In this document: positions 1 through 64,000 of the stretch, one piece after another
Layout of the letters: every line of letters begins with the position of its first letter
How positions within the stretch are numbered: position 1 is the first letter of the stretch
Source: a candidate division FCPU426 bacterium
GTDB lineage: Bacteria > Oederibacteriota > Muellerivitia > Muellerivitales > Muellerivitaceae
Direction: 5' to 3'
DNA: 64,000 bases
Assembly (NCBI GenBank): GCA_963738405.1
Contig: CAVTWJ010000001.1
Coordinates: 64,001-128,000, forward strand
Position numbers and translations under genes: made by a program
The notes under the pieces: generated by a model
What the model was told of the DNA's origin: nothing
The model's input: only the letters and a program-made list of their open reading frames with translations
The model's database searches: none

Positions 1-2
1 TG

Positions 3-365
3 GTGCCCCATAGTATCCGTGAGGCTTCTTGGGCCTTGGGGGTTCCGCAGTGGAGAACCATCCTGAGTATTGTGATCCGTACCGCCAAAAACGGAATCCT
101 AACAGGGGTTCTTTTATCGATTGCCCGCATCGCCGGGGAAACCGCGCCCTTGCTTTTCACTTCCTTCAACAACCAGTTCTGGGCCAAGGGCATAAACGAA
201 CCCACGGCCTCCTTGACCGTTCAGGTGTTCACCTATGCCATTTCACCCTTTCAGGACTGGCATGACCAGGCCTGGAGCGGGGCGTTAGCCTTGTTAATTC
301 TCGTATTGGCAATTAATTTGTCGGCGAAGCTATTTTTCAAGAATCCAAGGCAGATGTTGAGATAG
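3..365 (+). CDS. pstA: Phosphate ABC transporter permease, 5'-truncated by window edge
   Basis: EASWALG (EAA loop), [13 protein letters not shown] motif; directly upstream of pstB and phoU. Confidence 0.95.
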
Positions 366-438
366 GATCATGGTCCGGACCACCCATCGGAGGCGAAAGC
401 CTAAGGTGTCCCCGGACGTGAAAATGAGGGGGAGAAAG

Positions 439-1305
439 ATGGTGGAGAACACAATGGAAAAAACTAACGAAAGCAAAAAAATGGATTCCTCGAAGGTCGA
501 CATGAAAAAAATGGAAATTTCCCACGAGAACGGAAACGCGAACGCCAAGTTGAAGATGGAAGCGAAGGATGTTTGCGCTTGGTTCGGCGACAAGCAGGCG
601 CTTTACTCCGTCAATATGGAAATCAAGGAAAAGGAAGTCACGGCCATTATCGGCCCTTCGGGTTGCGGTAAATCCACCTTGATCCGCTGCTTTAACCGTA
701 TGCACGAAACGGTGCCAGGCTCCCGATTTGGGGGCGATATCACCTTGGAAGGAAACAGCATATTTGGATCTAACATGGATCCGGTCGCCGTTCGCAGGCG
801 GGTCGGAATGGTTTTCCAGAAACCCACTCCTTTTCCGACGCTCTCCATTTATGAAAACGTAGTGATTGGCTTACGGCTCAACAGCGGAATTCACGACCAT
901 AAAATTTTATCTGAAAAAGTTGAGTCCAGCCTACGCAAGGCGGCCCTTTGGGATGAAGTAAAAGACAACATTCACAAACCTGGGTCCGCTCTTTCCGGGG
1001 GACAGCAACAGCGCCTTTGCATCGCCCGCGCTCTGGCGGTCGACCTGGAAGTGCTTCTGATGGACGAACCCTGTTCGGCTTTGGACCCGATCTCCACCTC
1101 GAAGATTGAGGAGCTGATCCATGAACTCCGCCAAAATTACACCATCATCATCGTCACGCACAACATGCAGCAGGCCGCGCGCGTTTCCCAAAAGACGGCT
1201 TTTATGCTTAACGGAAAGCTCATCGAGTACGATAACACTGAAAAGGTTTTCACCAACCCGTCCAACAAACTGACGGAAGATTACATTACGGGTCGGTTTG
1301 GCTGA
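439..1305 (+). CDS. pstB: Phosphate ABC transporter ATPase
   Basis: Walker [36 protein letters not shown]-terminal EDYITGRFG; start placed at ATG 439 after GAGGGGGAG (ORF track starts at 370). Confidence 0.95.
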
Positions 1306-1375
1306 TCAAGAGATTTCGGATTAGGATGCTCTAATGGCCGATACCCAAGAACTGATTTCAAAGGGGGCTGGTTCA

Positions 1376-2032
1376 ATGCAGATTACATTTGATGAGGAAT
1401 TGGCGGGCCTAAAGGAAAAGATTTTGTTGATGGGAAGCCGGGTGGAGGAATCCATCCGCCTGTCGATCAAGTCCCTCGTGGATCGGGACAGCAAACTTTC
1501 CAGGCAGGTCATCCAGGGCGACCGGGATATCAACGATTTGGAAATCGAGATTGATGAAATTTGCCACCGCCTCTTGGCCCTCCACCAGCCCATGGCCGGA
1601 GACATGCGTTTTATCACCAGTTCCATGAAAATCAACTCGGACTTGGAACGCATGGGAGACTTGGCCGTCAATATTTGCGAACGGGCGCTGACCTTAAACG
1701 AAGTGGCTCCCTTGAAGCCCTTGATCGATATCCCAAGGCTGGCCAACATCACCCAGGAAATGCTGAAAAGTTCTCTCGATTCCTTGGTGAACCGTGATTC
1801 GGCCATGGCGCGAAAGGTTTGCGAAAGAGACGACGAGGTGGACAGCCTCAATGACCAATTGATCCGCGAGCTGATCAGCTACATGTTGGATGATCGGGCC
1901 AACATCAAGCGGGCCTTGGATCTCATCCTCATTTCCCGCTACCTGGAAAGAATCGCCGACCACGCCACCAACATCGGTGAAGATGTGATCTACATGGTGG
2001 ATGGCAAGGATATCCGCCACCGAAGGGGATAG
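1376..2032 (+). CDS. phoU: Phosphate signalling/transport regulator PhoU
   Basis: Two PhoU repeats (DLERMGDLAVNI, YLERIADHATNIGE); follows pstB; ATG 1376 after AAGGGGG. Confidence 0.95.
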   Translation: MQITFDEELAGLKEKILLMGSRVEESIRLSIKSLVDRDSKLSRQVIQGDRDINDLEIEIDEICHRLLALHQPMAGDMRFITSSMKINSDLERMGDLAVNICERALTLNEVAPLKPLIDIPRLANITQEMLKSSLDSLVNRDSAMARKVCERDDEVDSLNDQLIRELISYMLDDRANIKRALDLILISRYLERIADHATNIGEDVIYMVDGKDIRHRRG

Positions 2033-2065
2033 TTCGAGTTTTTTGTAGTCAATTGAGTACAGTTT

Positions 2066-2098
2066 AAAAGCCTGAAACCATCTGGTTTCGGGCTTTTT
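2066..2098 (+). terminator. Intrinsic terminator of the pst operon
   Basis: AAAAGCCTGAAACCA-TC-TGGTTTCGGGCTTTTT hairpin with T tract after phoU. Confidence 0.8.
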
Positions 2099-2293
2099 AT
2101 TTTAAAGGGGTAAGAGGATTCTTTTTTTGTCTCGGAGGTTTTTCCCTTTAACCAAAGTTTTAAGTAATCAAGCGGTTCAAATCGGGGGATGGCCGGGAAG
2201 GCTGGAAATGAGTTGTTCATGTTTCTACGAAAAACCAAGGTTTGAGTTTTTGTGTAGCAACAGGTTTTGACTCAAGAAGTTCAGGGGAAACGA

Positions 2294-2322
2294 TTGAAAA
2301 AGGAAGGTGATTAAAATACACT
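2294..2322 (+). promoter_or_regulatory. Sigma70-type promoter of csp gene
   Basis: TTGAAA-17 nt-TACACT about 105 nt upstream of the csp ATG. Confidence 0.65.
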
Positions 2323-2427
2323 TAATTCGCCGTTAATTGTGCCCGGACGGCGGTCTTCATGGGTGGGCAGTGACCCGATCCACCATGGGGCAGAACGCAG
2401 GGTGCGGAATAGAAAGGAATCGGAAAG

Positions 2428-2634
2428 ATGCCAACGGGACGAGTGAAATGGTTCAACGCCGGCAAGGGATATGGCTTTATCGAGCAGGAAGGCGGAGAGG
2501 ACCTTTTCGTTCATTTTTCCGCCATCCAAGGTGATGGCTTCAAGACCCTCACGGCGGGCCAAGAAGTGACCTTTGAGATCGTCCAGGGCGCGAAGGGAAA
2601 ACAGGCCGCGAATGTGGTCAAGACCGGCGGCTGA
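2428..2634 (+). CDS. cspA: Cold-shock protein
   Basis: GRVKWFN, KGYGFI (RNP1), LFVHFSAI (RNP2); 68 aa. Confidence 0.95.
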
Positions 2635-2648
2635 CCGATATCCTTATC

Positions 2649-2678
2649 AGGCTTCGCTCACCGCGGGGCCTTTTTTTA
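2649..2678 (+). terminator. Intrinsic terminator after csp
   Basis: AGGCTTCGC-TCACC-GCGGGGCCT followed by T run. Confidence 0.75.
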
Positions 2679-2733
2679 TTTCCTAACCCTCATTCAAACA
2701 ACCTCACCTCACTCTCATTAAAGGACGCCCGGC

Positions 2734-3492
2734 ATGGTCCGAAAAAAGTCAAAGATTCCCCAGACTTTTGAAACGGTCGCTCCCGGCGGCGCCCCAGGCC
2801 AAGGGGCCGGGGGGGGTGATGTGCTGGCATTTGGAGCCCATCCTGATGACGTTGAGATCGCCATGGGAGGCACCCTTCTCGCCCTCAGGGAAAGGGGCGC
2901 CAAGGTGGTGGTTTGCCACCTGACTGATGGGGAACCCACTCCCTACGGAAATCGCAAGCTAAGGTTCAAGGAAGCAGCGAAAGCCGCCAGGGTTTTGGGC
3001 CTTTATGACTACCTGATCCTTCCGATGAAAAATAGAAAACTGAAAGATACCCTTCCCGCGCGCAGGGAAGTGGCACAGGTGATGCGCCGGTTCCGCCCCG
3101 CCGTTATTTTCGCTCCCTATTGGGTGGACGCCCATCCGGACCATTGGGGCGCCAGCGAGCTGGTTCAGGCCGCACGCTTTTGGGCCAAGCTGGTCAAGAC
3201 CGACATGAAGGGGGAGCCCTGGTATCCTCCCAAACTCTATTACCACCTTTGTTCCCATCTGCGTCCCAACGTTCAGCCTTCTTTTATTGTGGATACTTCC
3301 AAACACCACGAAACTAAACTAAAAGCGGTGGCCTGTTACGAGAGCCAGTTCATTAAAAAGCCTGGAAGCCGGGCGCTAGAACATATCAATATCTTCAACC
3401 GTTACTTCGGGGCCATGATCGGAACCCAAACGGGCGAGCCCTTTTTCTCTAAAGAAAACCTTGGGGTTGCCGACCCTCGACTCTTCCTTTAA
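2734..3492 (+). CDS. PIG-L/LmbE family N-acetyl-sugar deacetylase (BshB1-like)
   Basis: AHPDDVE and DAHPDH zinc motifs, KLKAVACYESQF. Confidence 0.85.
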   Translation: MVRKKSKIPQTFETVAPGGAPGQGAGGGDVLAFGAHPDDVEIAMGGTLLALRERGAKVVVCHLTDGEPTPYGNRKLRFKEAAKAARVLGLYDYLILPMKNRKLKDTLPARREVAQVMRRFRPAVIFAPYWVDAHPDHWGASELVQAARFWAKLVKTDMKGEPWYPPKLYYHLCSHLRPNVQPSFIVDTSKHHETKLKAVACYESQFIKKPGSRALEHINIFNRYFGAMIGTQTGEPFFSKENLGVADPRLFL

Positions 3493-3510
3493 CCCCTTCT
3501 TTCACCCTCT

Positions 3511-3568
3511 AAAAAAGTATACGAGTGTATACTTTTTTCTTGACGTAAGCCTTTTCGGCCCCTAGGAT
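3511..3568 (+). promoter_or_regulatory. recA promoter with abutting perfect inverted repeat
   Basis: AAAAAAGTATAC-GAGT-GTATACTTTTTT at 3511-3538, then TTGACG (3540)-17 nt-TAGGAT (3563). Confidence 0.75.
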
Positions 3569-3604
3569 GAAAACAAATTCAGGAAGACACACAAGGAGAG
3601 GGTT

Positions 3605-4735
3605 ATGGCGAGCGAAAAACAAAGGGCGTTGGATTCGGCGATCCTGCAGATTGAGAAAGACCATGGAAAGGGCGCTATCATGCGCCTCGGCGAGGCCAAG
3701 GTTCAGGACGTTAAGTCCATCTCCACGGGCGCCATTTCGGTGGATATCGCCACTGGTATCGGGGGGGTACCCCGGGGCCGAATCGTTGAGGTTTATGGGC
3801 CCGAATCCTCGGGTAAAACCACCCTCACCCTCCATATTGTGGCGGAGGCCCAGAAGGCCGGCGGAACGGCGGTATTTATCGACGCCGAACATGCCATGGA
3901 TCCGGTTTACGCCCGCAAATTGGGTGTCAATGTGGACGAGCTCCTTATTTCCCAGCCCGATTCGGCCGAGGAAGCCCTTCAAATCGCCGATACCTTAATC
4001 CGCTCCGGCGCCATTGACGTGCTGGTCATTGACTCGGTAGCGGCCCTCGCTCCCCGTGCCGAGTTGGAAGGTGAAATGGGCGACGCCCATGTGGGCCTCC
4101 AGGCCCGGTTGATGAGCCAGGCCTTGCGCAAACTCACCGCTTTGCTTTCCAAATCCCATACCAGCGCCATCTTTATCAACCAGATCCGTGAAAAGATCGG
4201 GGTCATGTTCGGCAATCCCGAAACCACGCCCGGAGGCCGGGCCCTTAAGTTTTACGCCTCCATGAGGTTGGAAGTGCGCCGGGTGGAATCCATCAAGGTC
4301 GGGGACCAAAATATCGGCAACAAGGTCAAGGTCAAGGTGGTCAAAAACAAAACCGCCCAGCCCTTTAGGGAGGGTCTTTTCGACATCATTTTCGGCGAGG
4401 GAATATCCAAAGAAGGTTCCTTGATCGATGTGGGGGTGGAGAAGGAAATCGTCGACAAGAGCGGGACTTGGCTTTCCTACGGCGAACACAAGATGGGCCA
4501 GGGCCGGGACGCGGCCAAGCAGTTCCTGAAGGATCATCCTGAAGTCGCGAAGGAAATCGAGAAAAAGATTAAGGAAAAGACAGGTCTTCTGCCCGCACCG
4601 GTGGTGGCCGGGGAACCGAAGGACAAGGCGGAAACTAAAGTCGAAGCTAAACCCGAAGCGAAACGTGAAGCCGCTTTCGTTCCAACGGAAAAAGCCAAGG
4701 AAGCGGAAAAACAAAAAGTGGCTTTGAAGAAGTAA
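3605..4735 (+). CDS. recA: Recombinase A
   Basis: [49 protein letters not shown]. Confidence 0.99.
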
Positions 4736-4773
4736 AAAAATGGTTAAATCAGTTTCGAAACTGATTCATGTTT

Positions 4774-4810
4774 AAAAAGAGCGGGAATCCCTGGGGTTCC
4801 CGCTCTTTTT
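4774..4810 (+). terminator. Intrinsic (likely bidirectional) terminator after recA
   Basis: AAAAAGAGCGGGAATCCC-T-GGGGTTCCCGCTCTTTTT. Confidence 0.85.
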
Positions 4811-4894
4811 GTTATTGGGGGTTCCAAAGCCGCCTTCCAATTGGCGCAGTCCCGGCTAAAATAGTGGCCAATCCAAATCGATGAAGAGAGAGCC

Positions 4895-7243
4895 ATGAAG
4901 AAAGAAAAGGGTGCCATGAATAAACTTGTGAAGTTCATCCTGGTCGGCGGCGGGGTTTTGCTGGCTTTGTTCGTTCTGCTTTTAATCGTGGCGGCCATCG
5001 CCATTCCCATCCTTCTTCCTCCAGCCAAGATGAAGGCTATGGCGACTGAAAAGCTTTCCGAAACCCTCAAGCACAAGGTCACTGTTGGTAAGGTGAGTTT
5101 CAACGTTTTGAGCGGTTTTGATGTACAGGATTTGAAAGTCGCCAACCGGGCTGGGTGGGCGGATTCGCCCCTTTTGGCGGCCAAAGATATTTCGATCTCC
5201 TACCACCTGTTTCCCCTGTTGTGGGGTCAGGTCTCTCTGGGTGAAATCGTCATCAACCAGCCCGACATTCTGGTCGAGCGCAGAGGCCTGAATTCATTTA
5301 ACTTTAGCGATATGACCGGGACTGGAACCGCCGAAGCGGCACCTGCGCCTGCGGTACCCGCCGCGACCAAAGCGAAGGCTAAATCCAAAACCAAACCTAA
5401 ATCGAAGAAAAAAACGAAACGCCATGCGGAGCTTCCCGCAGTTCGTGACACGCAAACCGCCTCCAGCGGCTGGCTGGTGGGCCAAGCTTGGGCGGATACC
5501 ACCATGCCTGCTTCGGCTTCGAAATCCACTAAATCCTCTTTGAATATCTCGGTCGACGGCCTGAATATCGTTCATGGGAAGATGGTCTTTATGGATGAAA
5601 CCGTCTCGCCTGCCCAGCGCTACGATTTAAAAGACCTTAATTTCCATATTAAGAACATCTCCCTGATCGGCGGAAAAAGCGCCTTCGCCATGAGCACCCC
5701 CTTTGAGTACAACAAGCTCAATTACCAGCTTTCCATGAACGGGGGTTACTGCTATTTCCTGTCCAGTCAAACGATCAAGGAACTGACGCTTTCGGGAACG
5801 GTGAATGATCTGGGTTTCAAGCTTACAGGTGATGCCGCCACCATGAGCGATAATTTCACGCCCAATATGGACGGTGAGGCCAGCTTGGATATGCTGAAGT
5901 TCTCCGGTCTTGTTCCGCGGAGCCTGTCTTCCATGCCTCCCGGCCTCTCCCTCACTGGCCCGGCCAAGGTTGATTTTCACCTGGGCGGAAGCATTAAAAA
6001 CGGTTTAGAGCTGTCAGGCACTGCCGATGGTTCGGATTTGGCCATCGCCTATCAGGACCTGTTCGTCAAAACGGCCAAGACCACCTGCAAAGTGAACTTT
6101 AAAAGCGTGATCGGCCAAAACTCCTACGACCTGCCCTCCTTCAGCGTTTTGTATCAGGATTGGGAAGTGGACGGGTCGTTCCATCATCCGAATGGGGCTC
6201 CATGGACCTGCTCAGTCCAATCCAAGGCCCTGCCTCTCAAAGGCATTTCGGACATGGTTCCGAAATTCAAAAAGGATACCTTTGGCGGGGATATGTCAGT
6301 CAACGTAGCTTTCGCCGAGTCCAAGGGAAAGGCCACGCCCTTTACCTATAACGGCCAGGTTGTTCTTAAGGATGTCGCCATCACCCTGCCCAATGAACCC
6401 TATCTGGAGAATCTTAACAGCGTCATTTATCTCGCCGGGAACTCCGTCCGGGTTCCCTCGGCCACTTTCCAATCCTTTGACGGGTCGGGATTGGCGGGCG
6501 TGACGGTCACCCTGGGCGCGGTGCCCGCCTATTCTTACGCCTTCCGGCTCAAGGACGTGAACGGCCAAAAGGCCATTAACGCCAGCGTGGACGCCTATGT
6601 CACCCAAAGTCCTGAAAATTTCAAAGATAAAATCTACGGCACCATGAACTTGGCCTATGCCGGGTTGGGAAAGGGATTTTCGGGAGATGCCATGATGGCC
6701 AGCCAGGTGGGCGGTGGGAGCTATACGATTGAGAAATCCAGGGTCAAGGGATTCGCGGTGATCAAATCAATCAACCAATACTTCAAGGATAACAGTGACG
6801 AGATCGATTTCGAGCAGATCGCCGGAAACCTGAGCATGAGAAACAAGGTTTTCACCTACACCGCCAATACGACAGGCCAGGTGGGGACCATTCGGGAAAC
6901 GGGCGCCATCAATGTGGTGGAAATGGCCTACGCGCCGGACATGAAAATCCAGTGCGACATCAAGAAGCAATTCCTCAATTCCGACTCCCTCCTCTCGGGT
7001 GTTCCCGGCGAGGTGAAGGGCCTGGTCAAGAACGGGGATTGGATCGCGGACGACAACGGCAACGTGCCCATCGACATCAAGTTTTCAGGACCGGTGAAGC
7101 AAAACAATTGGTCTTACGATTGGGGCCGGCTGACGCAGAACGTTAAGAACAAATTGGGCAAAGAATTGCAGAATGCCGCCGGGGATACGATCCAGCAAAA
7201 GGCTCAGGACCTGGGCAACCAGTTGAAGGGTCTATTCCACTAA
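4895..7243 (+). CDS. AsmA-family envelope (lipid-bridge-like) protein
   Basis: N-terminal TM anchor, ISISYHLFPLLWGQVSLGEIVINQPDILVER...FNFSD AsmA-N pattern, beta-rich body, C-terminal VPIDIKFSGP. Confidence 0.75.
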   Translation: MKKEKGAMNKLVKFILVGGGVLLALFVLLLIVAAIAIPILLPPAKMKAMATEKLSETLKHKVTVGKVSFNVLSGFDVQDLKVANRAGWADSPLLAAKDISISYHLFPLLWGQVSLGEIVINQPDILVERRGLNSFNFSDMTGTGTAEAAPAPAVPAATKAKAKSKTKPKSKKKTKRHAELPAVRDTQTASSGWLVGQAWADTTMPASASKSTKSSLNISVDGLNIVHGKMVFMDETVSPAQRYDLKDLNFHIKNISLIGGKSAFAMSTPFEYNKLNYQLSMNGGYCYFLSSQTIKELTLSGTVNDLGFKLTGDAATMSDNFTPNMDGEASLDMLKFSGLVPRSLSSMPPGLSLTGPAKVDFHLGGSIKNGLELSGTADGSDLAIAYQDLFVKTAKTTCKVNFKSVIGQNSYDLPSFSVLYQDWEVDGSFHHPNGAPWTCSVQSKALPLKGISDMVPKFKKDTFGGDMSVNVAFAESKGKATPFTYNGQVVLKDVAITLPNEPYLENLNSVIYLAGNSVRVPSATFQSFDGSGLAGVTVTLGAVPAYSYAFRLKDVNGQKAINASVDAYVTQSPENFKDKIYGTMNLAYAGLGKGFSGDAMMASQVGGGSYTIEKSRVKGFAVIKSINQYFKDNSDEIDFEQIAGNLSMRNKVFTYTANTTGQVGTIRETGAINVVEMAYAPDMKIQCDIKKQFLNSDSLLSGVPGEVKGLVKNGDWIADDNGNVPIDIKFSGPVKQNNWSYDWGRLTQNVKNKLGKELQNAAGDTIQQKAQDLGNQLKGLFH

Positions 7244-7267
7244 GAGTTATTCAGGTAACCGAGAAAG

Positions 7268-7293
7268 AAAAGCGGGGGAAACCCCGCTTTTTT
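7268..7293 (+). terminator. Intrinsic terminator
   Basis: AAAAGCGGGG-GAAA-CCCCGCTTTTTT. Confidence 0.85.
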
Positions 7294-7312
7294 ATTTTGA
7301 GAAGGAAGCGAT

Positions 7313-8581
7313 ATGGATTTGTTTTTTTCCTATATCTACAAGTTTTTGGCGAAGTTTTTGGGCGTCAATAAACATCTTCCGGATAACGCCAAGACCCTCA
7401 TCTGGATGATCGGCCTCTACGATTTCACCTTCGCCCTTTCCTCGGTCTTCATCAACGTCTTCCTCTTCCGCCAGCACAACGATTGGGGGGTGGTTTTGCC
7501 CTTCAACATCATCCAGTTTGTGTTTGTCCCCATCGGTTTTTGGTTGGGGGGCGTTCTTTCCCCCCGTTTTGGGCACCGGGCCTCCTACCAACTGGGTTTC
7601 GCCTGTTACGGTTTGCTTTTTCTATCCGTTCTCATCCTGAGGGAATCCTCCTCCCAGTACGTAGACGGGCTGGGGGTTTTGAGCGGTTTGGCCATCGGGT
7701 TCTATTACCTGGGCCAGCATTCCTTAACGCTGGATCTGACCCATCCCAAGGATCGGGACTATTTCTTTTCGCTCTACCTGCTATTAAGTTCCATCCTGAA
7801 AATTCCAGCCCCCATGCTTGCGGGCTGGGTCATTGCCTCTTTTAACACAGGAACAGGTCCCTTTTCGCTGACAGGCTATTACCTCATCTTTAGTTTCACC
7901 CTCCTCATATATATGGGCCTCATCGCACAAAGCTTTCGTCTGAAAGTACCCCATAAAACAGACGGGTTTAATGTCCGCCAGGTCTTTCTTCATCCCTGGA
8001 AAAAGGATTGGAAGGGCCTCTTAACGGCCTGGTTCTTTTCCGGTATTCGGGGCGGGGTTTTCTGGTTTGTGGCCCCTCTTTTTGTTTACAAGGTTTGGAA
8101 TAACGAATTGGCGGTTGGTAATTTCAACACCCTGACCACCTTCCTGGCGGTGGTCACCGCCTACGTGCTTTCCCGATGGGAGGGATACCAGAAACGAAAA
8201 AGCGGAATGGCCATATCCTCGGGCCTCATAGTTCTGTCCACCCTGTTGTTAGCTTTCAGCCTGGGGCCCATGGCCCTATTGCTCTTCGGCATTCTTTACA
8301 CGATCGGGGTCACCTGGTTTCAGGTGGGGTTTAGCGCCATATCCTTCGAGGTTATTGAAAATGTTGATGATTCGGGAAAACGGAAGCTGGAATATTTAAC
8401 CCTCCGTGAGATACCATTGGCGCTGGGCCGTTTGGCCGGGTTGGCCCTTTTCTGGTTTGGCTTGGCCCAATACGGCGATACGGGCATCCGCGCGGCACTG
8501 GTGGTGCTGGGGATTACCCAGTGGGGTTCTTACGCCTATTCATTTGAAAAAGATGAAAAAAGTAAGACGACTCTGGGTTGA
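7313..8581 (+). CDS. MFS transporter
   Basis: 422 aa, about 12 hydrophobic segments, GGVLSPRFGHR loop resembling MFS motif A. Confidence 0.8.
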   Translation: MDLFFSYIYKFLAKFLGVNKHLPDNAKTLIWMIGLYDFTFALSSVFINVFLFRQHNDWGVVLPFNIIQFVFVPIGFWLGGVLSPRFGHRASYQLGFACYGLLFLSVLILRESSSQYVDGLGVLSGLAIGFYYLGQHSLTLDLTHPKDRDYFFSLYLLLSSILKIPAPMLAGWVIASFNTGTGPFSLTGYYLIFSFTLLIYMGLIAQSFRLKVPHKTDGFNVRQVFLHPWKKDWKGLLTAWFFSGIRGGVFWFVAPLFVYKVWNNELAVGNFNTLTTFLAVVTAYVLSRWEGYQKRKSGMAISSGLIVLSTLLLAFSLGPMALLLFGILYTIGVTWFQVGFSAISFEVIENVDDSGKRKLEYLTLREIPLALGRLAGLALFWFGLAQYGDTGIRAALVVLGITQWGSYAYSFEKDEKSKTTLG

Positions 8582-8610
8582 TTTGAAACGGGGATTTGAA
8601 CGGAGAGAAA

Positions 8611-9276
8611 ATGATTTATGCCATCGGCGATATCCATGGATGCCTGAAGGCGTTGAAGGATTTAATAGCCCAACTGCCCTTGAAACCCGAGGACGAGGTC
8701 GTCTTCCTGGGCGATTACATCGACCGAGGGCCCGACAGCAAGGGTGTCTTGGATTATCTTCTGCAAAATCAAAAACCGAACTGGCGTTTCTTGCGGGGCA
8801 ACCACGAGCAGATGCTTTTGGAATGGCTGGGCACGCCCAATGCCATGACGGCTTCCAACTGGCTCTTGAACGGCGGTCTGCAAACCCTGCAATCCTATGT
8901 GCCGACCCAAAATATCGACGAGGTCCGCGGAGAAGGCGCCCATATGGTGCTTCAATCCCACATCCCGCCTTCTCACGCTGAGTTTTTCAATTCATTACCC
9001 CTCACCTACGAAACTCCTGATTACTTTTTCTGCCACGCGGGGGTGAACCTGGATAAGCCTCTCAACTCACAGGAACAGGACGATCTTCTTTGGATTCGCC
9101 GCAAGTTCCTGCAGGATCCCCGGCCGACCCCCAAAAAAGTTATTCACGGCCATACCCCGGTTGAGAAATTGGATCTTTCCAAGGACCGAATCGACCTGGA
9201 TACGGGTTGTGTTTACGGGGGTGCTTTAACGGCCTTGGCACTTCCGGAGATGAAGGTCTATCAGGCGAAGCAATAA
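8611..9276 (+). CDS. Calcineurin-like Ser/Thr protein phosphatase (PphA-like metallophosphoesterase)
   Basis: GDIHG, GDYIDRG, GNHE, HAG, HGHTP, DTG motifs. Confidence 0.9.
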   Translation: MIYAIGDIHGCLKALKDLIAQLPLKPEDEVVFLGDYIDRGPDSKGVLDYLLQNQKPNWRFLRGNHEQMLLEWLGTPNAMTASNWLLNGGLQTLQSYVPTQNIDEVRGEGAHMVLQSHIPPSHAEFFNSLPLTYETPDYFFCHAGVNLDKPLNSQEQDDLLWIRRKFLQDPRPTPKKVIHGHTPVEKLDLSKDRIDLDTGCVYGGALTALALPEMKVYQAKQ

Positions 9277-9291
9277 GAAAAATGGGAAGGG

Positions 9292-9975
9292 TTATCGGTC
9301 GGGTTTCTTTTCGGACTTCTTGTACTTTTTCTCGAAATCGGAAGTGGCTTTTTTCAGGGCCATCTCGGCGTGGATGTTTTCCCGCTGGGTAAATTGGGTC
9401 AATTGGAGCAAAAATTCCCCCGTCGCCTTTTCTCTCGCAAGCTTTGTTCCCCTCAATCCCTTTTGAAAATCTTTCCAAGCTTTTTGCAGGTTCTTCATAT
9501 CCTGAGGGGTTTCCGCGGTGCCGTGGTTGGTTATTTTTTCGTGCATCCGCTGGGCCCGCAAGAGGGCCGGGAGGGATTGGGGAAGTCCGTCTAAAGCCGA
9601 TTTGCGTTTGGGTTTTTCCGCCCTTTTAAGTTCTTCCCATTTACGGTTGATATCGACGATTTTACGGCTGGATTTCCCGAATACATGGGGATGCCTTCGG
9701 ACCAATTTGTCGCCTATGGTTTTGGCGACCTGTTGAAGGTTAAATTTGCGTTTTTCTTTGGCAAGCTGGGAATGAAAAACAACTTGTAGAAGCAAATCCC
9801 CAAGTTCTTCCCGCAAATGCTCCGCGTCCCCGGAGTCGATGGCTTCCAGGGTCTCGTGGGCCTCCTCCAAAAGATAGGGTTTCAAACTTTTGTGGGTTTG
9901 GCGGCGGTCCCAGGGGCATCCCCCCGGCCCCCTCAGTTTTTCCATCAATTTTTCAAGCCGCTTCACGAAATCCAT
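9292..9975 (-). CDS. mazG: Nucleoside triphosphate pyrophosphohydrolase MazG (second domain degenerate)
   Basis: LRGPGGCPWD, EEAHE, EELGDLLLQVVFHSQ, KLVRRHPHVF. Confidence 0.92.
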   Translation of the reverse strand: MDFVKRLEKLMEKLRGPGGCPWDRRQTHKSLKPYLLEEAHETLEAIDSGDAEHLREELGDLLLQVVFHSQLAKEKRKFNLQQVAKTIGDKLVRRHPHVFGKSSRKIVDINRKWEELKRAEKPKRKSALDGLPQSLPALLRAQRMHEKITNHGTAETPQDMKNLQKAWKDFQKGLRGTKLAREKATGEFLLQLTQFTQRENIHAEMALKKATSDFEKKYKKSEKKPDR

Positions 9976-10047
9976 GCTTGCCTCCGTTGGGTGGCGACTC
10001 TAACATGAACTTGATTCCTTTCCAATCCTAGCGAGGTTTCATTCCCG

Positions 10048-11817
10048 ATGAATTTCGATCCTATCAAAGCACGCCTTCTGCGGCTTCCCGGCGCAAAGCA
10101 GGTTAAAGAAATGCTCATTCAACAAGGACATACCGAAGCCGAGGCGGAAATGGGCGGGCTGGCTATGGCCGGACTTATTGTTTTTCTTATCATCCTTCTC
10201 TTTAACAGTTTCCTCATCGGCGTCATCCACGTTTTTTTCAACAACCTTTGGGCCGCCGCTCAGGAAAACCCGACCCAGGCCACCTTTGTGGGATTCGGAG
10301 TCACGATCGTCTTCCTCGGAATGTTTTTTAGCCTCATGCGTCGAAAAGAGGACGAAAAAAAGAAAGAGGAAATGGACGCCAGGCGCAAGCAGCATCAATT
10401 GGAGGAAAAACGCCAATTTTTGCGTAAGGGCGCCATGGGAAATTTTGAAGAGGTGTTCCGCTACTACGCCTTGAAGAAGATTCCCGACTTGGACATCAAG
10501 ACCATCCACGTCATCGATACGGTTCCGCGCATCCGTTTTACCGCCAAAAGGTTCAACACCGAATTGGGAGGGGATGTGGATGGAAATTTCCAGCGTTTCC
10601 GCGAGAAGCTTTTGGTTGAGACGGCTGCGGTCGTGGATCTGGTTTTCGAGCTTTCCGAAAGCATTCCCGCGGTCATCGTGGACGGCATGATGCAGTTCAT
10701 CAATCGCGGTGCCAAGTATTACGACGGCCCGGTTCTGAGCCTTAAGGCGACCCGGGAGGTCTACATCCAGCTGGACCGGACCAAGAAAAGCCCCTTCAAG
10801 ATCCTTTCTTCCTTTGATTTCCGTTACAACGACGGAATGGAGGTGGAACCCATCCCCGAGGGGGAGAACAAGACCGCCCGATTGATTGAAAAACTCAGGG
10901 AAAACGCCCCCAAGCTGAATGTGCGTTATGAGACCGCGGTCGAAAAGAAGGCCGATGACGGCTGGGAAAAACCCAAGGAAACGGCCTCTCTGGATGAGAT
11001 TGTCCCTATCGATACCATGAAAGACAGGCAGTTGAGCAATATGCCTCTGGCCCAGTTTCAGGACATGCTGGTGAGCCTGCTGGCCAAAATGGGCTTCGAG
11101 GCGACAAGGGTTAAAAAGGTGCCGGGTGGGACGCTTCAGGTGCAGGCCGATTTTACCCATCCGGTCCTCGGCGGCAGTTTCCTGGTCCTGGGGCGGCAAT
11201 TTCCGCCGGGCGCACAGGTGCACGCCGATTTGGTGAGGGAATTGGACGAAGTCACGAGGGAGGAAAACTGCCGGCGCGGGATCTATTTTGTCACCGGCGA
11301 TTACACCGAAGAGGCCCGCAATATCGCCCTTAAACTCGCGGTGGATCTGGTCAACGGGAGAAAGCTCCAAGACCTGTTGGATGGCCCCCCCTATGAAACC
11401 CGCTGGTCGGTCCGCATGGTAGATGAAAAGGGTATTGTCATGGACTTGAGCGGCATGTCCATGCTGGCCTTCCAGGACGAGGTGGACCAGTTCCTCAAAA
11501 GCATGGGGTTTCAGGTTGTGCGCATCCGCAGGGCGCCGGGAGGGGCCGTGGTGGCCGTGGCGGAACATCCGCACCCGATCACGGGCGGAAAATTCGCCGT
11601 ATTGGCCAAACAATTTCCAGCCGAGGAACGGGTGCCCCAGGAGCAGGTGAGCGAGTTCAACCATATTATGAAATCCGAATTTTGCCACAGAGGTTTGCTG
11701 ATGGTGACCTGCGCCACCAGCCGGGAAGCCCAGGCCTTGGCCCGTTTTTCCGGGGTGGAGATTGTGGACCGTAACGTCTGGGATAATTTACGCCGCCATC
11801 GGGACCTCGGGAGCTAA
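10048..11817 (+). CDS. Membrane-anchored protein with two Mrr-like (PD-(D/E)XK) domains lacking catalytic residues
   Basis: Two N-terminal TM helices and a charged coil; repeated FQD..L..MGF...PGG...HP..GG.F.VL..QF...RG...T.....EA......V.LV pattern typical of Mrr_cat. Confidence 0.7.
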   Translation: MNFDPIKARLLRLPGAKQVKEMLIQQGHTEAEAEMGGLAMAGLIVFLIILLFNSFLIGVIHVFFNNLWAAAQENPTQATFVGFGVTIVFLGMFFSLMRRKEDEKKKEEMDARRKQHQLEEKRQFLRKGAMGNFEEVFRYYALKKIPDLDIKTIHVIDTVPRIRFTAKRFNTELGGDVDGNFQRFREKLLVETAAVVDLVFELSESIPAVIVDGMMQFINRGAKYYDGPVLSLKATREVYIQLDRTKKSPFKILSSFDFRYNDGMEVEPIPEGENKTARLIEKLRENAPKLNVRYETAVEKKADDGWEKPKETASLDEIVPIDTMKDRQLSNMPLAQFQDMLVSLLAKMGFEATRVKKVPGGTLQVQADFTHPVLGGSFLVLGRQFPPGAQVHADLVRELDEVTREENCRRGIYFVTGDYTEEARNIALKLAVDLVNGRKLQDLLDGPPYETRWSVRMVDEKGIVMDLSGMSMLAFQDEVDQFLKSMGFQVVRIRRAPGGAVVAVAEHPHPITGGKFAVLAKQFPAEERVPQEQVSEFNHIMKSEFCHRGLLMVTCATSREAQALARFSGVEIVDRNVWDNLRRHRDLGS

Positions 11818-11913
11818 TCCCCCTTGACAGTCCCTTTTGTTCGGGTAACCATGGGGCCGAATTGGAGCACCCGAAGCTTAAGCAGGGCCATCCAAACCTT
11901 TTAGGAGGTAGTC

Positions 11914-12318
11914 TTGTCACCCAAACGCGCCCATGATGACGAAATGAATGACGACGAGGATCCCATCGAAGAAGAGGACGAAACCGACGAGGACGATGAG
12001 GAAGAGGACGACGAAGAGGAGACGGTCACCCTCGACGCCGCCAAAGAGGAAGAAGAGGAAGACGACGACGACAAGGACGAAGACGAGGAAGAGGAAGATT
12101 CCACCGACGCGGACCGCAAGAAGCTTTTCGAAAGCGAGGCGGAGGATTTCCTCGAGAACCTGACGATCGAAGACGTCAAGGAAGTGTTGGAAGAGAACGA
12201 GCTGAGCGAAAGCCTGGCTCCCCGGCTGATGAAGCTCCTGAAAGAAGTCATCCATGAAGGCACGGTGGATGATCTGGATGACGCCTGGGATGAGGCCATC
12301 GAGCGGCTCGAAGAATAG
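11914..12318 (+). CDS. Extremely acidic small protein
   Basis: AGGAGGT RBS before TTG; 67 of 134 residues D/E by hand count; helical-looking C-terminal half. Confidence 0.75.
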   Translation: MSPKRAHDDEMNDDEDPIEEEDETDEDDEEEDDEEETVTLDAAKEEEEEDDDDKDEDEEEEDSTDADRKKLFESEAEDFLENLTIEDVKEVLEENELSESLAPRLMKLLKEVIHEGTVDDLDDAWDEAIERLEE

Positions 12319-12332
12319 AAAAAGCTTAAGCG

Positions 12333-12370
12333 GGCGCCCTTTATTCTCGCGGATAATCGGCGCCTTTTTT
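12333..12370 (+). terminator. Probable intrinsic terminator
   Basis: GGCGCC...GGCGCC stem followed by T6. Confidence 0.55.
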
Positions 12371-12421
12371 GTGTCCGCCCCGGTTCTGGATTCAAGTCCC
12401 TTTGTGTTAAACTTGCCCACC

Positions 12422-12949
12422 ATGATTAAGGCTTATTTTCGAAAACTTGTTTTTCTCTGGCGCCATCCGGTCGATTTTTTTTCCACGGCTGCCCTAGAAT
12501 CCAAACCCCAGGAAGCCTCCACCTTCGCCGCCATGACGGCCGTGCTCGTTTCGTTGGAGTTGGGCCTGCAGGAAGCCCTTTCCCGGGGCACCCTTTCCAT
12601 TGTGGCCTTTGTGACCCTCATGCTTTTGATCGGTTTGCCCTTCGCCGTTTTGGTTTGCGGTTATTTGTGGGCCTATTTCATCCGCCTGACAGGCATTCTC
12701 TTGGGCGCGGATCTTTACCTCCCCGACCTTCAAAAATTGGTTTTTTATTCCAGCGGGGGCCTGGCGGCCTTAGGCGTGGCCTATCTGTTGGGCAAATGGG
12801 TCGCCATCGCCGCTTTGTTTTTTCAGGTGGTGGGGGCCGAGAAAGTCTTGGCCTGTTCCAGGGTTTCGGCTTATGTTTATATCCTCCTGCCCGCCGCCAT
12901 GATGGGTGTTTTGATGGCGGTGTTAGCCCTTCTCTTCAAGGTGTTTTAA
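12422..12949 (+). CDS. Multi-pass membrane protein (Yip1-like)
   Basis: LWRHPVDFF start, about 5 TM segments. Confidence 0.6.
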   Translation: MIKAYFRKLVFLWRHPVDFFSTAALESKPQEASTFAAMTAVLVSLELGLQEALSRGTLSIVAFVTLMLLIGLPFAVLVCGYLWAYFIRLTGILLGADLYLPDLQKLVFYSSGGLAALGVAYLLGKWVAIAALFFQVVGAEKVLACSRVSAYVYILLPAAMMGVLMAVLALLFKVF

Positions 12950-13290
12950 TGCCCACCGCCCCCAAATCCCGCAGACGGACCGCAAAGGCCATGGCCGCCC
13001 CTAAAGTCGCCTCCCCTCCGTCACAAGCGGTTTCGGCCCCCAATCCCATTTGGGCCAACCGGTTTGGCTGGTACCTTTTTTCTCTCTTTATCCCCATGGC
13101 CGGCATATTGATCGGGCTTTTTTTCTACGACCAGACCTCCCTGGAAGCCCGGAAGGTCGGGAAGCAGTCCCTTTGGATCGGTTTCCTCGTCTGGGTGGTT
13201 TTTCCCCTTTTCATCCTGATGGCCCTTTTGTTCATCGTCGGTCTGGCGGCCGCCTCCTGGCTTTCGGGTGCCACAAGCTCAATCGATTAA
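12949..13290 (+). CDS. Small membrane protein
   Basis: TAATG overlap with the previous stop; two TM segments (LFSLFIPMAGILIGL...RKVGK.SLWIG). Confidence 0.6.
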   Translation: MPTAPKSRRRTAKAMAAPKVASPPSQAVSAPNPIWANRFGWYLFSLFIPMAGILIGLFFYDQTSLEARKVGKQSLWIGFLVWVVFPLFILMALLFIVGLAAASWLSGATSSID

Positions 13291-13315
13291 TTCCAATGGA
13301 GGGGGCGCCTAACTG

Positions 13316-14047
13316 ATGCCGACGGTCCTGATTACCGGTGGAACCAGGGGAATTGGCCTTGCTTTGGGCAAGGCCTGCGCTCAAAAAGGCTGGACGGTCG
13401 AGGCCTGCTACCACCAGGATGAGGCATCGGCCCTTCTGGCGCGCCAAACCCTTCAAGCACTCAACCCTTCCTGCCAAGTGACCCTTTGCGACGTGGGGGA
13501 TGCCGCCCAAATCCAGTCTTGGGTGGAGGGCGCCCTGAAACGAAACTCCTCTATCGAATGCGCCATCCATAATGCCGGTGTCACGAAAAACGCCCGCATC
13601 CTGAACATTGAAGAGTCCGACTGGAATGAAACCCTTCAAGTGCACCTCAAGGGCGCTTTTCACCTTTCCCAAACCCTTTTGAAGCCCATGATGAAACAAA
13701 AAAACGGACATCTGATATTCGTCTCCTCCCTCGTGGCTTCCACGGGCAATATCGGCCAAGGGGCCTATACCGCCGCCAAGGCGGGGCTGGTGGGCCTGGC
13801 CCGCAGTTTGGCGCAGGAATACGGCACTCGAAATGTAAGGGTCAATGTGGTCAATCCCGGTTTTCACAAGACCCGGCTGGCGGAGGGGCTTTCCCCCGAG
13901 GCCGAACAGGCCATCCTTTCACGCCATATCCTGGGACGCTCGGCGGATTTAAACGAAGTTTGCGCTTTCTTTACCTGGCTGGCCGAATCCCAAAATATCT
14001 CCGGGCAGGTCTTTAACCTGGATTCCCGCCTTCCCGGATGGCTATGA
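13316..14047 (+). CDS. fabG: 3-oxoacyl-ACP reductase-like SDR
   Basis: TGGTRGIG, HNAG, YTAAK, VNVVNPG. Confidence 0.8.
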   Translation: MPTVLITGGTRGIGLALGKACAQKGWTVEACYHQDEASALLARQTLQALNPSCQVTLCDVGDAAQIQSWVEGALKRNSSIECAIHNAGVTKNARILNIEESDWNETLQVHLKGAFHLSQTLLKPMMKQKNGHLIFVSSLVASTGNIGQGAYTAAKAGLVGLARSLAQEYGTRNVRVNVVNPGFHKTRLAEGLSPEAEQAILSRHILGRSADLNEVCAFFTWLAESQNISGQVFNLDSRLPGWL

Positions 14048-15225
14048 GTTCCCGCCTCGTCGTCACGGGGATGGGGGTCGTCACACCCCTGGGGGCCGAC
14101 ACCGATAAAACTTTTTACCGAATCATGGCCGGGGAAAGGGCCAAGACCCTCTTGGCCGGGAAGGAATGGAAAGGATTCGATAACTTTCCCAGGGCTGCCC
14201 AGGCCCTGGAAGTTTGGATTCCGGAAAGGCTTTTGCAAAGAGATCGATCTCTCCAGTTGGCGGCGGTCGCGGCGCGTGAAGCCTGGAAACAGGCGGGGCT
14301 TTATTCGGTTCCTCCGGAAAAAATCGGCACCACCTTTTCTTCCAGCAAAGGGGGTCTCTTGACCCTCTTGTCCGCCGCCAAGGACCCCGCGACTTCCGAT
14401 TGGGATTTTTTATCTGATTTTTTCCCCGACGCGGGGGGCAAGCTCCTCGCTCAACAATTCGGGTTTTCCGGTCCCCGCCTCTCGGTTTCTTCCGCCTGCT
14501 CCACCGGCATCGCCTCCCTCAGTTTGGCCGCGCGTTTGCTATTGGATCACGAATGCGACGCGGTCATCGCGGGAAGCACTGAATCTTCCATCCATCCCCT
14601 CATCTACGCCGGGTTTGATCAAATGGGCGTTTTGAGCCATGAACCGGACGGTCCCCGCCCCTTTGATGTGGCCCGGGACGGGTTTTTGATGGGCGAAGGC
14701 GCCGGAGTGATGGTGGTGGAAAGGCAAGAGTCTGCGAAGAAACGAAAGGCGAAACCCCTTGCCTATCTTTCGGGTTGGGCCCTGGCGGGGGATACCCACG
14801 CCCCTCTGGAAGTGGACCCGACGGGAAGCAGTATTGTTCACCTCATCCGCCTGGCCCTGGAAAGGGCCAAGCTAAACCCAGGCGATATTGGCTATATTAA
14901 CGCCCATGGAACGGGCACTCACTTTAATGACCTGGTGGAATCCAAGGCGCTTTTGGAGGTGTTTGGTAGGGAAACTTTTGTCAGTTCCACCAAGGGTTCC
15001 ACCGGCCATCTATTAGGGGCGGCGGGAAGCGTGGAGGCCATCCTCAGCGTTATGGCACTCCTGAATGGTTTGTTGCCCCCGACAGCCGGCCTTGAAAACC
15101 CCGATCCCCAATGCAAGGTTCGTCATGTGTCTTCCAAGGGCGCGCATCGAAAGGTGGATCATGTCCTTTCGCTTTCCTATGGTTTTGGGGGACAATTGGG
15201 CGCGGTGATTTTTTCGAAGGTTTGA
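14044..15225 (+). CDS. fabF: Beta-ketoacyl-ACP synthase II-like
   Basis: VVTGMGVVTPLG, SACS catalytic Cys, INAHGTGT, GHLLGAAG, YGFGG; ATGA overlap with fabG. Confidence 0.85.
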   Translation: MSSRLVVTGMGVVTPLGADTDKTFYRIMAGERAKTLLAGKEWKGFDNFPRAAQALEVWIPERLLQRDRSLQLAAVAAREAWKQAGLYSVPPEKIGTTFSSSKGGLLTLLSAAKDPATSDWDFLSDFFPDAGGKLLAQQFGFSGPRLSVSSACSTGIASLSLAARLLLDHECDAVIAGSTESSIHPLIYAGFDQMGVLSHEPDGPRPFDVARDGFLMGEGAGVMVVERQESAKKRKAKPLAYLSGWALAGDTHAPLEVDPTGSSIVHLIRLALERAKLNPGDIGYINAHGTGTHFNDLVESKALLEVFGRETFVSSTKGSTGHLLGAAGSVEAILSVMALLNGLLPPTAGLENPDPQCKVRHVSSKGAHRKVDHVLSLSYGFGGQLGAVIFSKV

Positions 15226-15238
15226 TAGCGGGGAGCGT

Positions 15239-15628
15239 ATGGACGATCCGGAAGAACATCAAGAAGGGTCTATTCGCCCAATAGGAAAGATTTGCGCCGA
15301 GCTTTTCCTGGAGGCCATCGAGGCGGGGGCATCCGAAATCCAAATCAGGCCGGTCGTTGAGCCCTTTAAGGAATCCAGAATTCAGCTTCGCTTGCGGGTG
15401 AAGGGGGAATTGGTCCCGGGAAATACGGACTTGCCCTGGCCCCACTATCGCCACTTGATTTCGCGGTTTAAGAAGATGGGCTCCATGGATGTGGCGGAGC
15501 GGAGAATGCCTCAAAGCGGCCATTTGGTGTTCCAATACAATGGAAAGCACTATCCAATGACCCTGCAGATCCAGCCCATTCTGGAACTCGAAAGTTGTGT
15601 CATTTACCTGGATCAGAAAAAGGTTTAA
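15239..15628 (+). CDS. Stand-alone N-terminal (N2-like) domain of GspE/PilB secretion ATPases
   Basis: AIEAGASEIQIRP, RLRVKGEL, ISRFKKMGSMDVAERRMPQSG; no Walker A. Confidence 0.65.
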   Translation: MDDPEEHQEGSIRPIGKICAELFLEAIEAGASEIQIRPVVEPFKESRIQLRLRVKGELVPGNTDLPWPHYRHLISRFKKMGSMDVAERRMPQSGHLVFQYNGKHYPMTLQIQPILELESCVIYLDQKKV

Positions 15629-15688
15629 GGTTTTTGGTGGTTCGGAAAAGAAATGATGAAATGCGTCCATTTAAAAAGGGTGGGTTCA

Positions 15689-15973
15689 ATGACTTATAAA
15701 GTGATGGTCGATGATAATTTTGGTTTTATGGACGAGGAAAAGCGATATGCCCATGGCGAGTTCGAGTCCGTGGAAGCGGCCATCGAGGCTTGCAAAAAGA
15801 TCGTCGACGAATGGCTGGAATCTTCCTATAACCCCGGGATAAGTGCCAAGGAGCTTTTCACGGGATACAAGCATTATGGAGTGGACCCGTGGATTTCCGA
15901 GGCCGAAAAGACAACTTTTTCCGCTTGGAAATACGCAGAACAACGCTGCGCTGAGATTTGCTCGAAGGTTTAA
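15689..15973 (+). CDS. Hypothetical protein
   Basis: YKVMVDDNF...FSAWKYA; plausible RBS. Confidence 0.6.
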   Translation: MTYKVMVDDNFGFMDEEKRYAHGEFESVEAAIEACKKIVDEWLESSYNPGISAKELFTGYKHYGVDPWISEAEKTTFSAWKYAEQRCAEICSKV

Positions 15974-16045
15974 ACCCTAACCAGATTTTCTTTTCCCCGT
16001 CCCGCTACCGCCTATAATCTAACGACCCAAGACAAAGGATTTCCC

Positions 16046-18148
16046 ATGCGCTTAAAAGATTTGGGTTTCATTTTGGCCGTCTCGCTGTGTTTCATTGGGA
16101 TGGCGGATCAGGCGGTTTCCAAGACTATGGCAAAAACCTTCCAAAATCCCATCCTGACGGGCTTTCATCCCGATCCCAGCATCTGCCGTGTGGGGGATGA
16201 TTTTTACCTCACCAATTCCACCTTCGAAATGTTTCCGGGCCTTCCTATCTACCACAGCCGCGACCTGGTCCATTGGGCCCCAATCGGAAATGCCCTTAAC
16301 CGCGAAAGCCAACTCCCCTTAAAAGGCGCCACTGACGGGGGCGGGCTTTACGCGCCGACCCTGCGTTATTGGAAGGGGCTCTTTTATCTCACTTGCTGCA
16401 ATATCAGCGGCGGGGGAAATTTCATCGTCACCGCCAAGGACCCCGCGGGCCCCTGGTCCGAACCCGTTTGGCTGGGGGATTACGGCATCGACGGCTCCCT
16501 ATTCTTCGATGAGGACGGGAAGATTTATTACACGAGGGCCGGAACGGAAGGCGAAAACGGCATCTTTCAGGCCGAACTGGACCCTGCCACCTTCAAACCC
16601 ACCGCGCCCTTTAAGTTGATTTGGCAATATCCGGATGAATGGAACGAAGGTCCTCACGTCTATAAGATCAAAGGGAAGTACTACCTCCTCATCGCCGCCG
16701 GGGGAACCGAATCCCATCATCAAGAAGTAGCTGCCCGGGCGGATAGCCCCTGGGGCCCCTTCGAGGCCTGTCCCCACAATCCCATCCTGACCGAGCGGGA
16801 CGATCCCCAAAGCCCCATCCAATGCACGGGCCACGCCGACTTGATCGAGGCCCCGGATAGCACTTGGTGGCTGGTGTTTCTCGGCACCAGGCCACAGAAC
16901 GGAATGTCGGTGCTGGGCCGTGAAACCTTCCTATCCCCAGTCCATTGGACAAAGGGTGAATGGCCGATAGCTGGTAATAACCACCACATAGCGATGGAAA
17001 TGGATGCGCCCCAGTTAAAGCCCTTTCCGGTTCCGCCTCCCCCCACCAAGACCCTCTTTAATACCGCCTCCCTCGGGTTCGAGTGGCTCCATATCCGCAA
17101 TTATGACCCGAAGAATTTCTCGCTCTCCGACCGGAAGGGATTCCTCCGCATCCGCGCCGCCAAGGACAGCCTGGACCTGAAATCGGAAGAACCCGCCTTT
17201 GTGGGTCTTCGCCAAAGCGCCTTTCGGCTCACCGTCCGTACCGAGATGGAATTTGCTCCCGTCCAAGACAGCGAGGAAGCGGGACTTTGCGTGAGGGCCA
17301 ATGACGACAACCATTACGAAATTGGGGTGGGCCAGTTTGACGGCAAGACTCTGGTTTTCGTGCGCAACCGGGTGAAGGCTGAAAGTTTCATGGTCACCCA
17401 AATGCCGGCGCAATCGGGCAAGATCCAATTGGAAATCTCGTGCTTGGAAAACCAGTACCAATTTGCCTATTCCCTGGATGGCAAGGCCTGGACACCCCTA
17501 GCGGCATCGGCCTCGGCCGACTTGTCCAGGGAGAAGGCGGGCGGTTTCACCGGCACGGCGATCGGGCTTTACGCCAGCGCCAACGGCAAAGAATCCACGG
17601 CTTACGCGGATTTCGCCTGGTTTGAAATGGCGCCCGGCGCGGTATCCAAACAGCTGACCAATTTCCAAAAGCCTACCCCAACGCCTCTTGTGCCCCAGGA
17701 CCATTGGCGCATCCGCGCGGGTGGGCAGGATTTTAAGGACAAGGAAGGCTTGAGCTGGTCGCAAGATGTGGGCTTTTCGGAGAGCGATAAAACGGACACC
17801 TCGCGGCCCATTAGCGGAACCTCCGATTCTGAACTTTACCAAACCGAACGCTGGGGCAGTGATTTTGGCTATAACCTGCCGGTGCCGCAGGGCAAGTACA
17901 GGGTTCGTCTCAAGTTCGCCGAGACCTATATCCGCAAAGAAGGCGGTAGGGTTTTTGACATTCTGATTAACGGAAAAAAGGTCCTCGCGCATTTCGATAT
18001 CCTCAAAGAGGCTGGTGCCTTCGATAAGGCCATCGATAAAAGTTTCGCGGATATCCAGCCCGACGCGAATGGGAACATTCAAATTCGATTCGTTTCTTCG
18101 GTCCAGAACGCCAAGGTTTGCGCCGTCGAGATTACGCGCCAACCCTGA
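16046..18148 (+). CDS. Secreted GH43 beta-xylosidase/arabinofuranosidase with C-terminal malectin domain
   Basis: Signal peptide; NPILTGFHPDPS, YAPT, GIDG, WNEGPH, GHAD, GRET; malectin LYQTERW...GKYRVRLKFAE...RVFDI. Confidence 0.9.
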   Translation: MRLKDLGFILAVSLCFIGMADQAVSKTMAKTFQNPILTGFHPDPSICRVGDDFYLTNSTFEMFPGLPIYHSRDLVHWAPIGNALNRESQLPLKGATDGGGLYAPTLRYWKGLFYLTCCNISGGGNFIVTAKDPAGPWSEPVWLGDYGIDGSLFFDEDGKIYYTRAGTEGENGIFQAELDPATFKPTAPFKLIWQYPDEWNEGPHVYKIKGKYYLLIAAGGTESHHQEVAARADSPWGPFEACPHNPILTERDDPQSPIQCTGHADLIEAPDSTWWLVFLGTRPQNGMSVLGRETFLSPVHWTKGEWPIAGNNHHIAMEMDAPQLKPFPVPPPPTKTLFNTASLGFEWLHIRNYDPKNFSLSDRKGFLRIRAAKDSLDLKSEEPAFVGLRQSAFRLTVRTEMEFAPVQDSEEAGLCVRANDDNHYEIGVGQFDGKTLVFVRNRVKAESFMVTQMPAQSGKIQLEISCLENQYQFAYSLDGKAWTPLAASASADLSREKAGGFTGTAIGLYASANGKESTAYADFAWFEMAPGAVSKQLTNFQKPTPTPLVPQDHWRIRAGGQDFKDKEGLSWSQDVGFSESDKTDTSRPISGTSDSELYQTERWGSDFGYNLPVPQGKYRVRLKFAETYIRKEGGRVFDILINGKKVLAHFDILKEAGAFDKAIDKSFADIQPDANGNIQIRFVSSVQNAKVCAVEITRQP

Positions 18149-18179
18149 TTCAAACCATGCCACGACGAGGGTGTAATTT

Positions 18180-18605
18180 ATGAAAACTCCATCGCCCAAA
18201 ATCAAAATCATTTCAGGGGATCATGCCGGATTCCGAAAAAAAGTGGTCCTAAAACTATCAGCCTTCAACGAAAGCAAGGTCGGGCCGGTGGGTTGGAAAG
18301 AGATCGGCTTTGAGGCTAGGGATGGAAAGGGAAGGTTTATCGGCGGTCTAACCGGCTCCACCTATTTGGGCTGGCTCTATGTAGACCTTCTTTTTGTTGA
18401 AGAAAAATACAGGGGCCAAGGAGTGGGGACACACTTGCTCAAAACGGCCGAAACCTGGGCCAAAAAGCGGGGCTGTCATCACGTCAATCTCAACACCATT
18501 ACCTTTCAGGCGCCTGGGTTTTACCGGAAATTGGGGTACAAGGTTTTTGGCAGGCTGTCCTATCCCAAGGGTAACATTCGATATTTTTTGAAGAAAAAGT
18601 TGTAG
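18180..18605 (+). CDS. GNAT N-acetyltransferase
   Basis: LFVEEKYRGQGVG acetyl-CoA motif, FQAPGFYRKLGY. Confidence 0.9.
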   Translation: MKTPSPKIKIISGDHAGFRKKVVLKLSAFNESKVGPVGWKEIGFEARDGKGRFIGGLTGSTYLGWLYVDLLFVEEKYRGQGVGTHLLKTAETWAKKRGCHHVNLNTITFQAPGFYRKLGYKVFGRLSYPKGNIRYFLKKKL

Positions 18606-18614
18606 GAAGCAGTC

Positions 18615-19601
18615 ATGAAAAAAAGCCTCGACGTTTATCTTTACGGCATGACCGTGCTTTCCACCATCCACCGCTTGCAAGGGTCTTACCCCAAGCCGGA
18701 TTCCTACCAAGAAATCGACCAGACCTATGTCGTTCCCGGCGGGGAAACGGGCAACGCCGCCATTCTCCTGGCCCGGCTGGGGCTACGTGTGCATCCGGAG
18801 GGAGCCCTGCTTGGTTCCGATACCCAAGAAACGATTCTCCGCTTAAACCGCAAGTGGGGTGTGGATTCTTCTGGGTTGAAAACCGACTCCAAGTTCGAAG
18901 GCTGGAAAGACGTGGTTTTGGTGGATGGCCAGCACCGCAACGTGTTTGGTTGGTTCGCGGGTAGGTTCTCTAAAGAAGGCGGGCGGAAATGGACCCTTCC
19001 AAACGCTTCTTATATTAAGAAGGCTAAGATTGTCTCGATTGATCCCTATTTCGGAAAAGAATCAGAAAAAGCCGCCCGCTATTGTCATGAAATGGGGAAA
19101 CCCTATGTCACCCTGGATTGCCCTCCCGAATCCCTTTGCCACCGCTATTCGGCGGTCAATATCCTCTCTCAAGAATTCATCCGCCAGGCTTTTCCAGGGG
19201 CGGACTCCAAGAAACTGATGGGTAAGTATCTTTCCCGGTCGAAAGGTTTAACGGTCTTCACCTTTGGGTCTAAATCCATTTGGTACGCCAGGCCCGGCGG
19301 CCCGGTGCGCCGTTTTACTCCCTATAAAGTAAAGGTGGCGGGTACCTTGGGGGCGGGGGACTCTTTCCGGGCTGGGATGGTTTACGGCCTTTGGCGGGGT
19401 TGGAATGACGAACAAAGTGTGAGATTTTCGGCGGGCCTAGCCGCCTGCGTTTGCCGCAAGTTCCCCGTGGCGCTATATCCCCCGACCCTTCAGGATGTGT
19501 TTCGGCTGACAGGCATAATCGGGAAAAAAACTATAAGGAGACGCCATGAGTTCAACCTGGCCGTTTGTTTTACTCACCACCCTCGCTTTCGGATTCTTTA
19601 A
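18615..19601 (+). CDS. PfkB-family carbohydrate kinase
   Basis: PGGETGNAA N-terminal motif and GTLGAGDSFRAG signature. Confidence 0.85.
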   Translation: MKKSLDVYLYGMTVLSTIHRLQGSYPKPDSYQEIDQTYVVPGGETGNAAILLARLGLRVHPEGALLGSDTQETILRLNRKWGVDSSGLKTDSKFEGWKDVVLVDGQHRNVFGWFAGRFSKEGGRKWTLPNASYIKKAKIVSIDPYFGKESEKAARYCHEMGKPYVTLDCPPESLCHRYSAVNILSQEFIRQAFPGADSKKLMGKYLSRSKGLTVFTFGSKSIWYARPGGPVRRFTPYKVKVAGTLGAGDSFRAGMVYGLWRGWNDEQSVRFSAGLAACVCRKFPVALYPPTLQDVFRLTGIIGKKTIRRRHEFNLAVCFTHHPRFRIL

Positions 19602-19974
19602 TATTTTCATCCGGGCCGCTGGGCCGAAAATCGGCGGCGTTTTGGGCCCTTTGGTGGTGGAAGGGTTCGCGGCGGCCGTTCTTTTGGCGTTTTTTCTTTG
19701 GCGCAGATTGAACGGGTCGGTGGAGTCGGCAACTTCTTTGGGGGTGGTCTATTCCATGGCGGCCGGTTTTTGCGCCGCCGCCGGTTCGATCGGTTTTTTT
19801 ATCGTCTTCTCCAGGGGCGGGATGCTTTCAGCGGCGGGTTCCTTCGTTTTGATTGGAAGCACTTTGCTGACCATCCTTGCTGGCTTTATCCTTTTTAAAG
19901 AGCCGATCAACGCCTATCGGGTGGTGGGGATCGTATTGGGCCTAATCAGCCTTTACCTCTTGCGTATGGAATAA
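19546..19974 (+). CDS. EamA/DMT-family small transporter
   Basis: Five TM segments, ILFKEPI...GIVLG. Confidence 0.75.
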   Translation: MSSTWPFVLLTTLAFGFFNIFIRAAGPKIGGVLGPLVVEGFAAAVLLAFFLWRRLNGSVESATSLGVVYSMAAGFCAAAGSIGFFIVFSRGGMLSAAGSFVLIGSTLLTILAGFILFKEPINAYRVVGIVLGLISLYLLRME

Positions 19975-19992
19975 AAATAAAAGGCATTTGAA

Positions 19993-20586
19993 ATGGATGA
20001 AAACAAAGCAATCAGTCTCCCACCCCAATATCAAGAGATGTTGAAGGCGACCCAGGCGATTGATTTCAAAATGGGTTCGGACCTGCTTACGGGGAACTTC
20101 CTGCGAACCCTGGCCGCATCCAAACCCAAAGGGCAGTTTCTGGAAATTGGGACCGGCACGGGCTTGTCAGCCGCTTGGATATTAAACGGGATGGATTCCC
20201 AATCCGCCTTGTTGTCGGTGGATAACAACCCTGAATGGGTTTCCGTAGCGAAACAATATTTGGGTTCGGATCCCCGGCTGACGATTCACCTGGGGGATGC
20301 CGGAGAAATGATTAAATCTTTAACGGGTCTCAAATATGATTTTATTTTCGCCGATTCATTCCCCGGAAAATATAACACCCTGGAAGAAACGCTTCGGTTG
20401 GTGGCTCCCGGCGGGTTTTATGTGGTGGATGACATGCTTCCTCAGCCCAGTTGGCCTGAAGGCCACCAACAAAAGGTTGACGAATTACTGATGAAATTAG
20501 AAGCGTTGGATGATTTTCAAGTCTGTAAGATGAATTGGTCCACCGGGTTGGTGCTCTGCACCCGCAAAAAGGAAGAAGCGATATGA
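19993..20586 (+). CDS. Class I SAM-dependent O-methyltransferase
   Basis: LEIGTGTGLS, YDFIFAD, GGFYVVDD. Confidence 0.9.
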   Translation: MDENKAISLPPQYQEMLKATQAIDFKMGSDLLTGNFLRTLAASKPKGQFLEIGTGTGLSAAWILNGMDSQSALLSVDNNPEWVSVAKQYLGSDPRLTIHLGDAGEMIKSLTGLKYDFIFADSFPGKYNTLEETLRLVAPGGFYVVDDMLPQPSWPEGHQQKVDELLMKLEALDDFQVCKMNWSTGLVLCTRKKEEAI

Positions 20587-20876
20587 AATCCATAGGTCTT
20601 ATTGCCGTAGGGTATTTGATTGCTACGCCCCATGTGTTCTATGCCTGGCGTGATTTGCTCTGGTCGAAAGGTAAAAAGAGCCCGAAAGATCGCCGAAACC
20701 TCTACTGGAACGCCGGCTTGACCACTCTTTTGCTTCTGCTATTGGTGGGTTTGACCGTTGAGACTTTTCAAAACGAATTTTCACTCGTTTGGTGCCTTAC
20801 GCTCGCGTCCATCGTTGCCCTTTTCCTTTTTTGGTCCAATAGCTATATGCCCCGATCGGGAGGGGGGCGGGCATGA
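20583..20876 (+). CDS. Small membrane protein
   Basis: ATGA overlaps at both ends; three hydrophobic segments. Confidence 0.55.
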   Translation: MKSIGLIAVGYLIATPHVFYAWRDLLWSKGKKSPKDRRNLYWNAGLTTLLLLLLVGLTVETFQNEFSLVWCLTLASIVALFLFWSNSYMPRSGGGRA

Positions 20877-21241
20877 TTCAAACCAAACGGATTTATTCGG
20901 AGCCCCAAGCCAAGGATGGAAAACGCTTCTTGGTGGACCGGCTTTGGCCCAGGGGAATCAAAAAGGAAAAAGCCGCCTTGGCGGGCTGGGTCAGGGAAAT
21001 CGCCCCCAGCGCGGGTTTGAGGAAATGGTTCGGCCATGATCCTGAAAAATGGAAGGAATTCCAAAAGCGTTATGCCCGGGAATTGGACTCCCAACCAGAA
21101 GCCCTCAAGCCCCTCCTGCAGGCGGCCCAAAGGGGCGCTTTGACCCTTTTATTCGCCGCCAAGGACGTCGAACACAACAACGCCGTGGTCCTTCAGCGAT
21201 ATTTGAAAGCCCGGATGGGGCGGGTGAAAACGGCAAGGTGA
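20873..21241 (+). CDS. DUF488/YeaO-family protein
   Basis: KRIY, LVDRLWPRG, IAPSAGLRKWFGH, HNNAVVL. Confidence 0.9.
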   Translation: MIQTKRIYSEPQAKDGKRFLVDRLWPRGIKKEKAALAGWVREIAPSAGLRKWFGHDPEKWKEFQKRYARELDSQPEALKPLLQAAQRGALTLLFAAKDVEHNNAVVLQRYLKARMGRVKTAR

Positions 21242-21248
21242 AAGATCG

Positions 21249-21506
21249 ATGAAAATCAAAAAGGCGTTGTCGGCATTCGGCTTGACGATATTCATTTTTG
21301 GCCTTTATGCCGTTTATCTTTGGAAAATAACCTCCAGAATGATTTTGGGTCCGAACCCGGCGACGTCTTATTTGATATTTCACACTTCCGGGCTGGCCAT
21401 TGGTTTCTTTCTGTGTTTCTTTATCCTTTATTTTTCGCTTGGGCTTGTTGAAAAATACCGCGCGGGTAGAAAATTTAAGAATAAACCACGCCGAGGTATC
21501 CCTTGA
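21249..21506 (+). CDS. Small membrane protein
   Basis: Two TM segments; co-oriented with neighbours. Confidence 0.5.
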   Translation: MKIKKALSAFGLTIFIFGLYAVYLWKITSRMILGPNPATSYLIFHTSGLAIGFFLCFFILYFSLGLVEKYRAGRKFKNKPRRGIP

Positions 21507-21602
21507 GCCGGCTTGACGACGCGCGCGGAGAACCGCGCGAACGGGACGGCCAAGGCATCCGGAAAATACCCCGTTTTGTGGAACCCTTGGGGGTGTAATC
21601 GC

Positions 21603-22199
21603 ATGAGAAAAATAATCGTTTTATCCATGATGACGTTGGATGGGGTCATGCAGGCGCCTGGCGGGCCGAAGGAAGATCCATTGGGTGGGTTCAAATATGG
21701 CGGTTGGACCGCGCCTTATGGCGATGAAGTGGGCGGCAAGGTGGTGCAAGAAGAGCTGAAACAACCCGCGGATTATCTTTTGGGCAGAAAGACGTTTGAA
21801 ATTTGGGCCCCTTACTGGCCTCAACACGCGGATTTTTGGCCGGGAATCAACAATGGCACCAAGTACGTCCTGTCCAAGACCCTTAAAAAGACGGATTGGA
21901 AAAACACAGTTTTCCTCAAAAGCCTAGCGGATATCAAAAAGGTCAAAAAATCAAAAGGCCCTGACATTCAAGTTTGGGGCAGCAGCGAACTGATTCAATT
22001 GTTGTTGAAGAATGATTTAGTGGACGAACTCCGGCTCAAAATTTACCCATTGATCCTGGGTAAAGGAAAAAAGTTGTTTGCTGGTGGCGCGGTTCCGGCG
22101 GCCTTTAGGTTAACAAAGAGTTTGGTTACGCCGACCGGTGTGATCATTGCCGCTTACAAGCGATCTGGAAAAGTCAAAACAGGGACCATTGGAAGTTGA
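21603..22199 (+). CDS. Dihydrofolate reductase/RibD C-terminal family protein
   Basis: MTLDGVMQAPGG, LLGRKTF, GSSELIQ, LVDELRL..YPLILGKG. Confidence 0.9.
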   Translation: MRKIIVLSMMTLDGVMQAPGGPKEDPLGGFKYGGWTAPYGDEVGGKVVQEELKQPADYLLGRKTFEIWAPYWPQHADFWPGINNGTKYVLSKTLKKTDWKNTVFLKSLADIKKVKKSKGPDIQVWGSSELIQLLLKNDLVDELRLKIYPLILGKGKKLFAGGAVPAAFRLTKSLVTPTGVIIAAYKRSGKVKTGTIGS

Positions 22200-22221
22200 G
22201 GCCGCAAAGGGGAGGAAGGAC

Positions 22222-22776
22222 ATGAGAAAACTAATCGCGTGTATCAATATGACGCTCGACGGGTTTTGCGACCACACGGCGATGGTCCCGAGCGATGAAG
22301 GAATGGTCTTTTTCAATAACCTGTTGCGCAACGCGGACACCCTTCTGTACGGAAGGATCACCTATCAACTGATGGAAGATTACTGGCCGAAAATGGTAAA
22401 AACCCCGTCAGGGGACAAACTGGACGATGAATTCGCGGTACTCATCGACAATATTAAAAAGATCGTTTTTTCGCGTACCTTGCAAAAGGTTGACTGGAAA
22501 AACTCGATATTGAAAAAGGAAGTTGTTAAAGAAGAGGTTTTGGAACTCAAGAGACAAGCGAGCAAAAACATTTTGGCTGGCAGCCCCAGTTTAATCGTAG
22601 CGTTGGCCCGGCTTGGCTTAGTGGATGAATTTCAGCTTGTTGTTCATCCGGTTATTTTAGGTGGCGGCTTACCCTTGTTTAAAAACATCAGGGATAGGAT
22701 TGATCTTAAGCTCTTAAAAACAAAAACATTAAGTAGCGGCGCGGTGGTTTTTTACTATGAGCCAGTAAAAAAATGA
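22222..22776 (+). CDS. Dihydrofolate reductase/RibD C-terminal family protein (second copy)
   Basis: MTLDGF, LYGRITY, GSPSL, LVDEFQL..HPVILGGG.PLF. Confidence 0.9.
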   Translation: MRKLIACINMTLDGFCDHTAMVPSDEGMVFFNNLLRNADTLLYGRITYQLMEDYWPKMVKTPSGDKLDDEFAVLIDNIKKIVFSRTLQKVDWKNSILKKEVVKEEVLELKRQASKNILAGSPSLIVALARLGLVDEFQLVVHPVILGGGLPLFKNIRDRIDLKLLKTKTLSSGAVVFYYEPVKK

Positions 22777-22862
22777 GTGCATAAGATGGGAAGTTTTCCG
22801 GGAATAGTTGTCCACGACTTGGTTAGGGGTTCTTAACTTCTTAAGGACATTTCTTACGCCGC

Positions 22863-25139
22863 TTACCGCAAAACGAGAATTTTATAGATTTTCACCGTCT
22901 GGGTTCCCCCCGCTTGGGCCGTGAGCTTTAGGTAATAGACCCCGTTGGAAACGCTATGGCCCCCTTTATCGGACAAGTTCCAGGCAAAGGCGTTGTTCCC
23001 GAAAACGGATTGGGAGCCGCCCGCGACTTTACGGAAAGCCAGGGAGAAAACCTCCCAGGTAAAGGTTATCGGGCTGGGTGCGCTCACTTCAAAGCTGACA
23101 GGCCCCGCGTTCTGGATCGGGTTGGGGTAAGGGGCGCTCAGCGTTATTCCCAATATGACCGGAGTGGAGGTGGGGGAGAGGGTCACCGTAAAGGTCGCCG
23201 TGGGGGGGAGGGTGTTCGTCGGGGAAAAAGTGGGGGTGGGGGTTTTCGTAACCGTGGGCGTTGGGGTGGAAGAAGGTGTAGAGGTGATCGTGGGAGTCAG
23301 CGTAATGGTCGGGCTCAACGTAATGGTTGGGGTCGAGGTAATGGTGGGGGTCGGTGTGATGGTGAAGGTGTTGGAGGGGGTGTAGCTTTGGGTCGGGGTG
23401 TTGGTGATAAGGCAGGTCGGGAAAGTGGATATCTCGATGGCCGCGAATTCGGCGTTGTTTGCCGAGGCGTTAGCGACGATATCGATCAAGCCTCCCGAGA
23501 CGGTCACGGGAAAGGCGTGGTTATCGGCGGCGTATTCCCCGACCTCTGAATAAATGTCGAAGTTCGGCAGCACGTTCACGCCGTTGATGGCCACGTTGAA
23601 GACCCGGCATGCCGGGGCGGTACAGTAAATATCGACATTTTTCAAAGCCACCAGATAGGTCCCGTTGGGAACGGTGAACTTGTATTCCAGGGTGGCGGCG
23701 TAACGTTCCGTCTTGTAGAGGTTCTGCTGGGAGCCCGCGTTGGCGATGGGGCTGGTGGTGGTCCCGATGTTGCCGGCGCTCACGTAGCCGAAGCTCCCCG
23801 CCGCGTAGGCCTGGTCCGCCACCCAGGTCACCCCACCGAGGATGTATTGCGGCCCGCCGCAATTGATGGCCGCCACCACTTGGGAGCAGGGATTGACCGT
23901 CGGAGTCGCGGTGGGGGTGTAGGTCACGGTCGGGGTATTCGAGGGGGTGGAGGTGGGCGTGACCGTATCCGAGGGGTTGTGGGTGGGGGTGGGAGTGCCG
24001 GTGTTCGCCGGGGTGGCGATACAGGTGGGAACGGGCGTCTGCAGGAAATTTCGTACGTCGGTCCCCCAGCTGGTCGGCGTCCAGCTGAAATCCGAAACCA
24101 GGTCGGGGCAGGAGCCGGGATACATGCACCAAGCCGTGGATCCTACGATCCCGCTGGTGTTCATCAGGTAGCTGAAAAAACCGCTATCGAAAGCGGAAAT
24201 GTCCCCCGGATCGGGCGGGCAGGTGCCATCGGGCCCGTATTCCCCCACGAGGACCGGGTAGTTGGACAGGAAGGCGGGCGGAATTTCCTGATCCCAATTG
24301 CCCTGGGAGGTCCCGTCGTTGGTCCCGTAGATATGGGCCGCGAACATCACCCCGGCCCCCTGGTTGGTCAGGGAGCCTGCGGGCAGGCCGTCCAGGTTGG
24401 CGCACCAATGCAGGCCCCCCATCAGGCAGACGTTGGTGGCCCCCGCCCCCCGCACAGCGTTCAGGAGCGCCTGCATTCCCGGCGTGGAGAAGGAAGCTCC
24501 GCCCAGGGTCCCGCCATTGAGCCAGGTGTTGTAACCCGCGGTGTCGACCGTTCCCGGATTGTCGTTGCCGGAGTCATACGGCTCGTTGTAAAGGTCGAAG
24601 ACCACGGCGGGATTGTTGGCGAATACGCCCCCCAACGAGCTCCAAAAAGTTACCGCGTTCTGGTCCGCCATGGGCTGTTGTTTCGTGTTGGCGGCGTTTC
24701 CCCAGCCGGCCCCGCAGGGAGCCGTGGGCGAGGAAGAGGTTCCCGACCAGTGCAGGTCGAGGAGGACATAGGCGCCCTGCCCCGAGCAGTAGTTGACGAC
24801 GTTGTTCACCAAGGTCCGGTAATTGGTCCCGTTGGTGTCGCCGTCCCCGCACCCGAACCAATAATCCTGGTTCAAGGGCAGGCGGATGATGTTGCATTTC
24901 CAGGTGCCCACCGCCTCGGTCACCATGTTCAACATCTGCCCACTTCCTGTGTTGGAAAATTCGAGCCCGTCCGCGTCCACGCCCCTGAGGATTGTGCAGG
25001 AGCCGCCGAAGGAAAGGGTGTTTCCCACGACCGTCATAACCGACGGTTGGGCCTGCAAATGTTGGGCGCAAAGTATCCCGAAGGCGAGGGCGAAAAGGGC
25101 GGGGGTACGCCGGAAAGACGAGGATTGAATCAAGGACAT
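22863..25139 (-). CDS. Secreted GH5 endoglucanase-like enzyme with Pro/Thr linkers, malectin domain and C-terminal YPNP (T9SS-CTD/FlgD-Ig-like) domain
   Basis: IIRLPL, LDLHW, LYNEP (acid/base), VGEYG (nucleophile); AINCGG...LYKTERY malectin; TPT repeats; APYPNP...WNL.D..G..VSNGVYY. Confidence 0.88.
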   Translation of the reverse strand: MSLIQSSSFRRTPALFALAFGILCAQHLQAQPSVMTVVGNTLSFGGSCTILRGVDADGLEFSNTGSGQMLNMVTEAVGTWKCNIIRLPLNQDYWFGCGDGDTNGTNYRTLVNNVVNYCSGQGAYVLLDLHWSGTSSSPTAPCGAGWGNAANTKQQPMADQNAVTFWSSLGGVFANNPAVVFDLYNEPYDSGNDNPGTVDTAGYNTWLNGGTLGGASFSTPGMQALLNAVRGAGATNVCLMGGLHWCANLDGLPAGSLTNQGAGVMFAAHIYGTNDGTSQGNWDQEIPPAFLSNYPVLVGEYGPDGTCPPDPGDISAFDSGFFSYLMNTSGIVGSTAWCMYPGSCPDLVSDFSWTPTSWGTDVRNFLQTPVPTCIATPANTGTPTPTHNPSDTVTPTSTPSNTPTVTYTPTATPTVNPCSQVVAAINCGGPQYILGGVTWVADQAYAAGSFGYVSAGNIGTTTSPIANAGSQQNLYKTERYAATLEYKFTVPNGTYLVALKNVDIYCTAPACRVFNVAINGVNVLPNFDIYSEVGEYAADNHAFPVTVSGGLIDIVANASANNAEFAAIEISTFPTCLITNTPTQSYTPSNTFTITPTPTITSTPTITLSPTITLTPTITSTPSSTPTPTVTKTPTPTFSPTNTLPPTATFTVTLSPTSTPVILGITLSAPYPNPIQNAGPVSFEVSAPSPITFTWEVFSLAFRKVAGGSQSVFGNNAFAWNLSDKGGHSVSNGVYYLKLTAQAGGTQTVKIYKILVLR

Positions 25140-25476
25140 GTTGTTTTTTTTATACTTTCGTAATGATCTTTTTCCCTATTCACATTTGAGGCACGCAAAA
25201 AAAAGGAAGCCCATTCAATAGGTTCCGGGGAGAAGCTTCATCCGCTTTTTGGGGTCGGTTATGGAAGCAACACATTACACTTTAAGCTTAATATGGATGC
25301 CCCGGAAAAAATAAAAGGGCTTTCATGAACCACGCATTGCGGCGTGAAGCGGGGACCGTTCGCCCAAATATTTTGATCCGCGACATGAATCACTCGAAAG
25401 GAGCTATGAAACCGCTTTTTATAAAAGATTTGTGGTAAGAAAATAGGTAATATCGACAAAAATATGGAAATTAAAC

Positions 25477-25513
25477 GCGGGATTTACTGTCCGTGACGGG
25501 GTCCCGCAATGAC
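25477..25513 (-). repeat. REP-like palindromic element (GTCATTGCG family half-site)
   Basis: GCGGGAT..CTGTC-CGT-GACGG..GTCCCGCAATGAC; its reverse complement starts GTCATTGCG, as at 45412. Confidence 0.45.
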
Positions 25514-25543
25514 GCACAAGATCAAAAATAAATAACACCGAGG

Positions 25544-26704
25544 TTGCCCTTGAGCTGGCTTGACGACATGCATGAAGAACTACACGAACTGGACGCCCAG
25601 GGACTGCGCCGGAAGCTCCGCCTGGTGGAGCCTTTGGGGGGCATGAAGGCCTCCATCGGGGGCAAGGATTGCGTCCTCTTTTGCACCAATAACTATTTGG
25701 GCTTGGCGGACCATCCCAAAGTTTTGGAAAGGTCCCAAAGGGCGCTGGTGCGCTATGGGGCCTCGGCTCAGGCCTCCCGCCTCGTTTCGGGGAACTTTCC
25801 GATCCATCTCCAACTCGAAGAAATCACCGCCCTCTTCAAGGGCGCGGAAGCCTGCCTGGCCTTTCCCTCGGGCTACATGGCCAACCTGGCCGCCATCACC
25901 GCGATGGTGGAAGGGGAGGATGTCGTCCTTTGTGACCGCTTAAACCACGCCAGCCTAATCGACGCTTGCCGTATGTCGAAGGCCAAATTTCTCGTTTACG
26001 AGCATCTAAATCTGGACGATTTAAAGAAGCAGTTGGAAAGATCTACCAAATTCCGCCGCAAGCTCATCGTGACGGACGCCATGTTCAGTATGGATGGGGA
26101 CTTGGTTCCGCTTCTCAAGGTCACCAACCTGGCCCACGAATACGACGCCATGGTGATGGTGGATGACGCCCACGGCACAGGCGTTTTGGGCCCAACCGGG
26201 CAGGGGATTACCCACCATTTTCCCCTGAAACATTACCCCCAGGTGGTTATGGGCACCTACAGCAAGGCCCTGGGAAGCATGGGCGGGTTTGTCTGCGGGC
26301 CCAAGCTATTCATCGAATCCATGATCAATCACGCTCGAACCTTCATATATACAACAGGCCTGGCGCCTTCGGTTTGCGGGGCATCCTTGGGCGCCTTGGA
26401 AGTGCTTCAGCAGGAACCGGAGAGGGTCGAGAAGGTTTGGGATAACTCCAAAAAGATCCGCGATGGCCTCAGGGCCATGGGGCACGAAATTCCCCGAGGC
26501 GCCGGGCCCATCATGCCGATCATCGTGGGGGATAACGCGGAAGCCGTGAAGATGTCGGAGAAGCTGTTGGAAGAAGGTATTTTGGTGGTGGCCATCCGCC
26601 CGCCCACAGTGCCGAAAGGAACGGCTAGGCTTAGGCTTTCGGTTTCGGCAGCCCATACGGACGCGGATATTGAGAAGTTGTTTAACGCTTTTAAAAAGCT
26701 CTAA
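25544..26704 (+). CDS. bioF: 8-amino-7-oxononanoate synthase
   Basis: NNYLGLA, SRLVSG, SGYMAN, DRLNHAS, DDAHG, GTYSKALG (PLP Lys), AIRPPTVP. Confidence 0.93.
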   Translation: MPLSWLDDMHEELHELDAQGLRRKLRLVEPLGGMKASIGGKDCVLFCTNNYLGLADHPKVLERSQRALVRYGASAQASRLVSGNFPIHLQLEEITALFKGAEACLAFPSGYMANLAAITAMVEGEDVVLCDRLNHASLIDACRMSKAKFLVYEHLNLDDLKKQLERSTKFRRKLIVTDAMFSMDGDLVPLLKVTNLAHEYDAMVMVDDAHGTGVLGPTGQGITHHFPLKHYPQVVMGTYSKALGSMGGFVCGPKLFIESMINHARTFIYTTGLAPSVCGASLGALEVLQQEPERVEKVWDNSKKIRDGLRAMGHEIPRGAGPIMPIIVGDNAEAVKMSEKLLEEGILVVAIRPPTVPKGTARLRLSVSAAHTDADIEKLFNAFKKL

Positions 26705-26712
26705 TGGCATAA

Positions 26713-26750
26713 TTGACATATTTATGCATTGAGAATATGCTTTTATGCAT
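26713..26750 (+). promoter_or_regulatory. vapBC promoter/operator, probably leaderless
   Basis: TTGACA-17 nt-TATGCT ending 7 nt before ATG 26749; TTTATGCAT repeated at 26721 and 26742. Confidence 0.7.
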
Positions 26751-26986
26751 GAGAACAACTTTACAAATAAATGACCAGATTTATCACAAAGCGAAACAAT
26801 TGGCCGCCAAAACCCATAGGACTTTGACGGCGGTCATTGAGGACGCTTTGCGGGAGACCATTTCACGCCGGGCCGTATTGCACCCCAAAAGTTCGCGTAT
26901 CAAGCTTCCGATATTTGACGGAAAGGGCCTGCAGCCTGGGGTTGACTTGGATGATAACAGCGCGCTTTTAGACCTTATGGATTCAC

Positions 26987-27006
<20 letters not shown>
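26749..27006 (+). CDS. vapB: RHH/CopG-type antitoxin
   Basis: MRTTLQIND...AK..A.....TLTAVIEDALR...PGVDLDD; directly before a PIN toxin. Confidence 0.85.
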
Positions 27007-28095
<1,089 letters not shown>

Positions 28096-28135
28096 ATCCT
28101 TAACAACTACACGGGGCGAATGGAAAGGGGAGATT

Positions 28136-28873
28136 ATGGCCAAGATCAAGACTTACAAGGGATTGAAGAACTATAAGGTGGCGGGTGAAAAGGAATGGCT
28201 GGCGGCCCGCAAGGCGCTTCTCCTCAAGGAAAAGAAATTCACCAAAGCGCGCGACGCGGTGAACGCCGAAAGGCGCAAGCTTCCCTGGGTGTTGGTGGAT
28301 AAAGATTACGTCTTCGACGGTCCGCAGGGTAAAGAAAGCCTATCCGAGCTCTTCGGTAAAAAAAGCCAGCTCATCGTTTGGCATTTCATGTTCGGCCCCG
28401 ATTGGAAAGAAGGCTGTACCCACTGCTCCCTCTGGGCGGATAGCTTTAACGGCAACATTGTCCATCTAGCCGCTCGGGATATCACCATGCTGGCCATTTC
28501 GCGGGCGCCCCTCAAAAAAATCGAACCCTTCAAGAAACGCATGGGTTGGGATTTTAAATGGGTTTCGTCCTTCAATACCGATTTCAACTACGATTACCAG
28601 GCTTCCTTCAGCAAAGAAGATTTCAAAAAGGGCAAGGCCGTCTATAACTACAAGGTCATCAAGCCTTTTTCAGATGAACTGCACGGAGTCAGCGTTTTCG
28701 CCAAGGACACCAAGGGCGATGTCTACCATACCTATTCCACCTATGCCCGGGGCGTGGACCCGCTCAATATTACCTACCAGTATGCTGATCTGGCCCCCAA
28801 GGGCCGCGACGAAGATATGACTTCCAACTTTCCATCCGGCTGGGTGAACTACCACGACAAGTACCCTAAGTAA
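28136..28873 (+). CDS. DUF899 thioredoxin-like protein, copy 1
   Basis: EWLAARK.LL.KEK, LPW, GCTHCS, HTYSTYARG, P.GRDE. Confidence 0.88.
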   Translation: MAKIKTYKGLKNYKVAGEKEWLAARKALLLKEKKFTKARDAVNAERRKLPWVLVDKDYVFDGPQGKESLSELFGKKSQLIVWHFMFGPDWKEGCTHCSLWADSFNGNIVHLAARDITMLAISRAPLKKIEPFKKRMGWDFKWVSSFNTDFNYDYQASFSKEDFKKGKAVYNYKVIKPFSDELHGVSVFAKDTKGDVYHTYSTYARGVDPLNITYQYADLAPKGRDEDMTSNFPSGWVNYHDKYPK

Positions 28874-28888
28874 GCGAAAGGACCGGAC

Positions 28889-29623
28889 ATGGCCAAGATC
28901 AAGACGAATTCGGGTGTGAAGAATTACAAGGTGGTCGGTGAAAAACAATGGCTGGCGGCCCGCAAGGCGCTCCTCCTCAAGGAAAAGAAGCTCACGAAAC
29001 TGCGGGACGCCGTGAGCGCCGAAAGGCGCAAACTGCCCTGGCGGCTGGTGGAAAAGGCCTATGTTTTCGACGGCCCCAACGGCAAAGAAACCCTGTCGGA
29101 TCTTTTTGGCGGTAAAAGCCAGTTGGTGATCTGGCATTTCATGCTCGGCCCCAACATGAAGGATGGATGTACAGGCTGTTCCTTCTGGGCGGATAGTTTC
29201 AACGGCAACATCCCCCACCTGGCGGCCCGGGATATCCGGATGATGGCCGTTTCCCGCGCGACCATGAAAAAGATCGTGGGTTTCAAGAAACGCATGGGCT
29301 GGAGCTTCCATTGGGTCTCTTCCCACAACAACGACTTTAATGTCGACTACCAAGTCTCCTCCACCCGCGAGGAATTCAAAAAGGGCAAGGGGGTCTATAA
29401 CTACGAAAAGGCCGCGCCCAATGACGAAATGCCGGGGGTCAGCGTTTTCGCCAAGGACACCGAAGGCGTCATCTTCCACACCTATTCCACCTACGCCCGC
29501 GGCATGGACCCTCTCAACGCCGGTTACCAATATATCGACCTTACCCCCAAGGGCCGCGACGAGTACGGGCACAAGAACCAACCCGGGGAATGGTTCCGCC
29601 ATCACGACAAATACCCCAAATAA
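28889..29623 (+). CDS. DUF899 thioredoxin-like protein, copy 2
   Basis: Close tandem paralogue with GCTGCS. Confidence 0.88.
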   Translation: MAKIKTNSGVKNYKVVGEKQWLAARKALLLKEKKLTKLRDAVSAERRKLPWRLVEKAYVFDGPNGKETLSDLFGGKSQLVIWHFMLGPNMKDGCTGCSFWADSFNGNIPHLAARDIRMMAVSRATMKKIVGFKKRMGWSFHWVSSHNNDFNVDYQVSSTREEFKKGKGVYNYEKAAPNDEMPGVSVFAKDTEGVIFHTYSTYARGMDPLNAGYQYIDLTPKGRDEYGHKNQPGEWFRHHDKYPK

Positions 29624-30478
29624 GTGAAAGGTTTTGCCTGTTGCCCCCCCGCCGGGGGTTCCTACGGCTCCTTCCGGTTTTACCTGGTTAGCGGGCTGGG
29701 CATCGCCCTTAGCCTGGGTTTGACCCTCTACTTTTGCTTTTCAATGTCAAATGGAATGGATATGCCCGGCGGTTGGCGCATGTCCATGATGTGGATGAGA
29801 ATGCCGGGGCAGAGCTGGCTTGATTCGGCTGGCATGTTTCTGGCCATGTGGCTTTCGATGATGGTGGCCATGATGCTTCCTTCGCTCATGGTCAAACTAC
29901 TCCTCTTTTACCGTTCGCTGGTTTGGAAAAGGGCCGATCACCCGGGCCTTTCCACCCTATCTGTGGGGGCCGGTTACTTTTTGGTTTGGACCGCCCTGGG
30001 CGCGGGAGTTTACGCCCTCGGCATCCCTTGGGCCATCATGGCCATGCGCTTTTCCCCATTAAGCCGGGCGGTGCCATTCCTCACCGGGGTAGCGCTTGTC
30101 CTCGCCGGGCTTTACCAATTTAGCCGGTGGAAAGAACAGGGATTAGCGAGTTGCCGAAGGCCTATCGTTTATGGCTATATCCCTAAGCGGGGCCGAAAGG
30201 CCAAACCCAAAAAAGACCAACCAGAAATTATTGAGGACGAAGGTTTATGGAACTCTCTCGTGCAGGGGTTTAGCCAGGGCTTCCATTGCGCGGTTTGCTG
30301 CGCGGGTTCCATGTTGACCCTTGTGGCATTGGGGGCCATGAATCTTTTTGTCATGCTAGTGGTCGCCCTTGTGATCGCCCTAGAAAAACTCTTGCCCCAG
30401 CCCCAGGGAATGGTGAAGGTCTCTGGTTTTTTGGCAGTAGCTTTGGGGGTTTCGTTGATCGTTCGCTTGTTTATTTAA
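29624..30478 (+). CDS. DUF2182 metal-binding integral membrane protein
   Basis: WLSMMVAMMLPS, YQFSRWK, CAVCC...M, EKLLP; usual neighbour of DUF899. Confidence 0.85.
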   Translation: MKGFACCPPAGGSYGSFRFYLVSGLGIALSLGLTLYFCFSMSNGMDMPGGWRMSMMWMRMPGQSWLDSAGMFLAMWLSMMVAMMLPSLMVKLLLFYRSLVWKRADHPGLSTLSVGAGYFLVWTALGAGVYALGIPWAIMAMRFSPLSRAVPFLTGVALVLAGLYQFSRWKEQGLASCRRPIVYGYIPKRGRKAKPKKDQPEIIEDEGLWNSLVQGFSQGFHCAVCCAGSMLTLVALGAMNLFVMLVVALVIALEKLLPQPQGMVKVSGFLAVALGVSLIVRLFI

Positions 30479-30494
30479 TAATTCCGGTTGCGCC

Positions 30495-30538
30495 TTGACG
30501 GCTTTCATCCTCCAATGTATATTCAATGTAGATACATT
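30495..30538 (+). promoter_or_regulatory. mazEF promoter with operator palindrome
   Basis: TTGACG-17 nt-TATATT; AATGTA-GA-TACATT just downstream. Confidence 0.7.
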
Positions 30539-30555
30539 AATTCCGAGGTGTTTTT

Positions 30556-30795
30556 ATGAAATCGGTCGTTCAAAAGTGGGGAAATAGCCTGGCATTGCGG
30601 ATTCCCAAGGCCATGGCGGAGCATATCAAGGTCAGGGAAGGGGCGCCGGTGGAAATAACCGGGGAAAAGGGAGGCCTTTGGATCAGGACCTCAAAGACGA
30701 AAAAGACTCTCAAGGAATTGCTTGCGAATGTCACCCCAGAAAACCTGCATGGTGAAACCCAAACTGGCCATGTGGTCGGCAAAGAGATCTGGTAA
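30556..30795 (+). CDS. mazE: AbrB/MazE antitoxin
   Basis: VQKWGNSLALRIP...LKELL...TPENLH.E...G.E. Confidence 0.92.
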   Translation: MKSVVQKWGNSLALRIPKAMAEHIKVREGAPVEITGEKGGLWIRTSKTKKTLKELLANVTPENLHGETQTGHVVGKEIW

Positions 30796-30798
30796 TCC

Positions 30799-31134
30799 AT
30801 GGAATATGTCCCTGATCGCGGCGATGTGGTTTGGCTTAACTTCAACCCCCAAGCGGGTAGGGAACAGGCGGGCCACCGCCCTGCCCTGGTTTTATCTCCG
30901 AAGGAATACAACCGAAAAACCGGGCTAGCCGTGATGTGCCCCATGACCACCCAAGTCAAGGGTTACCCCTTTGAGGTGGAAATAACCACCGGCGCCCAGC
31001 GCGGGGTTGTCCTTTCGGACCACTTAAAGAATCTTGATTGGCGGGAACGAAAAGTGACCTTTAAAGGGAAAGCCTCCCAGTCGGTGCTCAAGGAAGTGAC
31101 GGAGAAAATCTCGGCTCTCTTGGCGATTGAGTAA
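30799..31134 (+). CDS. mazF: MazF endoribonuclease toxin
   Basis: YVPDRGDVVWLNFNPQAGREQAGHRPALVLSP, KGYPFEV. Confidence 0.95.
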   Translation: MEYVPDRGDVVWLNFNPQAGREQAGHRPALVLSPKEYNRKTGLAVMCPMTTQVKGYPFEVEITTGAQRGVVLSDHLKNLDWRERKVTFKGKASQSVLKEVTEKISALLAIE

Positions 31135-31170
31135 TTAACTAAATCCGTTAAAAACAAAAGAGGTAATTGA

Positions 31171-31401
31171 ATGGAAGAAATTGAAAAAATCATCGCGGTC
31201 ATCTGGAAGCTCGAGGGTGAGTGGAAAAAAACGCTCGATGTTTTTTACATCGAAAACGATGACGACGAATTGGACAAGCTGGAAGATAAGTTTCCCGTGC
31301 CTGAATACGAGGTCTATACCTGGTACGGGTCCACGCTGGAAGAATGCCCCATCAAGAAGGGCAAGGTATACACCAAGGATTACGACCCCTATATGAAATA
31401 G
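31171..31401 (+). CDS. Small acidic hypothetical protein
   Basis: AGAGGT RBS; 76 aa; no family recognised. Confidence 0.55.
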   Translation: MEEIEKIIAVIWKLEGEWKKTLDVFYIENDDDELDKLEDKFPVPEYEVYTWYGSTLEECPIKKGKVYTKDYDPYMK

Positions 31402-31436
31402 ACGACGGGTCTAAACTTGGCCCCTTTTGGGGCCGG

Positions 31437-32030
31437 TCAATCCATGATTCCCTTACCCTTGAGAATTTGAGACCTGTATTTTTCTATTCTCGATTCGCGG
31501 GTTTGGGATTGTTTGGCCGATGAAAAATAAAGCAGGTAGGCCCTTTGCCGACCAGGCGTCAGGGCGTGAAAAGCGGTGTTCAAGGCGCCGTTTTCTTTTA
31601 GCTTCTTTTGGAATTCCTCCGGCATTTTGAATTCCGAAGTCTTTTTCATTTTGATCTTCAAACCGGATTTTTCCACCGCTATGGCTTCGTGGATATAGGC
31701 TTTTAAGGTGGATTTCATCGACATGATTTCCTGGACATTGGCGAACCTTATCTGGCGCCCCGCCTGCACATTTTCCGTTTGTTGGATGAGAATGCCCTTG
31801 GGGTCTTTCATCAAAGCGCCCTTCATAAACAAAAGCGCGCAATATTCTTTAAACCCATGGATCAAAACGATGTTTTTATTCTCGAAAGTGTAACAGGGTT
31901 GATACCACTTCAATTCCTCGGTCAGACCGCATTCGAGAATGATCATTCTCAACTTCTGTAATTCTTCCCGCCATTGTTCGGCTCTGCTTAAAACCGCGTC
32001 TACCTTGGGATTGGTTTTCGCCTTTGCCAT
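31437..32030 (-). CDS. YdeI/OmpD-associated (DUF1801) family protein
   Basis: EELKW.QPCY, GFKEYCALLF, LTPGRQRAY, AKQSQTR..RI. Confidence 0.88.
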   Translation of the reverse strand: MAKAKTNPKVDAVLSRAEQWREELQKLRMIILECGLTEELKWYQPCYTFENKNIVLIHGFKEYCALLFMKGALMKDPKGILIQQTENVQAGRQIRFANVQEIMSMKSTLKAYIHEAIAVEKSGLKIKMKKTSEFKMPEEFQKKLKENGALNTAFHALTPGRQRAYLLYFSSAKQSQTRESRIEKYRSQILKGKGIMD

Positions 32031-32203
32031 AACCTGCCTCCCCTGTACTGCCACCAAGAATGATCGAATCCTTACCTTAATAGCTGAATGGGCCGTTGGA
32101 AATAAAGGTGCTTTTAACACAAATAACCATTTATTTTTCAATATCTGATGGTTTTAACTGTGTGGGTGTTTGAAAAAAGGGATTCATTGGTAACAAGAGG
32201 CGG

Positions 32204-32279
32204 GATATGAAAAACATTTCTATTCGCAAGGCGGTAGAGGCGGATCTTGCCGCCATCAACGACATCTACAATTTCTACG
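32204..32279 (+). pseudogene. Duplicated 5' fragment of the GNAT gene at 37785
   Basis: 76 bp matching 37782-37857 with 4 mismatches; encodes MKNISIRKAVEADLAAINDIYNFY and then diverges. Confidence 0.85.
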
Positions 32280-32623
32280 GCCTGAAATTTTTCTTTTAAA
32301 GCCTGAAACAGTACACGGCATGGATTGTTTTTTTCAAAAATATCGACGGTTTGGGATTTCCATTTCGTTTTGTACATCAGTAATTATCTAAAACAGCATT
32401 AAAGCCCAATGAATCGGACTATGTTTGATTTGTATTTTGTACATATCTATATGACAAATATGGACTTATGATCTAAATCAAATTCGACTTGGTTCAATTC
32501 GCTTAAGGGCGGCCCAAACGAATCCGAAAGGATTGTCCGTACGAACGCCCCAAACAAACCTCTTTTTAAAAAACAAAATCAATCCGGTAATCCCTCCAAA
32601 GCCGTTAAGGTTTGGAGGCGAGC

Positions 32624-33022
32624 ATGAGTTTTACCTCACGAAATAACACCGACAACAGCCCGCCCATTCTTAAACCTTCCCATTTAACAACCGACGAAGA
32701 AAATCTCGAAACCGGCGAAAGACTTTTCCGCGTTTTCGTGGAAAACGTCAAGGATTACGCCATTATCTTTCTGGACCCCCAGGGATTCGTGAGGACCTGG
32801 AACGAAGGGGCCCGGAAATTCAAGGGCTACGAGAAATCTGAAATTATCGGCAAGCATTATTCCTGTTTTTACACGCCTGAGGACATCGCGGCCAACCACT
32901 CGGCGGAATCGCTCAATTCCGCCTTTGAAAAGGGTTTTAAAGTGAAGGCGTTTTCCATAAAACGGCCTCATTTCCGTTTTAAGGGAAAGACCCGGGAGAT
33001 TCTTAATCGGAGGGATTCATGA
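32624..33022 (+). pseudogene. Truncated PAS-domain sensor remnant
   Basis: FRVFVENVKDYAIIFLDPQG...WNEGA...GY...EIIGKH.S.FY; similarity stops mid-PAS and no output domain follows. Confidence 0.65.
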
Positions 33023-35154
33023 GGGCTTCTGGGAAAAAAGTTTTTGGAAAATTCATTTGTAAAGCCTTGCTGACGTGCGTCCTTCTCAACCTTCCAATGA
33101 TATCCCGCGCGGATATGTCAAAGGAAACCGACGCCCAAACGCCCCAGGCTTCCGCCGGCGTTTCCACGCCCATGACCGATGAGACGCCTGTCGAAGCCGA
33201 ACCCACTAAAGATTTGACCCAATTAAGCCTGGAAAGCCTGGCCGGCCTGAACGTTCAGGTGGTATCGGCTTCCAAGAAGGCCGAATCGCTGCGGGATGCC
33301 ACCTCGGCCATTTTCGTCATCACCCAGGACGACATTCAACAAAGCGGCGCCCGGCATTTGGCGGACCTGTTTCGGATGGTGCCGGGCTTGCTGGTTTCCC
33401 GCGTGGACGCCAGCCAATGGACCGTGACGGCGCGGGGATTCAATTCGCTTTATAACGCCAATATGCTGGTTCTGATCGACGGCCGCAGCGTTTACCAGAC
33501 CACCTTTGGGGGCGTGAATTGGGATGAATGGGACATTCCCTTGGCGGATATCGACCGCATCGAGGTCATCCGCGGACCCGGCGGCACCTTGTGGGGGTCC
33601 AACGCCGTCAACGGCATCGTCAACATCATCACCAAGGATTCAAAAGCGACCCAGGGTTTTTACGCCGCCAGCCTGACCGGCAGCGACAACAATGACATGG
33701 CGTCCCTTCGTTGGGGCGGGAAGATGGGTGACGACCTTTTTTACCGGGTTTACGCCAAAACCGAGAACCAGGGGCCCTTTTCCGATCCGGAGGAACCCAC
33801 CGGCTCGGGGCAAGACCAGTGGACTTCCCAACAGGCGGGGTTCCGGGTGGATTGGCACGCGGAAAAGGACCTCCTCACCTTCCAGGGGGATTACCAGTTG
33901 ATCAATTCCTACCAGCCGGGAGTCGTTTTTAACGCCGCCACCTTGCAGTCCTACTCCTCGGATGACGATACGGTGGACAGGGACGCCCACTTGCTGGCGA
34001 ACTGGGTCCATACCTTTTCAGACGGCTCGGAGTTGGAATTGAAGTCCTATTACGACCAGATCGGCTTGTCCGTGCCCGACGGCCAGGATACCGTTTTGAA
34101 TACCCTCGACGTTGAATTTCAGCACCGGTTCCTTTTGAATGATTGGAACGAAGTCACCTGGGGCGGGGATTTCCGGAATGTTTCCGACGATTACAACACC
34201 CCTTACGCCAGTTATTATTTTCCCGAACAGGCCTCATTGAACACCTATGGCGGTTTCCTGCAGGACAAACTAACCCTCTCTTCCAACCTGCTTTACCTGA
34301 CGGCGGGGACCAAGGTGGAAAACAATCCCTATACCGGATCGGAATGGGAACCTTCGGGCCGGCTGCTCTTCACGCCCGATGCCAACAACAGTATTTGGGC
34401 GGCGGTCTCGCGAACCGTGGGGGTTCCCAGCCGCGCGGAGGAAAGCGTGGCTTTCTTCCAGCAGGGTTTTACGGCGCCGGGGCCGACCACCTTTTACGTG
34501 GCCCTGGCCGGAAACCCCAACCTGACGGCGGAGGATGTGCTGACCTACGAATTAGGCTATCGGACCAATCTGGCCCCCAAGGTCTCGCTTGATCTGGCGG
34601 CTTTTTACGACCGTTATGAGGGCATCATCACCGCCGGTTTCACCCAATTCAGCTTTCCCAATTATCCTCCCACGCCCATCGGGGGTTACTACGCCGCTGA
34701 ATTGCAGTCCTTTAACGCCGATGGCGGGGCGGTTTATGGGGCGGAACTCAGCTTGAAATGCCGGATCACGGACCAGCTCAACAGCGCCTGGGCCTACACC
34801 TATAACGGGTATGACGCGGCTTTCAATTCGGTTTCCAATATCTACATCGGGAACCCGCCGCCCCATCACATCGCGGATGGCCGCTTAAGCTGGGATGCCC
34901 TCCCGGGATTCCAGATCAACACCAGCCTCTATTGGGTGGACGCGACTTTTATCAATGACCCCACGGGACAATTTAACGGGGTTGTGGCCGCCTATTCCAT
35001 TTGGGACCTGGGAGCGACCTGGAAAGCCTCCTCCGAATGTGAAATCTCGGTTTGGGGACAGGATTTAGAAGGAACCCATACGGAAGCCTCCTCCTTCCTG
35101 GGCGGTTCCAGGCCCTCCCCCTCCGTCTATGGCCAAATGACCGTTCGTTATTAG
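33019..35154 (+). CDS. TonB-dependent receptor
   Basis: Signal peptide; plug motifs VSASKK, LVLIDGRS, IDRIEVIRGPGGTLWGSNAVNGIVNIITK; C-terminal aromatic residue. Confidence 0.9.
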   Translation: MRASGKKVFGKFICKALLTCVLLNLPMISRADMSKETDAQTPQASAGVSTPMTDETPVEAEPTKDLTQLSLESLAGLNVQVVSASKKAESLRDATSAIFVITQDDIQQSGARHLADLFRMVPGLLVSRVDASQWTVTARGFNSLYNANMLVLIDGRSVYQTTFGGVNWDEWDIPLADIDRIEVIRGPGGTLWGSNAVNGIVNIITKDSKATQGFYAASLTGSDNNDMASLRWGGKMGDDLFYRVYAKTENQGPFSDPEEPTGSGQDQWTSQQAGFRVDWHAEKDLLTFQGDYQLINSYQPGVVFNAATLQSYSSDDDTVDRDAHLLANWVHTFSDGSELELKSYYDQIGLSVPDGQDTVLNTLDVEFQHRFLLNDWNEVTWGGDFRNVSDDYNTPYASYYFPEQASLNTYGGFLQDKLTLSSNLLYLTAGTKVENNPYTGSEWEPSGRLLFTPDANNSIWAAVSRTVGVPSRAEESVAFFQQGFTAPGPTTFYVALAGNPNLTAEDVLTYELGYRTNLAPKVSLDLAAFYDRYEGIITAGFTQFSFPNYPPTPIGGYYAAELQSFNADGGAVYGAELSLKCRITDQLNSAWAYTYNGYDAAFNSVSNIYIGNPPPHHIADGRLSWDALPGFQINTSLYWVDATFINDPTGQFNGVVAAYSIWDLGATWKASSECEISVWGQDLEGTHTEASSFLGGSRPSPSVYGQMTVRY

Positions 35155-35167
35155 AAAGAAGGGGAAT

Positions 35168-35713
35168 ACGAAAAACGCTAAAAATTATATTCTCGCTTTC
35201 CTTTTAACCGCGGGGATGCCGGTTTTGGGGCAGATTTCCGAATATGGGGTTAAGGCCGCTTACCTGTTCAATTTCGCCAAGTTTGTGGAATGGCCCGCCG
35301 GCGCTTTTGAAAATGAGGCCTCGCCGATTTTGATCGGAGTCCTGGGGGAAGACCCCTTCGGCGGGGAATTGGACAAGGCGGTGGAGGGAAAAAACGTAGC
35401 CGGGCGCTCCCTTCGGATCAAGCGTTTCGGCGATTTCGATGAAAACCAGGCTCCCCAATTGCGCAAGTGCCAAATTCTCTTTATCGCTTATTCCGAGGAG
35501 GGCAACCTGCCGGCCATTTTGAGGGCCCTCAACGGGGCCAGCGTGTTGACGGTTTCGGAAATCGAGGGATTTCCCCAGAAAGGCGGAATCATTCTCTTCG
35601 ACTTGGAAGGGGACCGGGTCACCCTCGGCATTAACCCCACTACCGCCCGAAGGGGAAATTTAATCCTCAACTCGAAACTGCTTCATGTGGCGAAAATTTA
35701 CGGCTCGGAGTAA
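35168..35713 (+). CDS. YfiR-family (DUF4154) periplasmic protein; start uncertain (ACG 35168 or ATG 35216)
   Basis: EYGVKAAYLFNFAKFVEWP, IGVLGEDPFG, CQILFI, VLTVSE, SKLL.VA. Confidence 0.85.
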   Translation, partial: TKNAKNYILAFLLTAGMPVLGQISEYGVKAAYLFNFAKFVEWPAGAFENEASPILIGVLGEDPFGGELDKAVEGKNVAGRSLRIKRFGDFDENQAPQLRKCQILFIAYSEEGNLPAILRALNGASVLTVSEIEGFPQKGGIILFDLEGDRVTLGINPTTARRGNLILNSKLLHVAKIYGSE

Positions 35714-35716
35714 TTC

Positions 35717-37120
35717 ATGTTGATCGTCAATTTCAAGAACATGCCGTTAAGAAAAAAAATATTAACCATCACCGTTATTTCGACCTCCGTTTCGCTGTTG
35801 ATGGCGTGCCTGTGTTTCTTTTCGTACGAAAGGATGACCTATCCTGAAACCCGGCTCCAAAGCCTTTCCGCTTGGGTTCAAATTCTCGGGGACAACAGCA
35901 CGGCGGCCTTGACGTTCAACGATAAAAAAACGGCGGATGAAATGTTGAAAACGTTGAAATCCAACCCCCATATCCTCCGGGCGTGCCTGTACGACGCCAA
36001 GGGGAAGGTTTTCGCCGAGTATGAAAAAGGCAACGTTTCGCCTTTTCCCGCCGCCGCCGGATACGCGCAAGCGGTCTACGCCGGGGGAACCCTCCGGGTT
36101 TTCCGGGATATTCTTTCAGGCGGGGACCGGGTGGGTTCCATCTACCTTGAACAGGATACCGAAGAGTTGAAATCCCGCCTGGCCACCTACGCGCTCATGG
36201 CCCTTATCATCGGCTTTCTGTCCTTCTTCGTTTCATTGACGGTCGCTTCCAGGCTCCAGCGCTATGTCACCCGGCCGCTTCAAAATATCGTGGAACGGAT
36301 GAAGGATATTTCCCGCGGCGAGGGAGACCTGACCAAACGCCTGGAGGCTTCCGGCAAGGATGAAATCGGCGATGTGGCGGAAGCCTTCAACGCTTTCGTC
36401 GGCAAATTGCAAACCGTGGCCGAGATGAAATTGGACCTGATCTCGGTGGTTTCCCACCAATTGAAGACCCCGGTGGCGGAAATCAACGGTTTTATCGAGA
36501 ACATGATGGAAGGCTTGGCCGGCGACTTAACCCTAAAACAAAAACAATACCTGGATGAAATGAGGCTGATCGGCCGGGAAAACTACCGGCTGATCGGCGA
36601 CCTTTTGAGCGTCAGCAAGATCGAAAGGGGCGTGGTTTCGGTGGCCCTGAAGAGCGTTTGGGCGAGGGAAGCGGTGACCCTGGCGGTCCGGGATTACGAC
36701 CAAACCATGCAGCAAAAGGGGTTAACCCTCCTACTGGAAGGAATGGATTTAAATGTCCATCTTTACGCCGACCGCGAAAAAGTGGTGGAAGCCCTGCGCA
36801 ACGTGTTGAACAACGCCATCAAATGCACGGACAAGGGTACGATCACCCTCCGAATCGGCAGCGAAGGGGACATGGGCGTGATTGAAGTCAAAGATACCGG
36901 CATCGGGATGGATGAGGCGACCCTGGGCCGCTTGTTCACCCAGAACCGGGTTTTGGGCAAGGAAGCCCACCGTTCCGGGGCGGGGCTGGGCCTTTATATC
37001 TCAAAGCATTTCATGAAGCTTCAAAAGGGCGACATCACGGTGACTTCGGAAGTGGGAAAGGGAAGCTGTTTCAAGCTGATGGTTCCCAAATTCAAGGAAT
37101 GGGAGGGGCCCGACGCATGA
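35717..37120 (+). CDS. Membrane sensor histidine kinase (CHASE-like periplasmic domain, HAMP, HisKA, HATPase)
   Basis: NSTAALTFND, HAMP DEIGDVAEAFN, SHQLKTP, NVLNNAIK, DTGIG, GAGLGL. Confidence 0.9.
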   Translation: MLIVNFKNMPLRKKILTITVISTSVSLLMACLCFFSYERMTYPETRLQSLSAWVQILGDNSTAALTFNDKKTADEMLKTLKSNPHILRACLYDAKGKVFAEYEKGNVSPFPAAAGYAQAVYAGGTLRVFRDILSGGDRVGSIYLEQDTEELKSRLATYALMALIIGFLSFFVSLTVASRLQRYVTRPLQNIVERMKDISRGEGDLTKRLEASGKDEIGDVAEAFNAFVGKLQTVAEMKLDLISVVSHQLKTPVAEINGFIENMMEGLAGDLTLKQKQYLDEMRLIGRENYRLIGDLLSVSKIERGVVSVALKSVWAREAVTLAVRDYDQTMQQKGLTLLLEGMDLNVHLYADREKVVEALRNVLNNAIKCTDKGTITLRIGSEGDMGVIEVKDTGIGMDEATLGRLFTQNRVLGKEAHRSGAGLGLYISKHFMKLQKGDITVTSEVGKGSCFKLMVPKFKEWEGPDA

Positions 37121-37704
37121 ATTCCAAGGGAACGATTTTAATCGTGGAAGACCAAGCGGGATTCCGCATGATTTACGAGGACCTTCTGGCCCATGAGGGG
37201 TACGCGGTCATCACCGCCGGGGACGGGGAACTGGGATGGGAAATGGTGAAAGAAAAAAAACCAAACCTGGTTTTGCTCGATTTGGGGCTTCCCAAGATGG
37301 ATGGGTTCGAGGTGCTCCGCCGGATGAGGGCCGACGCCGAAACGAAAGCCATACCGGTGATTATTTTTTCAGTGATGGGGGAGCCCAACGACATCAAAAA
37401 AGCCATGGAGCTGGGGGCCAACGACTACACCATTAAGGGTTTCTACACTCCCATGCAGATCCTCAGCAAGATCAAAAGCCAGCTCATCCAGATTGAACCC
37501 GTGCGAACGGTCTCGTCCTACAAAATAGGGATGAAAACGGGGAAGGATTCCGCCAAGTTACTGGCGGAAATGGGGCTCCAGGGGTGCCAGTGCCCCGATT
37601 GCGAGGTTGAAATGGAGCTGGAGTTGTTTCCGGATCATGTCCGCGCGGGAACCCACTGGTTCCACACTCGGTTGATTTGTCCACAGTGCGGGAAGCCGGT
37701 TTAG
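37117..37704 (+). CDS. Response regulator with C-terminal Cys4 zinc-ribbon-like domain
   Basis: ILIVED, LLDLGLPKMDG, GANDY.IK; CPDC...CPQC. Confidence 0.85.
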   Translation: MNSKGTILIVEDQAGFRMIYEDLLAHEGYAVITAGDGELGWEMVKEKKPNLVLLDLGLPKMDGFEVLRRMRADAETKAIPVIIFSVMGEPNDIKKAMELGANDYTIKGFYTPMQILSKIKSQLIQIEPVRTVSSYKIGMKTGKDSAKLLAEMGLQGCQCPDCEVEMELELFPDHVRAGTHWFHTRLICPQCGKPV

Positions 37705-37784
37705 GAAATAAAACCGGGCCGTGGTAACCTGGCCTGAAATTTATATATTCTTCAGGATGGTCCCATAAGGTCATGGGGTTCGAT

Positions 37785-38279
37785 ATGAAAAACATTTCGA
37801 TTCGCAAAGCGGTAGAGGCGGACCTTGCCGCTATCAACGACATCTACAATTTCTACGTCATCAACTCCACCTGCACCTTTCAAACCGAACCTTCCACAGC
37901 CCTTGAACGCGTCATGTGGTTTAAGGAGCATCCGGACCCCTATTTCATCACCGTGGCCGAGGTGGAGGGCAAGGTGATCGGCTGGGCTTCGGTTTCCAGG
38001 TACCATCCCCGGGCCGGCTATGCCCAGACGGTCGAAAATTCGGTTTATGTCCACCACGAATGGCTTCATCAGGGAATCGGCCAAATTTTATTGGAAGACA
38101 TGATGCAGCACGCGAGGGCGTTGGGGTTTCACACGATCATTGCCGCCATATCGGACGACCAAACTGCCAGCAAAAAGATTCACGAAAAATTCGGCTTCAC
38201 TTCTTGCGGAAAAATAAACGAGGTCGGGTATAAATTTGGCCGTTGGTTGGATGTGGCCTATCTGCAATTGATGCTTTGA
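37785..38279 (+). CDS. GNAT acetyltransferase (phosphinothricin/YncA-like)
   Basis: INDIYN, STCTF, VENSVYV, QGIG, EVGYKFGRWLD. Confidence 0.9.
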   Translation: MKNISIRKAVEADLAAINDIYNFYVINSTCTFQTEPSTALERVMWFKEHPDPYFITVAEVEGKVIGWASVSRYHPRAGYAQTVENSVYVHHEWLHQGIGQILLEDMMQHARALGFHTIIAAISDDQTASKKIHEKFGFTSCGKINEVGYKFGRWLDVAYLQLML

Positions 38280-38289
38280 ATCGAGGTTC

Positions 38290-38991
38290 TCACCAAACCC
38301 CTAGAACCAGCCGATACCTCACTTTTTTTCGATAGGCCGTATAGCCCTTTAATCCCTTCATCAGGGCCTTTTCCTCACCCAGAATGCGCAGGCAAAACAA
38401 CAGGGTCAAAAAAACGCCCATCATCAAACCGGCCTTGGAATTCAACAGCAGGGGAACGCAGACAAACAACAAGATGCCGCCCAGGTACATGGGGTGGCGG
38501 ATCATGCCGTAAACCCCGGTAGTGACGACCTTTTGCTTGCGCTCTTTTTGAATGCGGATCAAGGGCGAAACGAAACTGTTGTCCGTATAGGAACGGTACG
38601 AAAAAAAGGCGGAAGGAATCAGCCCCAGCGCCCCCAGCCACTCCACCCAAAGGGGAAAGGGCTCAAACCAGTGAAACCTTTTCGCGTCTAAGGGAATGAT
38701 CACGCACCAGGCGATGAATAGGATCATCACGATGGGAACCATCACCTTGTCCCAGCCTTCCTGGTCGCCGGTGTTGGGGTTGCGCAGTCTTTCCCTTAGC
38801 AGACCGGGGTCGTGGAGTACCAGGTAGCGGATGGCGATAAAGGAAAGCCCGAAGTACCAAAGGGTGAAAACCCAAGCCTCGGGCCAAAGCCAGTCTCCCG
38901 AACAACCCAGGATGAGCCCGGGAAAAAGAAGAAGACTGAAAGTCATGTAGAGGATCTGGCCTAAGGTCAGAACCGGTTTGGTTTTTTTCAC
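38290..38991 (-). CDS. Isoprenylcysteine carboxyl methyltransferase family membrane protein
   Basis: NSF.SP.IRIQ, VVTTGVYG.IRHPMY, RILGEEK.L, Y..Y.KKVRYRL. Confidence 0.88.
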   Translation of the reverse strand: MKKTKPVLTLGQILYMTFSLLLFPGLILGCSGDWLWPEAWVFTLWYFGLSFIAIRYLVLHDPGLLRERLRNPNTGDQEGWDKVMVPIVMILFIAWCVIIPLDAKRFHWFEPFPLWVEWLGALGLIPSAFFSYRSYTDNSFVSPLIRIQKERKQKVVTTGVYGMIRHPMYLGGILLFVCVPLLLNSKAGLMMGVFLTLLFCLRILGEEKALMKGLKGYTAYRKKVRYRLVLGVW

Positions 38992-39080
38992 TGTTGCTCC
39001 TTTGGCGGGGTTGCGGATAATCCAGGCCATTATGGACCTTAAACTATGGAACTCGAGATAATGAGGTTAAAATAAACCCG

Positions 39081-39545
39081 ATGGAAATCACTATTTCTTC
39101 CAAACTTTCCCCGGATGAAGTTCTCAAAAAGATAAAGATGAGGGTTGATCCCCGGGGGCTTTTTTTTGGTTCAATGTTTGGTTCCCTGCCTTTTGTGGGA
39201 AGTTTTAAAGGAAATCACTTCAAGATTCGCAAGAGAATCTTTTATAACAATTCCTTTAGTCCGATTTTTTACGGGGAAGTCGTTTCGAGTCCAAATGGTT
39301 CCGAAATAAAAGGTCGTTTTCATATTTATCTACCCGTCCGGATTTTCATGGGAATTTGGTTTGGCGTAATAGGATTTGGATCCATTTCGATGTGGTTGAA
39401 TAACTCAGGGCATGTAAAAAATATAAATGATGTATGGCCACCTTTCGCAATGGTTGCTTTGGGTTACGCTTTTATGAAATTCGGCCAGTGGCTCGGTAGA
39501 GGTCATTACGCCGCCATCCAAGAATACTTGCGGGCTTGCGTATAA
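39081..39545 (+). CDS. Hypothetical membrane protein
   Basis: AT-rich ORF; YNNSFSPIFYG then two TM segments. Confidence 0.6.
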   Translation: MEITISSKLSPDEVLKKIKMRVDPRGLFFGSMFGSLPFVGSFKGNHFKIRKRIFYNNSFSPIFYGEVVSSPNGSEIKGRFHIYLPVRIFMGIWFGVIGFGSISMWLNNSGHVKNINDVWPPFAMVALGYAFMKFGQWLGRGHYAAIQEYLRACV

Positions 39546-39700
39546 ATTTAAAAAAACTGTTGTCTTTTTGTCCGATTGAAATGTTAAACCTGCGGCCGGC
39601 CTCCAAAAAAATATTTCCGGTTCATTTTCCGTTTTTATTATTTTCTTCTCTGGTATTAACCTACCCCCATCAGTATCAAATTTTATGATGGAGGTGCCCC

Positions 39701-41878
39701 ATGGCATCAGCTGATACGCAGGTTGTTGTACCGCCGGATATCCGCATCATCCCCACCGCCGACTTGTTCGTCCCAGATTGGAACCCACGGAAAGTTATCA
39801 TCCCTTGGGACTTAGCCAACCTGGTGGCCTTTATGAAGGCGGGTGGTAAACCGCCCCGGATCACCGTTTGGAAAGGTCCTCGGGCCGAGGCCACAAGCCA
39901 AGGCCCAGGGTTGAGGGATGCCGGTTCCATAGGGGAACCGGCCAAATGGGCGATCATCGAGGGTCAAATGCGATTGCTGGCCGCTCAACAGGTGGGCTGG
40001 ACCCACATGGAAGCTGAGGTGGTGGATTGCACCCTGGCAGAGGCTAAGAAGCGGGCCTTCACTTCCAACAACCAGAACAAACCCTTCTGGCTTGATACAG
40101 TCCTAGCCATTGAGGCTCTCTATAAAGATCGGAAGGCCAATGGGGGTACCCAGGAGGGCTTGGGGGACGAATTGGGGGTATCCCAGGCCCGGATTAGTTA
40201 CGCACTCACTATTTCAGAGGCTCTTAACCCGGCTTTAAGGGAATTAATTTATAACAGTGTTATAAAATCTGAGGGCGATTGGCAGGTTAAGGAGCGCCCG
40301 GTCCTCCTTCTCACCGCTATAAAAGACCCCAAATCCTTTAATAAAGCCTTAAATGTGCTCATTGACCGCCATTTAACCATGGGTATGGTCGCCAAACTGG
40401 TCAAATGGGTTCAGGATGGCAATGACCCCGATGGGTTTGGCAAGGCCCCCGCCAAAGCAGATTCGAATGCCCCTCAAGTTGACCCTACGCCATCTGTGCC
40501 GCCCCCCCAAGCCCCGGCGGAGGCATCAACCCAAAATCCAAAAGGGGAGCCAGTTAGCCTCAAACAAGCCGGGGCGGAAGCCTTCCAAGAAGTGAAAACC
40601 CATGTCGCCCATACCCGGTCTCAGGTCAAATCGGGTTCCAAACCCACCCCTAGCCAAAGCCTCCAGCTGATCGGCCATGTCGCCCTGGCGATCGGCAAAT
40701 TCCTACTAAAGGCCCTGGTGTGGGCCTGGGACAAGTTTTGGAAGGCGGTCAAAAGCTCCGCACATGCGGTTTGGGGACTTCTAAAGCGGGTAATAGGCAA
40801 AACGGGGGAAACCCTTCTGCAACTGGGCCTGTTGGTCCTTCTTGGTTGGATGGCTTATAGCTACTTCACCCACCATAACTTTGGCCTGGGGTGGCTTAAA
40901 GATCACCTCTTTCCAAACAAACCCCAAAAGGTCGAACAGGCGAATAATCCGCCCCCCATACCGGTAGTCGAAAAACCAGCGGCGAAAGGGCCCGCGCCCC
41001 AAAGGCCAACAACCCACAAACCCACCCTCCAAACTAACTTGCCGCCCCAATCCTATCTCCCCAGCCATGCTTGGCAGGCATCGGACGAGACCATAGAAAC
41101 GCTGGAGGCTGAGATAGCCTCAATCCCCCGGCCTTCCACGATCAAGGATTATCCCGTCACGCCCGATGGCGCCATCAACCCCGACATGGCGGGGCGCCGA
41201 ACCGGTGATATCCAAAACCCCGATAAATATTCAATGAAGGTGGGGAAGGACACCCAAAAGATCCTCACCCTCATGCCCAACATGTCCAGCCTGGTCCTGA
41301 CCTATCAGGGGGACAACCCGCTCGGAGGCCTTTTGGGCGGGCCCAACAAGATGGAATTTTATTGGGAGGAGGTACGGGCCATCCATACCTGCCAAGTGGA
41401 TGTGATTGCCAACCCTCCCCATACCCTCTACCAATGCTCCCTCCTCGTTTCAGGGTTGAAGGTGCCCTTCACCCTCCAATGCGCGACCAAGGAAGATTTG
41501 GCGCACCTGGTTTCGGCGCTTGAATTTTGGATTCGAAACGCGCAAGGAGGGAAGAATGCGCCTGTGGGCGGGTTGCCCTACCTGCATCAAGGCGTGTTGT
41601 TAGGCGAAGGGGACCGGGTGGATGGGGAGTGGGAAGAAAGCCCGGTGATGAGTTCTGGTCTGATCTCGGGCGACCGCCTTTGGGGTGTGGACCAAATCAC
41701 CAGGACCCAGTCCGGCACGAAAGAACTGGAGGATCAACTGCAAAACTTAAATTCGGGAAGCCACATCCTTTTCGCCATCAATCCAAGCGAGTGGGACAAG
41801 TTGGCAGGAAGCTGGAACAAGCGAGGCGTGAAACCCTACAACCCGAAACTGGAGAAGCTCCAATTACTGGTTCAGTAA
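39701..41878 (+). CDS. ParB-like N-terminal domain + HTH + transmembrane segment + distal domains
   Basis: NPRK, IIEGQMRLLAA (GxxRxxA), HTH TQEGLGDELGVSQARISYAL, TM LLQLGLLVLLGWMAYSYF, Pro-rich linkers; GGAGG RBS. Confidence 0.75.
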   Translation: MASADTQVVVPPDIRIIPTADLFVPDWNPRKVIIPWDLANLVAFMKAGGKPPRITVWKGPRAEATSQGPGLRDAGSIGEPAKWAIIEGQMRLLAAQQVGWTHMEAEVVDCTLAEAKKRAFTSNNQNKPFWLDTVLAIEALYKDRKANGGTQEGLGDELGVSQARISYALTISEALNPALRELIYNSVIKSEGDWQVKERPVLLLTAIKDPKSFNKALNVLIDRHLTMGMVAKLVKWVQDGNDPDGFGKAPAKADSNAPQVDPTPSVPPPQAPAEASTQNPKGEPVSLKQAGAEAFQEVKTHVAHTRSQVKSGSKPTPSQSLQLIGHVALAIGKFLLKALVWAWDKFWKAVKSSAHAVWGLLKRVIGKTGETLLQLGLLVLLGWMAYSYFTHHNFGLGWLKDHLFPNKPQKVEQANNPPPIPVVEKPAAKGPAPQRPTTHKPTLQTNLPPQSYLPSHAWQASDETIETLEAEIASIPRPSTIKDYPVTPDGAINPDMAGRRTGDIQNPDKYSMKVGKDTQKILTLMPNMSSLVLTYQGDNPLGGLLGGPNKMEFYWEEVRAIHTCQVDVIANPPHTLYQCSLLVSGLKVPFTLQCATKEDLAHLVSALEFWIRNAQGGKNAPVGGLPYLHQGVLLGEGDRVDGEWEESPVMSSGLISGDRLWGVDQITRTQSGTKELEDQLQNLNSGSHILFAINPSEWDKLAGSWNKRGVKPYNPKLEKLQLLVQ

Positions 41879-41895
41879 TTGGAGTCCTCAAACCG

Positions 41896-41922
41896 TGTAC
41901 TTCGTTTTGTGAACGAAGTACA
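41896..41922. repeat. 11-bp perfect inverted repeat
   Basis: TGTACTTCGTT-TTGTG-AACGAAGTACA; no T tract follows. Confidence 0.7.
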
Positions 41923-41957
41923 GAGATGGGATTATCTGTGCCGTAGCCGTTGTTTCT

Positions 41958-42099
41958 TTGAGGTCGCAAATTGCGACCTCAAGTTGGTCTAAGGTCGCAA
42001 TTTGCGACCTTAAAAATCAGAATGATGAAAGGACCTGATAAACCCAAGAAACGGATCGGGTTTCTGGAGGAAAGCAAAGGTAGTTACCGGGTAAGATAA
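41958..42099 (+). pseudogene. Internally deleted ORF6N-domain gene remnant carrying two palindromes
   Basis: Fragments LRSQIATSSW, LRSQFATLK and C-terminal PDKPKKRIGFLEESKGSYRVR-stop, all typical of ORF6N proteins. Confidence 0.7.
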
Positions 42100-42142
42100 G
42101 GTTAAGTTGAGCAAAACACCTTAACTCTGGCGGGGAACATTC

Positions 42143-42619
42143 ATGTCGCAAAGCCTTCAAATATTCGCCCCGCCGGAATATACCCTGGCCAATTACTTTT
42201 TCCCTAAGCTGCAAGGCGCCCCTTGGAATTTGTCCCTGGTTAAAAATCAAATAACGGTTAGGGAAGAAATTGACCGTACCACAGCCGGGGTTTTGGAAGA
42301 TTATTTGAATAAGCCGAGCGTCTTTTTGAATTTTGAGGGTTTTGTCAATTTTCAGGATATGGCGGACAATAAAATTCACGACCTGCTATTTGAGCCCCCT
42401 TCCCCCGACAACAAATTATTTTCGCTGGATGAAAATTGGGGCACGACCGCCCATTTTCAATACGGTTTCAGCACCATGACTCGGCAAAGGTCGGTGCTGA
42501 CCCGCAAAGTGATCATCAAAATGTTCAACGACCCTAAAATTGTAGTGGCTACTGATTTAGATTGGGTGGGCACGGGGGCGGACTTTGTTGAGGGCTTGGG
42601 AAAGGGCCTTCAGTTCTAG
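42143..42619 (+). CDS. Hypothetical protein
   Basis: 158-aa ORF with GGGGA RBS; no family recognised. Confidence 0.55.
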   Translation: MSQSLQIFAPPEYTLANYFFPKLQGAPWNLSLVKNQITVREEIDRTTAGVLEDYLNKPSVFLNFEGFVNFQDMADNKIHDLLFEPPSPDNKLFSLDENWGTTAHFQYGFSTMTRQRSVLTRKVIIKMFNDPKIVVATDLDWVGTGADFVEGLGKGLQF

Positions 42620-42690
42620 TCTGCGTTCCGAGTATTTTTCACGGCGGTGGTTTTTGATGTTGTTAGAAAAACCAGAAAGGCAGGCAAACC

Positions 42691-43017
42691 ATGGAATGGT
42701 TAAATGATTTCGCTTATTTTTGGGGAGGCGCTTTTCTCACCAACGCGATTCCGCACTTTGTGAGCGGGCAAATGGGGCATCCCTTTCAAAGCCCCTTCGC
42801 GAAACCGCCCGGCCAAGGGCTTTCCTCATCTACCGTGAACGTCTTGTGGGGGTTTTTTAATATCGTGGTGGGTTACCTGCTTCTCGTTCATGTCGGCAAT
42901 TTTGATTTGCGCTCTATCCAACATGTATTTTCAGCGGGTTTAGGTGTGCTTTTGATGTCGCTGGTGAGCGCGCGCGGTTTTGGGCGCTTTAATGGCGGAA
43001 ACTCCCCGGAAAAATGA
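42691..43017 (+). CDS. Small membrane protein
   Basis: NAIPHFVSG..G.PFQSPFA.PPG.GLSS..VNVLWG; three TM segments. Confidence 0.7.
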   Translation: MEWLNDFAYFWGGAFLTNAIPHFVSGQMGHPFQSPFAKPPGQGLSSSTVNVLWGFFNIVVGYLLLVHVGNFDLRSIQHVFSAGLGVLLMSLVSARGFGRFNGGNSPEK

Positions 43018-43068
43018 TGGAGCCGGAAAAGGATTCACTTTACCTGCGGAGGGGGAAGGGGTAAATGA

Positions 43069-43341
43069 ATGGAAAAGTGGAGGGTTAGTCTTTCAACGCA
43101 AGCGGAAGACGAACTTGGAAAAATCTATGAAACAAACCCGGATTTAAGGGCGGATCTATTAGCCCGCCTTAAAATTTTGGAGAACTTTCCGCCTGAGAAA
43201 TGGTTCTTTGTTTATAAGCATCAGGGGTTAGACCTTTTTCGCGCCGAGACAGGGCAGATGATTCGTATTTCAGGTGAAGCCCATTTTGCCACCAAGACCG
43301 TTCAAATTACGCATGTGAAACTGATTCGTAAGCCTTCTTGA
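43069..43341 (+). CDS. RelE/ParE-like putative toxin
   Basis: WRVSLSTQAEDEL N-terminus, 90 aa, C-terminal beta strands, upstream of an antitoxin-like gene. Confidence 0.5.
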   Translation: MEKWRVSLSTQAEDELGKIYETNPDLRADLLARLKILENFPPEKWFFVYKHQGLDLFRAETGQMIRISGEAHFATKTVQITHVKLIRKPS

Positions 43342-43366
43342 CGGTGTAATACGCTGGTAATACAAT
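43338..43366 (+). promoter_or_regulatory. Sigma70 promoter with GTAATAC direct repeats
   Basis: TTGACG-17 nt-TACAAT; GTAATAC occurs twice within it. Confidence 0.7.
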
Positions 43367-43398
43367 TGCCTTAAGGTTTCATAACGGAGGAGGGTGTT

Positions 43399-43719
43399 AT
43401 GCAGGCGATCAACTTTAGGCCCAAAGTAGACCCGGACAAACTTCGACAAATCGCGAAAAAACAACACTATTCCGATTTATCCAGTTTCATCAACGAGGCG
43501 ATTGATGAAAAAATCCGGCAAATCCATGAAAGTCCCAAGGACCACAAACTGGTCAATTCGATCAAGAAGGCCGTATATGAGTATAACGGCTGGGCCTTTT
43601 CCAAGCCCCCTGCCAAGGAAGCGGCTGAGATTAAGCGGAGGGCGGAGGCTATGCGGTCTGGAAAGGCCAAATCCATCCCCTTGGGTGAAGTGATCAAAAA
43701 GTTGTCCGGGAAAAGATAA
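43399..43719 (+). CDS. RHH-type antitoxin-like protein
   Basis: INFRP...LRQIAK...LSSFINEAI (RHH); C-terminal RSGKAKSIPLGEV as in addiction-module antidotes. Confidence 0.6.
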   Translation: MQAINFRPKVDPDKLRQIAKKQHYSDLSSFINEAIDEKIRQIHESPKDHKLVNSIKKAVYEYNGWAFSKPPAKEAAEIKRRAEAMRSGKAKSIPLGEVIKKLSGKR

Positions 43720-43896
43720 CCCGAAAAAATCCAAGGGTCCGTCCCAAAGCGACATAGGGATCACCCTGTCGGGGGTGGGCTGGGGGCCTTCCGTGCTCGG
43801 CCCCATTCCTTCGGTTTACCCCTATATCTAGCGTTGATTTAGGCCCATACTCCCCAGGCTAAGCCAATTTCAAAATCATCTTCCGGGGAGTTCCAA

Positions 43897-45327
43897 GTGA
43901 AAAAATGGATAGGCCTATTACTTCTTTTTGCGTTCGCGGGTGGGAACGCCTATGGCGACAATTTTATCCCTGATGGCATTCCACATCCCTATGACATTGC
44001 GGTGGATGCTTCCGGTACCCTTTACGTCACCGATACCTATTCTTATCTCTTGAAAATTACCCCCGCGGGGGTTGTTACGAATCTGCTAGGCCTGTCTCCC
44101 CGTCCAAACATCGGGGGAATCGCGGCCGATAAATCCGGAAATGTTTATGTCACGGATGAAACCGCGAATGTGATCTGGAAAATCTCCCCCGAGGGTGTTT
44201 GGTCGATTTTTGCGGGTTCAAGCGGTGTTGCCGGATCAGCCAACGGAACTGGAACCGCGGCGACTTTCAGAGAACCCAAAGGAATCGCGATCGACGGATC
44301 CGGTAATTTTTATGTCGCGGATATGGGGAATGCATTGATCCGAAAAATCAGCCCAAAGGGCGTTGTGACGACCCTGGCGGGCGGGGGCAAGGGCACAGCC
44401 GCTAATGGAAAAGGAGCGGCCGCATCGTTCAATACCCTCACCGGGATTGGGGTTGATAAAACGGGAAATGTCTATGTCGCGGACTATGGCAGCAACATGA
44501 TCCGAAAAATTACCCCGGGGGGCGTCGTCACGACCTTGGCGGGGACCGAGGGGGTGAATGGGGCCGCTAACGGAACAGGAAAAACCGCGTCATTTAGTAG
44601 TATCAATGGGATTGCTGTGGATCCATCCGGAAACGTTTATGTCGCGGATAAGGGCAATGCCTTGGTGCGAAAAATCACTTCACGGGGTTTGGTAACGACC
44701 CTGGCAGGGGCTCTTGGAACGGTTAAGGGTCAAAATCTCGGCGGGTTTGCCGATGGCACGGGAACCTCCGCGTTGTTTCACACCCCCTATGGGGTCGCGG
44801 TCGATCCATCTGGAAGCGTTTATGTCGCAGACTTTTGGAACAATTCGATCCGGAAAATTAATCCCAAGGGCGTCGTGACGACCGTGGCTGGCTCCAGGCC
44901 TGGAGCGGCTGGCAATTCAACGGCTTCCGTCGGCACGGGGGTCGCGGTGACTTCGGCCGGAAATGGAACCACGCCAGCGAACTCTTCGGCTCCCGCCGGG
45001 CCCATCACCCTTGTCTGCACCCCCGCGACCGGAAAAGGTGATCCGGCCCAGATGATCTTGAATGAGGCGGCTGGCACAGCCGATTTTGGGAGCGATCCGG
45101 TCACCACCGCCACCTTCAATGAAACGACCGTTTGGTGGAAAGTGGTTTCGCAGGACCCGAATTACCAGATCGAATATCAAAAGTACTACACCCTTAGCCG
45201 CCTGACGGGAGTTTTAACTTTTTACACCAGCAGGGGGACGACCGACAACGCCGGGAATACCAAATGGGCCAAGGAACAGGGCCTTGTTTACAATTGCAAG
45301 GTGGGCGTCGAGAAGAGATTGTTCTAG
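43897..45327 (+). CDS. Secreted NHL-repeat beta-propeller protein
   Basis: Signal peptide; six GIAVD.SGN.YVAD..N..IRKI.P.GVVTTLAG-type repeats. Confidence 0.88.
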   Translation: MKKWIGLLLLFAFAGGNAYGDNFIPDGIPHPYDIAVDASGTLYVTDTYSYLLKITPAGVVTNLLGLSPRPNIGGIAADKSGNVYVTDETANVIWKISPEGVWSIFAGSSGVAGSANGTGTAATFREPKGIAIDGSGNFYVADMGNALIRKISPKGVVTTLAGGGKGTAANGKGAAASFNTLTGIGVDKTGNVYVADYGSNMIRKITPGGVVTTLAGTEGVNGAANGTGKTASFSSINGIAVDPSGNVYVADKGNALVRKITSRGLVTTLAGALGTVKGQNLGGFADGTGTSALFHTPYGVAVDPSGSVYVADFWNNSIRKINPKGVVTTVAGSRPGAAGNSTASVGTGVAVTSAGNGTTPANSSAPAGPITLVCTPATGKGDPAQMILNEAAGTADFGSDPVTTATFNETTVWWKVVSQDPNYQIEYQKYYTLSRLTGVLTFYTSRGTTDNAGNTKWAKEQGLVYNCKVGVEKRLF

Positions 45328-45411
45328 GCGGGGTCCAATCCTCTTCACGGTGGATACCGCAAATGAATTTACCGAGTAAGGTAGGCTCGAATTGACAGTA
45401 ATGGTCAATTT

Positions 45412-45460
45412 GTCATTGCGAGGCCCAGTCCCAATCGGGGCGATTTGGGTCGTGGCAATT
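45412..45460 (+). repeat. REP-like palindromic element
   Basis: GTCATTGCGAGG...GTCGTGGCAATT with internal hairpin. Confidence 0.5.
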
Positions 45461-45485
45461 TTCCCATTTGTTTTGGAGGTGCGGA

Positions 45486-46226
45486 GTGACTTTTAAAACC
45501 CTCTTGATAGGGTCTGCCTTAGTTTGGATGACCATGTTGGTGGGCGGTTGCGGTTCGCTTCTGTTATTGAAAAGCACCTGGGCGGACCAGGGCCTTGCCA
45601 GGGGAGCCGATGTGCAGGATTGGCCGGGGGGCGTCACAGCGGTCGGGGACGCGGTTTCCTTAGGGATTTCCAATAACGACGATTTTCTTTTTCTCGCCCT
45701 GGTGGTGAAGGATTTTATAAACACAAACGATAACCCCCCTTACGCCCACTCCCTTGCCGCGAATGGAATGACCGTCTGGGTGGATTCCCAAGGGGGAGAC
45801 CGCAAGGCTCTCAGCATTCATTTTCGCGGTATGGAAGAAGCTGATCCCGGAAGCCAGGACAAGGGCGCGACAGGCAATTCAGCCGACATTTCGGATCAGG
45901 TTATGTCGTCGGATTTGGCGGAGAACGGATTGACCCTCACGGATGAGAAGGGGAAATCCATAAAAACGACCGGTGCGGCATTACAGGCCTATGGTTTCGA
46001 GGCTAGGACATCCTATTCGGGCAGGAGATTCATTTACATCATGAAACTGCCTCTCCATCCCAAGGAAAACTCGCCCTTCCCGCCCGAGTGGGCGAACAGC
46101 AGGGCATGGGGTTTTGGTTTTGAGGGCAAGGACTTTAATGAACATTTGTCGGGCAGCAGCGGCGGGTCCGGCAGTATCTCGGATCATTTTAATCTCTGGG
46201 TCAGCGTGCATTTGGCGTCGAAATAA
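45486..46226 (+). CDS. Putative lipoprotein
   Basis: GTG after GGAGGT; hydrophobic stretch ending VGGC. Confidence 0.6.
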   Translation: MTFKTLLIGSALVWMTMLVGGCGSLLLLKSTWADQGLARGADVQDWPGGVTAVGDAVSLGISNNDDFLFLALVVKDFINTNDNPPYAHSLAANGMTVWVDSQGGDRKALSIHFRGMEEADPGSQDKGATGNSADISDQVMSSDLAENGLTLTDEKGKSIKTTGAALQAYGFEARTSYSGRRFIYIMKLPLHPKENSPFPPEWANSRAWGFGFEGKDFNEHLSGSSGGSGSISDHFNLWVSVHLASK

Positions 46227-46309
46227 CCGGTCGTCCGCAATATTTTGGTTTCGGGGTCAGGCCACACTTTAAGACCCGCCCGTTATCAGTCGAAACCTAA
46301 CCCATTAAA

Positions 46310-46359
46310 TTGACAGAATGAGCAATTGGGATTAATGTAATTACGAAGTAATTACATTA
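46310..46359 (+). promoter_or_regulatory. Second mazEF promoter with perfect operator palindrome
   Basis: TTGACA-17 nt-TAATGT; TAATGTAATTAC-GAA-GTAATTACATTA at 46333-46359. Confidence 0.8.
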
Positions 46360-46386
46360 CGAAACCTGGTTTTGAAGGAGAGGGAA

Positions 46387-46638
46387 ATGCGGGCCCAAAT
46401 TATTCAAATCGGCAATTCCCGGGGCGTACGGATTCCTAAGGCTTTGCTGGAGCAGTGCCAGTTGGAGGATGAAGTGGAGTTGGAGGCCCAACCCGGACAG
46501 TTGGTGGTGCGGCCCTTAGGCGGCCCCCGCCATGGGTGGGCCGTGGCCTTCGAGAAAATGGCCCAGTACGGCGATGACGCGCTTCTGGATGAGGGCGGCC
46601 CGGCGACACAGTGGTCCCGTAAAGAATGGAAATGGTAA
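46387..46638 (+). CDS. mazE: AbrB/MazE-family antitoxin
   Basis: IIQIGNSRGVRIPKALL...PR.GW..AF..M. Confidence 0.9.
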   Translation: MRAQIIQIGNSRGVRIPKALLEQCQLEDEVELEAQPGQLVVRPLGGPRHGWAVAFEKMAQYGDDALLDEGGPATQWSRKEWKW

Positions 46639-46955
46639 TTTCGCGTTTTGAGGTCCATCTCGTCCGCTTGGACCCGACGGAAGGCAGTGAGATCAGAAAA
46701 ACCAGGCCCTGTCTGGTCGTCTCACCGGACGAAATGAACCGATACATCCGCACCGTCATTGTGGCCCCGATGACCACGCAGGGAAGGGATTACCCCACCC
46801 GGGTTCCCGTCGAATTCCAGGGAAAACAGGGGCAGGTGGTACTGGACCAGATCCGCACGGTGGATAAAACCAGGCTGGTGAAAAAGCTTGGCAAGCTGAG
46901 TGGCGCGGCTTCCGAAAAAGTGCTCAGGCTATTGGCTGAAATGTTCGCGCCATAA
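46626..46955 (+). CDS. mazF: PemK/MazF toxin
   Basis: LDPTEGSEIRKTRPCLVVSP, VAPMTT, LDQIRTVDKTRL. Confidence 0.93.
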   Translation: MEMVISRFEVHLVRLDPTEGSEIRKTRPCLVVSPDEMNRYIRTVIVAPMTTQGRDYPTRVPVEFQGKQGQVVLDQIRTVDKTRLVKKLGKLSGAASEKVLRLLAEMFAP

Positions 46956-47008
46956 AGTCCCTAACGTGACCCATTCGGGCTTGCCCCAATTGCAATAAGA
47001 CCTGCCCC

Positions 47009-48013
47009 TTATAAGTCGAAACCCAACCCGGCCTGGAAGGGAAGATAGGTAGAGGTTGTTCCGCCGTTCAGGTCGTAGAGCAGGTCAACCTTCATCTCCA
47101 ACAATAGATTCAGCGCCTGGGCGATAGGAATCTTCAACCCCACCCCGGCTTCTCCCACTGCGCAGGTTTGGGTGTTATCGGGAAGGCTGTGGGACGCGAC
47201 GGTATTGCCCGAGACGGTTTCGCTGTCCATTCCCGTATTAGAAACAAAGGCGACCCCCAAGCCCGCCAAAAGATAGGGCCCCAGTTCCGAACCATAGGCT
47301 GTCAGTTTCGCCGAACCCAGAACCTGCAAACGGGTGTTGGTCTGGGACAGGACATCCTGGCCCGGCGATGTGGAGGGGGAGCTTGGCGGCACCGAAGTAT
47401 AGGTGTTATCCGTAACGACCTGGGAGTTCAGGGCGTAAAAGCCCAAGGAACCGCCCAACGCTAAGTCGGGTGACACCGAGCCATAACAAGCGACAGAGCC
47501 ACCCCAGCCCAGGCCTTGCCCCCCATCCAAACCTTCCTGGCCACCCAAGGCGACATCCAACTCCACATTTGAATGGGAAGAGGTTTTGGCGACGGGCGTG
47601 GGGGTGGGGGTGCTTTCGGGAGTGGCGTTGGAGGGCACCGGGAGATCAATTCCTGGATTATCAAATCCAGAGCCATCGGCTTGGGGTGTCGGGCTAGGTG
47701 CCCCAATTCCTTTTTCGGGAATTGGGACAACCAAAGTAGAGCCCTCGCCTTGTGGGCTCGGGACCCCCATCCCTGTATTTTGGATGGGGGCAATCAAACC
47801 GTTGCCCTCCACTTGAGGTGTCGGGCGAGATGTAGGGGCCTGCGAAGCGGGAAACGTAGTCCAGACATGGCCGATCTCAGGCACAGGTGTGAGGGGATGG
47901 GGCATGGCGGGAAGTGCCAAGTCGGAAGCCGAGGCGCCTGAGTCCGTTTGGGCGAACAGGGCACAGGGAACGGCGGTGTATATAAGAGGGATAAGCCAGA
48001 GGAGCTTTTTCAT
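47009..48013 (-). CDS. Outer-membrane beta-barrel protein with Pro-rich N-terminal extension
   Basis: Signal peptide; PYLLAGLG, AGVGL.IP; C-terminal QAGLGFDL. Confidence 0.65.
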   Translation of the reverse strand: MKKLLWLIPLIYTAVPCALFAQTDSGASASDLALPAMPHPLTPVPEIGHVWTTFPASQAPTSRPTPQVEGNGLIAPIQNTGMGVPSPQGEGSTLVVPIPEKGIGAPSPTPQADGSGFDNPGIDLPVPSNATPESTPTPTPVAKTSSHSNVELDVALGGQEGLDGGQGLGWGGSVACYGSVSPDLALGGSLGFYALNSQVVTDNTYTSVPPSSPSTSPGQDVLSQTNTRLQVLGSAKLTAYGSELGPYLLAGLGVAFVSNTGMDSETVSGNTVASHSLPDNTQTCAVGEAGVGLKIPIAQALNLLLEMKVDLLYDLNGGTTSTYLPFQAGLGFDL

Positions 48014-48020
48014 AGGCGCA

Positions 48021-48063
48021 CAGTATATGGGCGGGGAAGCGGCTGGGCGAGTTTTTGGATATC
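48021..48063 (-). repeat. 43-bp direct repeat copy 1 (promoter-like)
   Basis: Matches 48803-48845 with 4 mismatches; contains TATACT on the minus strand. Confidence 0.8.
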
Positions 48064-48069
48064 TGGCCT

Positions 48070-48750
48070 TTAAACTTTCACCATCGACCCACCCCTGGTC
48101 GCGATCTGGTCAGAGGGCCAAACATGATCCCCCCGAAGGCCAGCGTGGGCCGTGCGCACCATGGCTTTGGCGATAACCTGGGCCGAGATGGGTTTGTATT
48201 TCTTGAGGGGCCCCGCGAATAAAAAAGAAAGAGGGGTTAAAGACCACTCCATCATTTTTCCCATCGGCCTTATTTCCTTGCGGTCCTTTTCCCCGGTGAT
48301 GAAGGAGGGCTGGAAGATGTGCAGGGCTTCAAAATGGATATCCTTGACCGCTTTTTCCATTTCCCCCTTGAGGCGGGTGTAGGGGAAAGAAGAATCCGGG
48401 TTCGCCCCCAGGGAGGAAACCACCAAAAATTGTTTGGCCTTGTTTTTGTGGGTGGTCTGGGCAAGTCGAACCACATAATCGTAATCGATTTTTCGGTAGG
48501 CTTCCGGGGTGGGCGATTTCTTACGAGTGGTGCCCAGGGCGCAGAAAACATCGTCCACCTGAACGTCCTTCAATACGTGTTTGAGGTGTTCGAAATTTAA
48601 GACCAACTCGGTCAATTTAGGATGCTTGAGCCCTAAGGAGGACCGAACCAGGATTGTGACATGGGAATAACCCGGGTCTTCCAGCAGTTCTGTGAGGCAG
48701 AAGCCCCCTACCAGGCCGCTTGCGCCCGCCAACAATGCTGTTCGTTTCAT
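48070..48750 (-). CDS. NAD(P)-binding oxidoreductase (YraR/TIP30-like)
   Basis: GASGLVG, FCALGTT, VSSLGA, Y..LKGE.E. Confidence 0.88.
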   Translation of the reverse strand: MKRTALLAGASGLVGGFCLTELLEDPGYSHVTILVRSSLGLKHPKLTELVLNFEHLKHVLKDVQVDDVFCALGTTRKKSPTPEAYRKIDYDYVVRLAQTTHKNKAKQFLVVSSLGANPDSSFPYTRLKGEMEKAVKDIHFEALHIFQPSFITGEKDRKEIRPMGKMMEWSLTPLSFLFAGPLKKYKPISAQVIAKAMVRTAHAGLRGDHVWPSDQIATRGGSMVKV

Positions 48751-48802
48751 GGATTTCCTTCCGGGTTCGGTTTAGAAAGTAATGAACTATTTCCTAGGCT
48801 GT

Positions 48803-48845
48803 CAGTATATGGGCGGGGAAGCGACTGGGCGAATTATTGGAGATC
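48803..48845 (-). repeat. 43-bp direct repeat copy 2 (promoter-like)
   Basis: CAGTATATGGGCGGGGAAGCGACTGGGCGAATTATTGGAGATC. Confidence 0.8.
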
Positions 48846-48993
48846 AAGGCAATTTTTTGGATTGTCGAACTCCTTATAGAGCGGGGAAGATTCTCGGCTA
48901 AAGGGTTGCCGGGAATTGGCGCGTTAAAGGACGATCACAATTTTTGGAAGTGGTAAAATATTCATAGATTCAAATATGTATTGTGAGGTCCAT

Positions 48994-49533
48994 ATGAAGA
49001 GACATTTATTAATAGCTTTATTTTTGTTGTCGCTTTTTGCGACTTGGGCTTGCCGCCCTATTCTTCCGGTTCCCCCTAGTTCTGTACCAACTCCTACCCC
49101 AACGATCGTCCCTGGTTGTGGGGTGTCCATTCTTCTTGCACCGAATTCGTTGCAATTTTCCATTCTTTCCTCCCCAGTGACGGTCGCGACCCCGGCGATG
49201 ACACCTATAGGGGCCCCGGTAACGAGTGTGGGTTGGCCGGGAGTTATCCGGAATTTTTCGGACTGGCAAACGGCATATGGTTCGGTGGCACCTCCGGTTG
49301 ATTTCAACCAGAAGATGCTTCTTCCCATGACCTTTTACGATGGTTGCGGGGGAGGTAATTGGGTTGAAAGTGTTTGTTGGGACGATACCCAGATAACGGT
49401 TGAGGCGGCAAGTTGGATTCCCCGACCAGGTGGTCCCGTCTGTAATGCAACCTTACTTCCCTCAGCTTGTTTAATTGTGGTACCCCAGACGAATCTTCCC
49501 ATCGTGTCCATTGGCCAAGCGGAATATTGGTAA
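48994..49533 (+). CDS. Putative lipoprotein (PrcB C-terminal-like)
   Basis: Signal ending TWAC; PPVDFNQKM...GGG..VESV pattern. Confidence 0.55.
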   Translation: MKRHLLIALFLLSLFATWACRPILPVPPSSVPTPTPTIVPGCGVSILLAPNSLQFSILSSPVTVATPAMTPIGAPVTSVGWPGVIRNFSDWQTAYGSVAPPVDFNQKMLLPMTFYDGCGGGNWVESVCWDDTQITVEAASWIPRPGGPVCNATLLPSACLIVVPQTNLPIVSIGQAEYW

Positions 49534-49607
49534 GTGAAGCCCTGAGTTTAAATTTGTGAAGGGGTTTGATAGAACAATTGATTTGAAAGCAAATGAATTA
49601 AAGAATG

Positions 49608-49634
49608 AGGCGAACCTTAGGGTTCGCCTTTTTT
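49608..49634 (+). terminator. Intrinsic terminator
   Basis: AGGCGAACC-TTAG-GGTTCGCCT then T run. Confidence 0.8.
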
Positions 49635-49725
49635 ATTATGAACCCTGGATTCCTTTTTTCTGAGTAATAGGTTGGAATGGTTAAGATCAACAATTGAATC
49701 CTAAAACACCAAGGGGGCAAACGAA

Positions 49726-50847
49726 ATGAAGGGCATTCAAAAGGTTCTGGTTCTTTCCGTTTTGGTGTTGGGTTTACCTGCACGCCCCTGGGCCGACGCG
49801 GCTTCGCGTTTGTTGACGGCACCCGGATTTGAAGTTTCAATTTTCGCATCCCAATTGGGAAGCGCCCGGGGCATGGCCCTTTCGCCCGACGGAGTGCTTT
49901 ACGCCTGCGAAATGAAAGAGGGCCAAGTGGTGGCCTTGTTAGACCCCGGCCAAACCGGGGCATCTACTGAAACCAAAGTTATTATTGAAGAACTGCATCA
50001 CCCCCACAGCCTGGCTTTTTACAAAGGTTCACTCTATGTAGGTGAATCGGACCGCGTGTCGCGCTTTACCCTGACCGACCACCTTTTACACAGGGAAGAC
50101 GGCCAAACCATTGTGGCGCTTCCGGATGGCGGGGCCCATACAACCCGCACCATCCTCTTTGGGCCGGACGATAAGCTTTATATTTCCATCGGAAGTTCCT
50201 GCAACGTTTGCGAAGAAACAGACGAACGCCGCGCCACCATTTGCCGATGCAATCCCGACGGGTCCGAGTTTGAGATTTACGCCAAGGGATTGCGAAACGC
50301 GGTGGGGATTACTTTTCGCCCCGGCACCCAGGACCTTTGGGCCACCTGCAATGGAAGGGACTGGTTAGGCGATAACCTGCCGCCCGAATGTTTTTACCAA
50401 GTCCAACAGGGCAAGCATTACGGCTGGCCCTATTCCTACACGCTCAACGGCAAAATTGTGCCCGATCCCGATTTTGGGGATAAGGGTATCCGCCAAACCG
50501 GCCTGCCCGTTTTTGAATATCAGGCCCATTGCGCCCCCCTGGGCCTTACCTTTTACACGGGATCGGCTTTCCTGGAAAAATACAAGAATGGGCTTTTTGT
50601 CTGTTTCCACGGCAGTTGGAACCGGCTGATTCCGGTGGGTTATAAGGTGGTCTTTTTTCCCTTTGTCGGAAAAGGCGGAAAGAAGATTGGGCCCGGCGAG
50701 GATTTTTTGGGTTTTCGGTTGAGAGACGGGGAGCGGGTGGGAAGGCCCGTGGATGTTCTAACCGGGCCCCATGGCGAACTTTTTATTTCCGATGATGACG
50801 GCGGACGAATTTTTAAGGTGGTTTATAAAAATAAAAAGGCCGATTAA
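49726..50847 (+). CDS. Glucose/sorbosone dehydrogenase-family beta-propeller
   Basis: PGFEVSIFA, HTTRTI.FGPD, GSSCN, GLRNAVG, HYGWPY, AH.APLG, HGSWNR, GRPVDV. Confidence 0.88.
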   Translation: MKGIQKVLVLSVLVLGLPARPWADAASRLLTAPGFEVSIFASQLGSARGMALSPDGVLYACEMKEGQVVALLDPGQTGASTETKVIIEELHHPHSLAFYKGSLYVGESDRVSRFTLTDHLLHREDGQTIVALPDGGAHTTRTILFGPDDKLYISIGSSCNVCEETDERRATICRCNPDGSEFEIYAKGLRNAVGITFRPGTQDLWATCNGRDWLGDNLPPECFYQVQQGKHYGWPYSYTLNGKIVPDPDFGDKGIRQTGLPVFEYQAHCAPLGLTFYTGSAFLEKYKNGLFVCFHGSWNRLIPVGYKVVFFPFVGKGGKKIGPGEDFLGFRLRDGERVGRPVDVLTGPHGELFISDDDGGRIFKVVYKNKKAD

Positions 50848-50956
50848 AGACCCGAGAATAAAGCGGCCAACCAGTTTCTTTTTTTTCTCAATGACAACCC
50901 AACTCTCAAAATGATTGAATCCCTCCAACCGGCGCCTTCTTCCGATTTCAACTACC

Positions 50957-50999
50957 TTTGACTTAAGTCACAGTGGGTTTAAACTCCATCCGCTATAAA
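50957..50999 (+). promoter_or_regulatory. Crp/Fnr-type box and -10 element of norB
   Basis: TTTGA-CTTAAG-TCACA (50957-50972); TATAAA at 50994. Confidence 0.75.
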
Positions 51000-51040
51000 G
51001 GTTGAGCCCTGGGGAGGGGTATCACTCTAGGAGGAAACCT

Positions 51041-53302
51041 GTGGAAATTTCGAAAGCTTGGCGGCACGCGGCAATTCTGGTTCTGGTCGTGGGTTTTACC
51101 GTCCTCATGTTCATGGGGAAAAATCTTTACGATAACGCGCCACCCATCCCTGCCAAGGTGATGGACGCCTCCGGCCAAACCCTTTTCACGGGTGATGATA
51201 TTTTGGCGGGCCAGGCGGTTTTTCAAAGATACGGCCTGATGGATTACGGTTCGGTGTTCGGCCACGGGGCCTACCGGGGCCCGGATTTCACCGACGATTA
51301 CCTGCACCGCTCGGCCTGGATTCAAAGGGACATCAAAGCCCAGGCCCAACTCAAGCAAACCTACGCCGCCCTATCCGACCCGCAAAAGGCCCAGATCGAC
51401 CAGCAGGTGGTGGCCGACGCCAAAACCAACCGATACGACGAATCAACAAAGACCCTGACCTGGACAAAAGAACAAACCCAGGCTTTGCCGCCTTTGACGG
51501 CGGTTTACGTCGACATGTTCATCAACGGCGGCGCGGACCACACCCTGCCATTGAACTACATCAAATCGACCGATGAAGTCCAAAAGCTAACCTACTTCTT
51601 CGCCTGGACCTCCTGGGTGGCTTCCACCCAAAGGCCGGGGAAAAATTACAGCTATACCAACAACTGGCCCCCCGAGGACGCCGTGGGCAACCGGCCCACG
51701 AAGGCCGTATTTCTTTGGAGCGCCCTGTCGCTTATTTCCCTCCTGGGCGGCATCGCGGTGGTGCTGATGTTCTTCGGGCGGTTCGACTACCTGGGCTGGG
51801 GCGGGGACGAACCCGCCATTCGTAAAAGCATCCCCTTGAAGGACTTCAAGGTCACCCCGAGCCAGGTGGCCACCTATAAATATTTCCTCATTGTGGCCCT
51901 GCTCTTCGCCTTCCAGACCCTGATGGGCGTCTTCACGGCCCACTATTTCGTGGAAGCCACGGGCTTTTACGGTATCGACATTAGAAACATCCTTCCCACC
52001 ACCATCACCCGTACCTGGCATCTTCAGCTTTCCATATTCTGGATCGCGACCGCCTGGCTGGCGGCCGGGCTGTTTATCGCGCCCTTCATCGGCAAGCGGG
52101 AACCCAAGTACCAGGCCTTTTGGGTGAACGTATTGTTCGGGGCGGTGGTGCTGGTGGCGGTCGGGTCCATCGTTGGCGAGTACCTCGGTATCAAAGCGCA
52201 GTTGGGCCAATATTGGTTCTGGTTCGGCCACCAGGGCTGGGAATATTTGGAACTGGGCCGGTTTTGGCAGGCCCTGCTGACGGCGGGCATGGTGATCTGG
52301 GCCATTCTGGTGGTCCGGGCCGTCTGGGGCAGGCTGAAGGGTAAGGATTGGGGAAGCATGCCTTACCTGCTGGTGTACGCCATCGTGGCTATTCCCCTGA
52401 TGTTCTCGGCGGGCATGCTTTATACCCCCAAGACCAACTTCGCCATCGCGGATTTTTGGCGCTGGTGGGTGGTCCACTTGTGGGTTGAGAGCTTCTTTGA
52501 ACTATTCACGACCGTCGTGGTGGCCTACTTCTTCGTGATCCTGGGGCTCGTCACCACCAAGACCGCCATTCGGGTCGTGTACCTGGACATCATCCTCTTC
52601 CTTGGGTCGGGCATGATCGGAACGGGACACCATTACTACTGGACCGCCCAGCCCGCCATCAACCTGGCGCTGGGAGCCTTCTTTTCGGCCATGGAAGTGG
52701 TTCCGCTGCTCCTCCTAACCCTGGAAGCTTACGACTTCGCCAAGCTCCGGAGCGGGGAAGCGGGAACGAAAGAAGATGACGGCTTTTTCGCGCACTACTG
52801 GGCCATCATGTTTCTCATCGCGGTGGGTTTCTGGAACTTCCTGGGCGCGGGGGTTTTCGGCTTTCTCATCAATTTGCCCATCGTCAGCTACTACGAGCAC
52901 GCCACCTACCTGACGCCCAACCACGGCCATGCGGCCCTGATGGGGGTCTACGGCAATCTGGCCATCGCGGCCCTGGTTTTCGTGCTGAGGTTCCTGGTAA
53001 AGCCGGAGTTTTGGTCCAACCGCCTGCTCAAGGTTTCGTTCTGGTCCTTGCAGATCGGTCTGATGATGATGCTGATGCTTGATATCTTCCCGGTGGGGAT
53101 CATGGAAATGGTTCAAAGCTATACCCACGGTTACTGGTTCGCCCGCAGCCCCGAATTCTGGAACCAGCCGATCGTACAGAAACTCACCTGGGCCCGCATG
53201 GCGGGGGACCTGGTTTTCTGTGTCGGAGGTGTACTGCCCTTGCTTTATTTCACCGCCAGGTCCATGTTTCACCTGAAGAAGGCCGACCTGATTGAGGGGT
53301 AG
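51041..53302 (+). CDS. norB: Quinol-dependent nitric oxide reductase (qNor)
   Basis: GSVFGHGAY.GPDFT, YTNNWP, RTWHLQ, EYLELGR, WVVHLWVE.FFE, GTGHHYYW, HGHAALMG; GTG start after AGGAGG. Confidence 0.95.
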   Translation: MEISKAWRHAAILVLVVGFTVLMFMGKNLYDNAPPIPAKVMDASGQTLFTGDDILAGQAVFQRYGLMDYGSVFGHGAYRGPDFTDDYLHRSAWIQRDIKAQAQLKQTYAALSDPQKAQIDQQVVADAKTNRYDESTKTLTWTKEQTQALPPLTAVYVDMFINGGADHTLPLNYIKSTDEVQKLTYFFAWTSWVASTQRPGKNYSYTNNWPPEDAVGNRPTKAVFLWSALSLISLLGGIAVVLMFFGRFDYLGWGGDEPAIRKSIPLKDFKVTPSQVATYKYFLIVALLFAFQTLMGVFTAHYFVEATGFYGIDIRNILPTTITRTWHLQLSIFWIATAWLAAGLFIAPFIGKREPKYQAFWVNVLFGAVVLVAVGSIVGEYLGIKAQLGQYWFWFGHQGWEYLELGRFWQALLTAGMVIWAILVVRAVWGRLKGKDWGSMPYLLVYAIVAIPLMFSAGMLYTPKTNFAIADFWRWWVVHLWVESFFELFTTVVVAYFFVILGLVTTKTAIRVVYLDIILFLGSGMIGTGHHYYWTAQPAINLALGAFFSAMEVVPLLLLTLEAYDFAKLRSGEAGTKEDDGFFAHYWAIMFLIAVGFWNFLGAGVFGFLINLPIVSYYEHATYLTPNHGHAALMGVYGNLAIAALVFVLRFLVKPEFWSNRLLKVSFWSLQIGLMMMLMLDIFPVGIMEMVQSYTHGYWFARSPEFWNQPIVQKLTWARMAGDLVFCVGGVLPLLYFTARSMFHLKKADLIEG

Positions 53303-53392
53303 ACTTTCTTAATACCCTTGAAGCCGTTCATCCATTCCAGACTGGGGGAGCCGGTTTGGAATGGATCTACTGGGCCTGTTTGGGAGAAATAC

Positions 53393-53839
53393 ATGAAACG
53401 CGAAAAATACCTTTGGCCCTTGAGCCAATCCCACCACCGGGCACTGGTGGCCGCCAAGAGAGTAAAGGAACAACTGTCTTCTATCCCCCGGGGGGAAGAG
53501 ACAAGCCGATTGTTGAAAATTTCTTCTGAATTAAAAGAACTGATTGATGCCGAACTGCGCCAGCATTTTTGGGACGAGGAAAGAATAGTGGGCCTCTTTG
53601 AGGGCCGGATGGGATATGACGATCCTGACGCTATGAGGTTAAGAAAAGACCACCGGCATTTGGAATCGCTTCTCGCCCAACAAACCGGTGAAAGCTTTCT
53701 TCAGTTCGCCGAGGTTTTGGTGCTCCATATCCGTTTTGAGGAAGACATTCTTTTCGGAAGAATTGAGAAGGTTTTGAGTGAGGCGGAAATAAAAACCGTT
53801 TCGGGAATGCTGGTCCCTGCTTCGTGCGAAAAAGCTTAA
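53393..53839 (+). CDS. Hemerythrin-domain protein
   Basis: PLS..HH, HF.DEE, DH, HIRFEE..LF. Confidence 0.8.
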   Translation: MKREKYLWPLSQSHHRALVAAKRVKEQLSSIPRGEETSRLLKISSELKELIDAELRQHFWDEERIVGLFEGRMGYDDPDAMRLRKDHRHLESLLAQQTGESFLQFAEVLVLHIRFEEDILFGRIEKVLSEAEIKTVSGMLVPASCEKA

Positions 53840-54507
53840 TCTTCGCCGGTGTAATCCCGAAGCCCCTCGATATCCAACAGCGTAATTTGATGACGGCCGT
53901 CGGTGGAAACCAGTTTTTCCTTTTCCAACTTGGCTAGGGCGCGGGAAACCACTTCCCGTACCGTTCCTAAGCGGGCGGCGATGGCCGGGTTGGCGGGCAG
54001 GGGAAGTTTTTTGGTCTTTTTCTCCTCGAATTCCTGCAAAAGATAGGCGGCCAAACGCTGGTCTACCTCCCTGAGTGAAAGCGATTCGACCAGGGCGGAT
54101 GTTTTTCGAAGCCGGGCGGCCAAGAGCCGGACGGCGCCCAGGGCGATGGCCGGGTGGCTGAGGAAGACCCGGTTCACAGCCTCCTTGGAAATAAAAAGCA
54201 CCTCGCTTTCTTCCTCTGCGCAGACGGTGGAGGGGTAGGGACGCCCGTCAAATACCGGGACTTCCGCGATGGTGGAACCGGCCTTTTCCACATGAATCGT
54301 CTGTTCCCGGCCTTCATCGTTGGACCGGTAGGCCCGCAGGGAACCCTTAACGACCACATAGAGGCCCTTGGCCGCGTCCCCGGCGGTAAAGAGTATCTCG
54401 CCCTTGCCCAAACGGCGTTCCGTGCAAACCTTCGAAACGGCCTGGAGTTCCTTAGGCTTGAGGGAGCCGAACATTTCGGTTTTTTTCAAGGCGACGATGT
54501 TGTCCAT
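53836..54507 (-). CDS. Crp/Fnr-family regulator (Dnr/HcpR-like)
   Basis: cNMP-like domain LF..GD....LY.V..G, AEVPVFDG..YP; HTH IAARLGTVREVVSRAL; no FNR Cys cluster. Confidence 0.9.
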   Translation of the reverse strand: MDNIVALKKTEMFGSLKPKELQAVSKVCTERRLGKGEILFTAGDAAKGLYVVVKGSLRAYRSNDEGREQTIHVEKAGSTIAEVPVFDGRPYPSTVCAEEESEVLFISKEAVNRVFLSHPAIALGAVRLLAARLRKTSALVESLSLREVDQRLAAYLLQEFEEKKTKKLPLPANPAIAARLGTVREVVSRALAKLEKEKLVSTDGRHQITLLDIEGLRDYTGED

Positions 54508-54528
54508 GCCCCCATCATAACTTCGGGC

Positions 54529-54571
54529 CGTGACCTAAGTCACCGACTTCCATTGGGGGTATTCATAAGAT
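54529..54571 (+). promoter_or_regulatory. Crp/Fnr-type box and -10 element of ric
   Basis: CGTGA-CCTAAG-TCACC (54529-54544); TAAGAT at 54566. Confidence 0.75.
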
Positions 54572-54603
54572 GCGATGGTTGAACAACATTCCAGGAGGAA
54601 TCC

Positions 54604-55338
54604 ATGAAAGCCGAATCCACTCAAACCGTGGCCAGCATCGCGACCGAGTATCCATCCAGCATTCCCTTGTTCGAAAATTTAAAGATCGATTATTGCTGTG
54701 GCGGAAACAAAACCCTTCAGGAAGCCTGTGAAAAATCGGGGGCTTCATTGGAAAAGACGATCCAATCCCTAGAGGTCATTTCCGTGTCGCCCGAGCGGGA
54801 AAAGGACTGGTCGAAGGGAAGCGTCGCCGAATTGGTGGAATTTTTAACGGCCAAACACCACGCCTATACCCGTGATCAGTTGGCGCTTCTGGATAAATTA
54901 TCGGATAAGGTGGCCCGAGTTCACGGCCCCAACCACCCCGAACTTCTTGAATTGCGGAAAGTGTTTTTAGCGATCGATGGGGACTTACAGCCCCACATGC
55001 TCAAGGAAGAACAAATAGCCTTTCCCTATCTCCTGGCGCTGGAAAAATCGGTCCAGAGCGGGAACCGTGAGGACCTCTTTTTTCCTTATGAGGTTTTTAA
55101 AAGCCAGCCCCAGCAGGTTCTGATGGCCGACCATGAGACGGTGGGCGAACAATTGAGGGAAGCGCGCCGTTTGACGGAAGATTTCACCCTGCCCCAAGGC
55201 GCTTGCGTGACCTTTCAGGCCTACTACCGGGCGTTTATGGAGCTGGAAGAGGACCTGCACCGCCATATCCATCTGGAAAACAATGTTCTTTTCCCCATGG
55301 CCGAGAAGCTGGCGGGGGAACCGGCGGCTGCCCTCTAA
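54604..55338 (+). CDS. ric: Iron-sulfur cluster repair di-iron protein (YtfE/ScdA)
   Basis: IDYCCGG, HHAY, VHG, HMLKEE, DH, HIHLENNVLFP. Confidence 0.95.
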   Translation: MKAESTQTVASIATEYPSSIPLFENLKIDYCCGGNKTLQEACEKSGASLEKTIQSLEVISVSPEREKDWSKGSVAELVEFLTAKHHAYTRDQLALLDKLSDKVARVHGPNHPELLELRKVFLAIDGDLQPHMLKEEQIAFPYLLALEKSVQSGNREDLFFPYEVFKSQPQQVLMADHETVGEQLREARRLTEDFTLPQGACVTFQAYYRAFMELEEDLHRHIHLENNVLFPMAEKLAGEPAAAL

Positions 55339-55365
55339 CCGCCCGTCATCGCGAAGGGCCCGGCC

Positions 55366-55944
55366 TCAGCCGTGGCCCTTTTGTTCCTTAAAGAAAACCG
55401 AAGGGAAGATACCGACCATGATATTTCGGGTCTTTTCGTCGAGTTCCGCGTCGCTGGCGCGCAGGGTGATGAAATGCACCATCGTGGCAAGACCCTTAAC
55501 CGAATAGGGCTTGAAGTTGAGCAGGAAGGGTTCACCCCCATCTTTACGGGCGAAGATCATCAGGTAAGGGCCCATGCGAGGGTCCACCTTTCCCAGACCG
55601 CCCTTGAGGGGAATTCCCTCTAAGTTGAAATCCTGGGTTCCGGAAATCACTTTCGAAATCTCCTCCCATTGAATACCCTTTCGGCGCATGAGGATGGAGG
55701 TGTGATGGATGCCCTTTTCATCCAAACCTAAGCCGCTCGAACGAAACTGAAGGTAGGCCCCGTAAAGGGTTAGCAAGATCCCCATTGCCCAGGCGGTGGG
55801 GTCGGGATTTTTCAGGTCACTCAGACAACCGTAGAGAAGAAAGAGCCCGAACAGCAGGATCATGATTTGAAAGAATCGCATGATCATGTCCACCGGCACC
55901 CGGTAGGGCAATTGGGCCGTTGCATCTACCTTTGTTTTTTCCAT
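55366..55944 (-). CDS. Hypothetical membrane protein (two TMs plus bacterial PH-like region)
   Basis: Two TM segments, LDEKGI...IQWEEISKV; GGGAGG RBS. Confidence 0.6.
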   Translation of the reverse strand: MEKTKVDATAQLPYRVPVDMIMRFFQIMILLFGLFLLYGCLSDLKNPDPTAWAMGILLTLYGAYLQFRSSGLGLDEKGIHHTSILMRRKGIQWEEISKVISGTQDFNLEGIPLKGGLGKVDPRMGPYLMIFARKDGGEPFLLNFKPYSVKGLATMVHFITLRASDAELDEKTRNIMVGIFPSVFFKEQKGHG

Positions 55945-56006
55945 CTGTTCCTCCCGATACTTGATGTTCTGCGCTTGGATTTTACCAGCAATATGAGCGG
56001 CAAAAA

Positions 56007-56036
56007 GTTACCAAAATGGGAACATTGTGGTAGGAT
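56007..56036 (+). promoter_or_regulatory. higBA operator and extended -10
   Basis: GTTACCA-AAA-TGGGAAC imperfect palindrome; TG-n-TAGGAT 6 nt before the ATG. Confidence 0.6.
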
Positions 56037-56042
56037 AGGTTC

Positions 56043-56419
56043 ATGAGAGTCATCAGCCGCAGGCGCTTGCGGGAATTCTGGGATAGCCCCGTGGGGAAAG
56101 GCGCTTCCGAGCATCTTCGTTCCTGGTTCAGGGAAGCGCGGCAAGCTGATTGGAGGGGGCCGTTTGACATCAAGGCGGAATACCCCGTCGCCAGCATCCT
56201 CAAAAACGGTAGGGTTGTCTTTAATATCAACGGCAACAAGTTTCGGCTGGTAGCCGTCATTCGATACGATCTAGGGATCGTCTTTATCCGCTTCGTGGGG
56301 ACACATGCCGACCTTCAAATGAAGCTTTCAAAGAGGTCGGTATAGCACCGATTCCGTAAAAGCTTAATTTCGAATCGGTGCACACCCAATACGACCGGAT
56401 TAACGCGCAGGAGGTTTGA
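56043..56419 (+). pseudogene. higB: HigB toxin interrupted near its 3' end by a 77-bp insertion
   Basis: MRVISRRRLREFW...RVVFNINGNKFRLV...FIRFVGTHA; native tail QYDRINAQEV-stop lies in another frame at 56387-56419. Confidence 0.85.
56306..56382. mobile_element. 77-bp double-hairpin insertion (MITE/REP-like)
   Basis: TGCCGACCT..AGGTCGGTA and GCACCGATTC..GAATCGGTGC hairpins; removing 77 bp restores the higB frame. Confidence 0.65.
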
Positions 56420-56421
56420 TA

Positions 56422-56793
56422 ATGAAATTCAAGGTTTTGAAGAACGAAAAAGAATATCGACAGGCCCTCAAACAGGTCGAGGCGCTGTGGGATGCCCCCA
56501 AAGCCTCTGCCCGGGCCAATGAACTGGAACTATGGGCAAGCCTGGTGGAAGCTTACGAAAGCAAACATGACCCCATTCCGGATCCGGACCCTATCGAAGC
56601 CGTCAAATTCCGCATGGAACAAATGGGGCTCAAACCAACCGACTTAGCCAAATACCTGGGGGGAAGGGGCCGGGTTTCGGAAGTGTTGAACCGCAAACGT
56701 CCGCTATCGGTCGCGATGATGAGAAGCCTTTATCAAAACCTTCATATACCCGCCGAATCCCTTCTGGCGGAACCTTCCGCGAAATATCGTTGA
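56422..56793 (+). CDS. higA: HigA antitoxin (HTH)
   Basis: EY.QAL, LVEAYE, PDPIEAVKFRMEQMGL...DL...LG...RVSEVLNRKRPLS. Confidence 0.93.
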   Translation: MKFKVLKNEKEYRQALKQVEALWDAPKASARANELELWASLVEAYESKHDPIPDPDPIEAVKFRMEQMGLKPTDLAKYLGGRGRVSEVLNRKRPLSVAMMRSLYQNLHIPAESLLAEPSAKYR

Positions 56794-56842
56794 GGAGAAA
56801 AAAGGGGCTAGGCCGACTCATAATCCGTTTTGAATTGGTACT

Positions 56843-57211
56843 ATGAAAAAACCCTTCAAAACCGTTGATGCCTATATTGCCAACGCTCCCGCTTCGGCCC
56901 GCAAAAAGCTGAAGGAGGTCCGCGCTGCGATCCGCAAGGCCGCCCCAAAGGCCGAAGAAAAAATCAGCTATAGCATGCCCTATTACGGCTACCTGGGAAG
57001 GCTGGTTTATTTCCGATTAGGGAAAGGCTATATCGGCCTATATATCCCTTCTCCCGTGGTGGATGAGCATAAGAAGGAGCTGAAAGGTTATTACGCCGTC
57101 GCGGCGACCGTGCATTTGCCTTTGGATAAAAAGATTCCGGTGGGGTTGATTCAAAAGCTGGTGAAGGCCCGCATGAAGAAGAACTTAGCGAAGTACAAAA
57201 AGGCTGTATAA
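56843..57211 (+). CDS. DUF1801/YdhG-like protein
   Basis: TVDAYI, IRKAAPKAEEKISYSMP.Y, LPLDKKIP. Confidence 0.85.
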   Translation: MKKPFKTVDAYIANAPASARKKLKEVRAAIRKAAPKAEEKISYSMPYYGYLGRLVYFRLGKGYIGLYIPSPVVDEHKKELKGYYAVAATVHLPLDKKIPVGLIQKLVKARMKKNLAKYKKAV

Positions 57212-57267
57212 TTTTCTCAACTTAGGAGCTTGAACTGAAACTATTTAAGAGAAAGTACGTCATCTAC

Positions 57268-57840
57268 TTGCCAGTGACCTGGCAGGGGGTGCTGATCTAC
57301 CTCGGATGTGTAGCTTTCAGTTTCGGGTTGATTCCTCGTTTGTATTTCACGGGCCCACGCGAAAAGATGGTCCTGGCCCTGATGGGCCCCCTGCTGGCCC
57401 TCCTTCTCTGCTTGAATCTGGTCCTGGGCTTCCTGGAATGGGACAAGATCGACCTGACCGATTTGTTCGAAAAGTCTAAGGATTCCCGTCCGTTGCCCCC
57501 TCCTCCGCCCCCCAAGCCCGTGAATACCAAAGGCTATGTGAAGGTATTTATCTTCACAGTGATTTGCGTGATCCCGGGGCTGATGCCTTTAGTGGCGCAA
57601 CAAGGCGCGCCGGGTTTATCGGGGACGCTTTATGATTTGGGCCAATTCTTCAGCATGTTCACCTTTTTCGCGCTTCCATGCCTTTCGATTTACCATTTGG
57701 GACATTTCATCGCCTACCTTCGCCCCAAAAACGCCGATCAGAGCTTGGTATTGCTGTTAGGCCTCCTGGGTTGTTTTCTTTCCGTTTCGGGATTCCTGAT
57801 GACCTTGGCTTCCTGCCGGGGCCGGGCGGGATTTCCTTGA
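57268..57840 (+). CDS. Hypothetical membrane protein
   Basis: About five hydrophobic segments with a poly-Pro loop; start uncertain. Confidence 0.5.
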   Translation: MPVTWQGVLIYLGCVAFSFGLIPRLYFTGPREKMVLALMGPLLALLLCLNLVLGFLEWDKIDLTDLFEKSKDSRPLPPPPPPKPVNTKGYVKVFIFTVICVIPGLMPLVAQQGAPGLSGTLYDLGQFFSMFTFFALPCLSIYHLGHFIAYLRPKNADQSLVLLLGLLGCFLSVSGFLMTLASCRGRAGFP

Positions 57841-57856
57841 TGGGTAGAATTTAGGG

Positions 57857-58186
57857 ATGCCAACCGAAAAACCTTTCCGGGACGGGGCCCTCACAACCGC
57901 TTTGCTTTTGATTCTGTTCAGCTCCTTGGGCTTTATGGGCCTCATTTATTACTCGTCAACCGAAGCAGTCCACCCGAAGGTTATGGAATATGCCCAATGG
58001 TTCCTTTTTGGGATGGGCGGTTTGAACATTCTTTTCACGTTTGGAGTTTGGTTTTGGAAGCGGTGGGGCATCTATGGCTTGGGTGCCATTGGGTTGTTTT
58101 CGTTAGTGATGGGTTTCCCCATTCCGATTTTTGAATTTGGCCTATTGCTTTATCTCGTTCGAGGCCATTGGCGGTATATGGATTAA
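57857..58186 (+). CDS. Small membrane protein
   Basis: GVWFWKRWGIYG; 3-4 TM segments. Confidence 0.6.
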   Translation: MPTEKPFRDGALTTALLLILFSSLGFMGLIYYSSTEAVHPKVMEYAQWFLFGMGGLNILFTFGVWFWKRWGIYGLGAIGLFSLVMGFPIPIFEFGLLLYLVRGHWRYMD

Positions 58187-58241
58187 ACGGAAGCGGATCA
58201 GGTAAATTGGGCCATCCTTATTTTTAGAAATTTGAATCGAA

Positions 58242-59075
58242 ATGAAATTAAACAAAACCTTCATATACAGCCTGCTTCTTCTCCTGGCGCCCATTTGCGT
58301 CTTGGCGGCCCAAGACGCCTATGACAAGGCTGTTTCGGCCTACGACGCGAAAAATTATTCCCGGGCCATCGCGGGGTTTCAGGCGGAGGCGGAAAAGGGC
58401 AACCCGGACGCCGAGTTCTCACTGGGGGTTTGCTACGACTTCGGGAATGGCGTTCCCAAGGACATGGCAAAGGCGGCCTTTTGGTACCAGAAAGCGGCCG
58501 AGGCGGGTGTGGAGGAGGCGCAGAACAACCTGGGAAGCTGTTATGAGAGCGGGGAAGGGGTCCCGAAAGATTACCACCAAGCCTACGCCTGGTATCAAAA
58601 GGCCGCAGCGCAGGGGAACCAAAAGGCGAAAGAAAATCTGGCCAACCTGGACGCCTATTTTTCCCAAAGCTCCGGGTACGGGCAATATGTCATCTACCTT
58701 TGGTGCACCCTGCCTCCATTGATTTTGCTGGGTCTGGTGATTTGGTGGAAAAAGAAAAAAAACAGTTCCCCCAAAAGCAATGAGCCGATTCCCGAACCCG
58801 TTTGGCCCTGCCCCTGTTGCGGATACGGGACTTTGAAATCCTGGGAAGACGGGGAAATCTGCGCGGTTTGCGGATGGGAGAAGCATGGGCGCGGGCGGGA
58901 AAATGATGCCTTTGAGGGGGTCAACGGGTCCTTGAGCCTCAACCAGGCCCGAACGAATTTCTTAAAGCAGGGAACCAGCGGGACCCAGGCGGGTTTTAAG
59001 GGGGCCTCCCCCGGCAACTATCTGCGGGTACGGCGATTTAAGCTGGATGAAACCGGCGAAGCGGTCGAGTTGTAA
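58242..59075 (+). CDS. Sel1-repeat protein with TM segment and C-terminal CPCC Cys-rich domain
   Basis: AEFSLGVCY..G.GV.KD..KA..WYQKAA repeats; TM; CPCCGY..L......ICAVCGWE....N..LSL.QAR.NF. Confidence 0.8.
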   Translation: MKLNKTFIYSLLLLLAPICVLAAQDAYDKAVSAYDAKNYSRAIAGFQAEAEKGNPDAEFSLGVCYDFGNGVPKDMAKAAFWYQKAAEAGVEEAQNNLGSCYESGEGVPKDYHQAYAWYQKAAAQGNQKAKENLANLDAYFSQSSGYGQYVIYLWCTLPPLILLGLVIWWKKKKNSSPKSNEPIPEPVWPCPCCGYGTLKSWEDGEICAVCGWEKHGRGRENDAFEGVNGSLSLNQARTNFLKQGTSGTQAGFKGASPGNYLRVRRFKLDETGEAVEL

Positions 59076-59109
59076 GGAGTCCGGGGCGGGACGAATACCT
59101 GGGAGTTTT

Positions 59110-60063
59110 TCAATGGGGGCAGAGGTTGATTTCCACGGTGACATGGGAAATTTCCTCGTGGATTCCCAAAGCGGCCTTTACCATCTGCGGGGTCAGCCCT
59201 TTATCGTCGGTCACCAGGCCCAGGACGCAGGAATAGTTTTCTTTCCCCACCCGCCAGACATGCAGGTCCGTGATGCGCGTGGTTTGGGACCATTCGGGAT
59301 GCTTTTCGATAACTTCCCGTATTTCAGCCACCACCGGGCGGTCCATTTCACGGTCCAAGAGAACCTTTCCGGTTTCCCGGATCAATCCCCAGGCCCATGC
59401 GGACACCACTCCCGCCCCGACGATTCCCATAACCGGGTCCAGCCAAACCCAGCCCAGGTACAGCCCGCCGGTTAGGGCCAGGACCGCCAGCACCGAAGTG
59501 GCCGCATCCACCGCCACGTGAATATAGGCGGATTTGAGGTTGAGGTCGTGGTGGGCCCCATCGCCATGCGCGTGGGAATGGTCATTCCCATGGTCGTGGC
59601 CGTGGTGGTGGGCCTTTCCCAGGATCAGCGCGCAGACGATATTGACCGTCAGCCCCACCAGGGCGATGGGGATGGCCTGGCTGAAATGGATGGATTTGGG
59701 AGCCAGGAGGTTGCCGATGGAGCCCCAAACCATCATCGCGGCGATGACCATGAGAAGCACCGCGCTGGTGTAACCGGCCAAAACCTCGATCTTCCAGGTG
59801 CCGAAGGCGTAACGGCCGTCCGCGGCGTGGCGCCGGGCCTGGGCATAGGCCAAGGCGCTCAAACCGATGGCCAGGGTATGGGAACTCATATGCCAGCCAT
59901 CGGCCAGCAGAGCCATAGAATTAAAAAGCCAGCCGGCCGTGATTTCCACCAGCATCATGGCGGCGGTGATGGCAGCCACGATCCGGGTGCTTTTCTCGGC
60001 GTGGGTGTCATGCCCCGTGAAAACGTGTTCGTGGGTCCAGGCGCTTAGGTTTTCGGTATGCAT
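59110..60063 (-). CDS. dmeF: CDF-family Co/Ni efflux transporter
   Basis: W.HEHVF, SMALLADGWHMSSH, FGTWK.EVL, His-rich loop, NLKSAYIHV, DLHVWRVG. Confidence 0.88.
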   Translation of the reverse strand: MHTENLSAWTHEHVFTGHDTHAEKSTRIVAAITAAMMLVEITAGWLFNSMALLADGWHMSSHTLAIGLSALAYAQARRHAADGRYAFGTWKIEVLAGYTSAVLLMVIAAMMVWGSIGNLLAPKSIHFSQAIPIALVGLTVNIVCALILGKAHHHGHDHGNDHSHAHGDGAHHDLNLKSAYIHVAVDAATSVLAVLALTGGLYLGWVWLDPVMGIVGAGVVSAWAWGLIRETGKVLLDREMDRPVVAEIREVIEKHPEWSQTTRITDLHVWRVGKENYSCVLGLVTDDKGLTPQMVKAALGIHEEISHVTVEINLCPH

Positions 60064-60235
60064 CTTTCCTCCGGGTTGAGAAACTTAAAGAAATTCCGCG
60101 ATCGGGTTTGGGAACTTCCGGGATGATGGCAGAGCCTGAAAAGGAATGTCAAGGGAAGCCTTTTTGCGGGGGCTGGGGCAGGTCAAAAACGAAAATTATT
60201 TTTTGGATCGGCTGGTTTTGTATAATTTCCCACTC

Positions 60236-61612
60236 ATGAACTACGAACCTCTCTCGAAAAAAGACAAAAAATATCTCTGGCACCCTTTTACCCAGCAGCT
60301 GGAATGGGAAAGGGACCCGGAGATTCCCATCATCGTAAAGGGGAAGGGAACGTATCTTTACGACGCCAAGGGAAAGAAGTACCTCGACGGAGTTTCCTCC
60401 CTCTGGTGCAACGTCCATGGGCATCAGGTTCCTGAAATTGACCGGGCCATCCAAAAACAGCTCAAGAAAATCGCCCATTCAACCATGCTGGGGGCTTCCA
60501 ATGAACCGGCTATTCTTCTGGCTGAAAAGCTAATCAAACTGGCACCAAGTGGTTTGACCCGTGTTTTTTATTCCGACTCCGGCTCGGAAGCCAATGAGAT
60601 CGCGGCCAAGATGGCCTTTCAATATTGGCAGCAGACAACCCCTCCCAAGAAAAAGAGGAACCTCTTTTTAACCGTTCGGGAGGGTTACCACGGCGACACG
60701 GTAGGTTCCGTCAGCCTGGGCGGGATTGACCTTTTCCACGGCATCTTCGGACCGATGCTTTTTAAGACCCTCAAACTCAAAAGCCCCTTTGCCTACCCGA
60801 ACCGATTGGTTTCGAATACCAAGTGGTTGGCCGATTGCGTAAAAGAAGCTGAGGGGGTTTTTAAGAAGTTTGGAAACCGTTTGGCAGCGGTGCATATGGA
60901 ACCCCTGATCGAAGGGGCGGGCGGGATGCTGACCCACCCCTGGGGCTACCTGAAGGCCATTCGGCGCCTATGCGACCGATATAACGTTCTTCTTATATTA
61001 GATGAGGTGGCGACCGGGTTTGGGCGCACCGGCACCCTCTTTGCCTGCGAACAAGAGGGGGTCAGCCCCGATATCCTTTGCCTGGCTAAGAACCTAACCG
61101 GCGGGTACCTGCCCTTGGCGGCAACCCTGACCACCGAAAGGGTCTATAAGGCCTTTTTGGGAAGCTTTGAGTCGGGCCGGACTTTCTACCACGGCCATAC
61201 CTTTACGGGAAACCAACTGGCCTGCGCGGCGGCCTTGGCCAACCTGGAACTGATGGAGAAGAAATCGTTCCTTCAAGACATCGAAAAGAAAAGCCAACTG
61301 CTTCAGAGGCTCGTGGAACCCCTGATGGCCTTTCCCAACGTGGGCGATATCCGCTTGCGGGGAATGATGGGCGGGATTGAGCTGGTGAAAAACAAAAAAA
61401 CCGGCGAGCCCTACCCTTACGAATGGAAGATGGGTAACAAAGTTTGCGCCGAGGCGAAAAAGTGGGGCGTCTTGTTACGCCCCTTGGGCAACGTGATTGT
61501 GCTGATGCCCCCCTTAGGCATTAGTGAGAACGGACTGAGACTGTTGGTTCTTGCCGTCGTCATGGGTATTTATCGGGCCACCAAGGACGCGAATAGGAAA
61601 AACCCGCGTTAA
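60236..61612 (+). CDS. bioA: Adenosylmethionine-8-amino-7-oxononanoate aminotransferase
   Basis: WHPFTQ, SSLWCNVHGH, YHGDT, DEVATGFGRTG, AKNLTGGYLPL, HGHTFTGN. Confidence 0.95.
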   Translation: MNYEPLSKKDKKYLWHPFTQQLEWERDPEIPIIVKGKGTYLYDAKGKKYLDGVSSLWCNVHGHQVPEIDRAIQKQLKKIAHSTMLGASNEPAILLAEKLIKLAPSGLTRVFYSDSGSEANEIAAKMAFQYWQQTTPPKKKRNLFLTVREGYHGDTVGSVSLGGIDLFHGIFGPMLFKTLKLKSPFAYPNRLVSNTKWLADCVKEAEGVFKKFGNRLAAVHMEPLIEGAGGMLTHPWGYLKAIRRLCDRYNVLLILDEVATGFGRTGTLFACEQEGVSPDILCLAKNLTGGYLPLAATLTTERVYKAFLGSFESGRTFYHGHTFTGNQLACAAALANLELMEKKSFLQDIEKKSQLLQRLVEPLMAFPNVGDIRLRGMMGGIELVKNKKTGEPYPYEWKMGNKVCAEAKKWGVLLRPLGNVIVLMPPLGISENGLRLLVLAVVMGIYRATKDANRKNPR

Positions 61613-61666
61613 TTGGGGCTTCGGGCCCTAAAAATCCGCTTCTGTTGTGTTAAAGTAACCACCGCC

Positions 61667-63058
61667 ATGACCCCCAAAACAGCCACCCAAACTAAAACCG
61701 TCGCCGTGATCAGCCTCGGATGCCCCAAAAACACTGTGGACAGCGAAGTCATGCTGGGCCACCTGGTGAAGGCCCAATACGCGCTGGTGCAGGACCCTTC
61801 GGAAGCCGAGGTGGTCATTGTGAACACCTGCGGGTTCATTGAGGCCGCCAAGAAAGAATCCATTGACGCCATTTTGGAAGCGGCCAAACTGCGCAAAACT
61901 GGAAAATTAAAATCCCTGGTGGTGGGGGGCTGTTTGGCCCAGCGCTATGGGGATGAATTAAGAAAAGAACTTCCTGAAATCGACATCTTGTTCGGCTTGA
62001 ACGACGTGGAAAAGGTGGCGGAGCAGGTCAGAGGGGATGGCATGGCCCTGCACCCCTCCCAAATGCAGCTCAAGGCGCCGTTACTACCGGATTCTCTCAA
62101 CGAAGCTACTTATGTTTATGACGCTTCCTCGCCCCGGTTCCTTTCAACCCCTTCCCATTTTGCCTATGTGAAAATTTCCGAAGGCTGCGACCTGCCCTGT
62201 ACCTTTTGCATTATCCCCAAGATTCGGGGCCACTACCGAAGCCGGTCCCTGGAAGATATTGAAAGGGAAGGCCGCCAACTGGCCAACCAAGGCGTGAAAG
62301 AACTTTGCCTGGTGGCCCAGGACAGCACCTGGTATGGGTCGGACCGTTATGGAAAACCCCAAATCAGCCCGCTGTTGAAGAACCTTTCCGCCATCAAGGA
62401 ATTGGAGTGGGTAAGGCTTCATTACCTCTACCCCAGCCGGGTAACGGACGAGATGCTGGAAGTGATGGCCGACTACCCCCGCATCGCCCCCTATTTTGAC
62501 GTACCCCTTCAGCACGCCAGCGACCAGATCTTAAAAGCCATGCAGCGTATTGGCAACCGCGCATCGTTGGAAAAGCTTCTGGAGCGCATCAAGACCAAAA
62601 TCCCCAAGGCGGCTTTGCGTTCTACTTTTATTGTTGGGTTTCCGGGCGAGACGGACGAGGATTTCAACGAACTGCTTCAATTTTTAGAACTGGCCCAGTT
62701 GGATTACGCCGGTTTTTTCTCCTACTCCAAAGAAGAAGACACCCCCGCGGGGGTGATGGGGGCCCAGGTGCCTGAAAAGGTGAAAAAAGAACGCCTGGCA
62801 CAGGCCTATAAGGCCCAAGAGGCGATCGCCGAGAGGGCCCATCAAAGGTGGGTGGGTGAAAGGTTAAAGGCGGTTGTGGAAGAAATAGATTCGGAAGGTT
62901 TGGCCCACGCGCGAACCAAATACCAGGCACCCGAAGTGGATGGGGCCGTGTTGATTGAGGGATTACCTGAAGCGAAAAAGGGCCAGTGGGTGGATGTGGA
63001 GATTTCCCATGTGCTGGGGCAAGATTTGGTCGCGCACCCCTGTGAGAACAAGGCGTAA
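61667..63058 (+). CDS. rimO: Ribosomal protein S12 methylthiotransferase
   Basis: SLGCPKN.VDSE, NTCGFI, EGCDLPCTFC, YLYP, QAPEVDG. Confidence 0.95.
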   Translation: MTPKTATQTKTVAVISLGCPKNTVDSEVMLGHLVKAQYALVQDPSEAEVVIVNTCGFIEAAKKESIDAILEAAKLRKTGKLKSLVVGGCLAQRYGDELRKELPEIDILFGLNDVEKVAEQVRGDGMALHPSQMQLKAPLLPDSLNEATYVYDASSPRFLSTPSHFAYVKISEGCDLPCTFCIIPKIRGHYRSRSLEDIEREGRQLANQGVKELCLVAQDSTWYGSDRYGKPQISPLLKNLSAIKELEWVRLHYLYPSRVTDEMLEVMADYPRIAPYFDVPLQHASDQILKAMQRIGNRASLEKLLERIKTKIPKAALRSTFIVGFPGETDEDFNELLQFLELAQLDYAGFFSYSKEEDTPAGVMGAQVPEKVKKERLAQAYKAQEAIAERAHQRWVGERLKAVVEEIDSEGLAHARTKYQAPEVDGAVLIEGLPEAKKGQWVDVEISHVLGQDLVAHPCENKA

Positions 63059-63061
63059 GTT

Positions 63062-63712
63062 ATGTGGATTCCCAAGTCCCTTTTAACCAATAACCGCTGG
63101 AACATCGCCAACCTAGTGACTTTTTCCCGCATCCTCGTGACGCCGATTTTTCTCATACTCATTTTCCGCCCCGAGCTATGGGCCAAGTGGGCGGCGGGTT
63201 TGCTGTTCGCCTGGGGAGCCCTGAGCGATTATTTCGACGGCTACCTGGCCCGCAAGTACAACTTGAAGACCGATTTCGGGACCCTGATGGACCCCCTGGC
63301 CGATAAGGTTTTGTTTCTTTCGGTGCTGTTGGCTTTCGTGCAGCTGCAATTGGTGCCGGCCTGGATGGTGGCGGTGATCGCGGCCCGTGAATTTTTAATT
63401 ACAGGTTTCCGCCAGGTGGCGGTGAGCAAGAACGTGGTCATCGCGGCCAGCCGGGCGGGAAAGCACAAGACCGTTTCTCAGATCGTGGCGATTTCGGTCA
63501 TCCTGGCCATCCTTTGCGGCCGCGCGACCGTTGAAAAATACCAGGGCAATTGGGATTTCTTTACCGCCAGGCTCGGCACGACGGGGGATTGGATTAACAC
63601 CTTTGTGGTCTACGGGCCCTATTGGCTGATGTTTTACGCCACGGCCATGTCGATCCTTTCGGGGCTGGATTATTTCTTTCGTAACCGAAAAATCCTCACG
63701 GGGGGCAAATGA
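63062..63712 (+). CDS. pgsA: CDP-diacylglycerol-glycerol-3-phosphate phosphatidyltransferase
   Basis: NIAN.VTFSRI, DYFDGYLARK...TDFG.LMDPLADK, AREF. Confidence 0.95.
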   Translation: MWIPKSLLTNNRWNIANLVTFSRILVTPIFLILIFRPELWAKWAAGLLFAWGALSDYFDGYLARKYNLKTDFGTLMDPLADKVLFLSVLLAFVQLQLVPAWMVAVIAAREFLITGFRQVAVSKNVVIAASRAGKHKTVSQIVAISVILAILCGRATVEKYQGNWDFFTARLGTTGDWINTFVVYGPYWLMFYATAMSILSGLDYFFRNRKILTGGK

Positions 63713-64000
63713 TGAAAGGCATCTCCTATTTCATTTCAACTTTTTGTTTTGTGGGATTGATCCCCGGGGCTCCGGGAACCTGGGCTTCCATCGCGGCGGT
63801 GCCTTTTGTTTATTTGCTGATGGACCGTCCCAATTTGCTTTTGGGTGTATTGGGCATCGTTTTGGCGGTCGGAGTTATCACGGCGGGAAAAACCGCAAAA
63901 GACCTTGGGCGAATCGATCCTTCCTGCGTGGTCATTGACGAGGTGCTGGGCATGGGAGTGACGCTTTTATGGGTGCCCCGCGAATGGCCCTTTGTCGTCA
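63709..64000 (+). CDS. pgpA: Phosphatidylglycerophosphatase A, 3'-truncated by window edge
   Basis: Hand translation: GLIPGAPGTWAS...DPSCVVIDEVLGM; not in the ORF track. Confidence 0.9.
   Translation, partial: MMKGISYFISTFCFVGLIPGAPGTWASIAAVPFVYLLMDRPNLLLGVLGIVLAVGVITAGKTAKDLGRIDPSCVVIDEVLGMGVTLLWVPREWPFVV

Follow-up and report, generated by a model that had tools for sequence, protein, structure and literature searches.

What can a ParB-type DNA clamp be doing when it is joined to a membrane segment and to further domains beyond it, and no parA gene stands beside it? The question is raised by the open reading frame (ORF) at positions 39701..41878 (+ strand) of the window (the whole stretch of DNA analyzed here, 64,000 nucleotides). 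The ORF is intact and encodes a protein of 725 amino acids (aa), termed P0001 herein, with the order ParB-HTH-TM-PH-PDZ (HTH, helix-turn-helix; TM, transmembrane segment). The initial annotation, made from the letters alone, had read it as an integral-membrane ParB-family protein that either tethers a DNA site to the envelope or relays an outside signal to a CTP-gated clamp. A chance fusion was ruled out, since the architecture recurs in homologues: P0002, a full-length homologue, is 39% identical to P0001 across 98% of its length, and the search for paralogues returned 17 family genes in the source genome. In the literature covered (full text, with few subscription journals), this architecture is not described, although the supplements of a ParB-fold preprint could list such fusions.

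A ParB-type head with a predicted membrane segment and outer domains

The N-terminal domain (NTD) of P0001 (aa ~13-128; 39737..40084, +) is assigned to the ParB/Noc nucleotide-binding type by its motifs and its matches to Noc. It contains Box I, NPRK (aa 28-31; 39782-39793, +), Box II, EGQMRLLAA (aa 87-95; 39959-39985, +), and a degenerate Box III, SNNQN (aa 122-126; 40064-40078, +), and it is followed by a ParB-type DNA-binding domain (DBD; 40148..40435, +) consisting of an HTH at aa 150-171, with the recognition helix VSQARISY, and a helical remainder reaching to aa ~245. In a search against PDB sequences, the N-terminal 246 aa alone matched Noc (E 4.5e-4), and a profile of 11 clamp-type N-termini (P0001 included) matched Noc, Spo0J, and ParB (E 2e-24) over both the NTD and the DBD, with KorB and sulfiredoxin as weak matches. 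These matches bear out the ParB-type N-terminus, of ParB/Srx fold, that the initial annotation had read from NPRK, EGQMRLLAA, and the HTH, and its remark on the degenerate Box III holds as well. Pfam made no ParB_N call in P0001 and returned HTH_3 only, under the cutoff (E 0.004); at the cutoff, ParB_N was called in L036, L042, L043, L045, L046, and L047 (5 of the 17 family proteins plus the canonical ParB of the genome). Pfam likewise gave no match in P0001 to an OmpR-type winged-helix head, the head being ParB-type, or to the ParB_C dimerization domain, which is present in the canonical ParB.

The P, G, R, and N of Boxes I and II are invariant across 11 paralogues. The canonical forms of Box II (GERRxRA) and Box III (consensus ENxxR) are not intact in P0001, which has GQMRLLA and SNNQN in their places; in Box II, GQMR stands against GERR, with the first Arg replaced by Met and GxxR retained. 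On these sequence features, an NTD with Box I and a GxxR-type Box II, P0001 is assigned to the ParB-CTPase fold superfamily. Between the two boxes, a dispersed genomic repeat has inserted in frame (aa ~58-83; 39872..39949, +); it has 12 other blastn matches in the genome and is present three times in tandem in the homologue P0005. P0001 may be a poor CTPase, because the first Arg of Box II is missing and the NTD is interrupted by this insertion, and CTP gating is uncertain in this copy. According to the main text of the ParB-fold preprint (10.1101/2025.10.10.680097), Box III is often missing in orphan ParBs, and the nucleotide preference of ParB-fold proteins is not predictable from sequence. 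As first noted, no parA lies near the P0001 gene; the nearest other AAA_31 match is ~74 kb off, and the canonical parB and parA are adjacent to each other on another contig.

Following the DBD are the Trp/Lys-rich amphipathic helices that had been recognized at the outset (aa ~319-368; 40658..40804, +; hydrophobic moment 0.3 to 0.5). A single TM helix is predicted directly behind them, at aa 371-390 (40811..40870, +). This segment is hydrophobic and non-amphipathic (Kyte-Doolittle, 1.47), with 8 Lys and Arg residues before it and 3 after it; its summed value on the biological scale is +2.4, and the aligned segment has values of −0.6 to −3.7 in 7 homologues and of +2.1 to +2.7 in 4 rows. With values this marginal, the TM of P0001 stands as a prediction. 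The one TM claimed initially is thus upheld as predicted and conserved in homologues, where it is clearer, and is marginal in P0001 itself.

The PH-like and degenerate PDZ-like patterns that had been suspected at the C-terminal end correspond to folds in an AlphaFold model of aa 454-725 (30-row alignment; pLDDT, 91.5; pTM, 0.87), namely a PH-fold domain (aa ~487-618; 41159..41554, +) and a PDZ domain (aa ~625-725; 41573..41875, +), both predicted to be extracytoplasmic. The modeled domains matched PH domains with Z 8.6 (rmsd 3.1, 102 aligned) and PDZ domains with Z 7.9 (rmsd 1.8, 77 aligned); these Z values are middling, yet PH-like or PDZ folds make up the top 50 structural rows. The layout predicted from the model is a DNA-binding head, a TM, and outer domains.

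Two known systems come to mind. Noc (Firmicutes, acting at NBS sites) shares with P0001 the ParB-fold NTD, the HTH domain, and the lack of a ParA partner, and passages of PMC7333895 describe it as coupling specific DNA sites to the membrane. The anchor of Noc is an N-terminal amphipathic helix, whereas that of P0001 comes after the DBD in the chain, is predicted to cross the membrane, and has outer domains behind it; the N terminus of P0001 reads MASADTQVVVPP and contains no amphipathic membrane helix, the membrane elements being located at aa 320-390. The second system is that of the transmembrane regulators ToxR, VtrA, VtrB, and CadC, in which a cytoplasmic DNA-binding head, a TM, and an outer domain are arranged as is predicted for P0001. 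ToxR-type heads are winged-helix domains that act at the promoters of a regulon, whereas the head of P0001 is a ParB clamp, so the likeness is one of layout only. According to PMC9977878, regulators of this kind bring about membrane capture of loci, as is proposed for P0001. P0001 could accordingly be a membrane-spanning one-component regulator with ToxR/CadC-like logic and a KorB-like head, whose PDZ domain would sense an envelope cue and whose head would repress or activate its own gene and genes adjoining clusters of sites (see below). The combination of a DNA-binding head, a TM, and an outer PDZ domain fits this reading, which we nevertheless consider rather unlikely, for reasons given below.

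A candidate site within the gene

A palindrome with perfect 9-bp arms around 1 central base is located in the P0001 gene at 40248..40266 (no strand assigned), ~550 bp inside the ORF, and is the candidate for a cognate parS-like site. It is encoded in the codons for IYNSVIK, in a variable loop of the DBD, and is better than 299 of 300 synonymous shuffles of the sequence. Of 51 distinct clamp-type genes, 39 have a palindrome of at least 8/9 pairs in the same loop, by a count over the whole loop, and 12 lack a strong palindrome; the genome background for palindromes of at least 8/9 pairs is 599 positions in 3.18 Mb. With a fixed window and at least 8/10 pairs, the palindrome was detected in 15 of 37 clamp-type genes, all at one nucleotide offset, compared to 0 of 39 clamp-less genes and 52 of 1,948 control windows (two fragmentary clamp-type entries were omitted, and subfamilies with offsets of 67 to 118 fall outside the window). 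A generic palindrome scan allowing one mismatch misses several of the in-gene sites. Where in-gene sites are duplicated, they are spaced 42 bp apart, and the in-gene palindrome is also present in 5 of 7 genes examined from outside the taxonomic family.

The exact P0001 site occurs once each in 5 of 30 other genomes of the taxonomic family, with 0 matches for the reversed control. Three of these copies are inside family genes, and two are outside family genes; one of the latter two adjoins further palindromes, including the site of another member. The three genes with the P0001 site encode the recognition helices TQARVNY, TQARVSY, and TQAKVSY (SQARISY in P0001), so that all four follow the pattern GV[ST]QA[RK][IV][SN]YAL. 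One of the three is just 31% identical to P0001 overall, and the match crosses genera. Among 39 genes, which include kin and are not independent, the similarity of the sites goes with that of the recognition helix (partial r, 0.19; 0 of 200 permutations) and not with that of the NTD; this co-variation may be linkage, because the site lies ~70 bp from the helix codons. Judged from these sequence matches, it is likely that P0001 binds the palindrome in its own gene.

Both likeness to and difference from ParABS follow. The ParB of that system shares with P0001 the Box I and II motifs, the HTH domain, and a palindromic site, the site of P0001 being a candidate; P0001 differs in having no adjacent parA, no ParB_C, and an odd palindrome with a 1-base center, parS being an even 16-mer. 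KorB (IncP) and the orphan ParB-CTPases are, like P0001, orphan ParB-fold proteins, linked to mobile elements and often divergent in Box III, and are soluble as far as the main text of 10.1101/2025.10.10.680097 goes, unlike P0001 with its predicted TM; that main text makes no mention of PDZ, VirB8, or secretion.

Arrays replace the palindrome where the clamp domain is lost

Of the 17 family genes in the source genome, 11 are clamp-type, with the ParB NTD present, and 6 are clamp-less, starting at the HTH domain. Their tails are PH-PDZ in 6 genes, a VirB8-like domain in 8, and without a TM in 3, and heads and tails are combined freely. Among 153 proteins compared (the best 150 of 491 matches plus those from the full-length homologue search), 59 have >300 aa ahead of the PH-PDZ module; 57 of these have a ParB-type head (27 including the NTD), and 58 have a predicted TM.

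The clamp-less genes have a different kind of candidate site. A 7-mer repeated at least four times within 450 bp upstream was found for 37 of 39 clamp-less entries and 0 of 39 clamp-type entries, P0001 included (one clamp-less gene with a short flank was omitted, the canonical parB was excluded, and fragments account for two of the clamp-type entries); by this count, P0001 itself has no upstream array. Arrays are thus present instead of the palindrome precisely in those genes that have lost the clamp domain. Their repeats are mostly spaced 21 to 22 or 43 bp apart and have a core that is conserved and specific to each gene, whereas the spacers vary; the arrays sit just upstream of the start codons, a position that would also suit the regulator reading. 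The source genome contains 11 arrays; each of the 6 clamp-less genes is preceded by one, and the other 5 have no family gene. The correlation of array motif with protein similarity is weak (rho, 0.24), with no peak at the recognition helix, and most of the tree of the 39 clamp-less heads lacks resolution (20 of 36 inner branches open). Iteron-type plasmid centromeres and origins also have direct repeats in phase at two helical turns, located ahead of the cognate gene. The clamp-less paralogues share such phased upstream repeats with iterons and differ in that a ParB HTH head is placed on a membrane protein, with no adjacent NTPase or Rep gene.

Both kinds of site could be trivial, the palindromes and arrays being REP-like insertions or RNA hairpins and the protein a degenerate fusion family. 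Dispersed hairpin repeats are indeed abundant in the genome and have inserted in frame into family genes. We find this explanation scarcely credible: the palindromes are at a fixed offset, both of their arms change together, duplicates keep the 42-bp spacing, a 1-base center cannot form a hairpin loop, the split between clamp-type and clamp-less genes is strict, and the same site goes with the same recognition helix across genera.

The distribution of the family bears on who profits from it. The PH-PDZ module was detected in 7 of 30 genomes of the taxonomic family and in 0 of 30 sampled outside; for the clamp-type head (E 1e-40), the counts are 17 of 30 within the family and 3 of 68 among the remaining genomes of the phylum. 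Two of the genes from outside the family have a TM and a TPR-like tail, as judged by eye. Relatives are thus patchy across one uncultured phylum. P0001 and its paralogues could be a host-beneficial, Noc-like chromosome organizer, a set of orthogonal anchors that would fix loci at the envelope in order to position the nucleoid or control division. The best PDB match is Noc, and the 17 genes and the site clusters are scattered over contigs, as such a role would have it. The copy number, however, ranges from 0 to ~20 within one taxonomic family, with none found in several genomes that are 97 to 99% complete and 1 copy in a 99% complete congener; the loci are non-syntenic, and several copies are broken. 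Moreover, one protein with many sites would suffice for an organizer, as in Noc, whereas here there are many paralogues, each with a private candidate site in its own gene. We therefore regard the organizer as unlikely. Gene neighbors are unrelated between paralogues, which also counts against the regulator. Toxin-antitoxin-like genes are frequent around family genes, as judged by eye.

The family genes form single-gene units with short shared flanks. A 30-bp block upstream of the P0001 gene (39552..39581, +) is identical in the orthologue of genome G001, and similarity to that orthologue stops abruptly at this block, which is probably the left edge or the promoter of a single-gene unit. In the right flank (41860..41943, +), a second odd palindrome with 10/11 pairs spans the stop codon (41860-41882), and a hairpin (41897-41921) is included in ~65 bp common to two paralogues. 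In most pairs of paralogues, the common flanks extend over ~100 to 320 bp upstream and ~55 to 70 bp downstream, and with common flanks this short, an extended shared mobile element as the carrier was ruled out. Near-identical recent duplicates are present at separate loci in G001 and G004; no integrase, transposase, or other recombinase of its own and no target duplication were found for the single-gene unit.

Gene-less site clusters and a possible link to conjugation

At up to 2 mismatches, the P0001 site has 2 copies in the source genome (G000). The sole copy outside the gene, at G000:C2:22562, belongs to an intergenic cluster of six different palindromes. Nine clusters of at least three palindromes were found in this genome, compared to 1 in three shuffled genomes; 3 of the nine adjoin family genes, and 6 are gene-less, all six being intergenic. 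Clusters of 3 to 9 palindromes were also present in loci of G002, G004, G008, G015, G018, G025, and G027 (13 foreign loci were inspected, 3 of which have two palindromes or fewer). In the source genome, the flanks of the clustered palindromes resemble those within genes of several subfamilies, and the cassettes combine the sites of many different proteins, for some of which the genome apparently lacks a cognate gene. The cassettes are mosaics of addresses and not decayed single genes. The intergenic position of all six gene-less clusters would again suit a regulator; the location of the P0001 site far inside the ORF with one other genomic copy only, and the pooling in cassettes of sites for many proteins, some apparently without their gene, argue against it.

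The outer domain of 8 of the 17 paralogues provides a possible clue to the purpose of the family. Its model is confident (pLDDT, 91) and matched the DotI/IcmL/VirB8/TraM group in Foldseek (E 9e-6), with Z 16.1 (rmsd 2.5, 128 aligned); the top 13 structural matches are all of the VirB8/DotI/TraM class, and matches in the ESM Atlas were all <0.9. A sequence search against PDB sequences gave no match for this domain, which was matched by the fold search alone. To our knowledge, it is not a known sensor, which counts against the regulator reading. The paralogues with this domain share fold and homology with VirB8/DotI/TraM of type IV secretion systems (T4SS) and differ from these in that the domain is joined to a DNA-binding head and the genes lie apart from T4SS operons. 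P0001 is not among them: its tail is PH-PDZ and not an NTF2-like VirB8 domain, and its gene is not in a T4SS operon.

The lineage has a conserved integrative element of ~13 kb (integrative and conjugative element [ICE]; with integrase, VirB4, and VirB6), and the profile of the VirB8-like domain matches a gene of ~199 aa that adjoins VirB4 in it; the comparison with this gene in the VirB8 position gave an hhalign probability of 92 (E 6.7e-7). By a hand tally, the ICE VirB8 gene is present in 10 of 13 genomes with at least 5 family copies and in 3 of 18 with fewer (one of them broken), with a nominal Fisher P value of 0.001 that is overstated by kinship. This co-occurrence, seen among kin, may reflect a general load of mobile DNA. 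VirB4 and the ICE VirB8 are absent from the source genome, which is 91% complete and contains three coupling-protein elements. No family gene was found inside the ICE module and no site cluster in 15 ICE/IME stretches, and the PH-PDZ part of P0001 showed no homology to the proteins of 11 ICE-containing stretches or to the ICE bPH_2 protein. A complex prediction for the ICE VirB8 with the VirB8-like outer domain (score, 0.01; mark, 0.32; controls not folded) counts neither for nor against an interaction.

The VirB8 homology and the co-occurrence with the ICE could also be taken as signs of defense or exclusion, in which VirB8-like or PH-PDZ outer domains would disturb conjugation machines, whether incoming or resident, and the sites would serve autoregulation or act as decoys. 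The frequent toxin-antitoxin-like neighbors (by eye) and the diversifying specificity are in keeping with this. Such a function could do without a DNA clamp and without sites specific to each gene, however, and leaves the exchange of array for clamp unexplained, and we consider it very unlikely.

A proposed self-addressed tether and what it would mean

Taken by itself, the tethering of DNA to the membrane by P0001 has, in our estimate, a probability of about 0.7. The tether branch of the initial annotation is supported, now with a candidate site inside the gene; its other branch, an outside signal relayed to a CTP-gated clamp, may apply. The paralogues, the in-gene site, the clamp-less forms with their arrays, the cassettes, and the VirB8 link lie beyond what that annotation covered. 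P0001 would be inserted into the membrane co-translationally, which would bring gene and protein together, and its head would find the palindrome in its own gene and bind it as a dimer. By analogy with ParB/Noc, for which passages of PMC7333895 describe the process, CTP-dependent clamp closure and sliding could follow, and the closed clamp would hold the P0001 locus at the envelope, with the membrane segment taking the place of the dimerization domain that P0001 lacks. Since the palindrome in its own gene is likely bound, P0001 would pin its own DNA to the membrane, and with a private address for each paralogue, many could coexist without cross talk. The clamp-less variants would grip their DNA via 5 to 30 phased half-sites on one helix face, and the cassettes would be passengers that use family proteins in trans.

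Tethering might favor the element's own transfer via the conjugation machinery of the lineage. We favor a selfish purpose because the spread is patchy, multicopy, and non-syntenic, the addresses are private, and some tails are VirB8 derived; that P0001 is a self-addressed DNA-membrane tether and a selfish hitchhiker on conjugation is, however, a reading to which we give slightly less than even odds, and the hitchhiking purpose is less likely for members with PH-PDZ tails than for those with VirB8-like ones. Its fullest form is doubtful and offered tentatively: one-gene selfish "address labels" that would clamp DNA by a private code and dock at the conjugation channel of a helper ICE, biasing transfer, with dozens of orthogonal codes, a trade of clamp for array, and gene-less cassettes that exploit the system. 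We file the system as a variant within the ParB/Noc kind, which would become a new category if hitchhiking holds.

New here are the site of the P0001 gene and its cross-genus match to the recognition helix, the multisite cassettes, and the homology to and co-occurrence with the ICE VirB8. P0001 would be the first ParB clamp known as an integral membrane protein and would act as a direct molecular anchor between DNA and the envelope. The family is a natural experiment on the CTPase clamp, in which one site gives way to 5 to 30 phased sites in genes without the domain. Dozens of natural HTH-site pairs become available for working out ParB specificity, and orthogonal tools for locus tethering may be gained as well. 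If the VirB8 link is functional, it would constitute an undescribed parasitism of conjugation by single genes and noncoding cassettes.

Surroundings of the P0001 gene

As judged by eye, several toxin-antitoxin-like small genes lie near the P0001 gene (window 30799-31134, 43069-43719, and 46372-46955), and many of its paralogues are flanked by similar pairs. Downstream of the P0001 gene, a pair of 23-bp palindromes, 31 bp apart, is located at window 41959-42012. This repeat, which may be similar to one from ORF6N-domain genes, was also found upstream of the family genes L092 and L104.

Arrays and sites apart from family genes

In the source genome (G000), five phased arrays have no adjoining family gene (C1:41835, C18:7543, C2:116400, C2:197740, and C23:368978). 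The cores of two of the five match those of arrays preceding family genes on C12 and C14, and palindrome clusters adjoin two of the five. The palindrome of one paralogue occurs in its own gene, once more directly downstream, and in a distant cassette (C23:284793, 285366, and 415262). A short octamer repeat was observed at C10:29500-30500, C3:24000-24500, C1:42000, and C2:22500 of this genome; two clusters contain 26 and 11 copies, and further copies lie within site cassettes.

Variant architectures of the family

Short remnants of other outer-domain modules are located directly downstream of PH-PDZ-type genes in G000 (C14:238624-238764 and C9:27848-28048), suggesting that the tails of these family genes were replaced through recombination. 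In the soluble members L042, L047, and L150, the ParB NTD-HTH unit is present twice in tandem, and its second copy is degenerate. L090 (L144:14818-16515) and L106 (L145:15285-17255, minus strand) have hydrophobic segments N-terminal of the ParB domain and a soluble, unrelated tail.

Elements with transfer genes

Three small G000 elements (C10:107207-109962, C23:87789-90445, and C9:121534-126028) encode a TrwB-like coupling protein adjoined by a relaxase-like gene (judged by eye); VirB4 was not found in this genome. A conserved integrative element of ∼13 kb (L125-L128, L141, L143, L147-L149, L151, and L152) contains genes for an integrase, SpoVG, TPR-GGDEF, VirB4, VirB6, VirB8-like, and bPH_2 proteins and an excisionase-like gene; no relaxase, coupling protein, or VirB9/10 was recognised in it. 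It is a minimal T4SS element, with up to eight VirB8 matches per genome.
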